Source: Squalus acanthias (lineage: Eukaryota). From it: 64,000 nucleotides of DNA. The notes beneath the pieces were generated by a model, which was given only the letters and a program-made list of their open reading frames with translations, did not search any database and was not told where the DNA came from. Of this stretch, positions 1 to 64,000 are shown piece by piece. Made by a program: the position numbers and the translations under genes. Within the stretch, counting starts at the first letter, position 1. Each line of letters opens with the position of its first letter. The stretch lies in the NCBI GenBank assembly GCA_030390025.1, contig CM059438.1:17980001-18044000 (forward strand), given 5' to 3'.

Positions 1-761
1 TCTGTAGCATACTACATTAAATTTCACTTTGCCTTTATATTTCTCATTCTAAGGACTCTGTAGATGCTTCAGACCTCCAGAAAACTTGATGCAATGATAG
101 TGTGAATCAAAGTAGATTATATGCAAAATCGCCTTTACATATTTTCAGTTTAATTAAAACTGAGCCAAGCAATGAAAGTAGGGCAGGGTTCTTCCAAGTG
201 TGGTGAGGGGTTGGATTGCATTCTTGGTTACATGTTGGTAAACTGGTTAGATAGTATTACAATCAATGAATCAAAGAACATGTTATTTTGGCTGCGTGTT
301 GGAGATGAAAGTAAGATTTGTATCAGTGTTGTGTTAATGGAGTCCTCCCTATAAACATTTGTTCTAAGTTATTAGGATTACTGATTCTGGATGCATGTAT
401 CTATTACACTAAGTTCAAAAAGATAAGAGAACAAGATTGGAGACAGTGATTATTTTCACACATATTTTGCCTCAGGTTAAAGCAACTACTGGTCTACTAG
501 AATGGCATATTTGTAATTATGTCCATTTTCTATTCCTATTTCAGGAAACGCTTCAACATGAATATATTTTGAGGCAAATTTCAGCTTAATGTAAAATAGA
601 CGTAGACCACAGAAAGCATGAATTTTAAAATATATTTAAAATGTGTTCAAGATATGATAAAAGATGTATCTCAGTGAAAGTTGCAAGCTGAGGGTTTTCA
701 AACACAGTAAAATGGGTAGAACACGCATTAGAGATCAGTCCTTCATTTTCTGCGATATATT

Positions 762-1533
762 GGCCCAAAAATTCCTATAACCGCTCAACAATTGGCGCCC
801 GCTGTTAGTTAGACTTGCCCTTGCCCATTTAATCTCCATGATATTTTGCATGGCAAGTTGTTGGAAGTGCGAGATGGAAACGGCGTGGTGTCCTCTACAG
901 GGCATCTGGAATCTGAGTGAACAGGGCAAGCAACTGTGTATCTCCTTAACCAATCAGATTGAAGGATTGTGAAGTGAACAGCGCAAGGTCTGAACAAGGA
1001 AGTGTAAGTTAGAGTGGTGAATTCAACGTCAAATCAGGTACAAAGAAAGAAATAAAGAGAGGAAAAGAAAGATTAGATTGAGAGAGAGAAAAAAAGAGAC
1101 AAAAAAAGTTTTAAAATAATGTTAACTTTAATTTAAAAAAAATCTCCAACAACAATTAAAACCTGAAAGAATTAGAGTCCACACTTGTACTAGTTAATTT
1201 TCAGTGCCAGAGAGGTTAACTGGCAGTAATTAACATTTATCATGTCATTAAAAGGGTACTTAGACTTGAAATTACTCGACTTAACTTTCTGTGGGGAGCT
1301 TACTTTGTATCTACAGTGCTAGTACAGGAACCTCACGCTGCTCAATGCATCTGAGTAGGGAGCCAGACAGCGAGATGCCATTTTCAAGAAGCTAACAACG
1401 CATCTCCAACAGCAGCTTATCAATTTCCGCATTTAATTGCTCATCTGATCACGCCTGCAGTTCCTGTGGCACTCGCACAAAAAACGGCGAGCGCTATTGG
1501 ACTCTCCGTTATTTTGACCGTAATGTTTGGGCC
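762..1533. mobile_element. Non-autonomous PIF/Harbinger-like DNA transposon (MITE)
   Basis: Terminal inverted repeats GGCCCAAAAATT / AATGTTTGGGCC, flanked by ATT on both sides; no coding capacity. Confidence 0.6.
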
Positions 1534-2460
1534 ATTGTATCTATGCAAAGATAATTTTGTGTGTAAATACAATTCTATTCATTGACCTGATGGAGTTCTT
1601 CACGTGGCAAACAAAGTACTAAACTGTTTGATTTGAGTGCTATGATGCACAGAGGGAGTGGTGGTGTTTAAAAATAAATGGGGATGGGTGATATGTAAAA
1701 ATAGACTCATTGAATGTTGTCAGTCCTGCTACCTTACAGACAGAAGAATCTCATCAGACGAGAGTTCGTTTTCACACGCCCGTGTCCCCAAGTTCTATTT
1801 TTGGTTTAACTGGCACTAGGCTAAGACTTTCCGGTTTAGGTTGCACATTGCTGACAGTGCACAACTGTAAAAATGTCAGTGTCCACGTGGGTGACTTTCA
1901 GAAGAAACCTGATTGGAATTGGTACTGTAAGCTGAAAAAATATATCTAAGACAGGAAGGGGTGAATGGCCTATTCTTGTACCTACATGTCTAGGAAAGCC
2001 AACTAAAGCATTTTGAGATTCACATTGCAGGTATTTAGAGCAAAGTTGTCCAACATTTTTCTGTTCGTAGGCCACTTTGTTGCATACCTTGAAACTCTGC
2101 AGGCCATATATAAATAACTGTAATATGCTACACTAACCAATTTTGCTAAATTAATGAATTAATTTTATATCATTAAATTCACATAAAAGCTTTCCTCCAA
2201 TCCGCAACAGATGGATTTAGATTTTTTTCTACCAATAAGGGAGCGGTGCTGAGATTAGCTCTTTCTAAACCACCGTATCTGCAAAATTCAAACAGCCAGA
2301 GTGTAAATAGGGACAGTATCACTGGGACTTCATGGGTCGAATAGCTAGGGCCCGTGGACCACATACAGCTCACAGGCCATAGTTTGGATGCCACAGATTT
2401 AGAGGCTATATGATGAGAAATGGTGGCTTTATGCATTGACCAACATCATAACTAATGCAA

Positions 2461-2573
2461 AAAGAAAATACTGCAGATGCTGTAAATCTGAAATGAAAAC
2501 AGAAAATGCTGGAGACACTCAGCAGGTCAGGCAGCATCTGTGAAGAGAGAAACAGAGTTAACGTTTCAGGTCA
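2461..2573 (-). mobile_element. Penelope-like terminal repeat fragment, family B, truncated within hammerhead stem II
   Basis: Near-identical to 37332-37428 and 6438-6567; minus strand retains GACCT-GAAA-CGTT-AAC but lacks CTGATGA. Confidence 0.65.
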
Positions 2574-3574
2574 TAACTGATGGTTTTTGCATAAATCCTT
2601 TGCTACTTTCTGAGGTGATGAATCTGTATGATTTATGGAATGCAGTTCAAAATTGTGGTGGGCACTGCGTTCAGATTTGGCCATGAAAATGTCCAAATCT
2701 TTGACCTGCCAAGCCAAATTAAAACTTGAATTTGCAACACCAAATTCATATGTATTCGGTAATGTAAGGGTTAATACTGTGCATTGTTGTGTTTTATACA
2801 AGAGCGGTAAAGGCAGTATATTTGAGATTAACCCTTTCTTGGTGCGTGTTCCATGATATCATCCTTTACAGCCCACATTTAATGCAGCATTTTCAGCTAT
2901 TGGTGAGTCACTTTAGTGAACGTAAACAAATTCATGTCTGATAACCACTGGGCAGTGCTGGAGCCAAATGATCAAACCGCCTGTTATTTGGAAACCTTTA
3001 TGGATGTGATGTAATAAAACCTCCTTAAACCAGAATATAGTTACAACTGATTCCAAAGTTCATGAATAGAATTCAATTATAAATTTTTAAAAGTTATATA
3101 ATTAATGTTATTACATTTTTTCCATTTCTTTTACATTTTAATACATGTAACTATAATAGCTTTCACATTATTTCACCAATTCATCTTTACTATTACAATA
3201 GGAAAATCTTCATTCATGCCACCTTGTTGAGAAAAACAAAAACTGTTTCTATCTGGACGTTCAGCAACATCTTCCAGTAATACTTTCCCATTTTAGGTTT
3301 ATTAAAAAAAAAAATGGATAAAATAACTCCTACAGCTCTCTTCTAACATGAGGCACTAAAGTCTCTTCAGTGATGCTTTCAAGCAAAATCTCACAATCCT
3401 GGCACATGCAGTGGACACATTCAAATGTTTTTATCCATTTTACAGTTTTAGTTAACTTTTATTTCCCTCCCTTCAATTATTTTGCACAGCAACATGAACC
3501 ATTTCATACTCACAAGAGGGGACACAACCTGTTCCCATTCCTGAACCAGTACTGTTTTATAATCAACAGCAACT

Positions 3575-3865
3575 TCTATTTATAGAGCGCCTTTAATGTA
3601 GTAAAACGTCCCAAGGCGCTTCACATGAGCGTTATAAAACATAAGGAGGTAGTAGGACAAATAACTAAAAGCTTGGTCAAAGAAGTAGGTTTTAAGGAGT
3701 GTCTTAAAGGAGGAAAGAGAAGCGGGGAGGGAATTCCAGAGCTTAGGGCCTTGGTAACTGAAGGCACGGCCACCAATGGTGGAGCGATTAAAATCGGGGA
3801 TGCTCAAGAGGCCAGAATTAGAGGAGCGCCGATATCTCAGGGTTGTGGAGCTAGAGGAGATTACA
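3575..3865 (-). mobile_element. L2-clade LINE 3' fragment
   Basis: Translation GGRAFSYQGPKLWNSLP...FKTLLKTYFF matches L2 ORF2 C-termini; followed by tail GGCGCTCTATAAAT. Confidence 0.75.
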
Positions 3866-4809
3866 AAGTGGTGGAAAATAGCCTCAGTTGCTCATTGTCT
3901 AATTTTATTTTCCTGGCCATGGAATGGCCACATTCTGCATGAAAAGAGAAGAACGATAGATGGTTTCATTGAGGCAGAAACAGACAATAGTTATTACCAA
4001 CAGTGTGGCAGAGGCAGTTACCAGAGAGCAAGAACATAAAATAGGCTTGGAGCTAACATGTAAAAATCAAAAGGGCAGCTGTATATAAGGTGTGCCATTG
4101 AGCTGTACCGTTTACACATTTAAGGCGGGGGGGCTCCACAAATTAAGAGCCTTCATCTATGTGAGAATGTTTACAATATTTGTATGGCAACATAAAACAT
4201 GGACTGACAAAACCCCAGTTGACTTATCAAGGTCATTGCTTCCCACATAGTGGACTATTGTAGCCTTATTTGGTAGGGTTGAGAAGAACCCCTTGCTCCT
4301 GGATTGAATATAGTCCAAAGCCATGCAGACCAGTCGACTTGATGAAGATTAATCTACTCCACATTAGGATCCACACTCCAGTCAAATATACATATTTATA
4401 ATCAAATACTACATATCAAATGCACGTGTCTGGGCTGTCGACTTTCTTTCAAAAAAATTGACCAGAGAGCAAGAGTCATTTGTACTCAATCCAGACTTCG
4501 ATGCATATGCCAGGAAGACAGGACATTGCTCACCTTAATAGGCACAAAACCTTACCTGAAATATTTAGGCCTGATTTTTCCGACAGCATCTGTTTTGTTA
4601 CTTCTGTGATCTTACTAGTGGAAATCCATTTATTTCTTAACTATTTACAATAATTCATTTTCTTGGGTAGGTTTGCAGAGTAAAAAATGTGGAATATATT
4701 TTGGGGAAAAAAAAGATGAGGTTTGTTAAGAGGACGATATACGTTTAGTGAAAATCTAATTTTTTTTTGTTGAGTTAACCAGGTGAATTTAACATCAGCG
4801 CATCGTAAG

Positions 4810-4969
4810 CAATGTCCCCCGTAATCCGCACTGCCTCCTGCGCGGCCTGCCTCCCCCAATGCGCGGCCCATTTAAATTTTTTGCACTTGCGCGGTATCTC
4901 CAATGGAAAGGGCGCTGAGCGGCCTGCGCGGGACCTCACAGATGACTGCGCAGCTTAGCAGGAACAGTG
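4810..4969. mobile_element. hAT-type MITE (160 bp)
   Basis: Ends CAATGTCCC / GGAACAGTG; 8-bp TSD ATCGTAAG/ATCATAAG; interior is the reverse complement of 17256-17400. Confidence 0.75.
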
Positions 4970-6018
4970 ATCATAAGATGCCCTATTTCTCTTAGGGGTG
5001 AGTTAACAGGACATTGAATTGTTCTTCTTGAATAAGCACCATAAGACACAAACTTGCCTCTCTACAGTACATGGTATAGATTGTTAATCCATAAAGAAAT
5101 CATTGTTACAATCTGAGTTTGCTCCCAATACTTTTCACTCATTCTCGTCACAAAAGGCAGCTTCTGTAGATGACCCAGCCATCTCTGTGATCAGTATATG
5201 GGAGATAAAGTTTTTCTCTGTTAATAACGCTATGTAAATGCAAGTTGTTGTTGCATATGGGATATAAGTTACAGAGCAGACAATCCTCCAGTCTATTGTG
5301 TTGACTGGCACATAGATTTCCACTACATCTCGTGACAATTCAGAAAATGGATTATATCAGACACTTTTTATAGCAGACTAAACTACTAAATGAATTTATT
5401 AGTGAACAGAATTATTTACAGAAGTAGGTAATAAAATATTGAATAGCTTGGATTCAGACACCTGGAGTCTGGCAAAAGCTGAAAAGCCCAGCCAGATTGA
5501 GGGAGCGATGAGCCAAGTGATGAGGAAGCAGTGGCAGGCACTGCTTGCAGTCTGCAGGAGCATTTTTGTGCTGTTTTTTTGCGACTTCCAGTTTAAACAT
5601 TTCTAACTTGTACACACATTCTTTAACCTTTTCCGCTGCCAGAGGAGTTCATCCTGGCTTGCAGTTCTGAGTCTTGATGGTCGTTCTTTTTCACTGCTCT
5701 TTGCTTCTGCTTGTTGAAATTTAACCTGTTGGATCTGCAAGTGATGTTAGTCCCACTTCAGCTGTCACCAATTTTTAAGATGCAGACTTGTCCCCAGTAA
5801 ATTTTACTCATTCTCGCAAGAAATTGAATTACTTAGTAGTAAGTCTAGAGACAATTGGGTTAATCAAACAAACCCGTCAGACAAAACTCTTTCTTACAGA
5901 ACAAAGGCATGAGGATAACCGTTAGGGTTTTGACATTTGCATCTCAAAATACTTTGTCCTCTTCAACGATATACTATGGCAGCAAATCAGATATCTCGTC
6001 TCGGAGTAAATATGTTGA

Positions 6019-6820
6019 GGTAGAGTTTACACTAGTAATATCAGCGCAATCAGGGTGGAATCGACCGAGCCAGTGCAAACGATAGGGGACTTTTAAACGT
6101 AAGTAACGCCTAAAACCACTTGCGTTTGTGTTTTCCGCAATATTTTACGCCAGTTCACTATTCAATTTGCCCGAATCAGGCCCCCAGGTCGAAACTGTGA
6201 GATTCTGCCGATTACACTGGCTCAGGAAGACTCTTCAAATTGCGCTCATTTTCATCAGCGCAAAGACACTTATAGGCACGTTTTAAAAGTCATTTCATAT
6301 CAAAAAATATTTAATTTACTAAGAAGCTGACTAATGTACACCAATGAAACTATTAAATGGTTCAGAATAGTTTACTGTAAATCAGTTTTGGTGATTTTAA
6401 ATCAGGTTACTTACAGACTGAACACCCTATTAAAATAATAGCAAAATACTGCGGATGCTGGAAATCTGAAATAACAACAGAAAATGCTGAGATCACTCAG
6501 CGGGTCGAAGGGTCACAGACCTGAAACGTTAACTCTCTTTCTCTCTCCACGGATGCTGCCTGACCCTTATTAAAATATTTTCAGCTGTATTAATAAAATT
6601 GCACCAAGTTACTCTTAAATACATCAAGGAATACTTTTTAATGGAAAGAAAAAAAAGAAACCAATACGTTCTATTACGCTGCCCGACTGCGCTGGAAGAT
6701 TTTACGTTTGTGATTATGCAAATGCATTTTAGCGGAAACTTGAACTGTAACCTAACCAGTGCAATTTCAAGCGCGTTTTGGGTGCCATTTCCCGATTGCA
6801 CCCAAAGCGGAAACTCTACC
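6019..6820. mobile_element. TIR-bounded non-autonomous DNA element, probably Harbinger-like, interrupted by a Penelope-type insert
   Basis: 10-bp perfect TIR GGTAGAGTTT / AAACTCTACC plus subterminal similarity; TSD not clear. Confidence 0.5.
6438..6567. mobile_element. Penelope-like terminal repeat insertion, family B, inverted and rearranged
   Basis: 10-bp TSD TATTAAAATA (6428-6437, 6568-6577); first half in the orientation of 2461-2573, second half inverted with partial hammerhead CGAA-GGGTC-ACA-GACCT-GAAACGTT. Confidence 0.7.
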
Positions 6821-7667
6821 GTGTTAACTTTTAATGCGGGTGCAACTTCATTTTGACTAGTGTGGACTTTAAAACGGCATTTTAAAATTAAGTGAAAATT
6901 GAGAAAGGATGAACAAAAATTCCCCTTCTGACAAAGAAATCAGGAACAAGGGTCCAATTCATTAGCGATCTTGCTGCACCTGCCTCTGACTGCGGACTGT
7001 TATGCCGTTCATGAATCACAAAAAAGTTAACTATATCTTGAGCACTAAGCTCATTTTTACTTTTTACGGGGCTCATTGTTATAATAAGGACCCATTAACT
7101 ACAAATTTTAAATTGTGGAGTCGTGTAGCTTTATCATGTATTACTAAATGACTATGTCTGGCAATAATAATTTTGGTTGCGGACACCGTGATCAATTTCA
7201 TTTGTATATATCCAACTTATTCCATTTTTCATCTGCCAGTAGCAGGATACAAAGCCTGTGTATATGTCCATCCATCCATCTATTTATCTTTATAACATAT
7301 ACAAACCGTGCATGTAACGTGCAATTGTACATATTTACTGTACTTCCTGCCATTACAATTTTCCAATCGTACTTTTGCTGTCAACAGTTTTGCTCAAAGT
7401 AAAAGTGGTAAATCCCAAATGACACAAAAGCTACCAATAATAAAAACAAATTGAAAAAGTGAATCAATCAGTGCCATTTTTTACTCAATAACTGAAATTT
7501 CTAATTTCCAATAAAAGTTTCAAACAATTTTTTTAATATCAAAAAATTGCATATTTCACAATAGCATGATTAAATTTGTCTAGTAAATGTGTCTTTTAAT
7601 GCCTTTATTATAGTTTTTACTTCAAGCCTGTCTTATAAGCCTGGGCATTGACTGGATATTTTTCTCC

Positions 7668-8003
7668 TTTTTTTTATTCGTTCGTGGGATGTGGGCGTCG
7701 CTGGCAAGGCCAGCATTTATTGCCCATCCCTAATTGCCCTTGAGAAGGTGGTGGTGAGCCGCCGCCTTGAACCGCTGCAGTCCGTGTGGTGAAGGTACTC
7801 CCACCGTGCTGTTAGGTAGGGAGTTCCAGGATTGTGACCCAGCGACAATGAAAGATCGGCGATATACTTCTAAGTCAGGATGGTGTGTGACTTGGAGGGG
7901 AACTTGGAGGTGGTGGTGTTTCCATGCGCCTGCTGCCCTTGTCCTTCTAGGTGGAAGAGCTCGCTGGTTTGGGAGGTGCTGCCGAAGAAGCCTTGGCGAG
8001 TTA
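7668..8003 (-). mobile_element. HER1-like (CR1 group) LINE 3' end
   Basis: Reverse complement of the 3' ends of 13000-13870 and 29097-30102 (GGCAATTAGGGATGGGCAATAAATGCTGGCC). Confidence 0.8.
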
Positions 8004-8059
8004 CCTGAACAGTTACCAACCACGTTTGTATATTTTGAGCAGATGACAAAAAATAAGGA

Positions 8060-8395
8060 ACGTAGTTAACTGTGAAGAGACTGCAAGTGACTTCAGGGGG
8101 ATATAGTTTAATAGGTTGGGCAGATAGATGCCAGGTGAAATTTAACGCAGTGAAAAATTAGGTACTACATTTTAGGAGAATGAATCAGATGAGGACATTT
8201 ACACTAAAATGTCAAAACTTTAGAAGGAGTATAGAAGCAGAGGGACTAAGGGATCCAAATACACAGCACTTTAAAATGGAAAGACAAGTTGATAATGTTG
8301 CTTTGTTTTAAAACAAAAGCAGCGAGCATATGGGACCGTAGATTTTATAAATTGGGGCATAGAGTATAAAAGTAAGAGGTAATGCTGAACCTAAA
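8060..8395 (+). mobile_element. Highly decayed CR1 LINE fragment
   Basis: Recognisable similarity to the post-RT region of the CR1 copy at about 60920-61240. Confidence 0.5.
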
Positions 8396-8944
8396 GGGAA
8401 GGGGAAATCGGCATCCAGTTGAGGGGGATGGAGGAAGGTATGGGAGAGGGGGAAAGTATTTTAGGAGAAAAGCAGGAAGAGGCAAAGGGGTGGATTGAGA
8501 TGGAGAGATGGCAACGTATGCTCTGAGCAGACCATATGCTCTGCTTACTGTGAGCAACACCATGGGAAATACCTAGTGTGTGTTTGTGTTACACATTACA
8601 TCGTGATTGTAAAATTAGAAAAGATTGGTGAAGTGTATATTAAATGGTGACAATAACCGAATTAGGGAGAGTCAGTCAGTGAGAACAGAGTGTGATGAGT
8701 AAAAGAGAGAATTAGAATTGCAAGCAATGAATGGTGAGTCTCTCAGTCCAGAGTTAAGCTAAAAGAGAATGAGACCGTATCTGAGGACAGCTATTCCAAC
8801 TGGTGGGAAATAAAAGGACACTGAAACCTTCCTCTTGTGATCATTTCTGGTCTGTTAAGTTCTTCAAATAGTTTAAGTGACCTCTACATTTGTAAATTGA
8901 CCACTTTCTTTTAATGAAGTTTTTTTTTAACCAATTTTCTCCCT

Positions 8945-9330
8945 TACAGAAAGGAACATAGGAACAGGAGTAGGCCATTCAACCCCTCAAGCTTGTTCTG
9001 CCATTCAGTTAGATCATGGCTGATCTGTATCTTGACTCCATCTACCTGCCTTGGTTCTGTAACCCTAATACTGTTGCTTAACAAAAATCTGTCAATCTCA
9101 GTTTTGAAATTTTCAATTGACCTAGCTTTTTGAGGGAGCGAGTTCCAGATTTCCACTACCCTTTGTGTGAAGAACAGCCTAGCTCTAATTTTAAGGTTAT
9201 GTTCTGGACTCCCCGCTACCCTACAAACTCCTTTAATCATCTTAAACACCTCAATTACAACACCCCTTAATCTTCTGTACTCAAAGGAAAGAAGCCAAGT
9301 CTATGCAACTGTCTTCATAATTTAACCCTT
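8945..9330 (-). mobile_element. CR1 LINE 3' fragment
   Basis: Translation FFTQRVVEIWNSLP...FKTEIDRFL and CR1 3' tail GGCCTACTCCTGTTCCTATGTTC. Confidence 0.75.
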
Positions 9331-9654
9331 CTCTAGTCTCCTTGCACTTTGGATTGGAGGTTAGTAGGATATTGTTGCTCCATGAATAGATGGTAAGGTT
9401 GCAAAAGTATTGACCAATCTTGTTCACAGGAGCATGCCTTAATTATTTTGTCTCCCTCTCATCAGATAGGAAGTTTATCTCCACCCCAAAGGTTAATTGA
9501 CAATCTGTTGTTAACTCAGCATCTGCAGAAGCTAAAGTTCAATTGTAGGAATAGAACCTGGGACTTGTAGTCTTTGGTACAGTTCAGTAACTAATAAATT
9601 GTACCATCTGGATGATTATGAGAAGCACTCTTTCAAATGGGGAATTATTGCCAA

Positions 9655-9805
9655 TACATAGAAAACATAGAAACATAGAAGATAGGAGCAGGAGTAGGCC
9701 ATTCGGCCCCTCGAGCCTGCTCCGCCATTCGATGAGATCATGGCTGATCATCCAAACTCAGTACCCTGTACCTGCCTTCTCCCCATATCCCTTGATACCT
9801 TTAGC
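9655..9805 (-). mobile_element. CR1 LINE 3' UTR/tail
   Basis: CATAGAAA repeats followed by GGAGTAGGCCATTCGGCCCCTCGAGCCTGCTCCGCCATTC, shared with 48794 and 61740-61800. Confidence 0.75.
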
Positions 9806-10732
9806 TTTAAGTAATAATGAAGACTGTGAAAAGATACAAGTCTCTTTTATTGATGTGAGAAATTAAATATATCTGGAACAGAACGAGGCCCTCTTTCCAT
9901 GGGTCTGATGACCTCACTTTTGGTAATGTCTTTCTCGTTATTTGTTACACTCACATCTGGCTATTGAACAGAACTTCAGTATTCACGGATGCTGGAATCA
10001 CAGCGATGGAAACAATGTTCAATGGGCCTTAAAACAAAAGGTCATCCAGGTGCCAAAGTCTGTTGCACTCTTGAACGAAAACTTTCAATTCCATTGGTTG
10101 AAGTTTCATTGCTTCACACATAAATAGTTTGTGTTGAATTGCTCTTGGATGCATTTTCATAGTGTGATCCAAAAACCATAAATTGTTGGAACAGTTTACT
10201 TAGGGTATGGTGGTAAATTCACAGAAGTGGCTATTTAAATCTCTGCTTAGTGTGTATGCATTTTTGAAACTGTCAGCTATGATTAATCTTGCAATTAAGT
10301 CATCTAATTGAACAGGAACACAGATGGAAATGGCTTTTTTAATGTACTGACTGCAGGCCTACTATAATCCATATGTCACATTGGTAACATTTGTCTAAAA
10401 CCTACGTCATCTGCTGGTAAACCAAGTTATTTTTCATGCCAGGTTACTACCCATCACTGCTACTCAATCTTAAGAGTATCAACATACAACTATACGCAGC
10501 TGACCTGTACGGTCATATGTGCCAACCTAGAAAACTAGTGTATTTTGCCCAACAGTTTTGCAAAAGTTGATGCAGTTCTAGAAAAGCTGACAGAACAATA
10601 ATAGCCCTGAATACAAGCCTTTAGACATGTGAAGACAAGAAATTGCACAGAAAGTAGGGTGGGATATGGTTAGGTCATAACATAAGCTGCAGATGTAAGC
10701 AACATTTGATCAAAAAAGAAAGGAAAATGGTG

Positions 10733-11198
10733 TTAGCCGTGGCTTAGTGGTAGCACTCTGGCCGCTGAGTCATAAAGGCTTTGGGTTCAAGTCCCACTCC
10801 AGGGACTTGAGCACAAAATCTAGATTGACAGTCCAGTGCAGTAGTGAGGGAGTGCTATACTGTCGGAGGTACCGTTTTTTGGATGAGACTTTAAACCGAT
10901 GCCCTGTCTGCCCTCTCAGCTGGACATAAAAGATCCCATGGCACTATTTTGAAGAAGACCAGGGGGTTCTTCCCAGTGTCCTGGACAATATTTATCCCTG
11001 AGGCAACGTCTAAAAACAGATTAACTTGTCATTATCTCATTGCTCTTTATGGGACCTTGCTGTGTGCAAATTGGCTACCGCCTTTTCTACATTGTAACAG
11101 TGACTGTACACTTTAGAAGTTCTTCAATTATTGTAAAGTGCCTTGGGACATCCTGATGACGTGTAAGACGCTATATAAATGCAAGTCTTCCTTTCTTT
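10733..11198 (+). mobile_element. Full-length tRNA-derived SINE, DeuSINE/SacSINE1-like, with L2-type tail
   Basis: A-box TGGCTTAGTGG, B-box GGTTCAAGTCC, central block AAAGATCCCATGGCACTATTT, tail GCTATATAAATGCAAGTCTT. Confidence 0.8.
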
Positions 11199-12030
11199 TT
11201 AACCTATTTTGCTCTTTCGAACCTGTCAAAACGGTTTACTGGAAAGAATTCCAGTAATCATTTTTTTTTAAGTAAAGTGCACAAAAATGTTTCATGAATA
11301 ATCCTTATTTGCTCTCAGGTGCACCAAATTGATTCCCTCCAGTCTGGAGGTGGGAATCTATTATACTCTTACTGATCATTACTGTCACTCCTCATACTTT
11401 TCTGTGGAAGTTGACTGCTCTAATATAGGTGGTGTGGGCACTCTCCCTGGTTACTCCACAGTAATAAATGGATTGTAGCCCAAGGAAGGCAGTGGATAAG
11501 TTGCCAGAAGTACCAAACATGGCCTGATTGCAGTCTTTCTGGTGATGGTGGTAACTATGTTGATTAAGTCAGATAGATGGAAGCAATGCTGTTGCTCCAA
11601 AATTGGAATACTTGGTCTCTGCGATGATGACGCAGGCTGAAGTGATGTAGGCGTGCAGCCATACACGGCATAAAATAGACATTTTAAACAGAACTATGAA
11701 CCTCACCAGCTGTATTTGCCACCTAGTGCTCTTTTGGCCGTAACCCAAAAAATGGCACATGCAGAGTTTTAAAATAAATCGGCAGATTAAATATTTAAAA
11801 CTAATCAAAATTGGCATTGACAAAAAGTCCTGTTTTTGTGCAGTAGCAGTTATAACTACCCGGTAAACCAGCCCATAACTCGATTGCTGCCCACCCTAGG
11901 AGAACTATACCCTGAGTCTTTCAGCACACGGCGAGAGTGCACAGTGGTATTTTGAATGTGGAAAAGTTGAGCATGCTGTGTATGACTGCTTGAGAAGCAC
12001 TTTCTGGATATTAGCAGGCTAGGACACTTG

Positions 12031-12854
12031 GGGGGTGATTTTATCAATGGGGGCGCGTTGGAGGCAGGACTGCTGCTTGTCGGGTTTTAGTCCCGCCTCC
12101 ATCGACGTCCACCGTCCGGCCAATCCACGCTATTTTCTCTTGATTGACCTTGTTAAGCCCACTCAACGGGCCAATTAAGGGAAAGCCGGTGACAGAGAAC
12201 GTCAGCGTATGATGTTTCATCTGTCAAATTTTTGACAGATGAATTGTCATCGTTTGACAGCTTTGAGAAGCTGTCAAACACTGACATTCTCTGTTGTTTG
12301 GTGAGTCTTTATACTCAAGACTCACCAAACCTCTTTCCTGAGCAGAAATCAGATGGCTGTTGCGTCGGAGAATGCAGCAGCCATTCTGTCATCTCTGCCG
12401 TGGAGATGAGGCACCTCCGCAGCCTAAAGGGATGAAGCCTGGAGGAAGAAGCAAAAGTAAGTAATCTTATTAAAACACTTTAGAGTCACCTCACACACTT
12501 ACCTCTCCACACTTGCACTCATTACTCACCTGCACACCGTACATGTCGGCCCCTCTAACCCCCGCAGACCCACGGCTCGCCTCGCTGACCATGGCGAGGT
12601 TCAGAGCCGTCGGGAAGCCCACACTTTAGGGCTCAAAATAGGGATTAGCCAAAAAACTGCCTGTTAACTACCTGTTAACAGGCAGTTAATTGGCACTAAT
12701 CCCCTTCCCGCTTCGAGGAGACGGGGCGCGGGTTGGGTACCCGCCTCCTGGGAAGATAGCACGGGGCGGGATGGGTACCCGCTCCCAGATTCTGCCATTT
12801 TCCCGGCAGTCCCGCCTCCATACCCGCCTCCCCAGGGCTGGGAAAATAGCCCCC
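12031..12854. mobile_element. PIF/Harbinger-like MITE, same family as 55053-55865
   Basis: TIR GGGGGTGATTTT / AAAATAGCCCCC; 3-bp TSD TTG/TTG; colinear with the 55053 copy. Confidence 0.75.
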
Positions 12855-13121
12855 TTGATCTCTGACGAATGGAGTATATTAGCATGTAATCATTTAAGTT
12901 CCCACGTTCTTCAACTCACAGTCATGGCAATGACAGGAAGGTGAAAATAATGTGTATAAAATATCAGGCAGTAGCGAATGCTGTGTATTGTTTGGTCATC
13001 ATAAACTTAACTGGACCAGCCACATAAATACTGTGGCAACAAGAGCAGGTCAGAGGCTGGGTATTCTGCGGCGAGTGTCTCACCTCCTGACTCCCCAAAG
13101 CCTTTCCACCATCTACAAGGC

Positions 13122-13325
13122 CGGTGTCGACTTGTCTGCTTTCTTGCATCTCTGTAGATATGTAGTCGTCTGCCATTGTACGCTACACATGCATTGTTCT
13201 CTATCTATATATGCTTTATCGATTTGTATTCCTTTACTTCACCTGACGAAGGAGCAGCGCTCCGAAAGCTTGTGATTTCAAATAAAACTGTTGGACTATA
13301 ACCTGGTGTTGTGCGACTTCTCACT
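13122..13325 (+). mobile_element. Penelope-like terminal repeat insertion, family A
   Basis: 204-bp insert absent from the paralogous LINE at about 29580; 11-bp TSD ATCTACAAGGC (13111-13121, 13326-13336); about 165 bp shared with 60051-60495. Confidence 0.85.
13239..13275 (+). ncRNA. Minimal type I hammerhead ribozyme motif
   Basis: TCAC-CTGACGA-A-GGAGC(AGC)GCTCC-GAAA-GC-TT-GTGA: intact core, 5-bp stem II, 4-bp stem I, palindromic AAGCTT at stem III. Confidence 0.8.
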
Positions 13326-15433
13326 ATCTACAAGGCACAAGTAAGGAGTGTGATGGAATACTCTCCACTTGCCTGGATGAGTGCAGCTCCAACAACAACA
13401 CAAGAAGCTCGACACCATCTCGGACAAAGTAGCCCGCTTGATTGGCACCCCATCCACCACCTTAAACATTCACTCCCTTCACCACCGGCGTACCGTGGCT
13501 GCAGTGTGTACCATCTACAAGATGCACTGCAGGAACTCGCCAAGGTTTCTTCGGCAGCACCTCCCTAACCCGCGACCTCTTCCACCTAGAAGGACAAGGG
13601 CAGCAGACGCATGGGAACACCATCACCTCCAAGTTCCCCTCCAAGTCACACACCATCCTGACTTAGAAGTATATCGCCGATCCTTCATCGTCGCTGGGTC
13701 AAAATCCTGGAACTCCCTCCCTAACATCACCGTGGAAGTACTTTCACCACACGGACTGCAGCCGTTCCAGAAGGCAGGCTCACCACCACCTTCTCAAGGG
13801 CAATTAGGGATGGGCAATAAATGCTGGCCTTGCCAGCGACGCCCACATCCCATAAAACGAATTAAAAAAATAATTAGAGTTTGTTGCCTGATCTTGGATG
13901 AAAGGTTTTACTGGCCTCTGAAATTTCAAGAGTAGTTGCAGATTAGGAGTTGTAACAAGTTCATCCAGAGCCAAGCTGTGCCATTGAGTGAAAGGATACA
14001 TGTTTCCCCTACCGCCATAGAGACTTAATCATGCAGTGAGTTTTCCTTATCTCCGCCAGCAAACTAGGAACGAATGTGTTTTTTAAATACCCTGTTGAAA
14101 CTATGCATGACCAAGCACACGTTTCGCGTCAGCAGACTGGGTGTAAGCGACCTGCCGACAGTCTGACATTGGGTTGTGATATCAAGAGTGGACTTATCAC
14201 CAGGTACCACCATGACCAGAACGACTGGAAAATCAGGCCCTTGTTTGGTAGGCTTTTGTGATGAGGCATTAGCAATGCCTGAGCTTCACTCTCAGAGCTC
14301 CGTCTAGCTATTACAGATTTTCCAGAGCTGATATAAAACACCTCATACTTGTCCTGAACCATTAATCAGTTTACTTATCCTAACTGCACTTTTTAAGCAC
14401 ACACTCAATCTCTCAGATGTGAAAATATTTCTGGGGAGCTAAAAATGCAATTTTTCGGAAATCCTAACGGGAGGGTACCCAGGTATATGACTGATTGCTA
14501 AACTTGCTGTACTTTTTGATTTCCTTAATGAGGGATAAACTTTAGATTTTTTTTTCAATCATCTTCTCTCCTGTGATACTTTTGAAGATGAGGTTGCAGA
14601 TTGTGGTGGTATATAGTTCTGTTGATGCCCAACAGCACCTCATGCATGCCCAGTTTTGGGGCTGATGGATCTGTGCTTAGTCTACCCCACTTAATACCGC
14701 AGTAGTGCCACATTATACTACTGTTCTAAAACCTCCAACTCATTGTGAACAACATCACAGGATTGTGTGTGTAATAACAGGACTACTTCCCCTTATTTTG
14801 GGGCATTATATTAAACTGTTAAATTTAAGGTCATTAGAGTCTGACCATTCTTTAGGTAAAATATGAGACATTATTTCCTGTTTAATAATGGTATAAACCC
14901 CAAAACATTTGTCCTTGCAAAATTACCAGCTTTATGCTATCCATTATTATAAATTTACAGTGTTGGAAAATATGTGTATCTTTTGAAAAGGTTAAGTAAA
15001 TGTCAAGATGTTTCACCCACTGAAACACTTCAAACAGCGAAATGCTTCTTGTGAAAGTCGAAAGAGCATAGTCTATGGTATTGTCTAGGAGATGGTTTGC
15101 TTGAGAAAAACAGTATAAGTGCTAATTTCACAACCAGACCGTCACAATGCTGAGTTCCTGGGCTATTCAGTGCACAAATCTGCCAGCTCAGTAGCAGTTT
15201 TATTTAGTAACTTAGATACCTGACCATTCTGCTTTAAGAGACTAACATTGTTTGTGCAGCCCATCAAGCTGGCTGTCCATAAATTTGTATTGGTGCATAT
15301 ATTGACTGTCCAGACATTAGTTCTTAGACAGTGAAAGTTGTTAAGGCAGAAAGTTGTGTCAATTATTAAATATGCAATTGTAATCCTATCTGATTCATAA
15401 AAATAGAAAAAGGAAAATGTGCTGAAATTCATG

Positions 15434-16154
15434 TGCCTGGATATTAACAGGAGCGGGTTACATACGCTGGGGGTGGCGATGTTTCGGACGGGAAATCCGG
15501 AAGTCCACGTTTCCCTGCATGCTGTGGAGTTTTAACTCCAGAGTGTGTGTCTTTGTCATTGACAGGTACCCCGCCCAGAAGTCGGCCTGATTGACAGTCT
15601 TGGCTTCCAGTCAGGCGTTGGGGGGTGGGAGCTGATCCTGGGGTGGGGGGGGGGGGGCGCCTAATTCTTGAACCCAGGGGAGGGTCCAATTGTAGGGGGG
15701 GCTCTTTGAATTGGGGAGGAGCTTGGGGGGCCGGGGCAAAGCATTCCTGCTCCTCCTGGCCCAAAAAGGGGGGTCTGATCCCCGACCCCGGGAGGGTGAT
15801 CCCGGGGGTCAGTGAATGATGGGCGGGGGTAGCTTGGGGGGCCAGGTGGAAGCACTCCTTCTCTTCCTGGCGCACAAGCAGTGCTGTAAAGGCAATTACC
15901 TTCTCCCCGAAGCTGTCCTTGCCTCTCTTCAGCTGTCGGGTTTCCCGAGGCCTGGGAAACCCGGCCGCCCATTGTAAAACCGGCAAAGCGGGTTAAATCA
16001 GAGGCTGCTAGCCTCCTTAAAATATTTAAATTGCCCGCATCTTGCCCCGCCTCCGTTAAACCCGGGTTTAACTTGGGGTTGGGTTTGAGATTTTAAAATT
16101 TTGACATCTGACCTGACCCCACCCTACCCGTTTCTGGCTGTTAAAATTCAACCC
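15434..16154. mobile_element. GC-rich Harbinger-like MITE
   Basis: Imperfect TIRs CTGGATATTAACAG / CTGTTAAAATTCAACCC; internal duplicated GC-rich unit; related to 63666-64000. Confidence 0.55.
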
Positions 16155-16881
16155 ATTGTCCCTATTTGGGTATCTCCTTGGGAGACGATGTGAAGGTGGT
16201 CTGCTCCCAGGCCCATATTACTCTTTAATTAGCTACAAGTGTCAATTGGGATAATTCACAGTCACAATTATATTTTTAACCTTCCCTTCCATTGGAAAGT
16301 GTCCAGACTCCACTCGTGCCCTCCTCACTGCAACAAAGTACAGCTGAAATTGGGATTCACTGTGCAGAGAAGTATGGTTGCAAACCCATGTTCTGCCATG
16401 TACCAAGTCACTTTGACAAAAAACTTCTACATTCTTAACAGCTGATCAACTTTCTTTAAGTTTCTAAATGAATATAAATGCAATATTAATATTTACTTTC
16501 TAAATTAAGATACATTTCATACTACGGCCTGTATGCTTTTGTTGAACCTGATGTATTTTTCATGCATAATGTTGTGCAAGATAGTATGTTGCTGTGCTGT
16601 TCACAGGACACTTGTTAAGTGTCATATAAAGAAAATATACAGGAAGCAAAAGTAAATCAAGAACTCGCCTGTTAGCAGAATATTTGCAAACTGCAGGATT
16701 AATTTTCGAATCCTTTTCAGCAGATGAGCTTTCAGTGCATCAGGTTATTTCTGGGTGTTTGTAGCGCCGTCTTTTCACACAGAATCGGAATGTGCGATAA
16801 TTGCATAATTCACAATCTTTCTACTTTGAAAATGTATTAATTTCCTGTCACAGAGAATTGATCGGGTTTAAGCATAAATGA

Positions 16882-17088
<207 letters not shown>

Positions 17089-17255
17089 TAAAGATATTAG
17101 GGTGTTGTGCCTGGACACTTGAGTGCCTAGGTTAGACAAGGTTTGAAAAGTCTGTTAAATTTCTACCCAATCTCCACAGATGGTTGGGGACAGGGTTAGA
17201 GCAATTATTTAGGAAACTGCCTTTCTAAGAAAATGGCACCTTGAGAGGTCACATG

Positions 17256-17400
17256 CAGTGTTCCCCCCTAAGATCCACGGCCGCGCACCAATTGGGAGGT
17301 CCCGCGCAGGCCGCTCACCAGCTGCTGCCACTGGAAAAGATACCGCGCATGCGCGGCAAATTTAAAGGGACCGTGCACCCAAAAAAATGAGGGAACATTG
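17256..17400. mobile_element. hAT-type MITE (145 bp)
   Basis: TIR CAGTGTTCCC / GGGAACATTG; 8-bp TSD GTCACATG/GTCACGTG. Confidence 0.8.
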
Positions 17401-17934
17401 GTCACGTGATCTACCCCAGCTCTAGATCATATCTTCAGGGTTACTTCTTTCCATTGTTTCCTACTATAATATGTTTTAATTGAATATTAACTTTCCTATA
17501 AAATATTTCAAATCTTCTCCTATGGTCCAAGAGCATTTGTAGATATTGTTCAAGTTGTTCATGTTTGATTTGTAGGTTTAGCAAATTTATTGCAACACAA
17601 TACATATCAAAGCCTGGCCTAACCTAAATGACTCGGGCCAACCTCCCCTGTGACGGCCTGGTCAAATCCCGCTGAGGCTGCTTTAGGGTGTGGGCACCTG
17701 CCTGGTGTACATATCCGATTAACCTTGAATGTATTTTGGGTACAGCCCATCTGGAACTTTGTTGGATGTACTCTGGTATTGTTTTTTGTTAGCTGTATCC
17801 TGGTATTTCTGTCTCTGTGGACAGATGTGAGTTTTCAGTCATATAAATTGAACTTTTCCTTTTCTGTGTGGAACTAATTATTAACAGTGATAACAGGAAC
17901 AGTAAAAAAAAAGACACAAAAAGCAACAGCACTG

Positions 17935-18350
17935 AGTTAGCTTGGCTCAGTTGGTAACATATTATGACCACAGAGTCAGAAGATTGTGGATTTGTGCCAC
18001 AGATCGAATGAGTAATCGAGCTTGACACTCCAATTCTAAGGGAATGCTGAATTGGTGGTGATGCTGTCCTTTAGATGAGATATTAAACAAAGGCTCCATC
18101 GGCCTGTTTTGGTGGCTCAGTTGGGCATTAAAGCCCCAGGACACGATTGAAGAGCAGGGATTGAAGACTAGTATCCTCGCCAATATTTCCTCCCTCAGTC
18201 AATACCAACCAAACACAGGCTAAACTGTTCTTTCATCTCATTGTGAGAGATTTCTAACACAGTGACTGTTATGTTTGCCTACAGTCACTGTACTTCAAAC
18301 TAAGTGCTTTGAGATGTTTTGGTGTGATAAGGCACCAGATAAACACTAGT
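17935..18350 (+). mobile_element. Decayed DeuSINE-like element
   Basis: TGGCTCAGTTGG head and colinear similarity to 10733-11198 (GATGAGATATTAAAC, GCCAATATTT). Confidence 0.6.
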
Positions 18351-19379
18351 ATCAGTTATTACATAAATCCATTAATTCTATTTTATAAGTATTCAAAGCT
18401 CACTCAAACATTTATATTTGTAAATTCATGAGTCATAAATACTGTGAAACATATTGAAACGGTATTAAATAATGTTTTAATTTTATTCAATTTGCAATAT
18501 CTTATCAGCTTAATGTTCATGATATATTTACACAAGAAATCCGGGTGAATGATATTACAAATTGATCATAAATTGAAGCAGAAATAGAAAGCAGACTGTG
18601 GGAGTTGAGTTGAGTTTTAATATATAGCCAAAAATTAAAAATATATGAATGGGTTAATATCAATTTTGTGTATGCTAATTTTTGTCTTTCATTTTAATGT
18701 TGATTATTAATTGCACATTAAAAAAAACTTCTCAATTTAGTATAACTGCAATGTTCTGTGGTACAGTCTAGATCAAGAAATAATCTTTTTTTTTAGATTT
18801 CAGGGGAGCAAATGTTAATCCAATAACTGTTGAACGAAGCCAGGCATGATGGAAAGAATGTTGAGGAAAAGGGAAAACAAAAACCAACAATGGATGTGTT
18901 CAAAGTTATGGTGAAAACTAAACGCATACTATATAGAAAAAGTTAATATCAAAACTTAGACTTAAATAGAGATCAGTGTAAATGGAGCATGGAGCAGCTT
19001 AGTGTACAAAAAAAACTCTGAACAGTGTTCACAAGTTTAAAATGTCACAGGACTATTCTCAGCCTCTAAGCTTTGTCCCATGCTCAGAGTATGTGATTAC
19101 GCCTTATTCTCTTCAGACATAACCTATACAAACCTCCCTCCCAAACCAAGACCAAAACTGCAAAATTCGGGAGAATGGGAGGAAAGGAAATGTTATGCAT
19201 CATCTTTTCTGTGAACATTAACTTGGCACGTCAGTAACCTGGAAACACTTTGGTAGATTGTAACTAAAATTCAAAACGGGCATCGACAGTTTAAGGCTTC
19301 ATTCGATTTTAACGAGACATAAAATGCTAAATTTTAACAATATAGCATTAGAGGCACATGTAAAACTAAATTGTACCAT

Positions 19380-19618
19380 TGTGGCGGATCGCCACCTAAA
19401 ACGGGCATAATCCACTCTTCCGTCTGTGGACAAATTTCCAGCACCTTCCCTTTAAGGCACCTTACCGTTAAGGCAGGAGGGGGCGGGGCCTCAGGATTTA
19501 CCCAGAGAATTCTGGGGGCTTTTCGGTTCTGCCATTTTGTGCCATGCTGTGATTAAAAAGTCTCTTGTTTAACACAAATGGATTCAGCCTTAATTCGTGT
19601 TTCGCGGCAGCCTCAACA
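19380..19618 (+). repeat. 5' LTR (239 bp)
   Basis: Direct repeat of 23458-23675; contains GC box GGGGCGGGGC and ATTAAA at 19552-19557. Confidence 0.95.
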
Positions 19619-19619
19619 T

Positions 19620-19633
19620 TGGTGACCCCGACG
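19620..19633 (+). promoter_or_regulatory. Primer binding site complementary to the tRNA-Trp 3' end
   Basis: TGGTGACCCCGACG begins after a 1-nt spacer following the 5' LTR. Confidence 0.85.
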
Positions 19634-19658
19634 CTCAGAACGTATTCCGAGCACTGCA

Positions 19659-20330
19659 ATGGCGGACACGAACGCAGTTTCCGTGAAACTGCCGGAGTTT
19701 TGGGAAAACCAGCCCGAAGCCTGGTTTCTCCAAGCTGAATCTCGCTTCCGGCTGCAAAATATCACCGCAGATGGGACGAAGTACGACTATCTCGTCACAT
19801 CACTCGGTAGCGCCGCAGTTTCCAAGGTTTGGACAACGCTGCAGAACCCACCAGAGGAAGGCAAGTACGCACATCTCAAGACAGCGCTCCTTAAAAAATT
19901 TACGGCCTCGGCATATCAGCGAAACTGCCACCTCCTCACCGTCAGACCTCCTCTCCCACATGCTCTCCCTCACCGACGAGAGCCCACCCGGATCCCTCTT
20001 CCGCACGCTGTTCATCCGCCAGCTCCCTCTCCGCATCCGCCCAGCGATCGTGGCGTCGGGCCTCACGAACCTGGAAGCCCTGGCCGATGAGGCCGACAAG
20101 CTGCTGTCCGCTCACTCCAGCCGTGACGTCACTCCAGACCTGGCAGCCAATGCCTGGGCGCGCCCCTCACCGGCCAGCACGCGGCCACAAGGGCCTGTCA
20201 CCAGGCCCACGGGGCCTTCACGCCCCACTAACCCGGGCCACTGTTACTACCACGCACGGTTCGGCGCCAGGGCACAACGGTGCACACCTCCCTGCTCTTT
20301 CAAGTCCGCCCCCGTTCCAGCCCCCGCGAT
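19659..20330 (+). pseudogene. gag: gag, frameshifted near 19938
   Basis: N-terminal VKLPEFWENQPEAWF; continues in another frame with PSDLLSHML...CYYHARFGARAQRCTPPC (C-X2-H-X9-C-X3-C). Confidence 0.85.
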
Positions 20331-23300
20331 GGCCGTGGGCCACGCGGGCTCCCTGCTGTTCGTCACGGATGACAAAACCGGACGCCGGTTCCTGTGCGAC
20401 AATGGGGCTCAGCACAGCATCATCCCGGCCTCCTCCCTCGACATCCAAAAGGGCGAACGAGGACCGGCGCTGGCTGCTGCTAACGGCTAGGAAATCCAGA
20501 CGTATGGCACCCGGACAGTCACCCTCGACCTCGCTGGTCACCACTACCGATGGGAGTTCATCACTGCCAAGGTGCTCTCCCCCCCTCATCGGCGCAGATT
20601 TCCTGTGCGCCCGCGGCCTACTGATAGACATCCCTCGTCACCGCCTCGTGGACATGAACACCATGTCCCCCATCCTGGGCGCCATGGCCCCTCGTCAACC
20701 TGCCGACATGGCGTCACAGTGCCACGCCCGGGCCACGGATGACTACTCGGCATTCCTGGCCGAATTCCCGGCCCTTACCAATCTAAACCTTCTCTGCGGA
20801 GGCCGCCAAACACGGGGTGGAACACTTCATCCCCACCACAGGCCCCCCAGTGTACGCCCACGCCCGCAGGCTGGACCCGGCCAAACTGGAGATCGCGCGG
20901 ACCAAGTTTGCCACCATGGAACAGCTCGGCATCATCCGCCGCTCCAACAGTCCCTGGGCCTCCCCACTCCACATCGCCCCCAAACCAGGCGGAGGTTGGC
21001 GCCCCTGCGGGGATTACCGCCGCCTCAATGACGCCACCACCCCTGATCGGTACCCCGTGCCGCACATTCAGGACTTCTCGGCTAGACTGGCCGGCCGCTC
21101 AGTCTTTTCCAAGGTCGACCTGGTGCGCGGCTACCACCAAGTCCCCGTCCACCCCGCGGACGTCCCCAAGACGGCCGTAATCACCCCCTTTGGCCTGTTC
21201 GAGTTCCTGCGGATGCCCTTCGGCCTCAAAAACGCGGCCCAGGCATTCCAACGGCTCATGGACTCGGTCCTTCGGGACCTGAAGTTCCTGTTCGTCTACC
21301 TGGACGACATCCTGGTAGCCAGTTCCTCCAAGCAGGAACACCTTCGCATCCTGTTCGGGCGCCTCAGCGACCACGGGCTCATCCTCAGCCCAGCCAAATG
21401 CCAGTTCGACCTGGACAAGATCGACTTCCTCGGCCACCACATCACCCATGCTGGGGCCATTCCCCTGCCCACCAAGGTGCAGGCCGTCCAACAATTTCCC
21501 CGCCCCACCACCATCAAAGGCCTCCAGGAGTTCCTCGGGATGGTGAATTTCTATAACCGCTTCATCCCCAAAGCGGCGTCCCTCATGAGGCCCCTGTATG
21601 AAGCCCTCCGGGGCAGGAGCGGCAAGATGGCGGTCGAATGGACGGCAGACGCGTCCGCCGCCTTCGATTCCACCAAGACCGCGCTCGCCAACACCACCCT
21701 GCTCGCGCACCCACGGCCCAATGCCAGGGTAGCGCTCACCACGGACGCCTCCGACCACGAGGTCGGCGCCGTGTATGAGCAGTGGGTCGACGGCGCCTGG
21801 CAACCACTTGCCTTCTTCAGCCGCCAACTACGCCCCCCGGAGGTCAAGTACAGCACCTTCGACCGCGAGCTCCTCGCGCTGTTCCTGGCGGTCCGCCATT
21901 TCCGGTTTTTGCTTGAGGGCCACCCCTTCACTGCGTTTGTCGACCACAAGCCCCTGACATTCGCAATGGCAAAGACAACCGACCCCTGGTCCGCCAGGCA
22001 GCAGCGCCAGCTCGCGGCAGTGTCCGAGTTCACCACGGACATCCAACACGTCTCCGGCCGAGACAATGTGGTAGCCGACTGCCTCTCCCGCCCCGCCATC
22101 CATGCCGCACACCTAGCAGTTGACTACGCTCAACTCGCAGCAGACCAGATCACCGACCCTGATCTGCTCTCCGCACCCACCAACCTACCAGGGCTACACC
22201 TGGCCGACGTCGCCTGTGGCCCGACCGCAGTCACGGTCAAGTGCGACATATCCCTATGTCAACCTCGGCCCGTCGTCCCAGCGTCCTGGCGCCGCCGGGT
22301 ATTCGACATTCTCCACAACCTCTCCCACCCCGGCGCCCGCGCATCCATCAAATTGGTAGCCAACCGCTTCGTCTGGCGCGGCCTTCGCAAGGATGTGCGT
22401 ACTTGGGCCAACTCCTGCCTAGCCTGCCAACGGGCCAAGGTACAGCAACACACGAAAGCACCCCTCGAGGAGTTTACCGTCCCCTCGCGGAGATTCGACC
22501 ACATCCACGTGGACATCGTCGGGCCCCTGCCGCCGTCGCAAGGCCACACGCACTTGCTGACCATCGTTGACCGCACCACACGCTGGCCTGAGGCAATTCC
22601 ACTGACCTCTACCACCACCGCCGACATCGCCAGAGCCTTCGTCACACCTGGGTCGCACGGTTCGGCGTCCCCTCCAACATGACTTCGGACAGAGGTCCGC
22701 AATTTACCTCTGAACTCTGGACCGCCGTCGCACGCAATCTCGGGGTGACCATTCACCGCACCACAGCGTACCACCCCCAAGCCAATGGACTGTGTGAGCG
22801 GTTCCACAGATCCTTGAAGGCATCTCTTCGAGCCAGCCTCCAAGACGGCGCCTGGACCGACCGACTTCCGTGGGTCCTCCTCGGCCTGCGCACCGCGGTT
22901 AAAGAAGACCTCCACGCATCGGCAGCAGAGCTCGTGTATGGTCAGCCGCTGCGCGTACCCGGCGCGCTCCTGCCCACCGCCACGACACCCTGGTCAGCCG
23001 ACCAGCAACGCCACGACTTCGCCTCACCGGCGCTGCAGTTCGCCCCGGTGCCCATTGCCCGACACGGCGAATCCACCTCACACGTCCCACTAAGCCTGCA
23101 CCAGGCACGGTTTGTTTTCGTCAGGCACGATGCCCACCGCGGACCCCTTCAACCCCCGTACGACGGGCCCTACAAGGTGCTACAGGCTGGGGACAAATTT
23201 TTCACCCTGCAAGTGGGCGACAGGACCGAAAAAGTGTCGGTGGACCGACTCAAGCCAGCACACTCGGAGCCCGGTGAGCAGGTCCCTGTAACTCGTCCAC

Positions 23301-23437
23301 CTCCACGCGGCCGACCTGCCCTCAAGCCGGTTCACCCGGCTGCTCCACGCCCGGCCGTTCCATGTCCACCGGCGTCCTACAAGAGCCGCTCCGGCCGGCC
23401 CATCAGACCGCCGCACCGTCTCGTCCACACCTCCTAA
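20331..23437 (+). pseudogene. pol: pol (protease-RT-RNase H-integrase), disrupted
   Basis: Protease FLCDNGA and IGADFL; RT MPFGLKNA and YLDD (21297-21308); RNase H TDAS and DRELLA; integrase HHCC, SDRG and GPY; TAG at 20488 and frameshifts near 20580, 20780 and 22645. Confidence 0.92.
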
Positions 23438-23457
23438 GTGGATTCTGGGGGGAGCTG

Positions 23458-23675
23458 TGTGGCGGATCGCCACCTAAAACGGGCATAATCCACTCTTCCG
23501 TCTGTGGACAAATTTCCAGCACCTTCCCTTTAAGGCACCTTACCTTTAAGGCAGGAGGGGGCGGGGCCTCAGGTTTTACCCAGAGAATTCTGGGGGCTTT
23601 TCGGTTCTGCCATTTTGTCTCTTGTTTAACACAAATGGATTCAGCCTTAATTCGTGTTTCGCGGCAGCCTCAACA
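23458..23675 (+). repeat. 3' LTR (218 bp)
   Basis: Differs from the 5' LTR by 2 substitutions and a 21-bp deletion. Confidence 0.95.
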
Positions 23676-24775
23676 CCATCATATTTGACAGATAAATGGA
23701 ACAACGTTATGAACATTATCTCAATTGGTTCATGTTTTCATTTTTAGATCTTTGTGCACTTTCTTATTGCATTTGGATTTTTACGTTCATTCTATTCTCA
23801 AACAACATCAATCCTGTGGAGATTTGTTGTGTTGCTTTTTGTGGCCAATTTATGTGAATTTGACTTTTTTTGCTGCAGATTAGTTCAGTTTTAATTTGAA
23901 CGTATTTCCATCCTGATTCTTTCTACTTCATGAGGGGAAAATCAGATGGTGGGCTGATTGTCCTAAAACCCATCCGTTTCTGCTTGCTGACACAGCTGGG
24001 AGCCTTGCTCAAATCAATCTTATCCAGTTGTATCCCCTTCAGTATTTTGCTGGTGTCCCAACAACACCAATGCTGGGTAGGGTTGGCGGGGGGAGCGGTG
24101 GTATTTGCAAGTTTGCTGGAACTGTTCTTAAATATACTGCGTTAGTCACAAGCTCCCTTTGAGCCAGCACAGCTAGATTTATGGCAGTGTGTCAGGGAAA
24201 TTGGGTCAGGGATTTGTTTTGGCGACCACATTTTTTTCAACTTCAAGTCTATTCACTAATTTAAATGGAAGTACGTGCCGTGTATACATAGAGGCAAACG
24301 GCAGGAAAAATTACAATCGTGTTCCCAGTATGTCCCAGTCTAATAAGTACATTAAGTTATCACTCTGGTATATACACGGGCAGTTGCTGCCAACTGAGGA
24401 TCCATAATTTCTTTAAATGTTCTCCATTCCAGTTTACAGTCTACTCAATTCAAAGTTGTTTAATTCAAATTACCTGACAATTCAACGTTTTAGCACTAAA
24501 TTCACACTTTGCTCTGCCTACCCCCCTTGCCCATAGAAAGTGAATGGCCTGGAGAGACCTGTTTGGAGCGAAAGATAAAGGGGATTTCACACCTTCATAA
24601 TAGAAGTGTAATTGTATGTGTCTCTCTTGCCAATTCAAAATGCTCTATTGTACTAGAAAAATTAAAATTTCTCACCTAAAATAAATGATATTTGTATATA
24701 CGAGTCTTCTGTAGTATTTATCAATACAGGAACTAAAAAAAAAAATTCCCATGCCTTTCTGCTGTACATTTTATG

Positions 24776-24927
24776 TCATAGAGTCATAGAGTTATACAGC
24801 ACAGAAAGAGGCCCTTCGGCCCATCGTGTCCGCGCCGGCCATCAAGCCCTATCTATTCTAATCCCATTCTCCAGCACTTGGTCCATAGCCTTGTATGCTA
24901 TGGCGTTTCAAGTGCTCATCTAAATGT
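24776..24927 (-). mobile_element. CR1 LINE 3' tail
   Basis: TCATAGAG repeats followed by GGCCCTTCGGCCCATCGTGTCCG; similar to 42284-42440. Confidence 0.7.
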
Positions 24928-25038
24928 CCTGATTTAGAAAATTATTTACATTGTTTATATGGCTCAGAAAACAAAAGTGATTATTAATTATGAATCTTCA
25001 TGGGAGACATTGCAAGAATAATACATTAAAAACATATT

Positions 25039-25803
25039 GGCCTAGAAATTCGATTCGGAGGCTTGCCGCGGGGGTAAGGATCGCGCGCGATATCACCTAC
25101 CGCGCCTGCCGTTGTGTTTCGGGCCCACAGGAACTTCGGGTCCCGGGCCTCTCCCTAGTGCCGGCGCGCAGTGCTTGCGTGTTCCAGAGGCGCAGTTAGT
25201 GCGATGCGACCCCTGGGATCACGTGGGCCATGGAGAGCCAATGGCAGCAGACCATCTTTCATTCATAGATTTGACAGGAGACCTGTCAAATCTGTGAATT
25301 GAAATCGGCCCCAAAAGAACAGCTAAACCTCAAATAAATTTTTTTTAAAAACCATCGCATTAATAAAATAACTATAGTTAAATAAATTAACCACTTTAAA
25401 CAAAAATGTAAATTTTTGAAAAAATTAAAATACTTTTTAAAAGTTATAAAAATAAACTTACCTTTATTTCAAGTCTCTAAAAAAGATAAACCTGTTGAAA
25501 ATTTTTTTAAATTGTACTTAATTAACCACTTACCTTGTTCAAAAGGGGTCTTACGCCTCCTTTTTACTTGTGTAGAATCTTCCATACTTACCCTCGCGTT
25601 GAAACCTGAAAAAAAACCTAAGTGTGCTGCGTGCGTGCAGCCTCTAGTGCGCACGCGGTTCACCTAGGAACCGCCCCCTTCGCCATACCGGAAGTGCCGG
25701 CTTCCCGCGCATGCGCAGTGCATGCAGGAAACCGGCACTTCGGGAATGAATACGGGCGAGTACGGACTGAGTACTCACCCGAGAACGGCCGAATTTTGGG
25801 GCC
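25039..25803. mobile_element. Harbinger-like MITE, same family as 50246-51006
   Basis: TIR GGCCTAGAAATTC / GAATTTTGGGGCC flanked by ATT/ATT; GC-rich ends, AT-rich core; colinear with the 50246 copy. Confidence 0.75.
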
Positions 25804-26597
25804 ATTAAATGGTAGCATTTAGTACCTTGAACACACCCTATATTGATCCATAGCAGTGAAGTATGGACAATGCAAATAAGAATAATAGTCAGAATTCTAA
25901 AAGGTTCTTTCTGTTCTTTAAAAAAATGATGAGATTAACTATAATTTAAAAAAAAATCCTGTTCTGTATTGTTGTGATGTCCACAGTAGAGGTGAGGTTG
26001 AAGGGCTGATACTGTATTCCCATTGCTAGAATTATTTCAAGCAATGCATTATTACTGGTAGCTGCTGTTTGTCATTAACATGTAGTCTCTACCCCAAATG
26101 CAAAGAAAATCATATAAAACTTTGGCTTTTTATTATAATCCATCTAGACTTGTGAATTTAATTTAGACAAGCAAACTTTCCCTTTTCCACTCAGATATTC
26201 CTGAAGTTTCCATTATTTCTATGGGAATTTATAAAGATAATCCAGGTGGGAAATTGTTACTGAGATAGCATTGTTAACGAAGTCTTATTTTGACTGTCCC
26301 CTATATTATAAAGTGTAATCTAATGCGGTGAAATTCATTCTTCACCAAACTAAGGGGTATACAAGGGTTAATGCTCTTTGAATGAACCAACTCACAATCT
26401 GATGATGTGCCAAGTTCTAATGATTCACATATGGAACCTTAATTTTGACCAAATTATTTGTTTAAAACTCTTGGGAGTATGCCATCAGTGCAGTTTAGCA
26501 TTAGACAAATGCACAAGGATGTAACAGCCCTGTAATTGAAAACTGAAATACAGTAACTGTTTTCCAACACAGATTTCAGGCTGAGGGTGGGTCCCAC

Positions 26598-26944
26598 TAC
26601 CTCTCTCTCCCCGTGTGTCTCTCTCTTTGTCAGTGTTTGTCTGTGTATGTGTGTGTCTCCCTGTCTCACTTTCTCTCTCTGCCTCTCACTCTGACTCATA
26701 CACTCTCTATAGCTTTTGCTCTCTGCCTCTGGCTTTCATTTTCTGTTTCTGTCTCGGCCTGTGTATGTCTGTCTCTTTCTCTCCACCTCCCCACTCGTGT
26801 CTCTATCTCTCTTTGCCTCTGTCTTTCTCGCACACTATAATATTCTCTCTCACTTTTGCTCTGATCCTTTCTCGCTTTGTCTCTTTTTCCCAGTGTCTCA
26901 CGTATTAATCTGTGGCTCTTGTGCTTTCTCTGCATGTGGCTCAG

Positions 26945-26984
<40 letters not shown>

Positions 26985-27071
26985 TATCTATCTCTTTGCA
27001 TGTGTCTGTCTGACTGTGTCACTCCTCCTTTCCTCTCTCTCACATTTGCTCGCTCGTGCTCTCTGTCCCTG

Positions 27072-27102
<31 letters not shown>

Positions 27103-27510
27103 ATGTCCCTCTTTCTATCCATGTCTTTGTGTGTGTTCCTCTGTCTTTTCTATCTCTCTCTCTCTCCCTCTGCCCATACCCCCCTCTGAGTACATCGCTG
27201 TCTATCTCTCTCGCACTTGCTCACTCACACGTGCTCCCCTTCCCCCTCTCTGACCATCTCTGACTCTGTCTCCTTCTCTATCCATGTATCTCTGTTGTTG
27301 TTTCTCTCTCACTCTCATGCTTGTGCTCTCTCTCTCTCTCTCTCTTTCTCTGCCCATGTCTGTGCGTGTATGCGCCTCTCTATCTCTCCCCCCTTTCTCC
27401 CTCCCTCTATCTCTCCCCCCTTTCTCCCTCCCTCTCTCTCCCTTTCTCTCCCGTGTCTGTGTGTGTATGCGCCTCTCTATCTCTCCCTCCCTCTTTCTCT
27501 GCCCCTCTGC
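26598..27510. repeat. About 900-bp CT/GT-rich low-complexity tract with (TC)n runs
   Basis: Strong pyrimidine bias on + strand; small internal duplications at 27355-27490. Confidence 0.9.
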
Positions 27511-29096
27511 CCATGGCCTTGCTCCTTCTAGCTGAACGAACATTCACAGTGTTGAGGTAAAACATTATTCTGAAGTAAGTTTTAGAATTAGCCCCACTGA
27601 TTTTAAGATTAGTGAAAGGGTATTTTTGTGTGCGTGTGATTGCGTGTGTAACCCAGTGAATAATCATGTACGTCACCCAATCAACTAAGAAATTTGCTTG
27701 AGTTGGATTAAATTTATACACCATTCAATCAATTCCAAGAAGTTTATGAATATATTTGACTATTATTAAATGTGACAGAAAAGTCTTTGAGGAAGTGTGT
27801 GTTCGTGTGCGCTATTTGCATTTATTTATATATACTAGCAGATTATGCATGGGCTTCTGCTAATATCCTGTCTAATGTTAGGTCAGCTTGGATTCCTTTT
27901 GATGTAATTTGAAACCCACTGATGCATGGCCCAATCGCTGTCACATAATGTTAAAGATGATTCACCATATCATAGATTTCCAGACATGAAGTTGAATCAA
28001 TTTGGAACTATAAATGAAGAATTAAATACAAGTGTAGACTGCATTTCAGGGCTGTACTAGTGCTGAAATGTTGCTCTTAAAGTTATTGAAGTGATAAAAG
28101 GTGTGTGAAAGGCAAAGGGCATTGTTGCACATTTTGAGGTCACTTCTGTAACAGTTGTTTAACACTTAAATAATGACTCAAATTTTCTTGTTTTATTTCA
28201 GCCTTCAAAATATTTGTGAATGCTTCCACGGGTTTTTTTTTCTTATTGGCCAAATGTCATTAAGCAATAAGCCAATGTACTGTTACTTTCTGATGTCCTC
28301 CTCAAAAGCTATTGCTTTAGTCCATGTTCACTGCCGTATTACTGCTGGTCCAACTGCTCTGAAGCTCTCGTATTCAATTATTATTAGAACAATCAAGACA
28401 TGTCTTCTGATAAATGAAGTCTAGTATTCCACTGTAGCGCCATCCACATTTTAATGATTGTAAAGAACCGACTTGTCACCTATTTCCAGTTATGAAAAAT
28501 CACACCGACAGTGGAAACCCAGGCAGCAGCACGCTATGTAGGCATTTGAGCGCCATGCATGGAACCCTGCATCAATCTCTAACTTTGAGCAGACAGTGAA
28601 AATATCGATCAAACTTGCATTGTTGTAAAAATAGTCAACGCTGCTTCCTTCAGTGCAATAGAAATGTGACATTAATATATTCTCCTCTCGTCCTCCATTT
28701 TCTTTACCTCCCGTTCGCCGACCCCCCCCCCCCCCCCCCCCCCCCCCACTTTCTATATTTTCACTCCACCTAACCGCAGATAAGAGTGCTGCAATTGTGG
28801 TTTTCTTTTGCTTTCTTTCACTCCAGCAAAACCATTTGATCATCATCTCACATATGAAGCTACCACCAAGTGCGGAAACGGTGTAGCCTTGCAAATATAA
28901 TGCTAATGCAACCACTGAATGGAAACTACCATCCTTGCCCCCTTCCTCCTTCAGTTTGGGGACATGAATCACGGTATATATTATAGATTTGTCTTTCAAT
29001 TATAGTTTAGAAATCAGAGTACTTTTAAGAAGAGCTAATGTAAAAAGGTAATCTTGGAGGGGATTAATTGCTTCAGTGGTGATTCTTCATCCAAAG

Positions 29097-30102
29097 TCAA
29101 TCATCACAGCCCCACAACATCACTGCAGGAGTTCCTCAGGGCAGTGTCCTAGGCCCAACCATCTTCAGCTGTTTCATCAATGACCTTCCCTCCAACATAA
29201 GGTCAGAAATGGGGATGTTCCCTGATGACTGCACAGTGTTCAGTGCCATTCACAACTCCTCAGATAATGAAGCAGTCCATGCCCGCATACAACAAGACCT
29301 GGACGATGTTCAGGTTTGGGCTGATAAGTGGCAGGTAACATTCGCGCTACAGAAGTGCCAGGCAATGACTATCTCCAACAAGCGAGAGTCTAACCACCGC
29401 CCCTTGACATTCAATGGCATTACCATCGCCAAATCCACCACCATCAACATCCTGGGGGGTCACCATTGACCAGAAACTTAACTGGACCAGCCACATAAAT
29501 AGTGTGGCAACAAGAACAGGTCAGAGGTTAGGTATTCTGCGGCAAGTGTCTCACCTCCTGACTCCCCAAAGCCTTTCCACCATCTACAAGGCACAAGTCA
29601 GGAGTGTGATGGAATACTCTCCACTTGCCTGGATGAGTGCAGCTCCAACAAACTCAAGAAGCTCGACACCATCCAGGACAAAGCAGCCCGCTTGATTGGC
29701 ACCCCATCCACCATCTTATACATTCACTCCCTCCGGTGTACCGTGGCTGCAGTGTGTACCATCTACAAGATGCACTGCAGCAACTCGCCAAGGCTTCTTC
29801 GGCAGCACCTCCCAAACCCGCGACCTCTTCCACCTAGAAGGACAAGGGCAGCAGGCACATGGGAACACCATCACCTCAAGTTCCCCTCCAAGTCACACAC
29901 CATCCTGACTTAGAAGTATATTGCCGATCCTTCATCGTCGCTGGGTCAAAATCCTGGAACCTCCCTAACAGCACTGTGGGAGTGTCTTCACCACACGGAC
30001 TGCAGTGGTTCAAGAAGGCGGCTCACCACCACCTTCTCGAGGGCAATTAGGGGTGGGCAATAAATGCTGGCCTTACCAGTGACGCCCACATCCCATAAAT
30101 AA
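29097..30102 (+). mobile_element. 5'-truncated HER1-like (CR1 group) LINE
   Basis: GVPQGSVLGP and FPDD (FADD) RT motifs, frameshifted ORF2 end, HE1/HER1-type 3' tail. Confidence 0.85.
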
Positions 30103-30245
30103 TTTTTTTTTTAAAAAGTCAGTTCTCAGAATAGCCTATTTAGAAAACTCTTCTTCCATATGTGAAGACTGACAAGTTTGTGCAGTAACAGATACTAAAC
30201 CTGGTCCTTGGTGGCATTTTAATTGCATTTAAAAGCAAATATCCA

Positions 30246-30720
30246 AAAGATTTACAAGGATGATTCCAGAACTGAGAGGATATACTTATGAGGAAAGGCT
30301 GAACAGGCTGGGCCTCTTTTCTCTAGAAAAGAGAAGGCTGAGGGGTGACCCAATAGAGGTCTTGAAAATTATGATGGGGTTTGATAGGGTAGCTGTAGAG
30401 AAGATGTTTCCACTTGCGGTGGAGACTAGACTAGGGGCCATAAATATAAGATAGTCACTAATAAATCCAATAGGGAATTCAGGAGAAACTCCTTTACCCA
30501 AAGAGTGGTGAGAATGTGTAACTCTCTACCACAAGGAGTAGTTGAGGCGAATAGCATGGATGCATTTAAGGGAAAGCTAGATAAGTGCATGAGGGAGAAT
30601 GAATAGAAGGATATGTTGATAGGGTGAGATGAAGAGGGGTGGGAGGAGGCTCGTGTGGAACATATACGCCGATATAGACCAGTTGGGCCTAATGGCCTGT
30701 TTCTGCTGTAAATTCTGTGT
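30246..30720 (+). mobile_element. CR1 LINE 3' fragment
   Basis: Translation YEERLNRLGLFSLEKRRLRGD. Confidence 0.85.
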
Positions 30721-33428
30721 AAAACTAATTAACAATCCGTGCTACGATGCCATTGAGCCCTTTTCTGCTGGAATGTAAGGTATGTGTTTTGAAAAATACT
30801 TCACCTTGACACCACCAGCCCTTTCAAATTGATGCATTATTTTCCAAGATGAAATATGCATAAACTAATGGAATGCAGCTACTAAAATTATATAATCAGG
30901 ATTCAATCACAAATAATGCTAGAAAGTTTTTTATCATCTTTGCAAATTCCTATTCAAAGCTTGCAAGTGGGTTTTTTTGTGCTCTACTTTTTTAACTGCA
31001 TTTTTTTGCATTTATAAACTAATTCATGTTGATCTGTTTAGCAAAAAAAAAAATGTTTGTACTTAAAGGTCAATCTCTCTCTCTCTCTCTCTCTCGAGCA
31101 CACATTTCCTGTTGCATAATGAATAGAAGTACGTTTGCTGGAGACTTGTGTTTAGTATGTTTACTTGTTTCTCTGGGTCCCAGAGCTCCCATTTGTTGCT
31201 GAAGTAAAACTAAATGAAGCCCACTAAAATGGAAGTTTATACGTAGATAAAGAAATGTCACTTGGAAAATAATGTCTATACTTGTATTGTTCATCTTATA
31301 GAAAACCAGAAAACTAGTTATAAGTAAACCTGAAATGCATATTCCCATTTTGTAATCTTATGCTAACTGCTTGAGGCTATTTCCATGACAGTGTGATACA
31401 GCAACGCGTCTGACTTTGAGTATATCATGCCACTGATACAGATCAACCATGATATAATTGAATGGCGGAATAGGCTGGAGGGGCTCAATGGCCTACTCCT
31501 GTTCCTATGTTCCACTGTTATCTCATGATGTGCTCGGGGTAAGTATTGGAAAATGAAGGTAACAAAAAAGTCTAAGAAATCGCTCTCTTGAAAGGTTAAG
31601 GGTGCTATTGCAGACCAAGTCATGAAGCAGTAAAGGGACATTGCTTAACCTGGAATTGCGGGACTTTGAAAAATGAATAAGGAGAGAACTGAAATGGAGT
31701 TTGAAAAGGAGAATGCATGAGACTGATGTCCAATCAACACTTTTTTGTATGCTGTTGAGAACTGAACCCAGGTGAAGGTACATAAGTATATGTTAAGTGC
31801 TTTTGCAATGTTGTAATCACATAGAATGTTGGGCATTAGTCTGGAAGCCAGAGTGACCTTGTGTGCAGGAAAAAGAAAAAGAAAGATTTGCATTTATATA
31901 GCTCCTTATTACATCTCCCAGAAACATCTCAAAGCACAATATTCACAATGAATGACTAAACTGTTATGCAGAGAAATGCTCTTCAAATAATGGCAGCATG
32001 TAATGGTGAGAAAAGTGTGTTTGGACATGTCGATGTAGACTGGTACCCCTGAAAGGTTATGGAATAGTTTCCAACTATGAAAAGACCACATGGAAGGTCA
32101 AAGGTGATGGGACTATATACATGAAAAACAGAAAGGAAAAGTCACAGCAGGAAGATAGTGGTAGAGCTCACAGAAGGAATAGTGTAATGGTGAGTTACTG
32201 CAGCATCTCCAGCTAATCCAGTAATGGTGGCTCACTGATTACCTGCAGATCATATTGTGAGTCACTGAGTATTCACTCCAGAGTATTTGACCATGGGTTA
32301 CCTCCTTATTCCTTAAGTGAAACTGGTGTTTCAACTTTAGTTAGTCATGGATATTATCAGTTCAAAATCTCCTATCATATGGAGTTAATAACTGAAGGAT
32401 CCTGATAAATGAATGCCTTCTCTTTCATAGTAGTGTTATCTCACTAAATGCTGTACATCCCAAGGACACTGGTGCAAACTTCCTAGTCTTTGCTTTCCTG
32501 CTAATCTTGTCCCCATCTTGTCAATGCCATTAACTTTACAGAAATAACTTTTGAGAAATTGTTTTACAGATTAGAAATGTTTGCAACCACAAAAATAAAC
32601 TTTTAATGTGTGATAAAGTTTTCCTTTTTTTCCAGCTGCTCTATCAGCAGGATCTTTGTTGTCTTTTCATACCTAGTAATTTTCACAGTGTGTCTGGTAA
32701 CTATTTCCTCATTAAAGATGAGTACTGCAACAGTTGTCTCATAAAAATCCTTCTGTGAGATGGCGAGTCAGTAATTTGAAATTTAAGCATCTGAACATGA
32801 TGGCAATATGGATGGGGAACCAGTAGCAATCCTCTTTATCATGTGATCTCCAGCTTCATTGGCTGTAACAAAGCTGGGAACAATCAGTCTGTGTCTTAGG
32901 AAATGTTTTTCAAGCTCTGGACTCTGCGTTATTTTCTCCTTTTTGGATTGATTGGCCCTGCAGGCTGTCTGAAACTTTAATAGGCAAATAAGCAGTTTCT
33001 CTTTACTGCTATTAATGGGGCAAATCAAGAAGTCGTCCACATTTCAGAAATTAACCTGTTGGGCAAGTTTTAGGTGAATGTGAAAGTATCGGGTTCAGCA
33101 AGTTTAAGCCAAATAAATGTTCAGTTCATCCATCATATGCATCTATTTTTTTTTTTACATAATCATTTAGTGCCTAGTCTTGCATCAGAACAGGCCTGTG
33201 ACTTTTTTAGCATGCCTCAGACAAGGTGTGGTGACTGCCCTGCCATCCTTTACAGTCCGCATCACTTTAAACACAGCAGAGCTCAAAATGGTACTTAAAG
33301 TAAGTCTAGTTTTAAACTCCAGGTGCAAATGGAAATACAGGGTGAAACTTTCGGTGGGGTCGGCCACCCTATATACACACAGTCTGATTTTCCTTTCCAT
33401 TATCCCCCCCCCCCCCCAGCTGAAATTG

Positions 33429-33564
33429 GGGGGTAAATTTTAACTTGGCAGGGGCCTTTAAAGTGGCAGAAGTGGGTCAGTTGCCCATTACACACCCATG
33501 CCAATTGGGTGGCCGAGCCGATAACCTCCAGTTATTGGCTCCCGTCAAAGTTAAAAGTTACCCC
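33429..33564. mobile_element. Short palindromic MITE
   Basis: GGGGTAAATTTTAACTT / AAGTTAAAAGTTACCCC inverted ends. Confidence 0.5.
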
Positions 33565-33663
33565 ATAGTAGGAAAATTGAGTTAGACAATTGGTAGAATT
33601 CCTGAGTCCTACATGGAACAAATTATAACTCTTCATGCACAGGAATTTCTTCACTAAATATAG

Positions 33664-33793
33664 AGGGGTGAAATTAAACTTCCACACAGGTGGAAAATGG
33701 ACAGTAGTCCAATGGAAGTCAGTGGAAAGGAATATCGGGCAGGCTGATCTACTATCACCCATTGTACACCTGCTGAAGTTGAACTTTACCTCT
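33664..33793. mobile_element. Short palindromic MITE
   Basis: AGGGGTGAAATTAAACTTC / GAAGTTGAACTTTACCTCT inverted ends plus inner CAGGTG/CACCTG. Confidence 0.5.
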
Positions 33794-34837
33794 ATATAAA
33801 ACGTTCCAAATTTGTGTAAGACATCCTTAATTTGTACACTTGTGTAGGGAGTTATCTGCAAGGTCACGGTAAATTTCCAATGGAATAACACACACATTTG
33901 AATAAGGACTGTAATGGTAATTCCTGAAAATAAACAGCACATCCGGAGAGATTAATACTTTTTTGGCAACATTATGTTTGACACAATATAATGGATATGG
34001 CATGTGCTGTCAATTGTCTCTTGTAATAACCAGATTTTATGAAAAGTTTGTTCATGCTTTAGGCCAGATGTATAAACATTTTAGGCTGCATGGGCAGATT
34101 GCTGTAGAATGGATTCCACAACATCATGATGGATGTCATATGCATTATCTGTGCTGTCACTTGGATATCAGCAGAGTGTATGGGTGGATGCATGAAGTTT
34201 TCATAAAGTGTCTACTCGAACTGTGGAAATACACCCACCACTATACTCAAAACTGGTCGTGTCTGGAGATAGCATTTAGAGCTAATAACAGGGTGAAGTA
34301 TAGGTAGTAACAGAACTGTCACTGAATTTTGTGATTTTTTTTTTTCTCCTGATAACATATTCATACCCAATCATGCTTTTTTTTAGTTCTGTGCTCATGG
34401 CTGAGTTAAATTATCTGCTGTATGATCCAATGTTTACACATTAATAAATTGGATCATGTCTCCTTTTCGTCTTTCTCTCCAATAAACAGAAGTTCAGTTG
34501 TGTGACCCTCTCTCATAACGAAGAGCCAAAGTCCTGGAATCATCCGTAATGCTCTTCTGAACAGAGCAAATGAACTCTAATCGTGTTGCTTCATGCTCTG
34601 TCTGGAATTGCATCTCAGTTATGAAGATTGCTATAATTTCTGTGCCAAATGAAATTTTAACATGTATGTAAAAGTGCTTTAGAAATGCTGCAGAAATGAA
34701 GGCCTTGAGAATAATCAATGGTCCACAGTTGAAAATTTACTCTTGGTAATGGGACCTATTGTGCTCATTTCTGAATTGTTGACTTTCTGTCCACAATATC
34801 TTTCCATGATTTACCGTCTCTTATTATTTGTTCCCAG

Positions 34838-34915
34838 ACAGAGTATGAAGTTATGCCAGATGAAAAACGTGAAGACAAAGGACAAGAAATGATCAGTAAA
34901 TACCTCACCCTAGAG
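34838..34915 (+). CDS. GRK5: GRK5-like internal exon (RH domain; equivalent to exon 4)
   Basis: 78-bp exon between TTCCCAG and GTAAGG; encodes TEYEVMPDEKREDKGQEMISKYLTLE, in phase with the 16943-17055 exon. Confidence 0.88.
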
Positions 34916-35734
34916 GTAAGGACTCAGCATTAAGATTAACAGCTGCTCGTTGCTAGTTCTGTGGTGAGAAAATAAAGTTTAAAAAGTCTGGCAAATGAGG
35001 CAGAGCTAAGCTGTTAGTTAGAAGGTGGTGAGACCAAGTCCTAGCCCCTGCTGCATATACCACAATTCTGAGGCTAGGGTGAGTAATTCTCTCATCCTGT
35101 CAACTTGCCGCAGCAACACTTGAACAGAAATCTAATATTTTAAATATACTTTGGTTGGATCTACATGATGTGGGTGTGTGTTAAAGCAGCCTGAAGGCGC
35201 AAAAACCTATCCATAGACTTTTCCGGCACTATGGGAAAGCCTTTAACATTGTGACTGCCAGTGATCTTCAAAACACCTTAAATATCAGTAGCCAGAGAAT
35301 CTGGAACAAACTGCATATATTCTCAACAAAAGCTCTTTCATATTACAGGAGAAAAAAGTAAGCAATCCAAAAAATCAACTTTTGAAGTACAGTATGTCTA
35401 GAAAATAATCTTTGATTTATGTGTAGTGTAAATCAAGAGTGCTGCATATTTATTTTAAGAAACCAGCGAGAGATGTATAATATGAAAGAACTAAACACTT
35501 CTGAAGCCATGACTGTATAAAATCAAAACAGTATCTGATTCATGTTAATTGGAAGAATATATGACTATTATAAATATTTACTTAAAATGTACTGCATATT
35601 TTAATTGAGATGAATTTTGCAACAAATTAGACAATACCATTAGATTTCAGTGCAAGTCTTCTCTTTGTGCATTTGGTCCACCACTCAACCCTTTCCGTTT
35701 CTCCCTCCTACTTCTTGTCAATATAAAACACTAT

Positions 35735-36163
35735 GGGCTGGATTTTCAATGACCCGTGGAGTCGGGTTTGGAGGCGTGTGGGGGGTTAAAGTTGCAGATT
35801 CGGGGGTCCATTCCGCCTCCACGCAATTTTAACAAAATCAGTCGCGGGGTTCCTGACTCCGTCCCGCCTCCAAGAGGCGGGCGAGGCCATTAAAGCCCTT
35901 AACAAGCCCTAAATTGGCTCTGTAATGCCATTTTGAAACGTTTTAGCTAGTTTAACCCTTTTCCGACGTGAAGTACACCTGATGTGAAACACGCCAGTGA
36001 AACCTGGCGGGAGCACAAGTGGATAGCTGACTATCAGCTGCAGGTCGACTATTACAACGGAGATGTGATGAAGGTAGTAGTAGTATTAGGTCTGAAAGTC
36101 GCCTCTGATGCTGCTGCATTGAATGTCTTCAGAGACTGCCTGGGAGGACTTGGTTGCAAAAAA

Positions 36164-36211
<48 letters not shown>

Positions 36212-36480
36212 GTCTCAGATGCTGCTCATTTTGCATCCAGGTCCTCTCACAGCAAAGGTCAGGCAATCTCTGAGACCAGGCAGTCTCTGCAATGATGACA
36301 TCATCAGAGGCGACTTTCAGACTGAAACCACTAATTGGTTCATGGGTTCCCACATGCTGGAACTCAATTGCCCAATTAAGTGAAAATTGCATCATTCATC
36401 CACATTCATCTGGAGTTGGGGGGGCAACACGAAATGCGGGTAACACGACCCCAACCCGACCCCAAGACAAAATCCAGCCC
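35735..36480. mobile_element. Harbinger-like MITE with internal (TC)n
   Basis: 12-bp perfect TIR GGGCTGGATTTT / AAAATCCAGCCC; TSD TAT/TAT; left end matches the reverse complement of the right end of 55053-55865. Confidence 0.8.
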
Positions 36481-36914
36481 TATGCGACATCTTCCAATAT
36501 ATGGGGAGGTTTTTTTTTACAGTTCAGGCTTTCTCCCAATACTATCCTGTGTTCACAGTGAAAAGCGGGTTTCCATAAGTACTCAGTGTCTCTTATGATC
36601 AGAAACCTGCACCCTATGTTGTGCATGTGTGTGTATCTTTTCCTTTTCTTCTTTTCTCTCTCCTCTCTCTCTCCCCTTCCCCACACACCTCTATCTTCTT
36701 CCCCCTTTCTCTAGCTTCACCTTCCCACAACCCAGCTCCTCAGGATTGTTGCAGTGGCTCCCATCACTCAGTCTCTAACACATCTGATTTACGCAGAAGG
36801 ATCTGTCCAACAAATATTTGACCTTTTTGGGACCTTCACCCTTTTTGAATGAAATGTGTTTGCCATCTAGCTCTCTTCCCCTTAAGCAACTCTAGAGGTT
36901 AACTGAGGTTGCAA

Positions 36915-37052
36915 CTGTGGGAGTACCTTCACCACATGGACTGCAGCAGTCCAAGGAGGCGGCTCACCACCACCTTCTCGAGGGCAACTAGGGATGGGGA
37001 ATAAATGCCGGCCTTGCCAGTGACGCCCACATCCCGTGAATGAATAAATAAA
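36915..37052 (+). mobile_element. HER1-like LINE 3' tail
   Basis: Matches 29972-30100. Confidence 0.8.
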
Positions 37053-37331
37053 AACAAAACTGGTGTTGTACTGACCTACAGAACACATTCTGTTTTGGGG
37101 GGATAGATGGTTGCAAGAATGAATCATGCCAATCATCAGAATTCTCCTCAAGCCACGGAGTTTTATCAGTCAATTCCACTTCAAAGCCAATTAAATTTTC
37201 ATTGGGTGCCCCAGACTCTGCGACCACAGATTCAGAGTAGACACTGTCGTCCATTCAGATTCAGGTTCATTGGCTGAAGATTCCATTTCACCTAGATACA
37301 CGGCACTATCCCAGATTAGAAGGAAGAAATT

Positions 37332-37428
37332 AAAAACAGAAAATGCTGGACATACTCAGCAGGTCAGGCGGCACATGTGAAGAGAGAAACCGAGTTAACG
37401 TTTCAGGTCGATGGCCTTTCATCAGAAC
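37332..37428 (-). mobile_element. Penelope-like terminal repeat fragment, family B
   Basis: Similar to 2496-2573 and includes a complete hammerhead core. Confidence 0.7.
37394..37428 (-). ncRNA. Minimal type I hammerhead ribozyme motif, family B
   Basis: Minus strand GTT-CTGATGA-A-AGGCC(ATC)GACCT-GAAA-CG-TT-AAC; one mismatch in stem II; palindrome AACGTT. Confidence 0.7.
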
Positions 37429-40400
37429 AACACTAATCCTACCTGAGCACAGTAATTGGTTCTAATACCAGTGTATGGTAGTGACATGTCTTCTAGGTAC
37501 AGATTGCAAATAAACTATTGAAATATGAAACAGCAGTCAATTGTCTGCTGATTGGAAAGAGCTAAATGTCTTGTAGCTAAATATCTTTTTTTTAGTTCTT
37601 TTTCATCCAAAGAAAATAGTTGGGCAATAACTGAAACAATTCAATCACACTTTATACGATTACACATCCATACAAAGAGCTTTTCACCCTATCCTCGATA
37701 GAAGTGCAACATTAGTATAACTCAGATTTGACACAATTGGTGGTGGTAATTTGTTTGCCACCCGAGTATAATATTAGTTTCACCTTCCCTATTATCATGA
37801 AACTTTTCTAAAATCATTTTTTTAACATGATGGATGTATTTTTTAAGCAAAATGGATGAGGTATAATTGAGGTATATGACAAATGTATTTGGCCTAATTA
37901 GTGTATAATCTCATTTTTAGTTTTTTCTACGTAAATGTTTCCAGGTCTGAAAATGTCTTTCATAGCGGGCAGATGATTTACGAGTTTAAATCAATTAACC
38001 GATTGCCCACTTACTGCAGTCTGTGTGAAAAATTGCTGCTGTATTTGCCTAAATTATAGCATTGACTGCACTTCAAAGCAATTGATTGCATGTGAGAGAC
38101 ATGATAAAGTTGCTATATAAAGGCAAGCCCTTTTTTTCTTGGATGCTTGCTTGTAGGTCACTTTTTCACCAGATTTCCATTTAAAGAGGTGGGCTTTCAC
38201 ATTAATTAAGACTTTGGTTTTCGAGGTTTGGAAAATTGTCCCAATCTAAAAGTCAAAATAGTGGTAATTGATCTTTCTATTTTTTCATAGAACTGAAGCC
38301 GCTCTAACAGAAATTTCATCCTAGTACCTTTGGTTTCCTTGCCATTTCCAGTTCCAGATATACTTATTGCTTATCTGCATCATAGTATTAAAAGTCTTAA
38401 GTTCTGTATCCCTGTATTTATCTGAGATACCCTCTACGGTGGTCCTTTCTATTTCATTGGTTGGATACTCCAGGACCCCAATCATTATTATTCAGAATTA
38501 TGTATACTATGTAAGTATGTTTGGAACATACTGTGCTTTTACCTTATATTTCCTATTTTAATTTAACTTGTTTAGTGAAAAAATACAGAAATGCATAATT
38601 GGGCGGACTATTAAACGGATATTGTGGCAGGAAATAAACGTTAGGTTTAATCTGCCACAATTTCCATTCAGGCAAAACTGATATTGCAAAAAATCTCCAA
38701 AATAAAGATCAACCATAAATTTTTGCAGACCCTGTTATAGAAGTGCTATAATATGCTAGTGTTGATTTACACCACTGTGGACTGAATGGCTCAATACTGT
38801 TTTCATCAAGTGTGAAGTATAGACAGAGCTTGGCCCATAAAATTAATTAATTAAATTTTTTGGGGGAGTTAAAATTCCACTTCTGTGTTCCTGGTACCCG
38901 CCATCACAGAAGTGGAAATTTTCCCCCTTTCGCTCTTCCTCCCCTCCTCCGCCTGCTGTCTCTCAAAAATACCTGCAATTGAATGAGAGGAAGACATCAC
39001 CACTGTGGTCATGCATTGAGGCAGTTAGTTGCCTGAATTTAAGATTTGAGGGCACCCTTCAGTTAATTAGGTTTAATTTATTTAAATGAGGTGCAGACTT
39101 CTCGTTGGAAATTCTTTTTTTTTACATGATTTATGTGATATCCAAATAGACCCCTGTGAATATTTACAAACTAGAATTTCTGACTAATAAGAGGGTGGCA
39201 CATCACCTGTAAGAAACAGGAACCGTGCCACATCCACCAACATGGCGAATCTGAACGGTTGCACATTTATGTTAATCAGTATTTTAGCAGAGCTATAAAC
39301 TAGAGGTTTGCTGGCACATGTTTGGATAAGCACATAAAATAGTATGGAATATACCATTTCACGATGAAGTAAAGCACTATTATCGCTTTGTTTGCCAGCT
39401 AGTAAATTGACAATAACACCATTTAACTTCAATATGAGGTAGTGTTCCTCAGAGAAATGTTCCAGACAAAACACTTTGAAATGCAGTTGCTGTAAAATAA
39501 TCCAGTCACTTTTTACGGTGACTGCTACTGCAATTTTGGGAGATTCTGATTGTGTTGCCTATTTAGAAGTGATATGACAGGAAAATTATAGTGTATTTGT
39601 GTTCTCATGTAAGAAAGCAGAATGTTAGATGTAAAACCTTTGCAAATCTTCTCTGATCTCGAGCCTATTGCTATAATTGGTCTTTGATCTACACTTACAT
39701 GCAGTGTTTTAATCAGTTAGCTTAGCATGATGCAGATCAAAACTTTATATCACCCTTTTGCACTGAAAATAGTGTACAATTACTTGCTTTATTTTCTGTC
39801 ATATGTTCCCATACTTTGAATCTAGTTGGGTTGGGGATTTAATATTCTGCTACATATAAATAAGGTCTTTGACAAAGTGATTGCAGGTAGAATAAAATAG
39901 AAAGAAATGGTTAACGGGTTACAAACAAATGGAGAACCATTAAAGCAAATTTAGGAAAGAAAGTGGCCAGACACAGTATGGTGCAATAAAACAGTTAAAT
40001 TAACTCAATCTTGTGTTGCAGCAAGCTATTTCAAACAACTATGAACTGTGTGACATTTGCGATTTTAAGGGCATGTACACATGTCCATAAAAAATACAAG
40101 ATTTAAAGGAATAGTTAAGATGGAAAAAGTAATGTTCCGATCCCTGTCTTGTAATCAACCCCTTTCTCGTTATTTTAAGTGGTCTCTATGGAGTGCCGTT
40201 CGTTCAAGTATAAAAAGAAACAACCGTTAAGGTTTTCTTTTGCAATACAGAAGTACATTAGCTCTATCATAGAGAACAGCTGGATTGTGTAGAGTGGCAA
40301 ATATTTCCGTTAGATTTTGGAATGTGTAAAGTCACTCGAAGTAATGTTTTCATTTGATCTCCATAAGTAAGTCTATTTTCTCAGTAAATAGTGTTTCTGT

Positions 40401-41959
40401 ATTTTTCACTTTCAAATCTAATGAAATCCCATGGTTGCCTCAAACTGAAACAATGCTTTACAAAATTTAGTGTACCGAAGAAGAAATGGTGTGTGTGATT
40501 TCCAAATTTTGACTGAGAGGAATAATAACATACTGCTAATTAAGCAATCAAATGCTGCAATTAGTATTAAATGGAATACTGCCAAATTGCATATTGGGGT
40601 GCAGCCAGAGGCAAGTATAAGAATGTCTCGTTCAACTGACCCTGTTGGTTGATATAAAACTTATGCTCTTGTCTCCGTGGACAAGTCATACAGCCTTCCC
40701 ATAGTTTGCAATGTTCTGCATGCTACAGTAGCTTTGACTTAATAGGTGATGATCTGCTCTATATTTGAATTTTTTGCATGCAAAGAGAAGTGGTATGTGA
40801 AGCTTCACTACTGTTATTGTGTGCAAGCTTTTTTTGGATTGATACCTGGGTTGAGGTGCAACTGCAGAGGCCTGAGCTTAAAACTGAATTCCGTCAGTCC
40901 TCATTGTACTGCTGCTCTGGCCGTGATCTTGCAAAGCACTGACACCCCAGTATAGGTTCTGGCACTGAGTAAGCCATCTTCATCTAGTCTACTGGTATTT
41001 CAACTGTGCAGAGTACAGGATCAGATTTGTTTTCTCTGCAACTTGGCAAACAGATGTTCCAAGAATTCTATCAGTAAACAGATTAGGCTTTGTAAAGCAC
41101 TAACTATTTTTGACGGATGAGAAGCCACACTTCTTTGGGAATTTTAACTCTTCTACCAGCTTTTCCAACCACTTTTACTGCCTCTTTGCTTCATTTGTAG
41201 CTTGAATTTGATTTGGGGCAACTGAATAGCACTTGATACCTTTATCAGAAATGGACCTGTTGAGCATAATGGCCTTTTCTTTATCCTAAAAAAAATCTTA
41301 TGCTATTATAGAAGAGAGTGATGGACATTAGTATGGCCAAGGTTCTTGACATGTCTTGTTGGCTTTGCTGTCTCAAAAGCTGAAGATGACATTTTCTACC
41401 CACTGACCATTTCTGTTTTTGTTTGCCTATAATGATTTGATCACTATTTGACTTTTAGCTCGGGATTTAACCTGCCAGGCCGTTGATTAACATAAAGAAA
41501 CAGACTGGAGTTGAGTGTGCTTCCCCAAGTCCCCGGTATAGTGTAATATGACATTAATTTCCCATAATAAAATGTTTGCCTCCTCTGAAGAATCAATCCA
41601 TCCAATTCAACAGCTCACCAAACACACCACAAGAATCCAGCTTTACAATAAGACTAGGATATTATAACCTTTTGAATAACTTGGAAACATTGTTCTAATT
41701 TCCTGATGAGCATCACGAATATGTGCAATTTTTTGATATTTTCACCCAATTGGCAACTAGATAGCTGGTTGTGATTGAGAGTGTGAAACATTTTCTCACT
41801 TAGTCTAGTTTGATGCAATCAGTAGTAGGGTCTCGGGTGAGTCATTGTTAAAGTTTGAGTTTGATCTTTTGTTGCACAAAGGCTTAATAAGCATGAGGAG
41901 TTACTAATTCCACGTTTGTGGTTCCAGCCTGCCAGTAGAGTTACTAGGATAAAGTTTCT

Positions 41960-43270
41960 AACAGCAATTTGCATTTACATGGTGCCTTTCATGTAGAAAA
42001 CATCCCAAGAAACTTCACGGAGGCATTAGAAAGAAAGAAGAAAGAAAGACTTGCATTTATATAGCACCTTTCACAACCACCGGACGTCTCAAAGCCCTTT
42101 ACAGCCAATGACGTACTTTTGAAGTGTAGTCACTGTTGTAATGTGGGAAACAGAGGGTTTAAGAAGGGAATTCCAGTGAGGTAGACTTCGATGGCTGAAG
42201 ACACAGCTGCCAGTGGTGGAGTGAAGGGAAGTGGGGGTGCACGGGCCCAGTGTCAGAGAAATGGAGATATGCGGGTGCGGGGTTCATAGAATCATAGAAA
42301 GTTACAGCACGGAAGGAGGCCATTTCAGCCCATCGTGTCCGCTCCGGCAAACAAAGAGCTATCCAGCCTAATCCCACTTCCCAGCTCTTGGTCCGTAGCC
42401 CTGCAGGTTAGAGCATCCCAAGTGCACATCCAAGTACTTTTTAAATGTGGTTAGGGTTCCTGCCTCTACCACCCTTTCAGGCAGCGAGTTCCAGACCCCC
42501 ACAACCCTCTGGGTGAAGAAATTTCCCCTCAAATCCCCTCTAAACCTTCCACCAATTACTTTAAATCTGTGGCCTCTGGTTTTTGACCCCTCTGCTAAGG
42601 GAAATAGGTCCTTTCTATCCACTTTATCTCTGCCCCTCATCATTTTATACACCTCAATAAGGTCTCCCCTCAGCCTCCTCTGTTCCAAGGAAAACAAACC
42701 CAGCCTATCCAGTCTTTCCTCATAGCTAAGATTCTCTACTCCCGGCAACATCCTTGTAAATCTCCTCTGTACCCTCTCCAGTGCAATCACATCTTTCCTG
42801 TAATGTGGTGACCAGAACTGCACGCAGTACTCTAGCTGAGGCCTAACTAGTGTTTTATACAGTTGAAGCATAACCCCCCCCTGCTCTTGTATTCTATGCC
42901 ACGGCTAATAAAGGTTCGAGGGCTGGACTAGGTTATGGAGATACGGAAAAGCAAGCCCATGGAGGGGTTTAAATACAAGGATGATCATTTTAAATTTGAG
43001 GCATTCGGAGGACTGGGAGCCAGTACAGATCAGTGAATCCGGGTGTGATGGTACTTAGTGTGATATAGGGTGCAAGCAGCAGAGTTTGGATGAGCTGAAG
43101 TTTATGGAGGGTGGAAGATGTGAGGCCAGCCAGGCGAGCATTTAGAGCAATCGAGTCTGGAGCTGACAGTGGCATTAATGAGGGTTTCAGGCACACATAG
43201 GCTGAGATAGGGGCAGAGGTGGGGGATGTTACAGAAGTGAAAGTCGGCGGCCTTTATGATGGAGAAGATA
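41960..43270 (-). mobile_element. Decayed L2 LINE 3' region with nested SINE tail (about 42030-42150) and CR1 (42284-42914)
   Basis: Translation TLHKLQLIQ...ITPGFTDLYWLPV, typical of L2; L2 tail at 41965-42020. Confidence 0.65.
42284..42914 (-). mobile_element. CR1 LINE 3' fragment with open ORF2 C-terminus
   Basis: ORF 42368-42871 LYKTLVRPQLEYCVQFWSP...FFTQRVVGVWNSLP. Confidence 0.9.
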
Positions 43271-44129
43271 TGGGTTCGAAATCTAGAACTGCAGTGTCTG
43301 ATTTTAATTTGCCTAATTGGAATGCCATTCTTGGATGGAACTTTTATTCAACATCTCCACCTTTTCCACAGAGCTGTAACATGCAATTCCATTCTTCTCA
43401 ACAGGATTGATAGTGGGGTTAGACCTGCTGTTGGAAACAGTTATAGCGTTCTACGACCAATCTCTGGAGGCTGTCTAATAATATTGTCGTTTGAAATTGA
43501 TCTTGAGCTTGCACCTCTGGCAAAGTAATAGTAGATAGTTTTTGAACTGGAACTTTGCCTGGAGGTAGATTTTCCTATTTTCTTAGTTGTTTAATCTTCT
43601 CCATATAACAAAGAATTTATGTATTTTGGCTCTGATTAAACCAGAACTGTAAGCCAAAGCTTAGATGTTTCAGTAGCATTCTGCAGCAATAGATATGTTC
43701 TACTTGATCTGAGACCAAATGAAATCTGGAACTTTTAGCTGGTAGGTGTTGTCAGTAAAAGGCAGCAATTTCCTGCTTGAGACAGTTCCAGATAGCCTTG
43801 TTCTGAGCACCTCGTGTTCATTTCAAGATGCCAATGAAAGGCTGCTTAGATGCAGACCACATTGTAATCAGACATGCCAACTAGTATTTTATTGATCACT
43901 TTCAGATGATGAGAGAAGCAGAACTTACCTTATCAATGGGGGAAGAAAGAGTACCATCTGCATTAAGCATTAGTAATTGTGAAGGAGTATGTAGGATGGT
44001 CTGATCTCTGTCCGTACTCCAGGATACCAGAGACATCTGCCTTTTGTTTTGTGCCCCAGTCGATCCTCATGACAGAGAATGATACATGTTTAATTCTGTC
44101 TGGTATCCAACAGGCAGCTGTCGGCATTT

Positions 44130-45085
44130 TACAGAGGATATACGGCACAGAAACAGGCCATTCGGCCCAACCAGTCCATGCCGGCATTTATGCTCCACCC
44201 GAGCCTCCTCCTGTCTTTCCTCATCTAAATCTATCAGCATAACCCTCTATTCCCTTCTCCCTCATATACTTGTCTAGCCTCCCCTTAAATGCATCTATAC
44301 TATTCACTTCACTTCAACCACTCCCTGTGGTAGCAAGTTCCACGTTCTCACCACTCTTTGGGTAAAGAAGTTTCTTCTGAATTCCCTATTAGATTTCTTG
44401 GTGACTATCTTATATTGATGGCCTCTAGTTATGCTCTTCCCCACAAGTGGTCTGTATCCACTCTATCAAATGTTTTCATAATTTTAAAGACCTCTATTAG
44501 GTCACCCTGCAGCCTTTTTTCAAGAGAAAAGAGACCCAGCCTGTTCATCCTTTCCTGACATGTATACCCTCGCATTTCTGGTGTCATCCTTGTAAATCTT
44601 CTCCGAACTCTCTCCAGTGCCTCTATATCCTTTTTATAATATGGCGACCAGAACTGTACGCAGTCCTCTAAGTGTGGTCTAACCAAGGTTCGATACAGGT
44701 TGATAGTGCTTGATTTGCTTTTTTTATGGCCTTGCTAACCTGTGTCGCACCTTTTTGTGATTTGTGTATTTGTACTCCAAGATCCCTTTGTTCCTCTACC
44801 CACCTAGACTCGCACCCTCCAAGTAATTCTTCCTACCAAAATGTAATACCTCACATTTATCTGTGTTGAACTTCATTTGCCAATTATATGCCCATTCTGC
44901 AAGTTTATTAATGTCCTCCTGTAACTTGTTGCAGTCCTCCTCAGTATTGACTATCCCCCCAATTTGGTGTCATCCACAAATTAAAAAATTGCGTTTTTGA
45001 TTCCTAAGTCTAAATCGTTAATGTAAATTGTGATCAGCAGCCCAGCACTGATCCTTGTGGAACACCACTACCCACCTTCTGGCAC
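44130..45085 (-). mobile_element. CR1 LINE fragment
   Basis: Translation VRPHLEDCVQFWSP; GVPQGSVLG-like motif near 45040-45070. Confidence 0.85.
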
Positions 45086-45103
45086 TGTGAATAGTTATTC
45101 TCG

Positions 45104-45310
45104 GGGGAGTGTCTCGATGGCTCAGTTGGTAATGGCTAGCCTTGAACTGGGCCATAGATGCCAGGATCAATCCCCGACAGTTTGTGCTAAGTTAACTGAT
45201 CTCATCTGGGATGCAGTCAGTGCCACTACAGTTTGTTTCAACAACTCTATGCTTGGAAGAGAGAAAAAAAATCAGGTAATTCCTGTTTCTTATCATTACC
45301 AAGAGACACC
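45104..45310 (+). mobile_element. Decayed tRNA-derived SINE
   Basis: A-box TGGCTCAGTTGG and degenerate B-box GGATCAATCCC; no cloverleaf. Confidence 0.4.
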
Positions 45311-45839
45311 TCATAAAGTAGGTGTGTAGCAGCTCACAGTTGCCAAAAATAATGTTTTTCTCCTTGAGTATTTTAGTCCAAAGTTCTTCAAGAGCACTTG
45401 ATTCTGAGTATTGTTGTGGGAGGTTACAAACCACAGTTGGCATGTATGACACTTCTTATCTGCACCACAAATCATCCAGGGATGGATGTTGCTTCATTCA
45501 CTACTCAACACAATGAAAATGTCACAGCCAACTAGGATATTGGGGTTGTCAATTGCTGCTGTGCCAATGAGACATGGCAAGTTGGCTCAAAGGAGTGCAT
45601 GTTTGTGCATCATAATGTAAATTCACAATCCATGTGCAAAACCAGCTGCCAGTTACCAACAGCTGTAGTCAACCACCTCTGAAGCCAAATTGCAGACTGG
45701 ATAACACAAAGGCCCTGGAGCCCTTTCCAAACTTCAGTGTGTAAGGTTGCGATTGAAATCTTATTGGGACAGACTTTAGATGTATTTTAATACACTATGC
45801 TCCCTGTTGCTGTTATTGCAATCCCTATCAAAAGAATAT

Positions 45840-46097
45840 TTAGCATAGTGGTTATCTTACTGGACAAGTAATCCAGCGGCCTGGACTAATGATCCGGAGT
45901 TCAGATCCCACCACGGCAGCTGGAGAATTAAATTGAATTAAATAAATCAGGAATAAAAAGCTAGTATCAGTAATGGTGACCATGAAACTACCAGATTGTT
46001 TTACTAATGTCCTTTAGGGAAGGAAATCTGCTGCCCTTTCCCGGTCTGGCCTCTATGTGACTCCAGACCCACAGCAATGTGGTTGACTCTTAACTGA
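45840..46097 (+). mobile_element. HE1-like SINE, 3'-truncated
   Basis: TAGCATAGTGG, GAGTTCAGATCCC and core CTAATGTCCTTTAGGGAAGGAAATCTGC. Confidence 0.7.
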
Positions 46098-46529
46098 TGA
46101 TGGGTGTAGTGACCTTGGTGCTTAATGAGGTTCACATAAGATATGTTAGGTTTGTGATCTGACAGTAACTCCATCAACCAAGCATGTTTGCAGGATAGCC
46201 TATTGAAATCTGAAATTGCTCAATAAAACACTCGTTACCTTTCAGTGTATGCCTGCATTCTCTGCCCATGTTTGCATAATAGCTTACGACTGCCATGGTA
46301 ACACATTTCTGTAGCATTGAAGGTGGAATCTTTCAATTATTAAATAACGAAACAAAGGGCTGCTCCCAAAAATTGAATTTACTTGCGACTTGGCAATTGT
46401 ATTCAGTAGTAAATGTTAACAGCAATACCCTTGGGCCTGCAGTATTGTTTATAATTACTTGCAGCAGCTATGGTATCTGATGTAATTGAACAGAAAAGTG
46501 CTATTAGGACAGTTGGAAATTGGGGTGGT

Positions 46530-47110
46530 GGAAGAATGAACAAAAGAATCCTGAAGGGATTGGGTCTTTCAGAAGTCCGAAGGGGGAGAGAAGGGGAAAA
46601 TGTACATGTTGGTGGAGATAGTGGAGCATTATCTTGCAGATGTGAAGGCTGGTAAGTTGGAAGCTCAGGACAAGAGGAATGCTGTCATCATCGTGAGAGG
46701 AGGGGGAAGAGAGAGCAGAGGTAAGAGAAATGCATTGGGCACAGTCAAGGGTTGCAGTCACAAGGAAGCTCCATTTCAGAAAAAAGGAGGACTGTTCAGA
46801 AGTTCTGATACAGAAAGTGAAGTCATCAGAACAGATATGATGGAGAAACTGAGAGAAAGGGATGGACTCTTCACAGGAAATAGGATGGGAAGAAAAAAAT
46901 CCAGGTAGTTGGGGAGTTTGTAATAGATGTGTGTGGAAAACCCACTGCCAGAGTTGGAGAGAGAAACTCATGAAGGTAAGGGAAGAGAAGAGTCAGAGAT
47001 GGCCCAAGTAAAGGATGAGTGGAAGTTGGAAGCATAGTTAATTAAAATCTCAAAATCAGAATGAAAGCAAGAAGTGGCATCAACATGGTCATCACTGTAC
47101 TGGAAGAAGA
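46530..47110 (-). pseudogene. Decayed Penelope-like element reverse transcriptase (catalytic and thumb region)
   Basis: LFFQYSDD...INYASNFHSSFTWAISDSSLP and SSHPISCEESIPFSQFL..ICSD...IPLVLSF resemble PLE motifs RYIDD, SIPxSQFLRxRRICS and VPLVLTYHP. Confidence 0.7.
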
Positions 47111-47129
47111 GGACCGCTCTGGTCAAAGT

Positions 47130-47520
47130 CTCAAACAGCATTCTTTGCAAATGGGGTGTGTTGTATGTCCTCATTCTCCTTGAACTCCCTGCATAATTCA
47201 ATGTTGTTGACCACACCATCCATGTGAGGGTAGTGCCATGGAGGCTGACCACACAGTAGAGAAGAATGGTCAACTATTTTGAATGCCAGATAGAGGTCAA
47301 GGAGGATGAGGAGGTTATAACACATCCTGGTTCACACGGGATGTCATTGGTGGCTTTGACCAGAATGGTCACTGTATTGGGGATAGGATGGAAGCCAGTC
47401 AGAAATGATTTTAACAGTGAGTCATGGAAGAGGTGGGTGTGTATTTGAGTTGCAATAACACATTCCTCAACCATGGAGAGGAACTGGAGGGTCAAAGATG
47501 GGGTGGCAATTGGAGAGGAC
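47130..47520 (-). mobile_element. Decayed L2 RT fragment
   Basis: Translations GFHP..TVTILVKATNDI and LLILLDLYLAFKIVDH (LLDLSAAFDTVDH-like). Confidence 0.6.
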
Positions 47521-48555
47521 AGAAGGATCAAGAGTAGGCTTCCTTCTGGTCCACAAAAACCCTTGTTCTTTTTCACAGCCTCACTCCTTCCTACCTCTGC
47601 AACCTCCTCCAGCTCTACATCTCTGCTTGCACCCTCAACCCTCCCAATGTCTACAGTATGTTATTCTCTCCCCCGTCCTCCCCCACCCCCACCACTCCAG
47701 TCTACCATCGTGACCAAGCCTCCTTCAGCATAATCTGGCACTTTCCCCACAAACCAATCTGCCTGTCACGTCACGTCACGTCTCTTTGCACCTTCAAAAT
47801 CTTCCGTAAAACTTGCCTCTTCAACAATAGTTTCAGCTACCTCCCTCATTTCCCTCTCCTTGGGTTGGTTTGCTCAATTAAAGGTGCAATGCAAGTTGTG
47901 CAAATGGCTCCTGCATTAATCTAGAAATACAATTAACTTTCAGATGTACAATTTTTAGTCAGCTGATTAAATTCCTTCAAGTAATTTAATCAATTAAACT
48001 TCTGTCAGAGTTACTAAGGAACATTTGATATGATCTTGTTTCTGGACTGCATTCACAGTTTTACAGAATGCCAACATGTCAGCTTAACCTAATAACTGCA
48101 GAGAAAGTGCCATGTATTTCTACTTCGAAATTAGTCATTGACAGCTGGCAGAGTGTCAAAAATAAGTTCTGATAAACTTCAAAGAGCCACTGTCCATCGT
48201 AGCATTATAAAGTGGGTCAAGCACTTATTTAGCGAAAATGTAATGGTTGAAAATTAATACATTTACCATGTTGTCCAGTCGATAAAATCAAGTCTAAACT
48301 ATGTTTGATTAAAAGGCCAGGTTAAATCAAATTACTGTTAATTTCGTAGAACCCTAGACTAGCACTTGATCTGTGAGTGTTGTATTTAGAATTTAACATT
48401 TCAATACATAAGAATTAATTGATTTTCTCAGCTGCCAGGGCATGTCCAATAACATTATCCAAAGACGTCTCCGTGTTCTGATACCTTGAATCTGTATCAC
48501 TTATTTATCATGAGTTCTTCATTCTGATTTTTGATGGTTTCATTCTCCATATTTC

Positions 48556-48793
48556 AGCTTGGCCCAATTGGTAGTACGCTTGTCACAATAAGCTACGGGT
48601 TGAAGCCTTACTCCAGGATTTGAGCATATAATCTAGCTTGGCACTTTTCAGTCCAATTCTGAGGAGTCCTACATTATCAGATGAGTTGTTAAAGTGAGGC
48701 CCTGTTTTGCCTGTTCAGGTTGAGGTAAAAGAGATCCCGTGGCACTTTTTTGAAGAAGGGAGCTTCCTGGTGTCTTGGCCAATACTCATCCCT
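48556..48793 (+). mobile_element. DeuSINE-like 5' part; 3' part at 50229-50245 and 51007-51175
   Basis: Colinear with 10733-10998; similarity resumes after the CR1 and MITE insertions. Confidence 0.65.
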
Positions 48794-50228
48794 CATAAGA
48801 ACATAAGAATTAGGAGCAGGAGTCGGCCATTTGGCCCTTCGAGCCTGCTCCGCCATTCAAAAGATCATGGCTGATCTTCTACCTCATCTCCACTTTCCTG
48901 CACTATCCCCATATCCCTTGATTCCCTTAATATTGAAAAATCTATCGATCTCTGTCTTGAATATACTCAACGACTGAGCCTCCACAGCCCTCTGGGGTAG
49001 AGAATTCCAAAGATTCACCACCTTCTGAGTGAAGAAATTTCTCCTCATCTCAGTCCTAAATGGCTGACCCCTTATTCTGAGACTGTGACCCCTAGTTCTA
49101 GACTACCCAGCCAGGGGAAACATCCTCCCTGCATCTACCCTGTCAAGCCCTGTAAGAATTTTGTATGTTTCAATGAGATCACCTCTCATTCTTCTAAACC
49201 CTAGAGAATATAGGCCAGGTCTACTCAATCTCTCCTCATAGGACAATCCCCCCATCCCAGGAACCAGTCTGGTGAACCTTCGTTGCACTCCCTCTACGGC
49301 AAGTATATCCTTCCTTAGGTAAGGAAACCAAAACTGTACACAATACTCCAGGTGTGGCCTCACCAGGGCCCTATATAATTGCAGTAAGACGTCTTTACTC
49401 TTATACTCAAATCCTCTTGTAATAAAGGCCAACATACCATTTGCTTTCCTAATTGCTTGCTGTACTTGCATGTTAACTTTCAGTGATTCGTGTGCAAGGA
49501 CACCCAGGTCCCTCTGAACACCAACATTTCCCAATCTCTCACCATTTCTATTTTTCCTTTCAAGGTGGATAACTTCACATTTCTCCACATTATATTCCAT
49601 TTGCCATGTTCTTGCCCACTCACTTAGCCTGTTTATATCCCCTTTAAGCCTCCTTGCATCCTCCTCACAACTTACATTCCCACCAACTTTGTATCATCAG
49701 CAAACTTGGATATATTACATTTGGTCCCCTCATCCAAATCATTGATGTAGATTGTGAATAGCTGAGGCCCAAGCACTGATCCTTGCAGTATCCCACTAGT
49801 TACAGCCTACCAACCCGAAAATGACCCGTTTATTCCTACTCTCTGTTTTTTATGCGTTAACCAATCCTCAATCCATGCTAGTATATTGCCCCCATTCCCA
49901 TGAGCCCTAATTTTGTTTAATAACCTCTTGTGTGGCACCTTATCGAATGCCTTCTGAAAATCCAAATACACCACATCCACTGGTTCCCCCTTATCTATTC
50001 TGCTAGTTACAACCTCAAAAACTGGATTTCCCTTTCATAAATCCGTGTTGACTCTGCCCAAACCTATTATTATTTTCTCAGTGCCCTGTTACCACGTCCT
50101 TAATAATAGGTTCTAGCATTTTCCCTACTACTGATGTCAGGCTAACTGGCCTGTAGTTCCCCATTTTCTCTCTCCCTCCTTTCTTAAATAGTGGGGTTAC
50201 ATTTGCTACCTTCCAATCCGCAGGAACC
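48794..50228 (-). mobile_element. 5'-truncated CR1 LINE
   Basis: LDFQKAFD, QGSVLGP and FADD motifs; ORF 49103-49600; CATAAGAA tail. Confidence 0.9.
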
Positions 50229-50245
50229 AACACCAAAACATATTA

Positions 50246-51006
50246 TGGCCCAGAAATTCCATTCGCAGCCCTCCCGCGGGCGCAGGACTGTGATCCGGAA
50301 AGATCTGCGCCTGGACCGGAGGGCTCCCGGGAGGCGCAGAATTCCGTTGCTGTGCCTCTTCAAACTGCCGGTGTGCAGGGCACGCGTATCCCAGGGGCGC
50401 AGGCGGATCGCAGTGTCCCTGGGATCACGTGGGCCATGGGGAGCCAATCAGAGCAGGGAATCTCCATTCATAGATTTGACAGGAAGACCTGTCAAATCTA
50501 TGAATAGAGATCAGCCCCAAAACATAAGTAAAACTTCAAATAAATTTTTAAAAACCCACATTTTTAAAATGACTATAAATTACATAAATTAACTATTTTA
50601 AACAAAAATTTAAATTTTTGAAAAAATAATTAAAGTTTTTAACGGGGCTAAAAATAAACTTACCTTTCTTTAAAGTATTTTAAAATGATAAATCAGTGGA
50701 AAAAAATTTTTTTTTTTTACTTTCTTAAACTATTAGCCTGCTAAAAGCAGGCCTTGCGCCTTCTTTTCTAGGCGCAGCTGTTCCCGACTTACCTGGACTC
50801 AAGCCAGTGTGGTAAAAAACGGATGTTTCTGCCGTACGCGCTGCCTATCCGGCGCAGGCGTTTGACCTGGGAAGCCCTTTCTACAGAGAACGGAAGTTCC
50901 GGTTTCCAGCGCATGCGCAGTGCATGCGTAAAACCGGCACTTCCATTGGCCCTACGGGTGAGTACACAGTGCGTACACACCCGTAGGGAACGGAATTTCT
51001 AGGCCA
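50246..51006. mobile_element. Harbinger-like MITE inserted in a SINE
   Basis: TIR TGGCCCAGAAATTCC / GGAATTTCTAGGCCA; TSD TTA/TTA. Confidence 0.8.
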
Positions 51007-52559
51007 TTAACTGGTAACCCATCTCATTGATATTTATGGGACCTTGCTGTGTACAAATTGGCTGCTGCTTTAACCTACAAAACGACAGTTCAAATGTAAT
51101 TAATTGGCTGTGCAGCACTTTAAGGCATCCTGAGAATGTAAAAGGCTCTATATGAACGAACGTAAGTTCTTACTTCTACTCAGACCATTTTAAAATAGTG
51201 AAATAAGAATTTAAATATTTGAATGTCAAAAGCTTGGCACAAACTACAGCGTCCTCCATCTAGCTGTCATTTCTTATATCTGTTAATGAAAATTGAGCTG
51301 AATAAGGACTTGATATTTTATCCGATTTTGTCCAAACTGCACAGATGTGTTTTGATATTTTAGGGAGTATCCAATATGCGTAATTTGAAAAAAGAACTCT
51401 AGCATCTGTGTTGTGTCGTCTCCCCCCCCCCCCCCCCCCCCAAATAAAGCACATTATAAACTGCATATGTATCTCCCATTGGAGACGGGTGGGGGGGCTG
51501 TCACAAACCTAAGTATCAAAACTTAAAAAAAAAAGGAATTGCTAGATTTTCATCATATTGTGCTATGTATACATAAGCACCATCACCTCAGAAACTTGAA
51601 ATCACTTTATTGGATTTTGACATCTTGTCATCGGACTGCATAAATACTTTGGAGAATGAGTACACACACAATTGATTATACTGTCACAAGATCGCCTTGG
51701 TTGTCTCGTCAATGTATTTGTAATTGAATTACTGTCTTCCTCAAATAAGATTGTGGGTTGCCTTTAAAAATAAGCATTCAATATCTGACATTCCCTCTCT
51801 AACGCTGCTTTTATTCCTTGACAAAACTACTATCAGTCAGCATTCTATTTACTAAAAGACAGGAAACTGAAGTGTATATATTGCTTCATTTGTACTGTCA
51901 TCTCAGTAACTTAAACTATTTTTGAACTTATTGGATTTCATACTGTGTAAATATTCTGAAATATCTTTGTTTCATCTGCATGTTAATGACACTATTGGGA
52001 GTGGGAAAGAGAAACTGACATTAAAATAAAGCTTATAATGTACTCTCAAAAATAAATATTTGCAGTGACAGTTGCATTTGTGTTTGTGCTTCTCATTACC
52101 TTTGGACTGTTTTGTGAATCATTTCCCAAAGAATTTCTGTAAACATTGCTTTCCATTGGGCACTTGTGCGAGCATGGTTTAATTTTCCAATTTAAAAAAA
52201 ATAATTAACGGGTTCATAGCTGGGCCAAAAGCGGTTTCTGCTTTTACCACGGTGCTACTACAGCTTAGCCATGGTAGCAGTTCACCCATCACTGTAATGC
52301 AGCAAATTTATTGAAGCAATATACCACATGACTGACTCAAGGTAGAAAATTTACTTCTTACAAATACTGAGAGGTACAGGTCCCACAGTTATATATTTGA
52401 AATACTGTTTACCTACTAATTTAAAAAAAACTTGCTCAAGATGCAAGTAACTTTCCTCCTACCCCCCCAAATCTCTCTTTCTCAATTACTTGCATTAAGA
52501 AATATTTATCTTTTTATTTCTCTACCTCCCAAAGCAGATTTACAATATTAACTTAAGAT

Positions 52560-53958
52560 GTCATGGGCGGAAGAGACCTCCCCAGGAGATCAGCGCAGCC
52601 TGGTTGCACATTGCACAGGAGGACACAAGCAGGGATGTGGTCAGGAGGACCAGGCTGCAGTGGCGCAAACCTTTCAACGATCTCAGTAGATCACGAAATG
52701 TTACTGCCAAGCCACACTCCACCTCATCCTGTTGTACCACTCATCACATCTCCATCACTCTGTCTTCCCTACCCTACTCCTGCACATCCTTACTCACCAA
52801 CTTCCCTTGCACCTACACCCATCCCTCTCTATCTACATTATCATTTCTCCATCTCACTAGCCACCCCTCACACTCACCCTCATCCTAGTCCAATCATACC
52901 AAGTAACAACACACAAGGGTAGGCACTTGGGTGTTTTAGCCAATGTTCATGTGAAGTTTCTGTTAATGTGCTGTCAAACATTTAAATCTTTTATTTTCAA
53001 CACTTTGCGTTCTTGGACAGATTTGTATGCACCTTTGTAATTGGCTTAATGAGTTGCAGTGAATGGTGAGACATAACGGTACCCCCGCAATGGCGATGAG
53101 TGTGAAAGGAATGGCTTGGGCATTGTAGGGATGTTTTATGGTGTTGGTGTGGGGTGGTGCCAACCTAGCGCATCATGTGGCAGCCAGGGTGTACAAGTGA
53201 AGTAAATCTGGCCATGGTGAGGCCATCCCTGGCGTTCCCGGGCAGCAATGTGGTCGGGTGCTGATGCCCTGTGTCCTGTGCAGCACTAGCTGATTGCGGT
53301 GAAGGTTGGTGGTGTTGTTGGTGCTGCTGGTGTGCCTGGTGCTGCTGGTGTTGGGGCTGATCGTGGTGGAATTCTGAGGAGCAAGGTGAGATTTTTTCAA
53401 GGGCACCCATGCTGATGGAATAGATGGCAGGTGAAGTTGAGATGTCAATAGCGATCTGTCAGTGATAAGAGAGGTTGTTCCAATGAGGTGACACTGGATA
53501 GAGAGTTTGCTCCAAACACTTGCAAGCTGCATAAAGCTCAATCTGTCTTCCAAATGCAGTAAGCAGCAGCTTCTAACCTTGGAAAGTGAACAGCTATGAA
53601 ATGGGAACTTTTATAGAACATTTGCAGCTGTCAAGTTAAGAAATGATCCCATGCTGACACAACTCCCGACCTGCTTACCTGACATGATCCCCGAGCAGCG
53701 GGGAAGCTGTGGGCGAACTCTTAAAATCTAACGGTGAGCTTAAAATAGTTTTGAAGTGCCCGTTAACAAGCTCTTAATCAAATAAATTGCCTCCCCCGCC
53801 GCTTGGTGTCGGGTCTGTTCAACGATGACAGACCTGACATCTGGGAAACTAACGTGGAGGCGGGTTGACAGCGGGTTCCCTACCCGCTGTCAAAAAACAT
53901 TTTTCCCAACCGACCCGCCACTGAACGTGCCCGCTGACCCCCCCGAAAAATTTCCCCC
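52560..53958. mobile_element. Harbinger deletion derivative with Myb/SANT-like ORF remnant
   Basis: + strand 52562-52700 AAWLHIAQEDTSRDVVRRTRLQWRKPFNDL; convergent minus-strand ORF remnant 53165-53410; right end AAAAATTTCCCCC. Confidence 0.7.
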
Positions 53959-53959
53959 T

Positions 53960-54597
53960 TCTGTGTCTACTCTATTAGAACCTTTTATAATTTTAAAGAC
54001 CTCTATTAGGTACCCCTCAACCTTCTCTTTTCAAGAGAAAAGAAATCCAGCCTGTTCATCCTTTCCTGATGGTTATATTCTTCCAGTTCTGGTATCATCC
54101 TTGTAAATCTCTCCAGTGCCTCTATTTTTATAATCTGGCGCCCAGAACTATAATCAGTACTCCAAGTGTGGTCTAACCAAGGTTTAATACAAGTTCAGCA
54201 TAACTTCTCTATTTTCCAACTCTATCCCTTCAGAAATAAACTCAAGTGCTTGGTTTGCTTTTTTTTAATGGCCTTATTAACCTGCTTCACCACTTTTAGT
54301 GATTTGTGTATTTGTACTCCCGGATCCCTTTACTCCTCTACCCCATTTAGATTCTTATTTTCCAAGTAATATGTGACATCCTGATTTTTCTTAGCAAACT
54401 GTGATACCTCACACTTATCTATGTTGAAATTAATTTGCCAAATATATGCCCATTCTGCAAGTTTATTAATGTCTTCATGTAATTTGTTACAGTCCTCCTC
54501 AGTATTGACTGTCTCTTTCCACCCCCACCATTTGATGTCGTCCGCAAATTTAGAAATTGTGTTTTTGATTCCAAAGTCTAAATCATTAATATAAATT
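53960..54597 (-). mobile_element. CR1 LINE fragment
   Basis: Colinear with 44450-45030. Confidence 0.8.
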
Positions 54598-55052
54598 AAT
54601 AATATAATATAAATGATTTCCTAAACATGGACATGGCTAATTTCACTAGCCATATCTTTAAGTGGCCTTGTATGAAGTCCATCATGGCCTGCTTCCTAGT
54701 TTTTTAACTTCCTCAGCCAATTAGTAACCACATTATCGGAACTTCCTATTTATTTCAGTACTTCCTTCATTCCACCAGGAACCTCAGTTTCTGTGCTATG
54801 GAGAATGCTAACACTCAATTCTCTAAACACAGAAGAAAATAATTCATTTCGTACTAGTTGATCTCCCATGGCGCTGCACATGGGCAGTCAAAACCAAGTG
54901 TATTCAGGTGAAGCAGGGTTAGAGGGCAAGGGATAATTGGACCATGGTGCACAGACAGAAATCCATCGGCATTTTAAGGTAATCTATTCTGTCCTTATTT
55001 TCATAAAATACTTTGATGGAAAACATATGGCAATTAAGAAAGCAGAGATGTA

Positions 55053-55865
55053 GGGCTGGATTTTGTCAATGGGGATGTAATGGAGGCGGGACTCCCACTT
55101 TTTGGGTTGTAGTCCCGCCTCCATTGACTTGTGGCCAACCCACTGTATTTTCCCTTGATTGACCTTGTTAAGCCCGCCCAGCAGGCTTAGCAGGCCAATC
55201 AAGGGTCCCTTGGATACAGGTGACGTCAGCCATTGAAATTTCTTCTGTCAAGAGCTTTTGACAGATGCAATTTCAGCGTTTGACAGCTCTGTGAAGCTGT
55301 CAAACACTGACAATATGATTTCTATCGTGAGCCCCTGTACTTAGACTCAGTTAGAAATCAATCCAGCACAGAAAGCAGAGACTGCAGCTTTTGACAGCTC
55401 CGCGGCCATTCTGCTTTCTGTGCCGGTGAGCTGAGGGACTCCCAAGAACTGAAGGAAGGAAGCCTGCAGGACAAAGTTAAGGTAAGTACAAGTTCTTAAA
55501 ACACTTTACACACACCAAACACACTTACCTCTGCACTCATGCACCCATCACTCACCTGCACACCGGACATCTCGACCCCTCCAGACCGACGGTCCGCCTC
55601 GCTAAATCGGCGTGGTTCGGACCTGTCAGGAAGCCCACACTTCAGGGCTAAAAATAGGGATTAGGCAAAAAACTACCTGTTAACAGGCAGTTTATTGGCA
55701 CTAATCCCCTTCCCGCCTCGGGGAGGCGGGTCCCAGCACAGGTCGGGCACCCGCCTCCTGTGAAACTGGCATGGGGGCGGGATGGGTTCGGAACCCCCGA
55801 GTCTGCTATTTTAACCCCCCACACGCCTCCAAACCCCCCTCCACGGGTCAATGAAAATTCTGCCC
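55053..55865. mobile_element. Harbinger-like MITE
   Basis: TIR GGGCTGGATTTT / AAAATTCTGCCC; TSD GTA/GTA. Confidence 0.8.
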
Positions 55866-56106
55866 GTAGAGTTGGATAGAGCATACAAGTTTCTCTGCAG
55901 AACATGCTTAAAGAACTGGGAGTTGCAAAGCTGAGAGGCTGCGGCACCAGCACTGGTGGAGGGTGTAATCAGAGTGACGGGTTTACATAGGTAGTTTATA
56001 CACATCCAGTCAACTTTTTCCCGTTCTAAACATTTATAAATGTTTGCAATCCTTTGTTCTTCTGATATCATGTCTCCTTTGGGATCTTTCAGCAGGCCCA
56101 CCATTT

Positions 56107-57238
56107 TAAGAACATAAGAAAGAGGAGTCGGCCATTCGGCCCTTTGAGCCATTCAGTAAGATCATGGCTGACCTTCGACCTCAACTCCACCTTCCCGCAC
56201 TATCCCCATATCCCTTGATTCCCTTAGTATCTAAAAATTTATCGATCTCTGTCTTGTATATACTCAACGACTGAGCATCCACAGCCTTCTGGGGTAGAGA
56301 ATTCCAAAGATTCACCACCCTCAGTGAAGAAATTTCTCCTCATCTCAGTCCTAAATGGCCGACCCCTTATTCTGAGATTGTGACCCCTAGTTCTAGACTC
56401 CCTAGCCAGGGGAAACATCCTCCCGGCATCTACCCTGTCAAGCCCTGTAAGAATTTTATATGTTTCAATGAGATCACCTTTCACTCTTCTAAACTGTAGA
56501 GAATATAGGCCAGGTCTACTCAATCTCTCCTCATAGGACAATCCCCCCCATCCCAGGAACCAGTCTGGTGAACCTTCGTTACACTCACTCTGTGGCAAGT
56601 ATATCCTTCCTTAGGTAAGGAGACCAAAACTGTACACAATACTCCAGATGTGGTCTCACCAGGGCCCCATATAATTGCAGTAGGACGTCTTTACTGTTAT
56701 ACACCAATCCTTTTGTAATAAAGGCCAGCATACCATTTGCTTTCCTAATTGCTTGCTGTACCTGCATGTTAACTTTCAGTGATTTGTGTACAAGGACACC
56801 CAGGTCCCTCTGAATACCAACATTTCCCAATCTCTCGCCAGTTAAAAAAAAATATTCTGTTTTTCTATTTTTCCTACCAAAGTGGATAACTTCAGATTTC
56901 TCCACATTATACTCCATCTGCCATGTTCTTGCCCACTCACTTAAAATATCTATATCACTTTGCAGCCTCTTTGCATCCTCCTCACAACTCACTTTCTCAC
57001 CTAGCTTTGTATCGTCAGCAAACTTGGATGCATTGCACTCGGTCCCTTCATCTAAGTCATTAATATAGATTGTAAATAGCTGAGGCCCAAGCACTGATCC
57101 TTGCGGTACCCCACTAGTTACAGCCTGCCAACCCGAAAATGACCCGTTTATTCCTGCAGTCTGTTTTCCGTCCGTTAACCAATCCTCAATCCATGCTAAT
57201 ATATTACCCCCAATCCCATGAGCCCTAATTTTGTGTAA
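56107..57238 (-). mobile_element. 5'-truncated CR1 LINE
   Basis: ORF 56585-57289 GVPQGSVLGP...FADD...LVRPHLEYCVQFWSP. Confidence 0.9.
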
Positions 57239-57889
57239 TTTTCTTTTTGACTTGTTTCCTGTGAGTATACTTGTAGAAATGCTAGACATTTATTAATATT
57301 CCCTGCTCTCCATCTTCACTTTCTATTTTACCTCTCCTGGTTAGCTTCTTATCCTTGATTTTAAGTTCATCTAGGTCTATCTTTAAGAGAATGTGATGGA
57401 TGGATCAGGATAACAGTGTTTATATGCACGAGAAATAAAGTCGGGATCCAGAACTACTAATTAGAATGGTGGGACATGATGTTGCATCTTTGACAGAAAC
57501 ATGCCTTCAGCCAGGGCGAGATTGAAAACTAAATACTCCTGTCTATAAAATGTTCAGAGAAGAATTAAAGGGAGCTGGGGTAGCTTTATTAATTAAGGAT
57601 ATAATTGCAGCTATGGAAATGGAATCTCTTCTTGATGGTAATTCTCAGGAGGAGTCTGTCTAAGTTGAGAAATAATAGGGGATCTGTTGCCATATTTGGG
57701 AGTACATTATAGATCACTGGATAAAAGAATGCGGATTTCGGGAGGACGTCGGTAGGTAGCAGATACAGCGAGATTGTGAAGTGGTGCATTTTAGATGAAA
57801 AAAGAATAGTGAAAGGGTAGTCTGCCATAAATTGTAAGATGCTTAACAGTGGAATAATAGACAAATGGGATTCTGGGTTATATTCATGG

Positions 57890-58470
57890 GACATCGAATA
57901 TTAAAGCAAGGAAGTGATGTTGAATTTGTACAGCGTAGTGGTTAGGCACAGTTGGAGCATTGCAAGCAGTTTTGGACACCCAACTGAGAAGCGATACTTG
58001 AAACATGGAAAAGCTACAGCACCGGTTTACCACAATGATATCAGGAAGGAGAGTTTCTAGTTATGACAAAAGCCTTGATAAACTCTGGCTTTTTCACTTG
58101 AACAAAGGAGGTTAAAGGGCATCTGATGGAGGTTTTCAAATTTATGTAAGGTTTTAAGAGGGTAAATAGCGAAAGATTGTTTCTGCTGGGTAGTGAATTA
58201 GCCGTGAGGGGGCATAGACTCACTAGAAGAACAAAGTGGGACGAAATATCTTCACACAAAAGGTTATTAGGACAGAATGCTTTACCACAAATGGCTATTG
58301 AGACAGACTGTAGCATAATTTAAAAGGGAATTGGATAAATATTTTAAAAAGAATATAAAAGGGGAGGAATGGGAATAAGCCTAGATAGCTCCAGCTGAAG
58401 ACCTAGCACCAGCACAGGCATAATGGGCTGAACATCCACCTTCCGTGCTGTAATATGTATGATTCCATGA
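57890..58470 (+). mobile_element. Old decayed CR1 3' fragment
   Basis: Degenerate VRxQLEHCxQFW, FTQK and tail GGCATAATGGGCTGAA...ATGATTC. Confidence 0.55.
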
Positions 58471-60101
58471 GCACTCAGTTGGTTTGCTTGGTTTCTCTAC
58501 TACTTGATAACAAATTTGCATGAGACTGAATTACAATGAATACATTATGAACTAATTTGAAAAATAATTAGCTGGAAGGCATTTGCATTGAGCTGGAATA
58601 AAATAACAAAGAAATTGAATATCAGCCAGTTTCCACTGTATAAATGTAAGTAATGTGAATATTAGAAATGTGTTTATAAGCATCAGGTTGATGTGTTACA
58701 AGGAGGTGAGATAGGATGTGTGATGTAAAAGAAAGATTTGCATTTATATAGTGCCTTTCACGACCACCGGACGTCTCAAAGCGCTTTACAACCAATGAAG
58801 TACTTTTGGAGTGTAGTCAATGTTGTAATGTGTGTACATATATAGAAAAAATTATTATGCATACGCACACACAAGCAAGCGCGCGCACACACACAATGTC
58901 TGTGCATTTCCTATCTACAAAGCTTTGCTTCATGCTGTCACATTTTTGTTATGCTTTTATGTCGAACTTTTTCCCTGCAAACTCCTATATCCACATTTAT
59001 AATGGAAACTGCCAAGCCTGCAAGAAGACCAGGATAGGATGCGAACCTGTGAACGTCTGATAACAGAGTTAACGTCTATGGCAGGAGACCGCTTAATGGA
59101 AACTGCCGATGTAAACTTGTCATGCAGTAATCACACTCTCCACCTTCGTAACCTGTACTGCAGAGAAGCACCTATGCTCCAACCAACTCAAATTTCTCTT
59201 TCAAAATTGTCTTCAGTTTTACTACTAAATTATTAAAATATATAAAGATTAGAACAGAATGTATGACTTGATAAATGAGGACTGAATATATTTAATATTG
59301 AATATCTACCTCTACTTTATTACTAATCGTAAATCTGCGATACAAGTGCAGTTGTATGATCTCAGTAACTTATAAATACTTTTAGATTTTAACAACTTCT
59401 GATAAATGGTTTCCTCTCATTCAACATTCTTTTATGAATAATAATATAGCGAAATATGTGCATCCATATACAATTGATAAAACTTAAATCATTTACAGAG
59501 TCAACTTTTCAAAATCCACCTGATCTTCATTATTACCATTTGATTATAGCTATTTGTAAATGAAAACTAAAATTAAGGCTCCAAAATTGTTTCATGCAAC
59601 TCAATATTAATTAATTCTATTTAGTATAGAATATATTTAGATTCTCCCATAGTTTGGTACCTTGTATACCAAAAATACTGGGGAACCAAGGGGCGAATGA
59701 GAATGAGAAACTTAAAATAATTAATATCAGTCGAGAAAATGTCTTGAGAAACTAATGGGACTAAAAGCCGACAAATTCCCTGGACCTAATGGTCTACATC
59801 CTAGGGTTCTAAAAGAGCTGAATGCAGAGATAGTGGGTGTATTGGTTGTGATCTTCCAAAATTCCCTAGATTTTAGAACGGTCCCAGCGGATTGGAAGGT
59901 AGCAAATGTAACCCCACTATTCAACTTAGGTGGGAGAGAGAAAACAGGGAACTACAGGCCAGTTAGCCTGACATCAGTCGTTGGGGAAAATGCTGGAATC
60001 CATTATGAAGGAAGTGGTAACAGGGCACTTAGAAAATCATAATATGATTAAAGTGAGAAGTCGCACAACACCAGGTTATAGTCCAACAGTTTTATTTGAA
60101 A

Positions 60102-60139
60102 TCACAAGCTTTCGGAGCTGCTGCCCCTTCGTCAGGTGA
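60102..60139 (-). ncRNA. Minimal type I hammerhead ribozyme motif, left arm
   Basis: Minus strand TCAC-CTGACGA-A-GGGGC(AGCA)GCTCC-GAAA-GC-TT-GTGA. Confidence 0.8.
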
Positions 60140-60373
60140 AGTGAAGGAATACGAATCGGCAAAGCATATATAGACAGAGAACAATGCATGTGTAGCGTAC
60201 AATGTCAGACGACTACATTTTATCTTTCTGACTGCCTTTCATCACACCTCGGCAGAGAAACAGAGGTGTGATGAAAGGCAGTCAGAAAGATAAAATGTAG
60301 TCGTCTGACATTGTACGCTACACAGGCATTGTTCTCTGTCTATATGTGCTTTGCCGATTCGTATTCCTTCACT

Positions 60374-60411
60374 TCATCTGACGAAGGGGCAGCAGCTCCG
60401 AAAGCTTATGA
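60374..60411 (+). ncRNA. Minimal type I hammerhead ribozyme motif, right arm
   Basis: TCAT-CTGACGA-A-GGGGC(AGCA)GCTCC-GAAA-GC-TT-ATGA. Confidence 0.8.
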
Positions 60412-62149
60412 TTTCAAATAAAACTATTGGACTATAACCTGGTGTTGTGCGACTTCTCACTTTTGTCCACCCCAGTCCAACACCGGCATCTCCACATCAT
60501 AATATGATTAGGCAGAGTCAGCATGGTTTTATGAAAGGGAAATCATGTTTAACAAATGTATTAGAGTTTTTTGAGGATGTAACTAGCAGGGTAGATAAAG
60601 CGGAACCAGTGGATGTAGTATATTTGGATTTCCAAAAGGCATTCGATAAAGTGCTACATAAAAGGTTGTTGCACAAGATAAGGGCACATGGGGTTGGGGG
60701 TAATCTATCAGCATGGATAGAGGATTAGTTAATGGACAGAAAGCAGAGAGTTGGGATAAACGTATCATTTTCAGATTGGTAGGCTGTAACTAGTGGGGTG
60801 CCGCAAAGATCAGTGCTTGGGCCTCAGCTATTTACAATCTATATTAATGACTTAGATGAAGGGACCGAGGGCAATGTATTCAAGTTTGCTGATGATACAA
60901 AGCTAGGTGGGAAAGTAAGTTGTGAGGAGGACGAAAAGAGCCTGCAAAGGGATATAGACAGTTTAAGTGAGTGGGCAATAAGGTAGCAGCTGGAGTATAA
61001 TGTGGGGAAATGTGAGGTTATTCACTTTGGTAGGAAGAATAGAAAAACAGAATATTTTTTAAATGGTGAGAAATTATTAAATGTTGGTGTTCAGAGAGAT
61101 TTAGGTGTCCTAGTACAAGAAACACAGAGAGTTAGCATGCAGATACAGCAAGCAATTAAGAAGGCAAATGGCATGTTGGCCTTTATTGCTAGAGGGTTGG
61201 AGTACAACAGTAAGGAAGTCTTGCTACAATTGTACAGGGCTCTGGTGAGACCACACCTGGAGTACTGTGCACAGTTTTGGTCTCCTTATCTAAAGAAGGA
61301 TATACTTGCCTTGAAGATGGTGAAATTATGGTTCACTAAATTGATTCCTGGGATGAGAGGGTTGGATTGAGTAGATTGGGCCTATACTCTCTGGCGCTTG
61401 GAAGAATGAGAGATGATCTCATTGAAACATATAAGATTCTGAGGGGGATTGACAGGGTAGATGCTGAGAGGTTGTTTCCCCTGGCTGGAGTGTCTAGAGC
61501 TAGGGGGCATAGTCTCAGGATAAGGAGTTGGCCTTTTAAGACTGAGATGAGGAGGAATTTCTTCACTCAGAGGGTTGTGAATCTTTGAAATTCTCTGCCC
61601 CAAAGATCTGTGGATGCTGAGTCGTTGAGTATATTCAAGGCTGAGATAGATACATTTTTGGACTCTAGAGGAACCAAGGGATATGGGGATCGGGCTGGAA
61701 AGTGGAGTTAAGGTCGAAGATCAGCCGTGATCTTATTGAATGGCGGAGCAGGCTCGAGGGGCCATATGGCCTACTCCTGCTTCTAATTCTTATGTTCTTA
61801 CAATTCAAAGGTTTATGAAGCTAGGTTCTACTCTAATCCAGGTCGATTCATCTTCAAGCCGAAATATAAGGTCGTCAACAAATCTGAAATGAAGATTTGA
61901 ACACGTACAATATAGTAATACTCATCTGCGTGCAGTGGAAACACCTCTTCACTTGCTAGACTATCATTGAGCAGATGCTTACGTATCCCCTTCCTATCAA
62001 AGTTTCAGATGTTTTTCTCCGCTTCCCATCTCCCTAACTTCTCCATTACATGCCAACACAGTACATAAGCATAGCAAAAACAGTTTCAAAAAAAGCGCAC
62101 AACACCAAAATTTATAGTTCAGCAGGATGCCTAATCGATTGACTTTAAA

Positions 62150-62512
62150 TCCCTTCATGGTCTCGCCCTTCCCTATCCCTGTAACCTTAATCTGTACACC
62201 CGCTACCTACCCCCAAAAAACTTTGTACCCCCTCCGACTCTGGTCTCTTGTGTATCCCTCCTCCCTTCGCTCCACCAGTGGTGGCCTTGCCTTCAGTCAT
62301 CTAAGCTGTATGCTCTGGAATTCTCTCCCTAAACTTTTCCACCTCTCTACCTTCCTCTCCTCCTTTAAGCGCCTCTTTAAAACCCACCTCTGTGACCAAG
62401 CTTTTGATCGCCCTTCCTAATATTTCTTTCTTTGGCTCAGCATACATTTTTTGTCTGATTAAGCAGCTGTGAAGTGTCTTGGGACATTTCTATGTTAAAT
62501 GCAAGTTGTTGT
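62150..62512 (+). mobile_element. L2 LINE 3' fragment
   Basis: Translation GGLAFSHLSCMLWNSLP...SFKRLFKTHLCDQAF; tail AAATGCAAGTTGTTGTTG. Confidence 0.75.
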
Positions 62513-63665
62513 TGGATAGTACCAAGAGCCAATCAGGAAAAAGCAGGTCATTAGCGAGCATAGGCACGACATTTCACCATCCCCATCAAGATTTTTCTCT
62601 TCATTAATTGCATGCTTACTCTTTAATAGTTGTGTTGACGATCTCACTGCAAATAGCAGAGGGAATTTTACCCTGCACCTCCTCCCCCCCCCCCCCTCGT
62701 CTAAAGAAATAACATTTCAATGACAATTATAACAATATACAATGCTTTCCATTCTGCAGAAACGATGTCTTGACCAGTCTGAAGAGCAACAAAAACAACA
62801 ACAATAAAGGGAACTCTGTTAATTTGCCCGTCACCCATGACCTAAAAGCTCCATTCATATCACCACCAGATTGGAATGGTTGCCTTCAATCTTATGACCA
62901 TTTTTGAGCATTTTGTCTGCTAAATAAGGATTTCCTTCCTAACACACTGGTTAAAATGTGAGGATTGGAAGCTCTCCTCCAGAATGGAGATATGCTCCAT
63001 TACTAAAACTTCTGCCAGTAAGCCCTATATTATAATGTTTGGTTCTTTGTGCAGATCGATTCTGACATTATTTAATCAAAAATGCTGATACTTCCCAGTG
63101 GCAAACTGAGGCTAGAAAGTGTGACTGACCAGATGAGTGTGGACTGAGTAGAGAAAAATTATATTATCTTTATTTTCAAACCTCTTCTCTCTTCCTCTCC
63201 TTTCCCCTGAATGCTGATTAAACACAGGACTGGGGTCCTGGCCTTCTGACGGGTCTCTAACCAAATCCAATTGAACATAAAAACAGGCTATAGAAAAGGT
63301 GGTGCAATTATCAGGATATTTCTTCCTTTCATCTCTGGGACCTAATTTTGCTGCGAGCCAATTAATGGGTTTAAAGTCTCCTCTCTCAGCAATGGTCCTA
63401 TGTAAAATGAGGTTGAAGTATCCTTAACCCAGCTTCTAGTTGGTGCAGGCTCACAACACAGAACTACTGTTAATTTGGCACAAATTGGCAATCACACTTC
63501 TATATGTCTGAAAGGTGGCTGGTGAGAAATGGAAAAATATCACACTGTATAACAGAAGTGCTCAGTAGTTGAGGCTAAGGCACAATGTTGGGGCAAAGTA
63601 CTAGGAGCTGTATTCAGAAGCTAGTAGTACAATACCTGGCCTGAGAGTGTTTGATGCCAATATTT

Positions 63666-64000
63666 GGGCCCTGATATTTATGGGGAGGCAGGGGAGAGTG
63701 TGGGTGAGGCCAAAAAGGGCCGAAGAACTCAGTCAGGCCGGGACCTCATTAACATTTTATAGCTCAGTTTCCCGCCCGGCAGCTGGCCAAAGGGCCGGCA
63801 GGCAGGAGGGAACAGGCCACAGCCAGGGACCCTTGGATGGTCAATTGGGAGGAGGGCGAGGCCCGCGATCGGGAGGGGGGAGGGGGGGAGAGGCCTGCGA
63901 TCGGGAGGGGGGAGAGGCCCGCGATAGGGAGGGCTGGGGGGGAGGCCACACGTCTCTTCCTGGCCCTCAAGAAGTGCTGAAAGAGGCACTTACTTTGTGG
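63666..64000. mobile_element. Harbinger-like MITE truncated by the window end
   Basis: Starts GGGCCCTGATATTT; GCGATCGGGAGGGGG repeats; shares CTCTTCCTGGC..CAAG.AGTGCTG with 15860-15890. Confidence 0.5.

Follow-up and report, generated by a model that had tools for sequence, protein, structure and literature searches.

The 445-bp insert at positions 60051-60495 of the DNA analyzed here (a stretch of 64 kb, termed the window) is very probably a truncated Penelope-like element (PLE), and its layout--inverted ends bearing minimal hammerhead motifs on opposite strands--is one already known. Its two arms were probably copied from two different templates, and a fuller account is favored with moderate confidence, in which a young insertion of an endonuclease-bearing (EN+) PLE arose through two nicks, two templates and joining in place. 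The insert was probably dead on arrival.

A 15-bp direct repeat with 100% identity flanks the insert as left and right target-site duplications (60036-60050 and 60496-60510, both + strand; the left copy measures 14 bp if the arm takes base 60050). Two inverted arms, 60050-60250 and 60263-60463, align without gaps and with 5 mismatches across an intervening 12 nt; when base 60050 is assigned to the duplication, the 445 bp resolve into 200+12+200+33, that is, into a left arm (60051-60250, - strand), which is an inverted, tail-less and 5'-truncated copy of the pseudo-LTR (pLTR), a spacer at the head-to-head junction (60251-60262, + strand), a right arm (60263-60462, + strand), which is a direct, 5'-truncated pLTR copy, and a tail (60463-60495, + strand) present at the right end only. 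The 33-nt tail is A/C-rich (70% A+C), occurs once in the window, is missing both from the left arm and from the third family copy described below, and may extend a few bases into the duplication. This anatomy was re-derived here and agrees with an earlier, sequence-only reading of the same DNA, as does the lack of an open reading frame (ORF): the longest Met-initiated ORF in the insert has 37 residues and the longest stop-free stretch in six frames has 48. Among the 14 inverted pairs of at least 25 nt lying within 1500 nt of each other in the window, the arms constitute the sole long near-perfect pair.

Both flanks belong to one reverse transcriptase (RT) region of a LINE, the 5' part of which (59666-60050, + strand) stops at residue 104 of a named RT protein and the 3' part of which (60496-61800, + strand; RVT_1, E 1.1e-07) begins at residue 101, and a paralog elsewhere in the window runs continuously across the insertion site and has the duplicated stretch just once (at about 50059-50073). 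The earlier description of a split CR1 RT region is thereby upheld with regard to the split, not with regard to the name: in a protein search none of the matches to the host RT region was named CR1, a type to which we nevertheless presume the LINE to belong. The target is a perfect 7+1+7 dyad (60035-60049, on neither strand in particular), one of five such dyads in the window, with ATT on either strand 1-2 nt from the presumed nicks.

Each arm contains a minimal type I hammerhead motif: that of the left arm lies at 60102-60139 on the - strand, with cleavage predicted after 60106, and that of the right arm at 60374-60411 on the + strand, with cleavage predicted after 60407, the position also given by the earlier reading. 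The two cores, with C3 at 60135 (-) and 60378 (+), lie about 240 nt apart on opposite strands, and in both arms the closing helices are a stem I of 4 bp and a stem II of 5 bp. A hammerhead descriptor matched three times in the window--in the two arms and in the third copy, at 13243--as against 1 match in total among 100 order-3 Markov sequences of 64 kb, which bears out the claim of a hammerhead motif in each arm. The core (CUGANGA, GAAA and UH), the stem I closure and stem II are present in all three copies, where 27 of 27 stem cells are paired; the stem I pair 60377/60408 is U-A in the right arm and C-G in the left arm and third copy. The four testable traits of PLE minimal hammerheads, namely an extra nucleotide after A9, a G10.1-C11.1 pair, a palindromic 15.2-16.2 and a 4-bp stem I, were likewise found in all three. 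Covariation over the three available copies lacks significance, the observed pair count being attained in 162 of 500 column shuffles. Folding energies do not stand out from shuffles for the isolated motifs (z -0.92 and -0.78), nor for the right arm and tail folded alone (z -0.87). The check with the Infernal model Hammerhead_1 that had been proposed fails, because Rfam gives no hammerhead family here, either at the gathering threshold (0 matches over the window) or at E up to 10 (miRNA-type hairpins or weak unrelated models; 14, 1 and 3 matches). The AATAAA reported for each arm is there (60417 and 60091), but it is one motif seen twice and common in the window (once per 1438 nt per strand), so that a functional poly(A) signal is unsupported; such a role is further disfavored because cleavage past AATAAA would be expected to remove the RT start sites.

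The third family copy (13160-13325, + strand) consists of one arm, 166 bp long and without a tail, and has a hammerhead motif of its own at 13239-13275. It is preceded by a 38-nt filler (13122-13159) that occurs once in the window, and is bounded by an 11-bp duplication (13111-13121, + strand, and 13326-13336) within another repeat, an empty paralog of which lies at about 29565-29605. (The filler was considered as an inverted piece of the element and rejected, the resemblance not exceeding that of shuffles: 743 and 254 of 2000.) Thus the family is represented in 64 kb by one fold-back and one single arm. The third copy shares its tail-less boundary with the left arm of the fold-back and has a 5' end different from that of the fold-back: among the copies the 5' ends fall at 60263, at 60251-60263 and at the equivalent of 60295, with duplications of 15 and 11 bp, at two loci only. 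Since the third copy is single-armed, ends elsewhere at its 5' side and has an 11-bp duplication, fold-backs are not the sole form in which the family moves. The target of the third copy has neither a dyad nor an ATT, and the nicking motif fits one of the two sites.

These features are those of PLEs, as the first alternative offered by the sequence-only reading--a truncated Penelope insertion with an inverted, tail-less pLTR--would have it; every testable feature backs it. The PLE signature, as set out in passages of PMC8557442 and PMC3846280, is an inverted 5'-truncated copy together with a 30-40-bp tail on one end, and pairs of minimal hammerheads on opposite strands, 100-700 bp apart, were ascribed to truncated PLEs in 2014 (PMC4209133). 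In the insert an inverted 5'-truncated pLTR copy occupies the 5' end, a 33-nt A/C-rich tail (as against the usual 30-40 nt) occupies one end only, and the hammerhead lies within the pLTR upstream of two RT start sites; short, variable duplications and variable 5' truncation are seen as well, at two loci only. In a lizard PLE the tail is the stretch between two RT start sites, the main one lying 82-89 nt past the cut (PMC11167929; counted by eye from the printed sequence). Here the distance from cut to end is 88-93 nt at tail ends (88 nt for this insert's tail) and 54-56 nt at tail-less ends.

Neither locus has a same-strand arm repeat (direct or partial tandem pLTRs), and hence the insert cannot be called an active copy; it may still be a truncated one, because such repeats are expected only in longer copies. 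The lack of an ORF in the insert is likewise what a truncated copy would show. Peptide searches from the arm and tail in three frames gave no direct link to a PLE ORF and found no true relative: a 40-residue frame across the ribozyme and tail, with X at its stop, gave no candidate, and none of the 14 candidates for a 48-residue frame spanning the arm held up. The single match of a 30-residue tail frame to cluster representatives, a repetitive horsehair-worm protein assembled from 15 summed weak stretches, was rejected. Likewise rejected was the one match of a 21-nt arm motif in bacterial and archaeal genomes, a chance 24-nt match within a bacterial ORF showing no further similarity. No GIY-YIG match was found in the 30 ORFs scanned of the 102 in the window.

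The case for two templates comes from the differences between the arms. All five lie on the right arm, the third copy agreeing with the left arm at five of five positions (a two-sided chance of 1/16 if both arms had decayed alike); two of the five belong to a single base pair of stem I and compensate each other, an outcome to which simulation with five random substitutions assigns a chance of 0.002; and none falls at a CpG, of which both arms retain seven (P 0.02-0.20, given an assumed rate). Because the differences are one-sided, include a compensatory pair and avoid CpG, the arms were probably copied from different templates, as would accord with reverse transcription from two primers, one at each nick. 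The same pattern would arise, however, had another copy of the family converted one of the arms after insertion.

The case for joining in place comes from the spacer, the first 7 nt of which are identical to the target bases directly after the right duplication (60511-60517, + strand); that is, 60496-60517 equals 60036-60050 plus 60251-60257 exactly, so that the duplication can be read as 22 bp long, with its left copy interrupted by the left arm. Since the spacer opens with these bases, a junction formed at this site is suggested by the sequence. The anchored match between spacer and flank, a rule set after the data were seen, is attained by 97 of 100000 random 12-mers, and the filler of the third copy also satisfies it (73 of 100000); without anchoring, 3777 of 100000 have a 7-nt match, which is then unremarkable. 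The spacer might belong to the pLTR itself instead of being target-derived; it pairs with about 60331-60343 when the right arm is folded alone. As an inverted arm copy it was rejected, the resemblance not being above chance (5695 of 20000).

In the account favored here, the parent would be an EN+ PLE of Penelope/Poseidon-type geometry, of which a young, 5'-truncated insertion left two pLTR ends. Its protein would nick the old LINE on both strands, at a site that is AT-rich and has dyad symmetry, and each 3'-OH would prime a separate reverse transcription: from the downstream internal start site for the right arm with its tail, and from the upstream start site for the tail-less left arm. The two slightly unlike pLTR templates may have been separate RNAs, or else a pair of pLTRs within a single tandem transcript. 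Each cDNA would have halted after about 200-245 nt, and the two would have been joined at the site itself, head to head, with a few bases of the target between them. The parent would have passed on the hammerheads as mere passengers. The anatomy, the third copy, the pattern of arm differences, the match between spacer and flank and the predicted folding come from the analysis of this DNA. Two-strand nicking and extension, the two RT start sites and the need of the minimal ribozyme for a dimer are taken from published work. Nicking and extension on both strands, with a preference for ATT on both, are reported for the lizard PLE protein, itself a predicted dimer (PMC11167929). The two templates and the in-place joining we infer.

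A possible but unlikely alternative is a truncated PLE in which the first arm served, through self-priming (snap-back), as template for the second, and the arms diverged later by mutation or gene conversion. Such copying, which has been proposed for PLE inverted junctions (in passages of PMC3846280), directly accounts for the equal arm lengths and short loop, and it predicts, as independent truncation does not, that the arms should start within 12 nt of each other, as they do. However, it also predicts arms that are identical at birth, against which stand the one-sidedness, the compensatory pair and the lack of CpG changes; and it leaves unexplained by itself why the left end falls at the third copy's tail-less boundary and why the spacer bases resemble the target.

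Less probable again are two successive PLE insertions, of which the earlier would have brought in the right arm and made a 22-bp duplication, and the later would have placed the left arm, in opposite orientation and with no duplication of its own, inside the left copy of that duplication. The exact 22-bp match and the unlike arms are both explained in this way, and PLEs tend to insert into or beside earlier copies (according to passages of PMC6765202); yet a second event lacking a duplication and having nearly the same length as the first is required. One locus cannot separate this sequence of events from the concerted account.

The other alternative of the sequence-only reading, a self-contained, non-autonomous fold-back (retrozyme- or MITE-like) that is moved whole in trans by a PLE protein and uses its antisense arm as a ribozyme switch, is quite improbable, and so, to the same degree, is a version in which a family inherits a pair of diverged pLTR arms together with an unvarying spacer, with the hammerheads silenced until a protein or second RNA unfolds them. 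In a rotifer, pLTRs alone suffice for trans mobilization (passages of PMC3846280), and non-autonomous PLE derivatives exist (passages of PMC8557442); moreover, unlike arms could descend jointly from a master copy, and the arm lengths are equal. The self-contained unit nevertheless fits poorly with a third copy that is single-armed and has other ends, with a spacer that appears to be target DNA, and with the missing downstream RNA: the lizard protein needs, in vitro, RNA to +172, about 55-60 nt beyond the RT start (PMC11167929), which the insert lacks because it ends at the RT start site. Retrozymes, furthermore, are defined by tandem same-strand units, and a fold-back transcript would form a 200-bp duplex.

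Two further explanations can be put aside as scarcely credible. A DNA-transposon MITE or foldback element carrying a hammerhead by chance would agree with the long inverted repeats, the target duplication and the absence of an ORF, but such elements begin and end in inverted repeats and make duplications of constant length, whereas here a 33-nt tail on one side leaves the repeats non-terminal, the duplications measure 15 and 11 bp, and the third copy is one-armed. A sequencing or assembly fold-back artefact, as long near-perfect palindromes may be, would mirror the flank and yield identical arms, whereas the host RT is in register across the duplication and the arm differences preserve the ribozyme stem.

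With regard to the ribozymes, the full hairpin has a predicted energy of -373.4 kcal/mol (z -52), the ribozyme:antisense duplex is predicted at -72.9 and the ribozyme fold at only -8.6, and at six of the six transcript lengths containing it the core is predicted to pair with the left arm (+ strand only). No activity is expected in any case from a minimal hammerhead that has no partner on its own strand (PMC4209133). The ribozyme at the insert is therefore predicted, from modeled folding, to be inactive, both because the stem III partner is missing and because the antisense arm pairs first, an inactivity that we again infer. The earlier proposal that the antisense arm could switch the ribozyme off holds insofar as the antisense outcompetes the ribozyme fold in prediction, while the switch itself is not needed, since a partnerless minimal hammerhead is expected to be inactive anyway; most likely the hammerheads here are a by-product. 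Any transcript of the locus should carry one sense ribozyme, devoid of a dimer partner and buried in a 200-bp duplex, and so should not cleave, and the copy should not be re-mobilized.

LINE-1 twin priming offers an instructive comparison: both target nicks prime reverse transcription, which leaves an inversion inside one duplication, and the second primer starts within the same RNA, so that the two pieces do not overlap. The mechanism proposed here is similar in that both nicks prime and the inversion lies within one duplication; it differs in that both pieces of the insert begin at 3' start sites and copy the same region. Among EN+ PLEs of the Penelope/Poseidon clade--PAc of lizard (PMC11167929), Pen2a of Adineta vaga (passages of PMC3846280) and Penelope of D. 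virilis (PMC2377424)--the insert finds counterparts for its inverted pLTR, its one-end tail within the 30-40-nt range, its hammerhead placed some 85-90 nt before the end of that tail, its AT-rich target, its short, variable duplication and its 5' truncation. It differs from them in having no ORF between the arms (a clade assignment would need RT sequence) and in its cleavage triplet, CUU rather than GUC; the start-codon position of the lizard element, at ribozyme A9, is not ATG in the insert. Like metazoan PLE minimal type I hammerheads, such as the Schistosoma mansoni pairs spaced by 100-700 bp, its motifs lack stem III and lie on opposite strands; unlike the S. mansoni families (stem II of 7-8 bp; PMC4209133), they have a 5-bp stem II and occur in a cartilaginous-fish-like vertebrate host. 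Non-LTR animal retrozymes, which have been reported in the single chondrichthyan genome sampled (PMC7229834; bioRxiv 10.64898/2026.07.22.740005), resemble the insert in being non-coding, pLTR-related, a few hundred bp long and equipped with a type I hammerhead. They are, however, head-to-tail arrays with at least two same-strand ribozymes and circular RNA; the insert has no two consecutive head-to-tail units with same-strand hammerheads, and is head-to-head with one ribozyme per strand.

The object itself is thus ordinary, and a single locus constitutes a lead rather than a result. A fold-back family that moves whole would, if real, be the head-to-head counterpart of the tandem animal retrozymes. 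The origin of PLE inverted repeats is called unresolved in passages of PMC8557442, and two-strand extension has been shown in vitro for the lizard PLE (PMC11167929); an argument for two templates from unlike arms was not found in the literature searched, which included few subscription papers. Should the two arms of young fold-backs regularly turn out to be unlike variants of the family, with compensatory changes in the ribozyme among the differences, this would point to two templates, and two templates as a rule would favor priming from both nicks over self-priming as the way in which PLEs acquire their inverted ends.

The 445-bp insert (60051-60495) is flanked by a perfect 15-bp direct repeat (60036-60050 and 60496-60510) and consists of two ungapped inverted arms with five mismatches (left, 60051-60250; right, 60263-60462), a 12-nt spacer and, on the right side, a 33-nt tail; sequence 60036-60510 thus matches the sequence-only reading, whose statement that the insert lacks an ORF also agrees with six-frame translation (no Met-ORF above 37 aa). 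The arms are the sole long pair among 14 inverted pairs of at least 25 nt within 1500 nt in the whole window. The insert's flanks form a single reverse-transcriptase (RT) region, the right flank matching RVT_1: against a named RT protein the left flank stops at residue 104 and the right begins at residue 101, and a paralog (48796-50228) runs through the insertion site and has the duplicated bases just once. The earlier claim of a split CR1 RT region is therefore sound as to the RT region, but CR1 is a label that we presume for this LINE, and none of the RT homologues among the matches listed (120 of 581) bears it. Because named cartilaginous-fish proteins in those 120 are 68-78% identical, exceeding turtle, bird and caecilian matches (49-66%), the window is most likely chondrichthyan. 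Further host RT copies, 80-88% identical to the interrupted one, lie at 48796-50228 (-) and 56103-57238 (-). The window also holds a GC-rich LTR retrotransposon at 19380-23675, whose direct repeats (19380-19618 and 23458-23675, 90%) flank a 631-aa frame, free of stops, that encodes RT, RNase H and integrase domains.

The layout of the insert is of a known kind. In insertions of Penelope-like elements (PLEs), the 5' end often holds an inverted, 5'-truncated copy, and one end bears a tail of 30-40 bp (PMC8557442, PMC3846280, PMC8969392, PMC2377424). The minimal PLE hammerhead is defined in PMC4209133, which ascribes opposite-strand pairs 100-700 bp apart to truncated PLEs; its traits are found in all three copies here, namely both arms and a single-armed relative (the third copy, 13160-13325, +). 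The inverted arm, one-sided tail and minimal hammerheads fit this published layout, as one alternative of the sequence-only reading, a truncated Penelope, had anticipated, and on this non-coding signature the insert is very probably a PLE member. Three peptide searches from arm and tail frames returned no PLE ORF relative. A short frame at 60258-60293 (+), with its stop at 60291-60293, 90 nt before ribozyme position A9, resembles by eye the C-terminal end of the lizard PLE ORF as printed (PMC11167929) and, from this likeness, could be the C-terminus of the parent ORF. The insert does not fit the definition of a retrozyme by tandem same-strand units (bioRxiv 10.64898/2026.07.22.740005; PMC7229834). 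A 24-nt match to the arm in L001 (4001-4024), inside an 851-aa bacterial ORF, is due to chance, the similarity going no further.

A minimal-hammerhead descriptor, composed with the motif already in view, matches three times in the window (both arms, and the third copy at 13243) and once across 100 Markov controls of window length. Rfam hammerhead families are absent from the region at every threshold used, and the isolated motif's folding energy is not above that of shuffles; the proposal of a hammerhead in each arm stands on core bases and stems, not on Rfam or energy scores. Across the three copies, every change in the ribozyme stems leaves pairing intact: stem II of both arms has a G-U pair and a loop longer by one base (60388 and 60125), versus A-U in the third copy (13253). 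Directly before the ribozyme, a TATA-like stretch precedes an initiator-like TCACT by about 20 nt (60342-60373 in the right arm, 60140-60171 in its mirror, 13207-13238 in the third copy), a spacing also reported for a rotifer pseudo-LTR (pLTR; PMC3846280). The pair is intact in the left arm, its TATA-like part is altered at 60346 in the right arm and its initiator is altered in the third copy; it is a weak motif, without statistics.

The third copy carries the left-arm base at each of the five positions that distinguish the arms (by itself a 1/16 chance). Two of these, 60377 and 60408, pair with each other in stem I, as U-A in the right arm but as C-G in both the left arm and the third copy; five random substitutions produce such a pair in 0.2% of simulated trials. 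None falls at the seven CpG sites that both arms retain, an argument depending on a general background rate. The insertion is young, given its perfect duplication. This pattern suggests that the differences predate insertion, and the arms look as if copied from two templates; a column-shuffle control on the three sequences was not significant (162/500), and the same pattern would result if one arm had undergone gene conversion.

The first seven spacer bases equal the seven following the right duplication; read this way, the duplication is 22 bp long and the left arm interrupts its left copy. This spacer/flank rule, fixed after the data were seen, is satisfied by 97/100000 random 12-mers when anchored and 3777/100000 unanchored; the third copy's filler also satisfies it anchored (73/100000). 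The junction looks made in place; instead, the spacer may be native pLTR sequence, pairing within the right arm in the predicted fold. The target's perfect 7+1+7 dyad is one of five in the window, and ATT on both strands adjoins the inferred nicks; at the target of the third copy, dyad and ATT are both lacking.

The lizard PLE protein (PMC11167929) makes nicks in both strands and extends them, with a preference for ATT; it requires RNA to +172 and begins reverse transcription at two internal sites bounding the tail. Its hammerhead does not cleave unless protein is present, and is dispensable for insertion. In the lizard element, 82-89 nt separate the ribozyme cut from the main start downstream of it (counted by eye on the printed template); here, tail ends lie 88-93 nt, and tail-less ends 54-56 nt, after the predicted cut. 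The probable mechanism, and the most likely, is two-nick priming: reverse transcription would be primed from both target nicks on two pLTR variants, one cDNA starting at the downstream site (tail) and the other at the upstream site (no tail), and the truncated cDNAs would be joined head to head. Self-priming, with the arms diverging afterwards, best accounts for their equal lengths, but is improbable beside differences that seem to predate insertion. Two successive insertions are somewhat less probable still.

The sequence-only reading's self-contained fold-back element fares worse. The third copy has one 166-bp arm, 95% identical to the left arm, which ends within 2 nt of the same tail-less boundary and starts 32 nt further in; its surroundings (13111-13336) hold no mirror arm or tail. 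Its duplication is 11 bp long; it also has a 38-nt filler (the last 7 nt of which are the reverse complement of the duplication's first 7) and sits in a different repeat, with an empty paralog at about 29565-29605. At both loci the 3' end is constant, and the 5' end and duplication length vary; judged by the established behaviour of LINEs and PLEs, this points to target-primed reverse transcription, not to a terminal-repeat DNA element. A mobile fold-back unit is accordingly quite unlikely, and a MITE or an artefact would be very surprising.

The full insert is predicted to fold as one hairpin (-373.4 kcal/mol). In the growing + strand transcript, the core is predicted to pair with the left arm at all six lengths containing it, the antisense duplex (-72.9) outweighing the ribozyme fold (-8.6) by far; by symmetry, the same pairing follows for the - strand. 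Minimal hammerheads did not cleave as monomers and did so only weakly as dimers (PMC4209133; PMC6765202), and frog dimers cleaved in only 1 of 9 cases (bioRxiv 10.64898/2026.07.22.740005). Because such monomers should be inactive anyway and a transcript carries one sense copy, the suggestion that the antisense arm disables the ribozyme survives as predicted pairing, but the shut-off reads as a by-product of geometry. A literature search, mostly without subscription papers and Repbase/Dfam, found neither a mobile fold-back PLE derivative nor a two-template origin of inverted pLTRs described. Were the locus transcribed, dsRNA for silencing or editing would be the more likely consequence.
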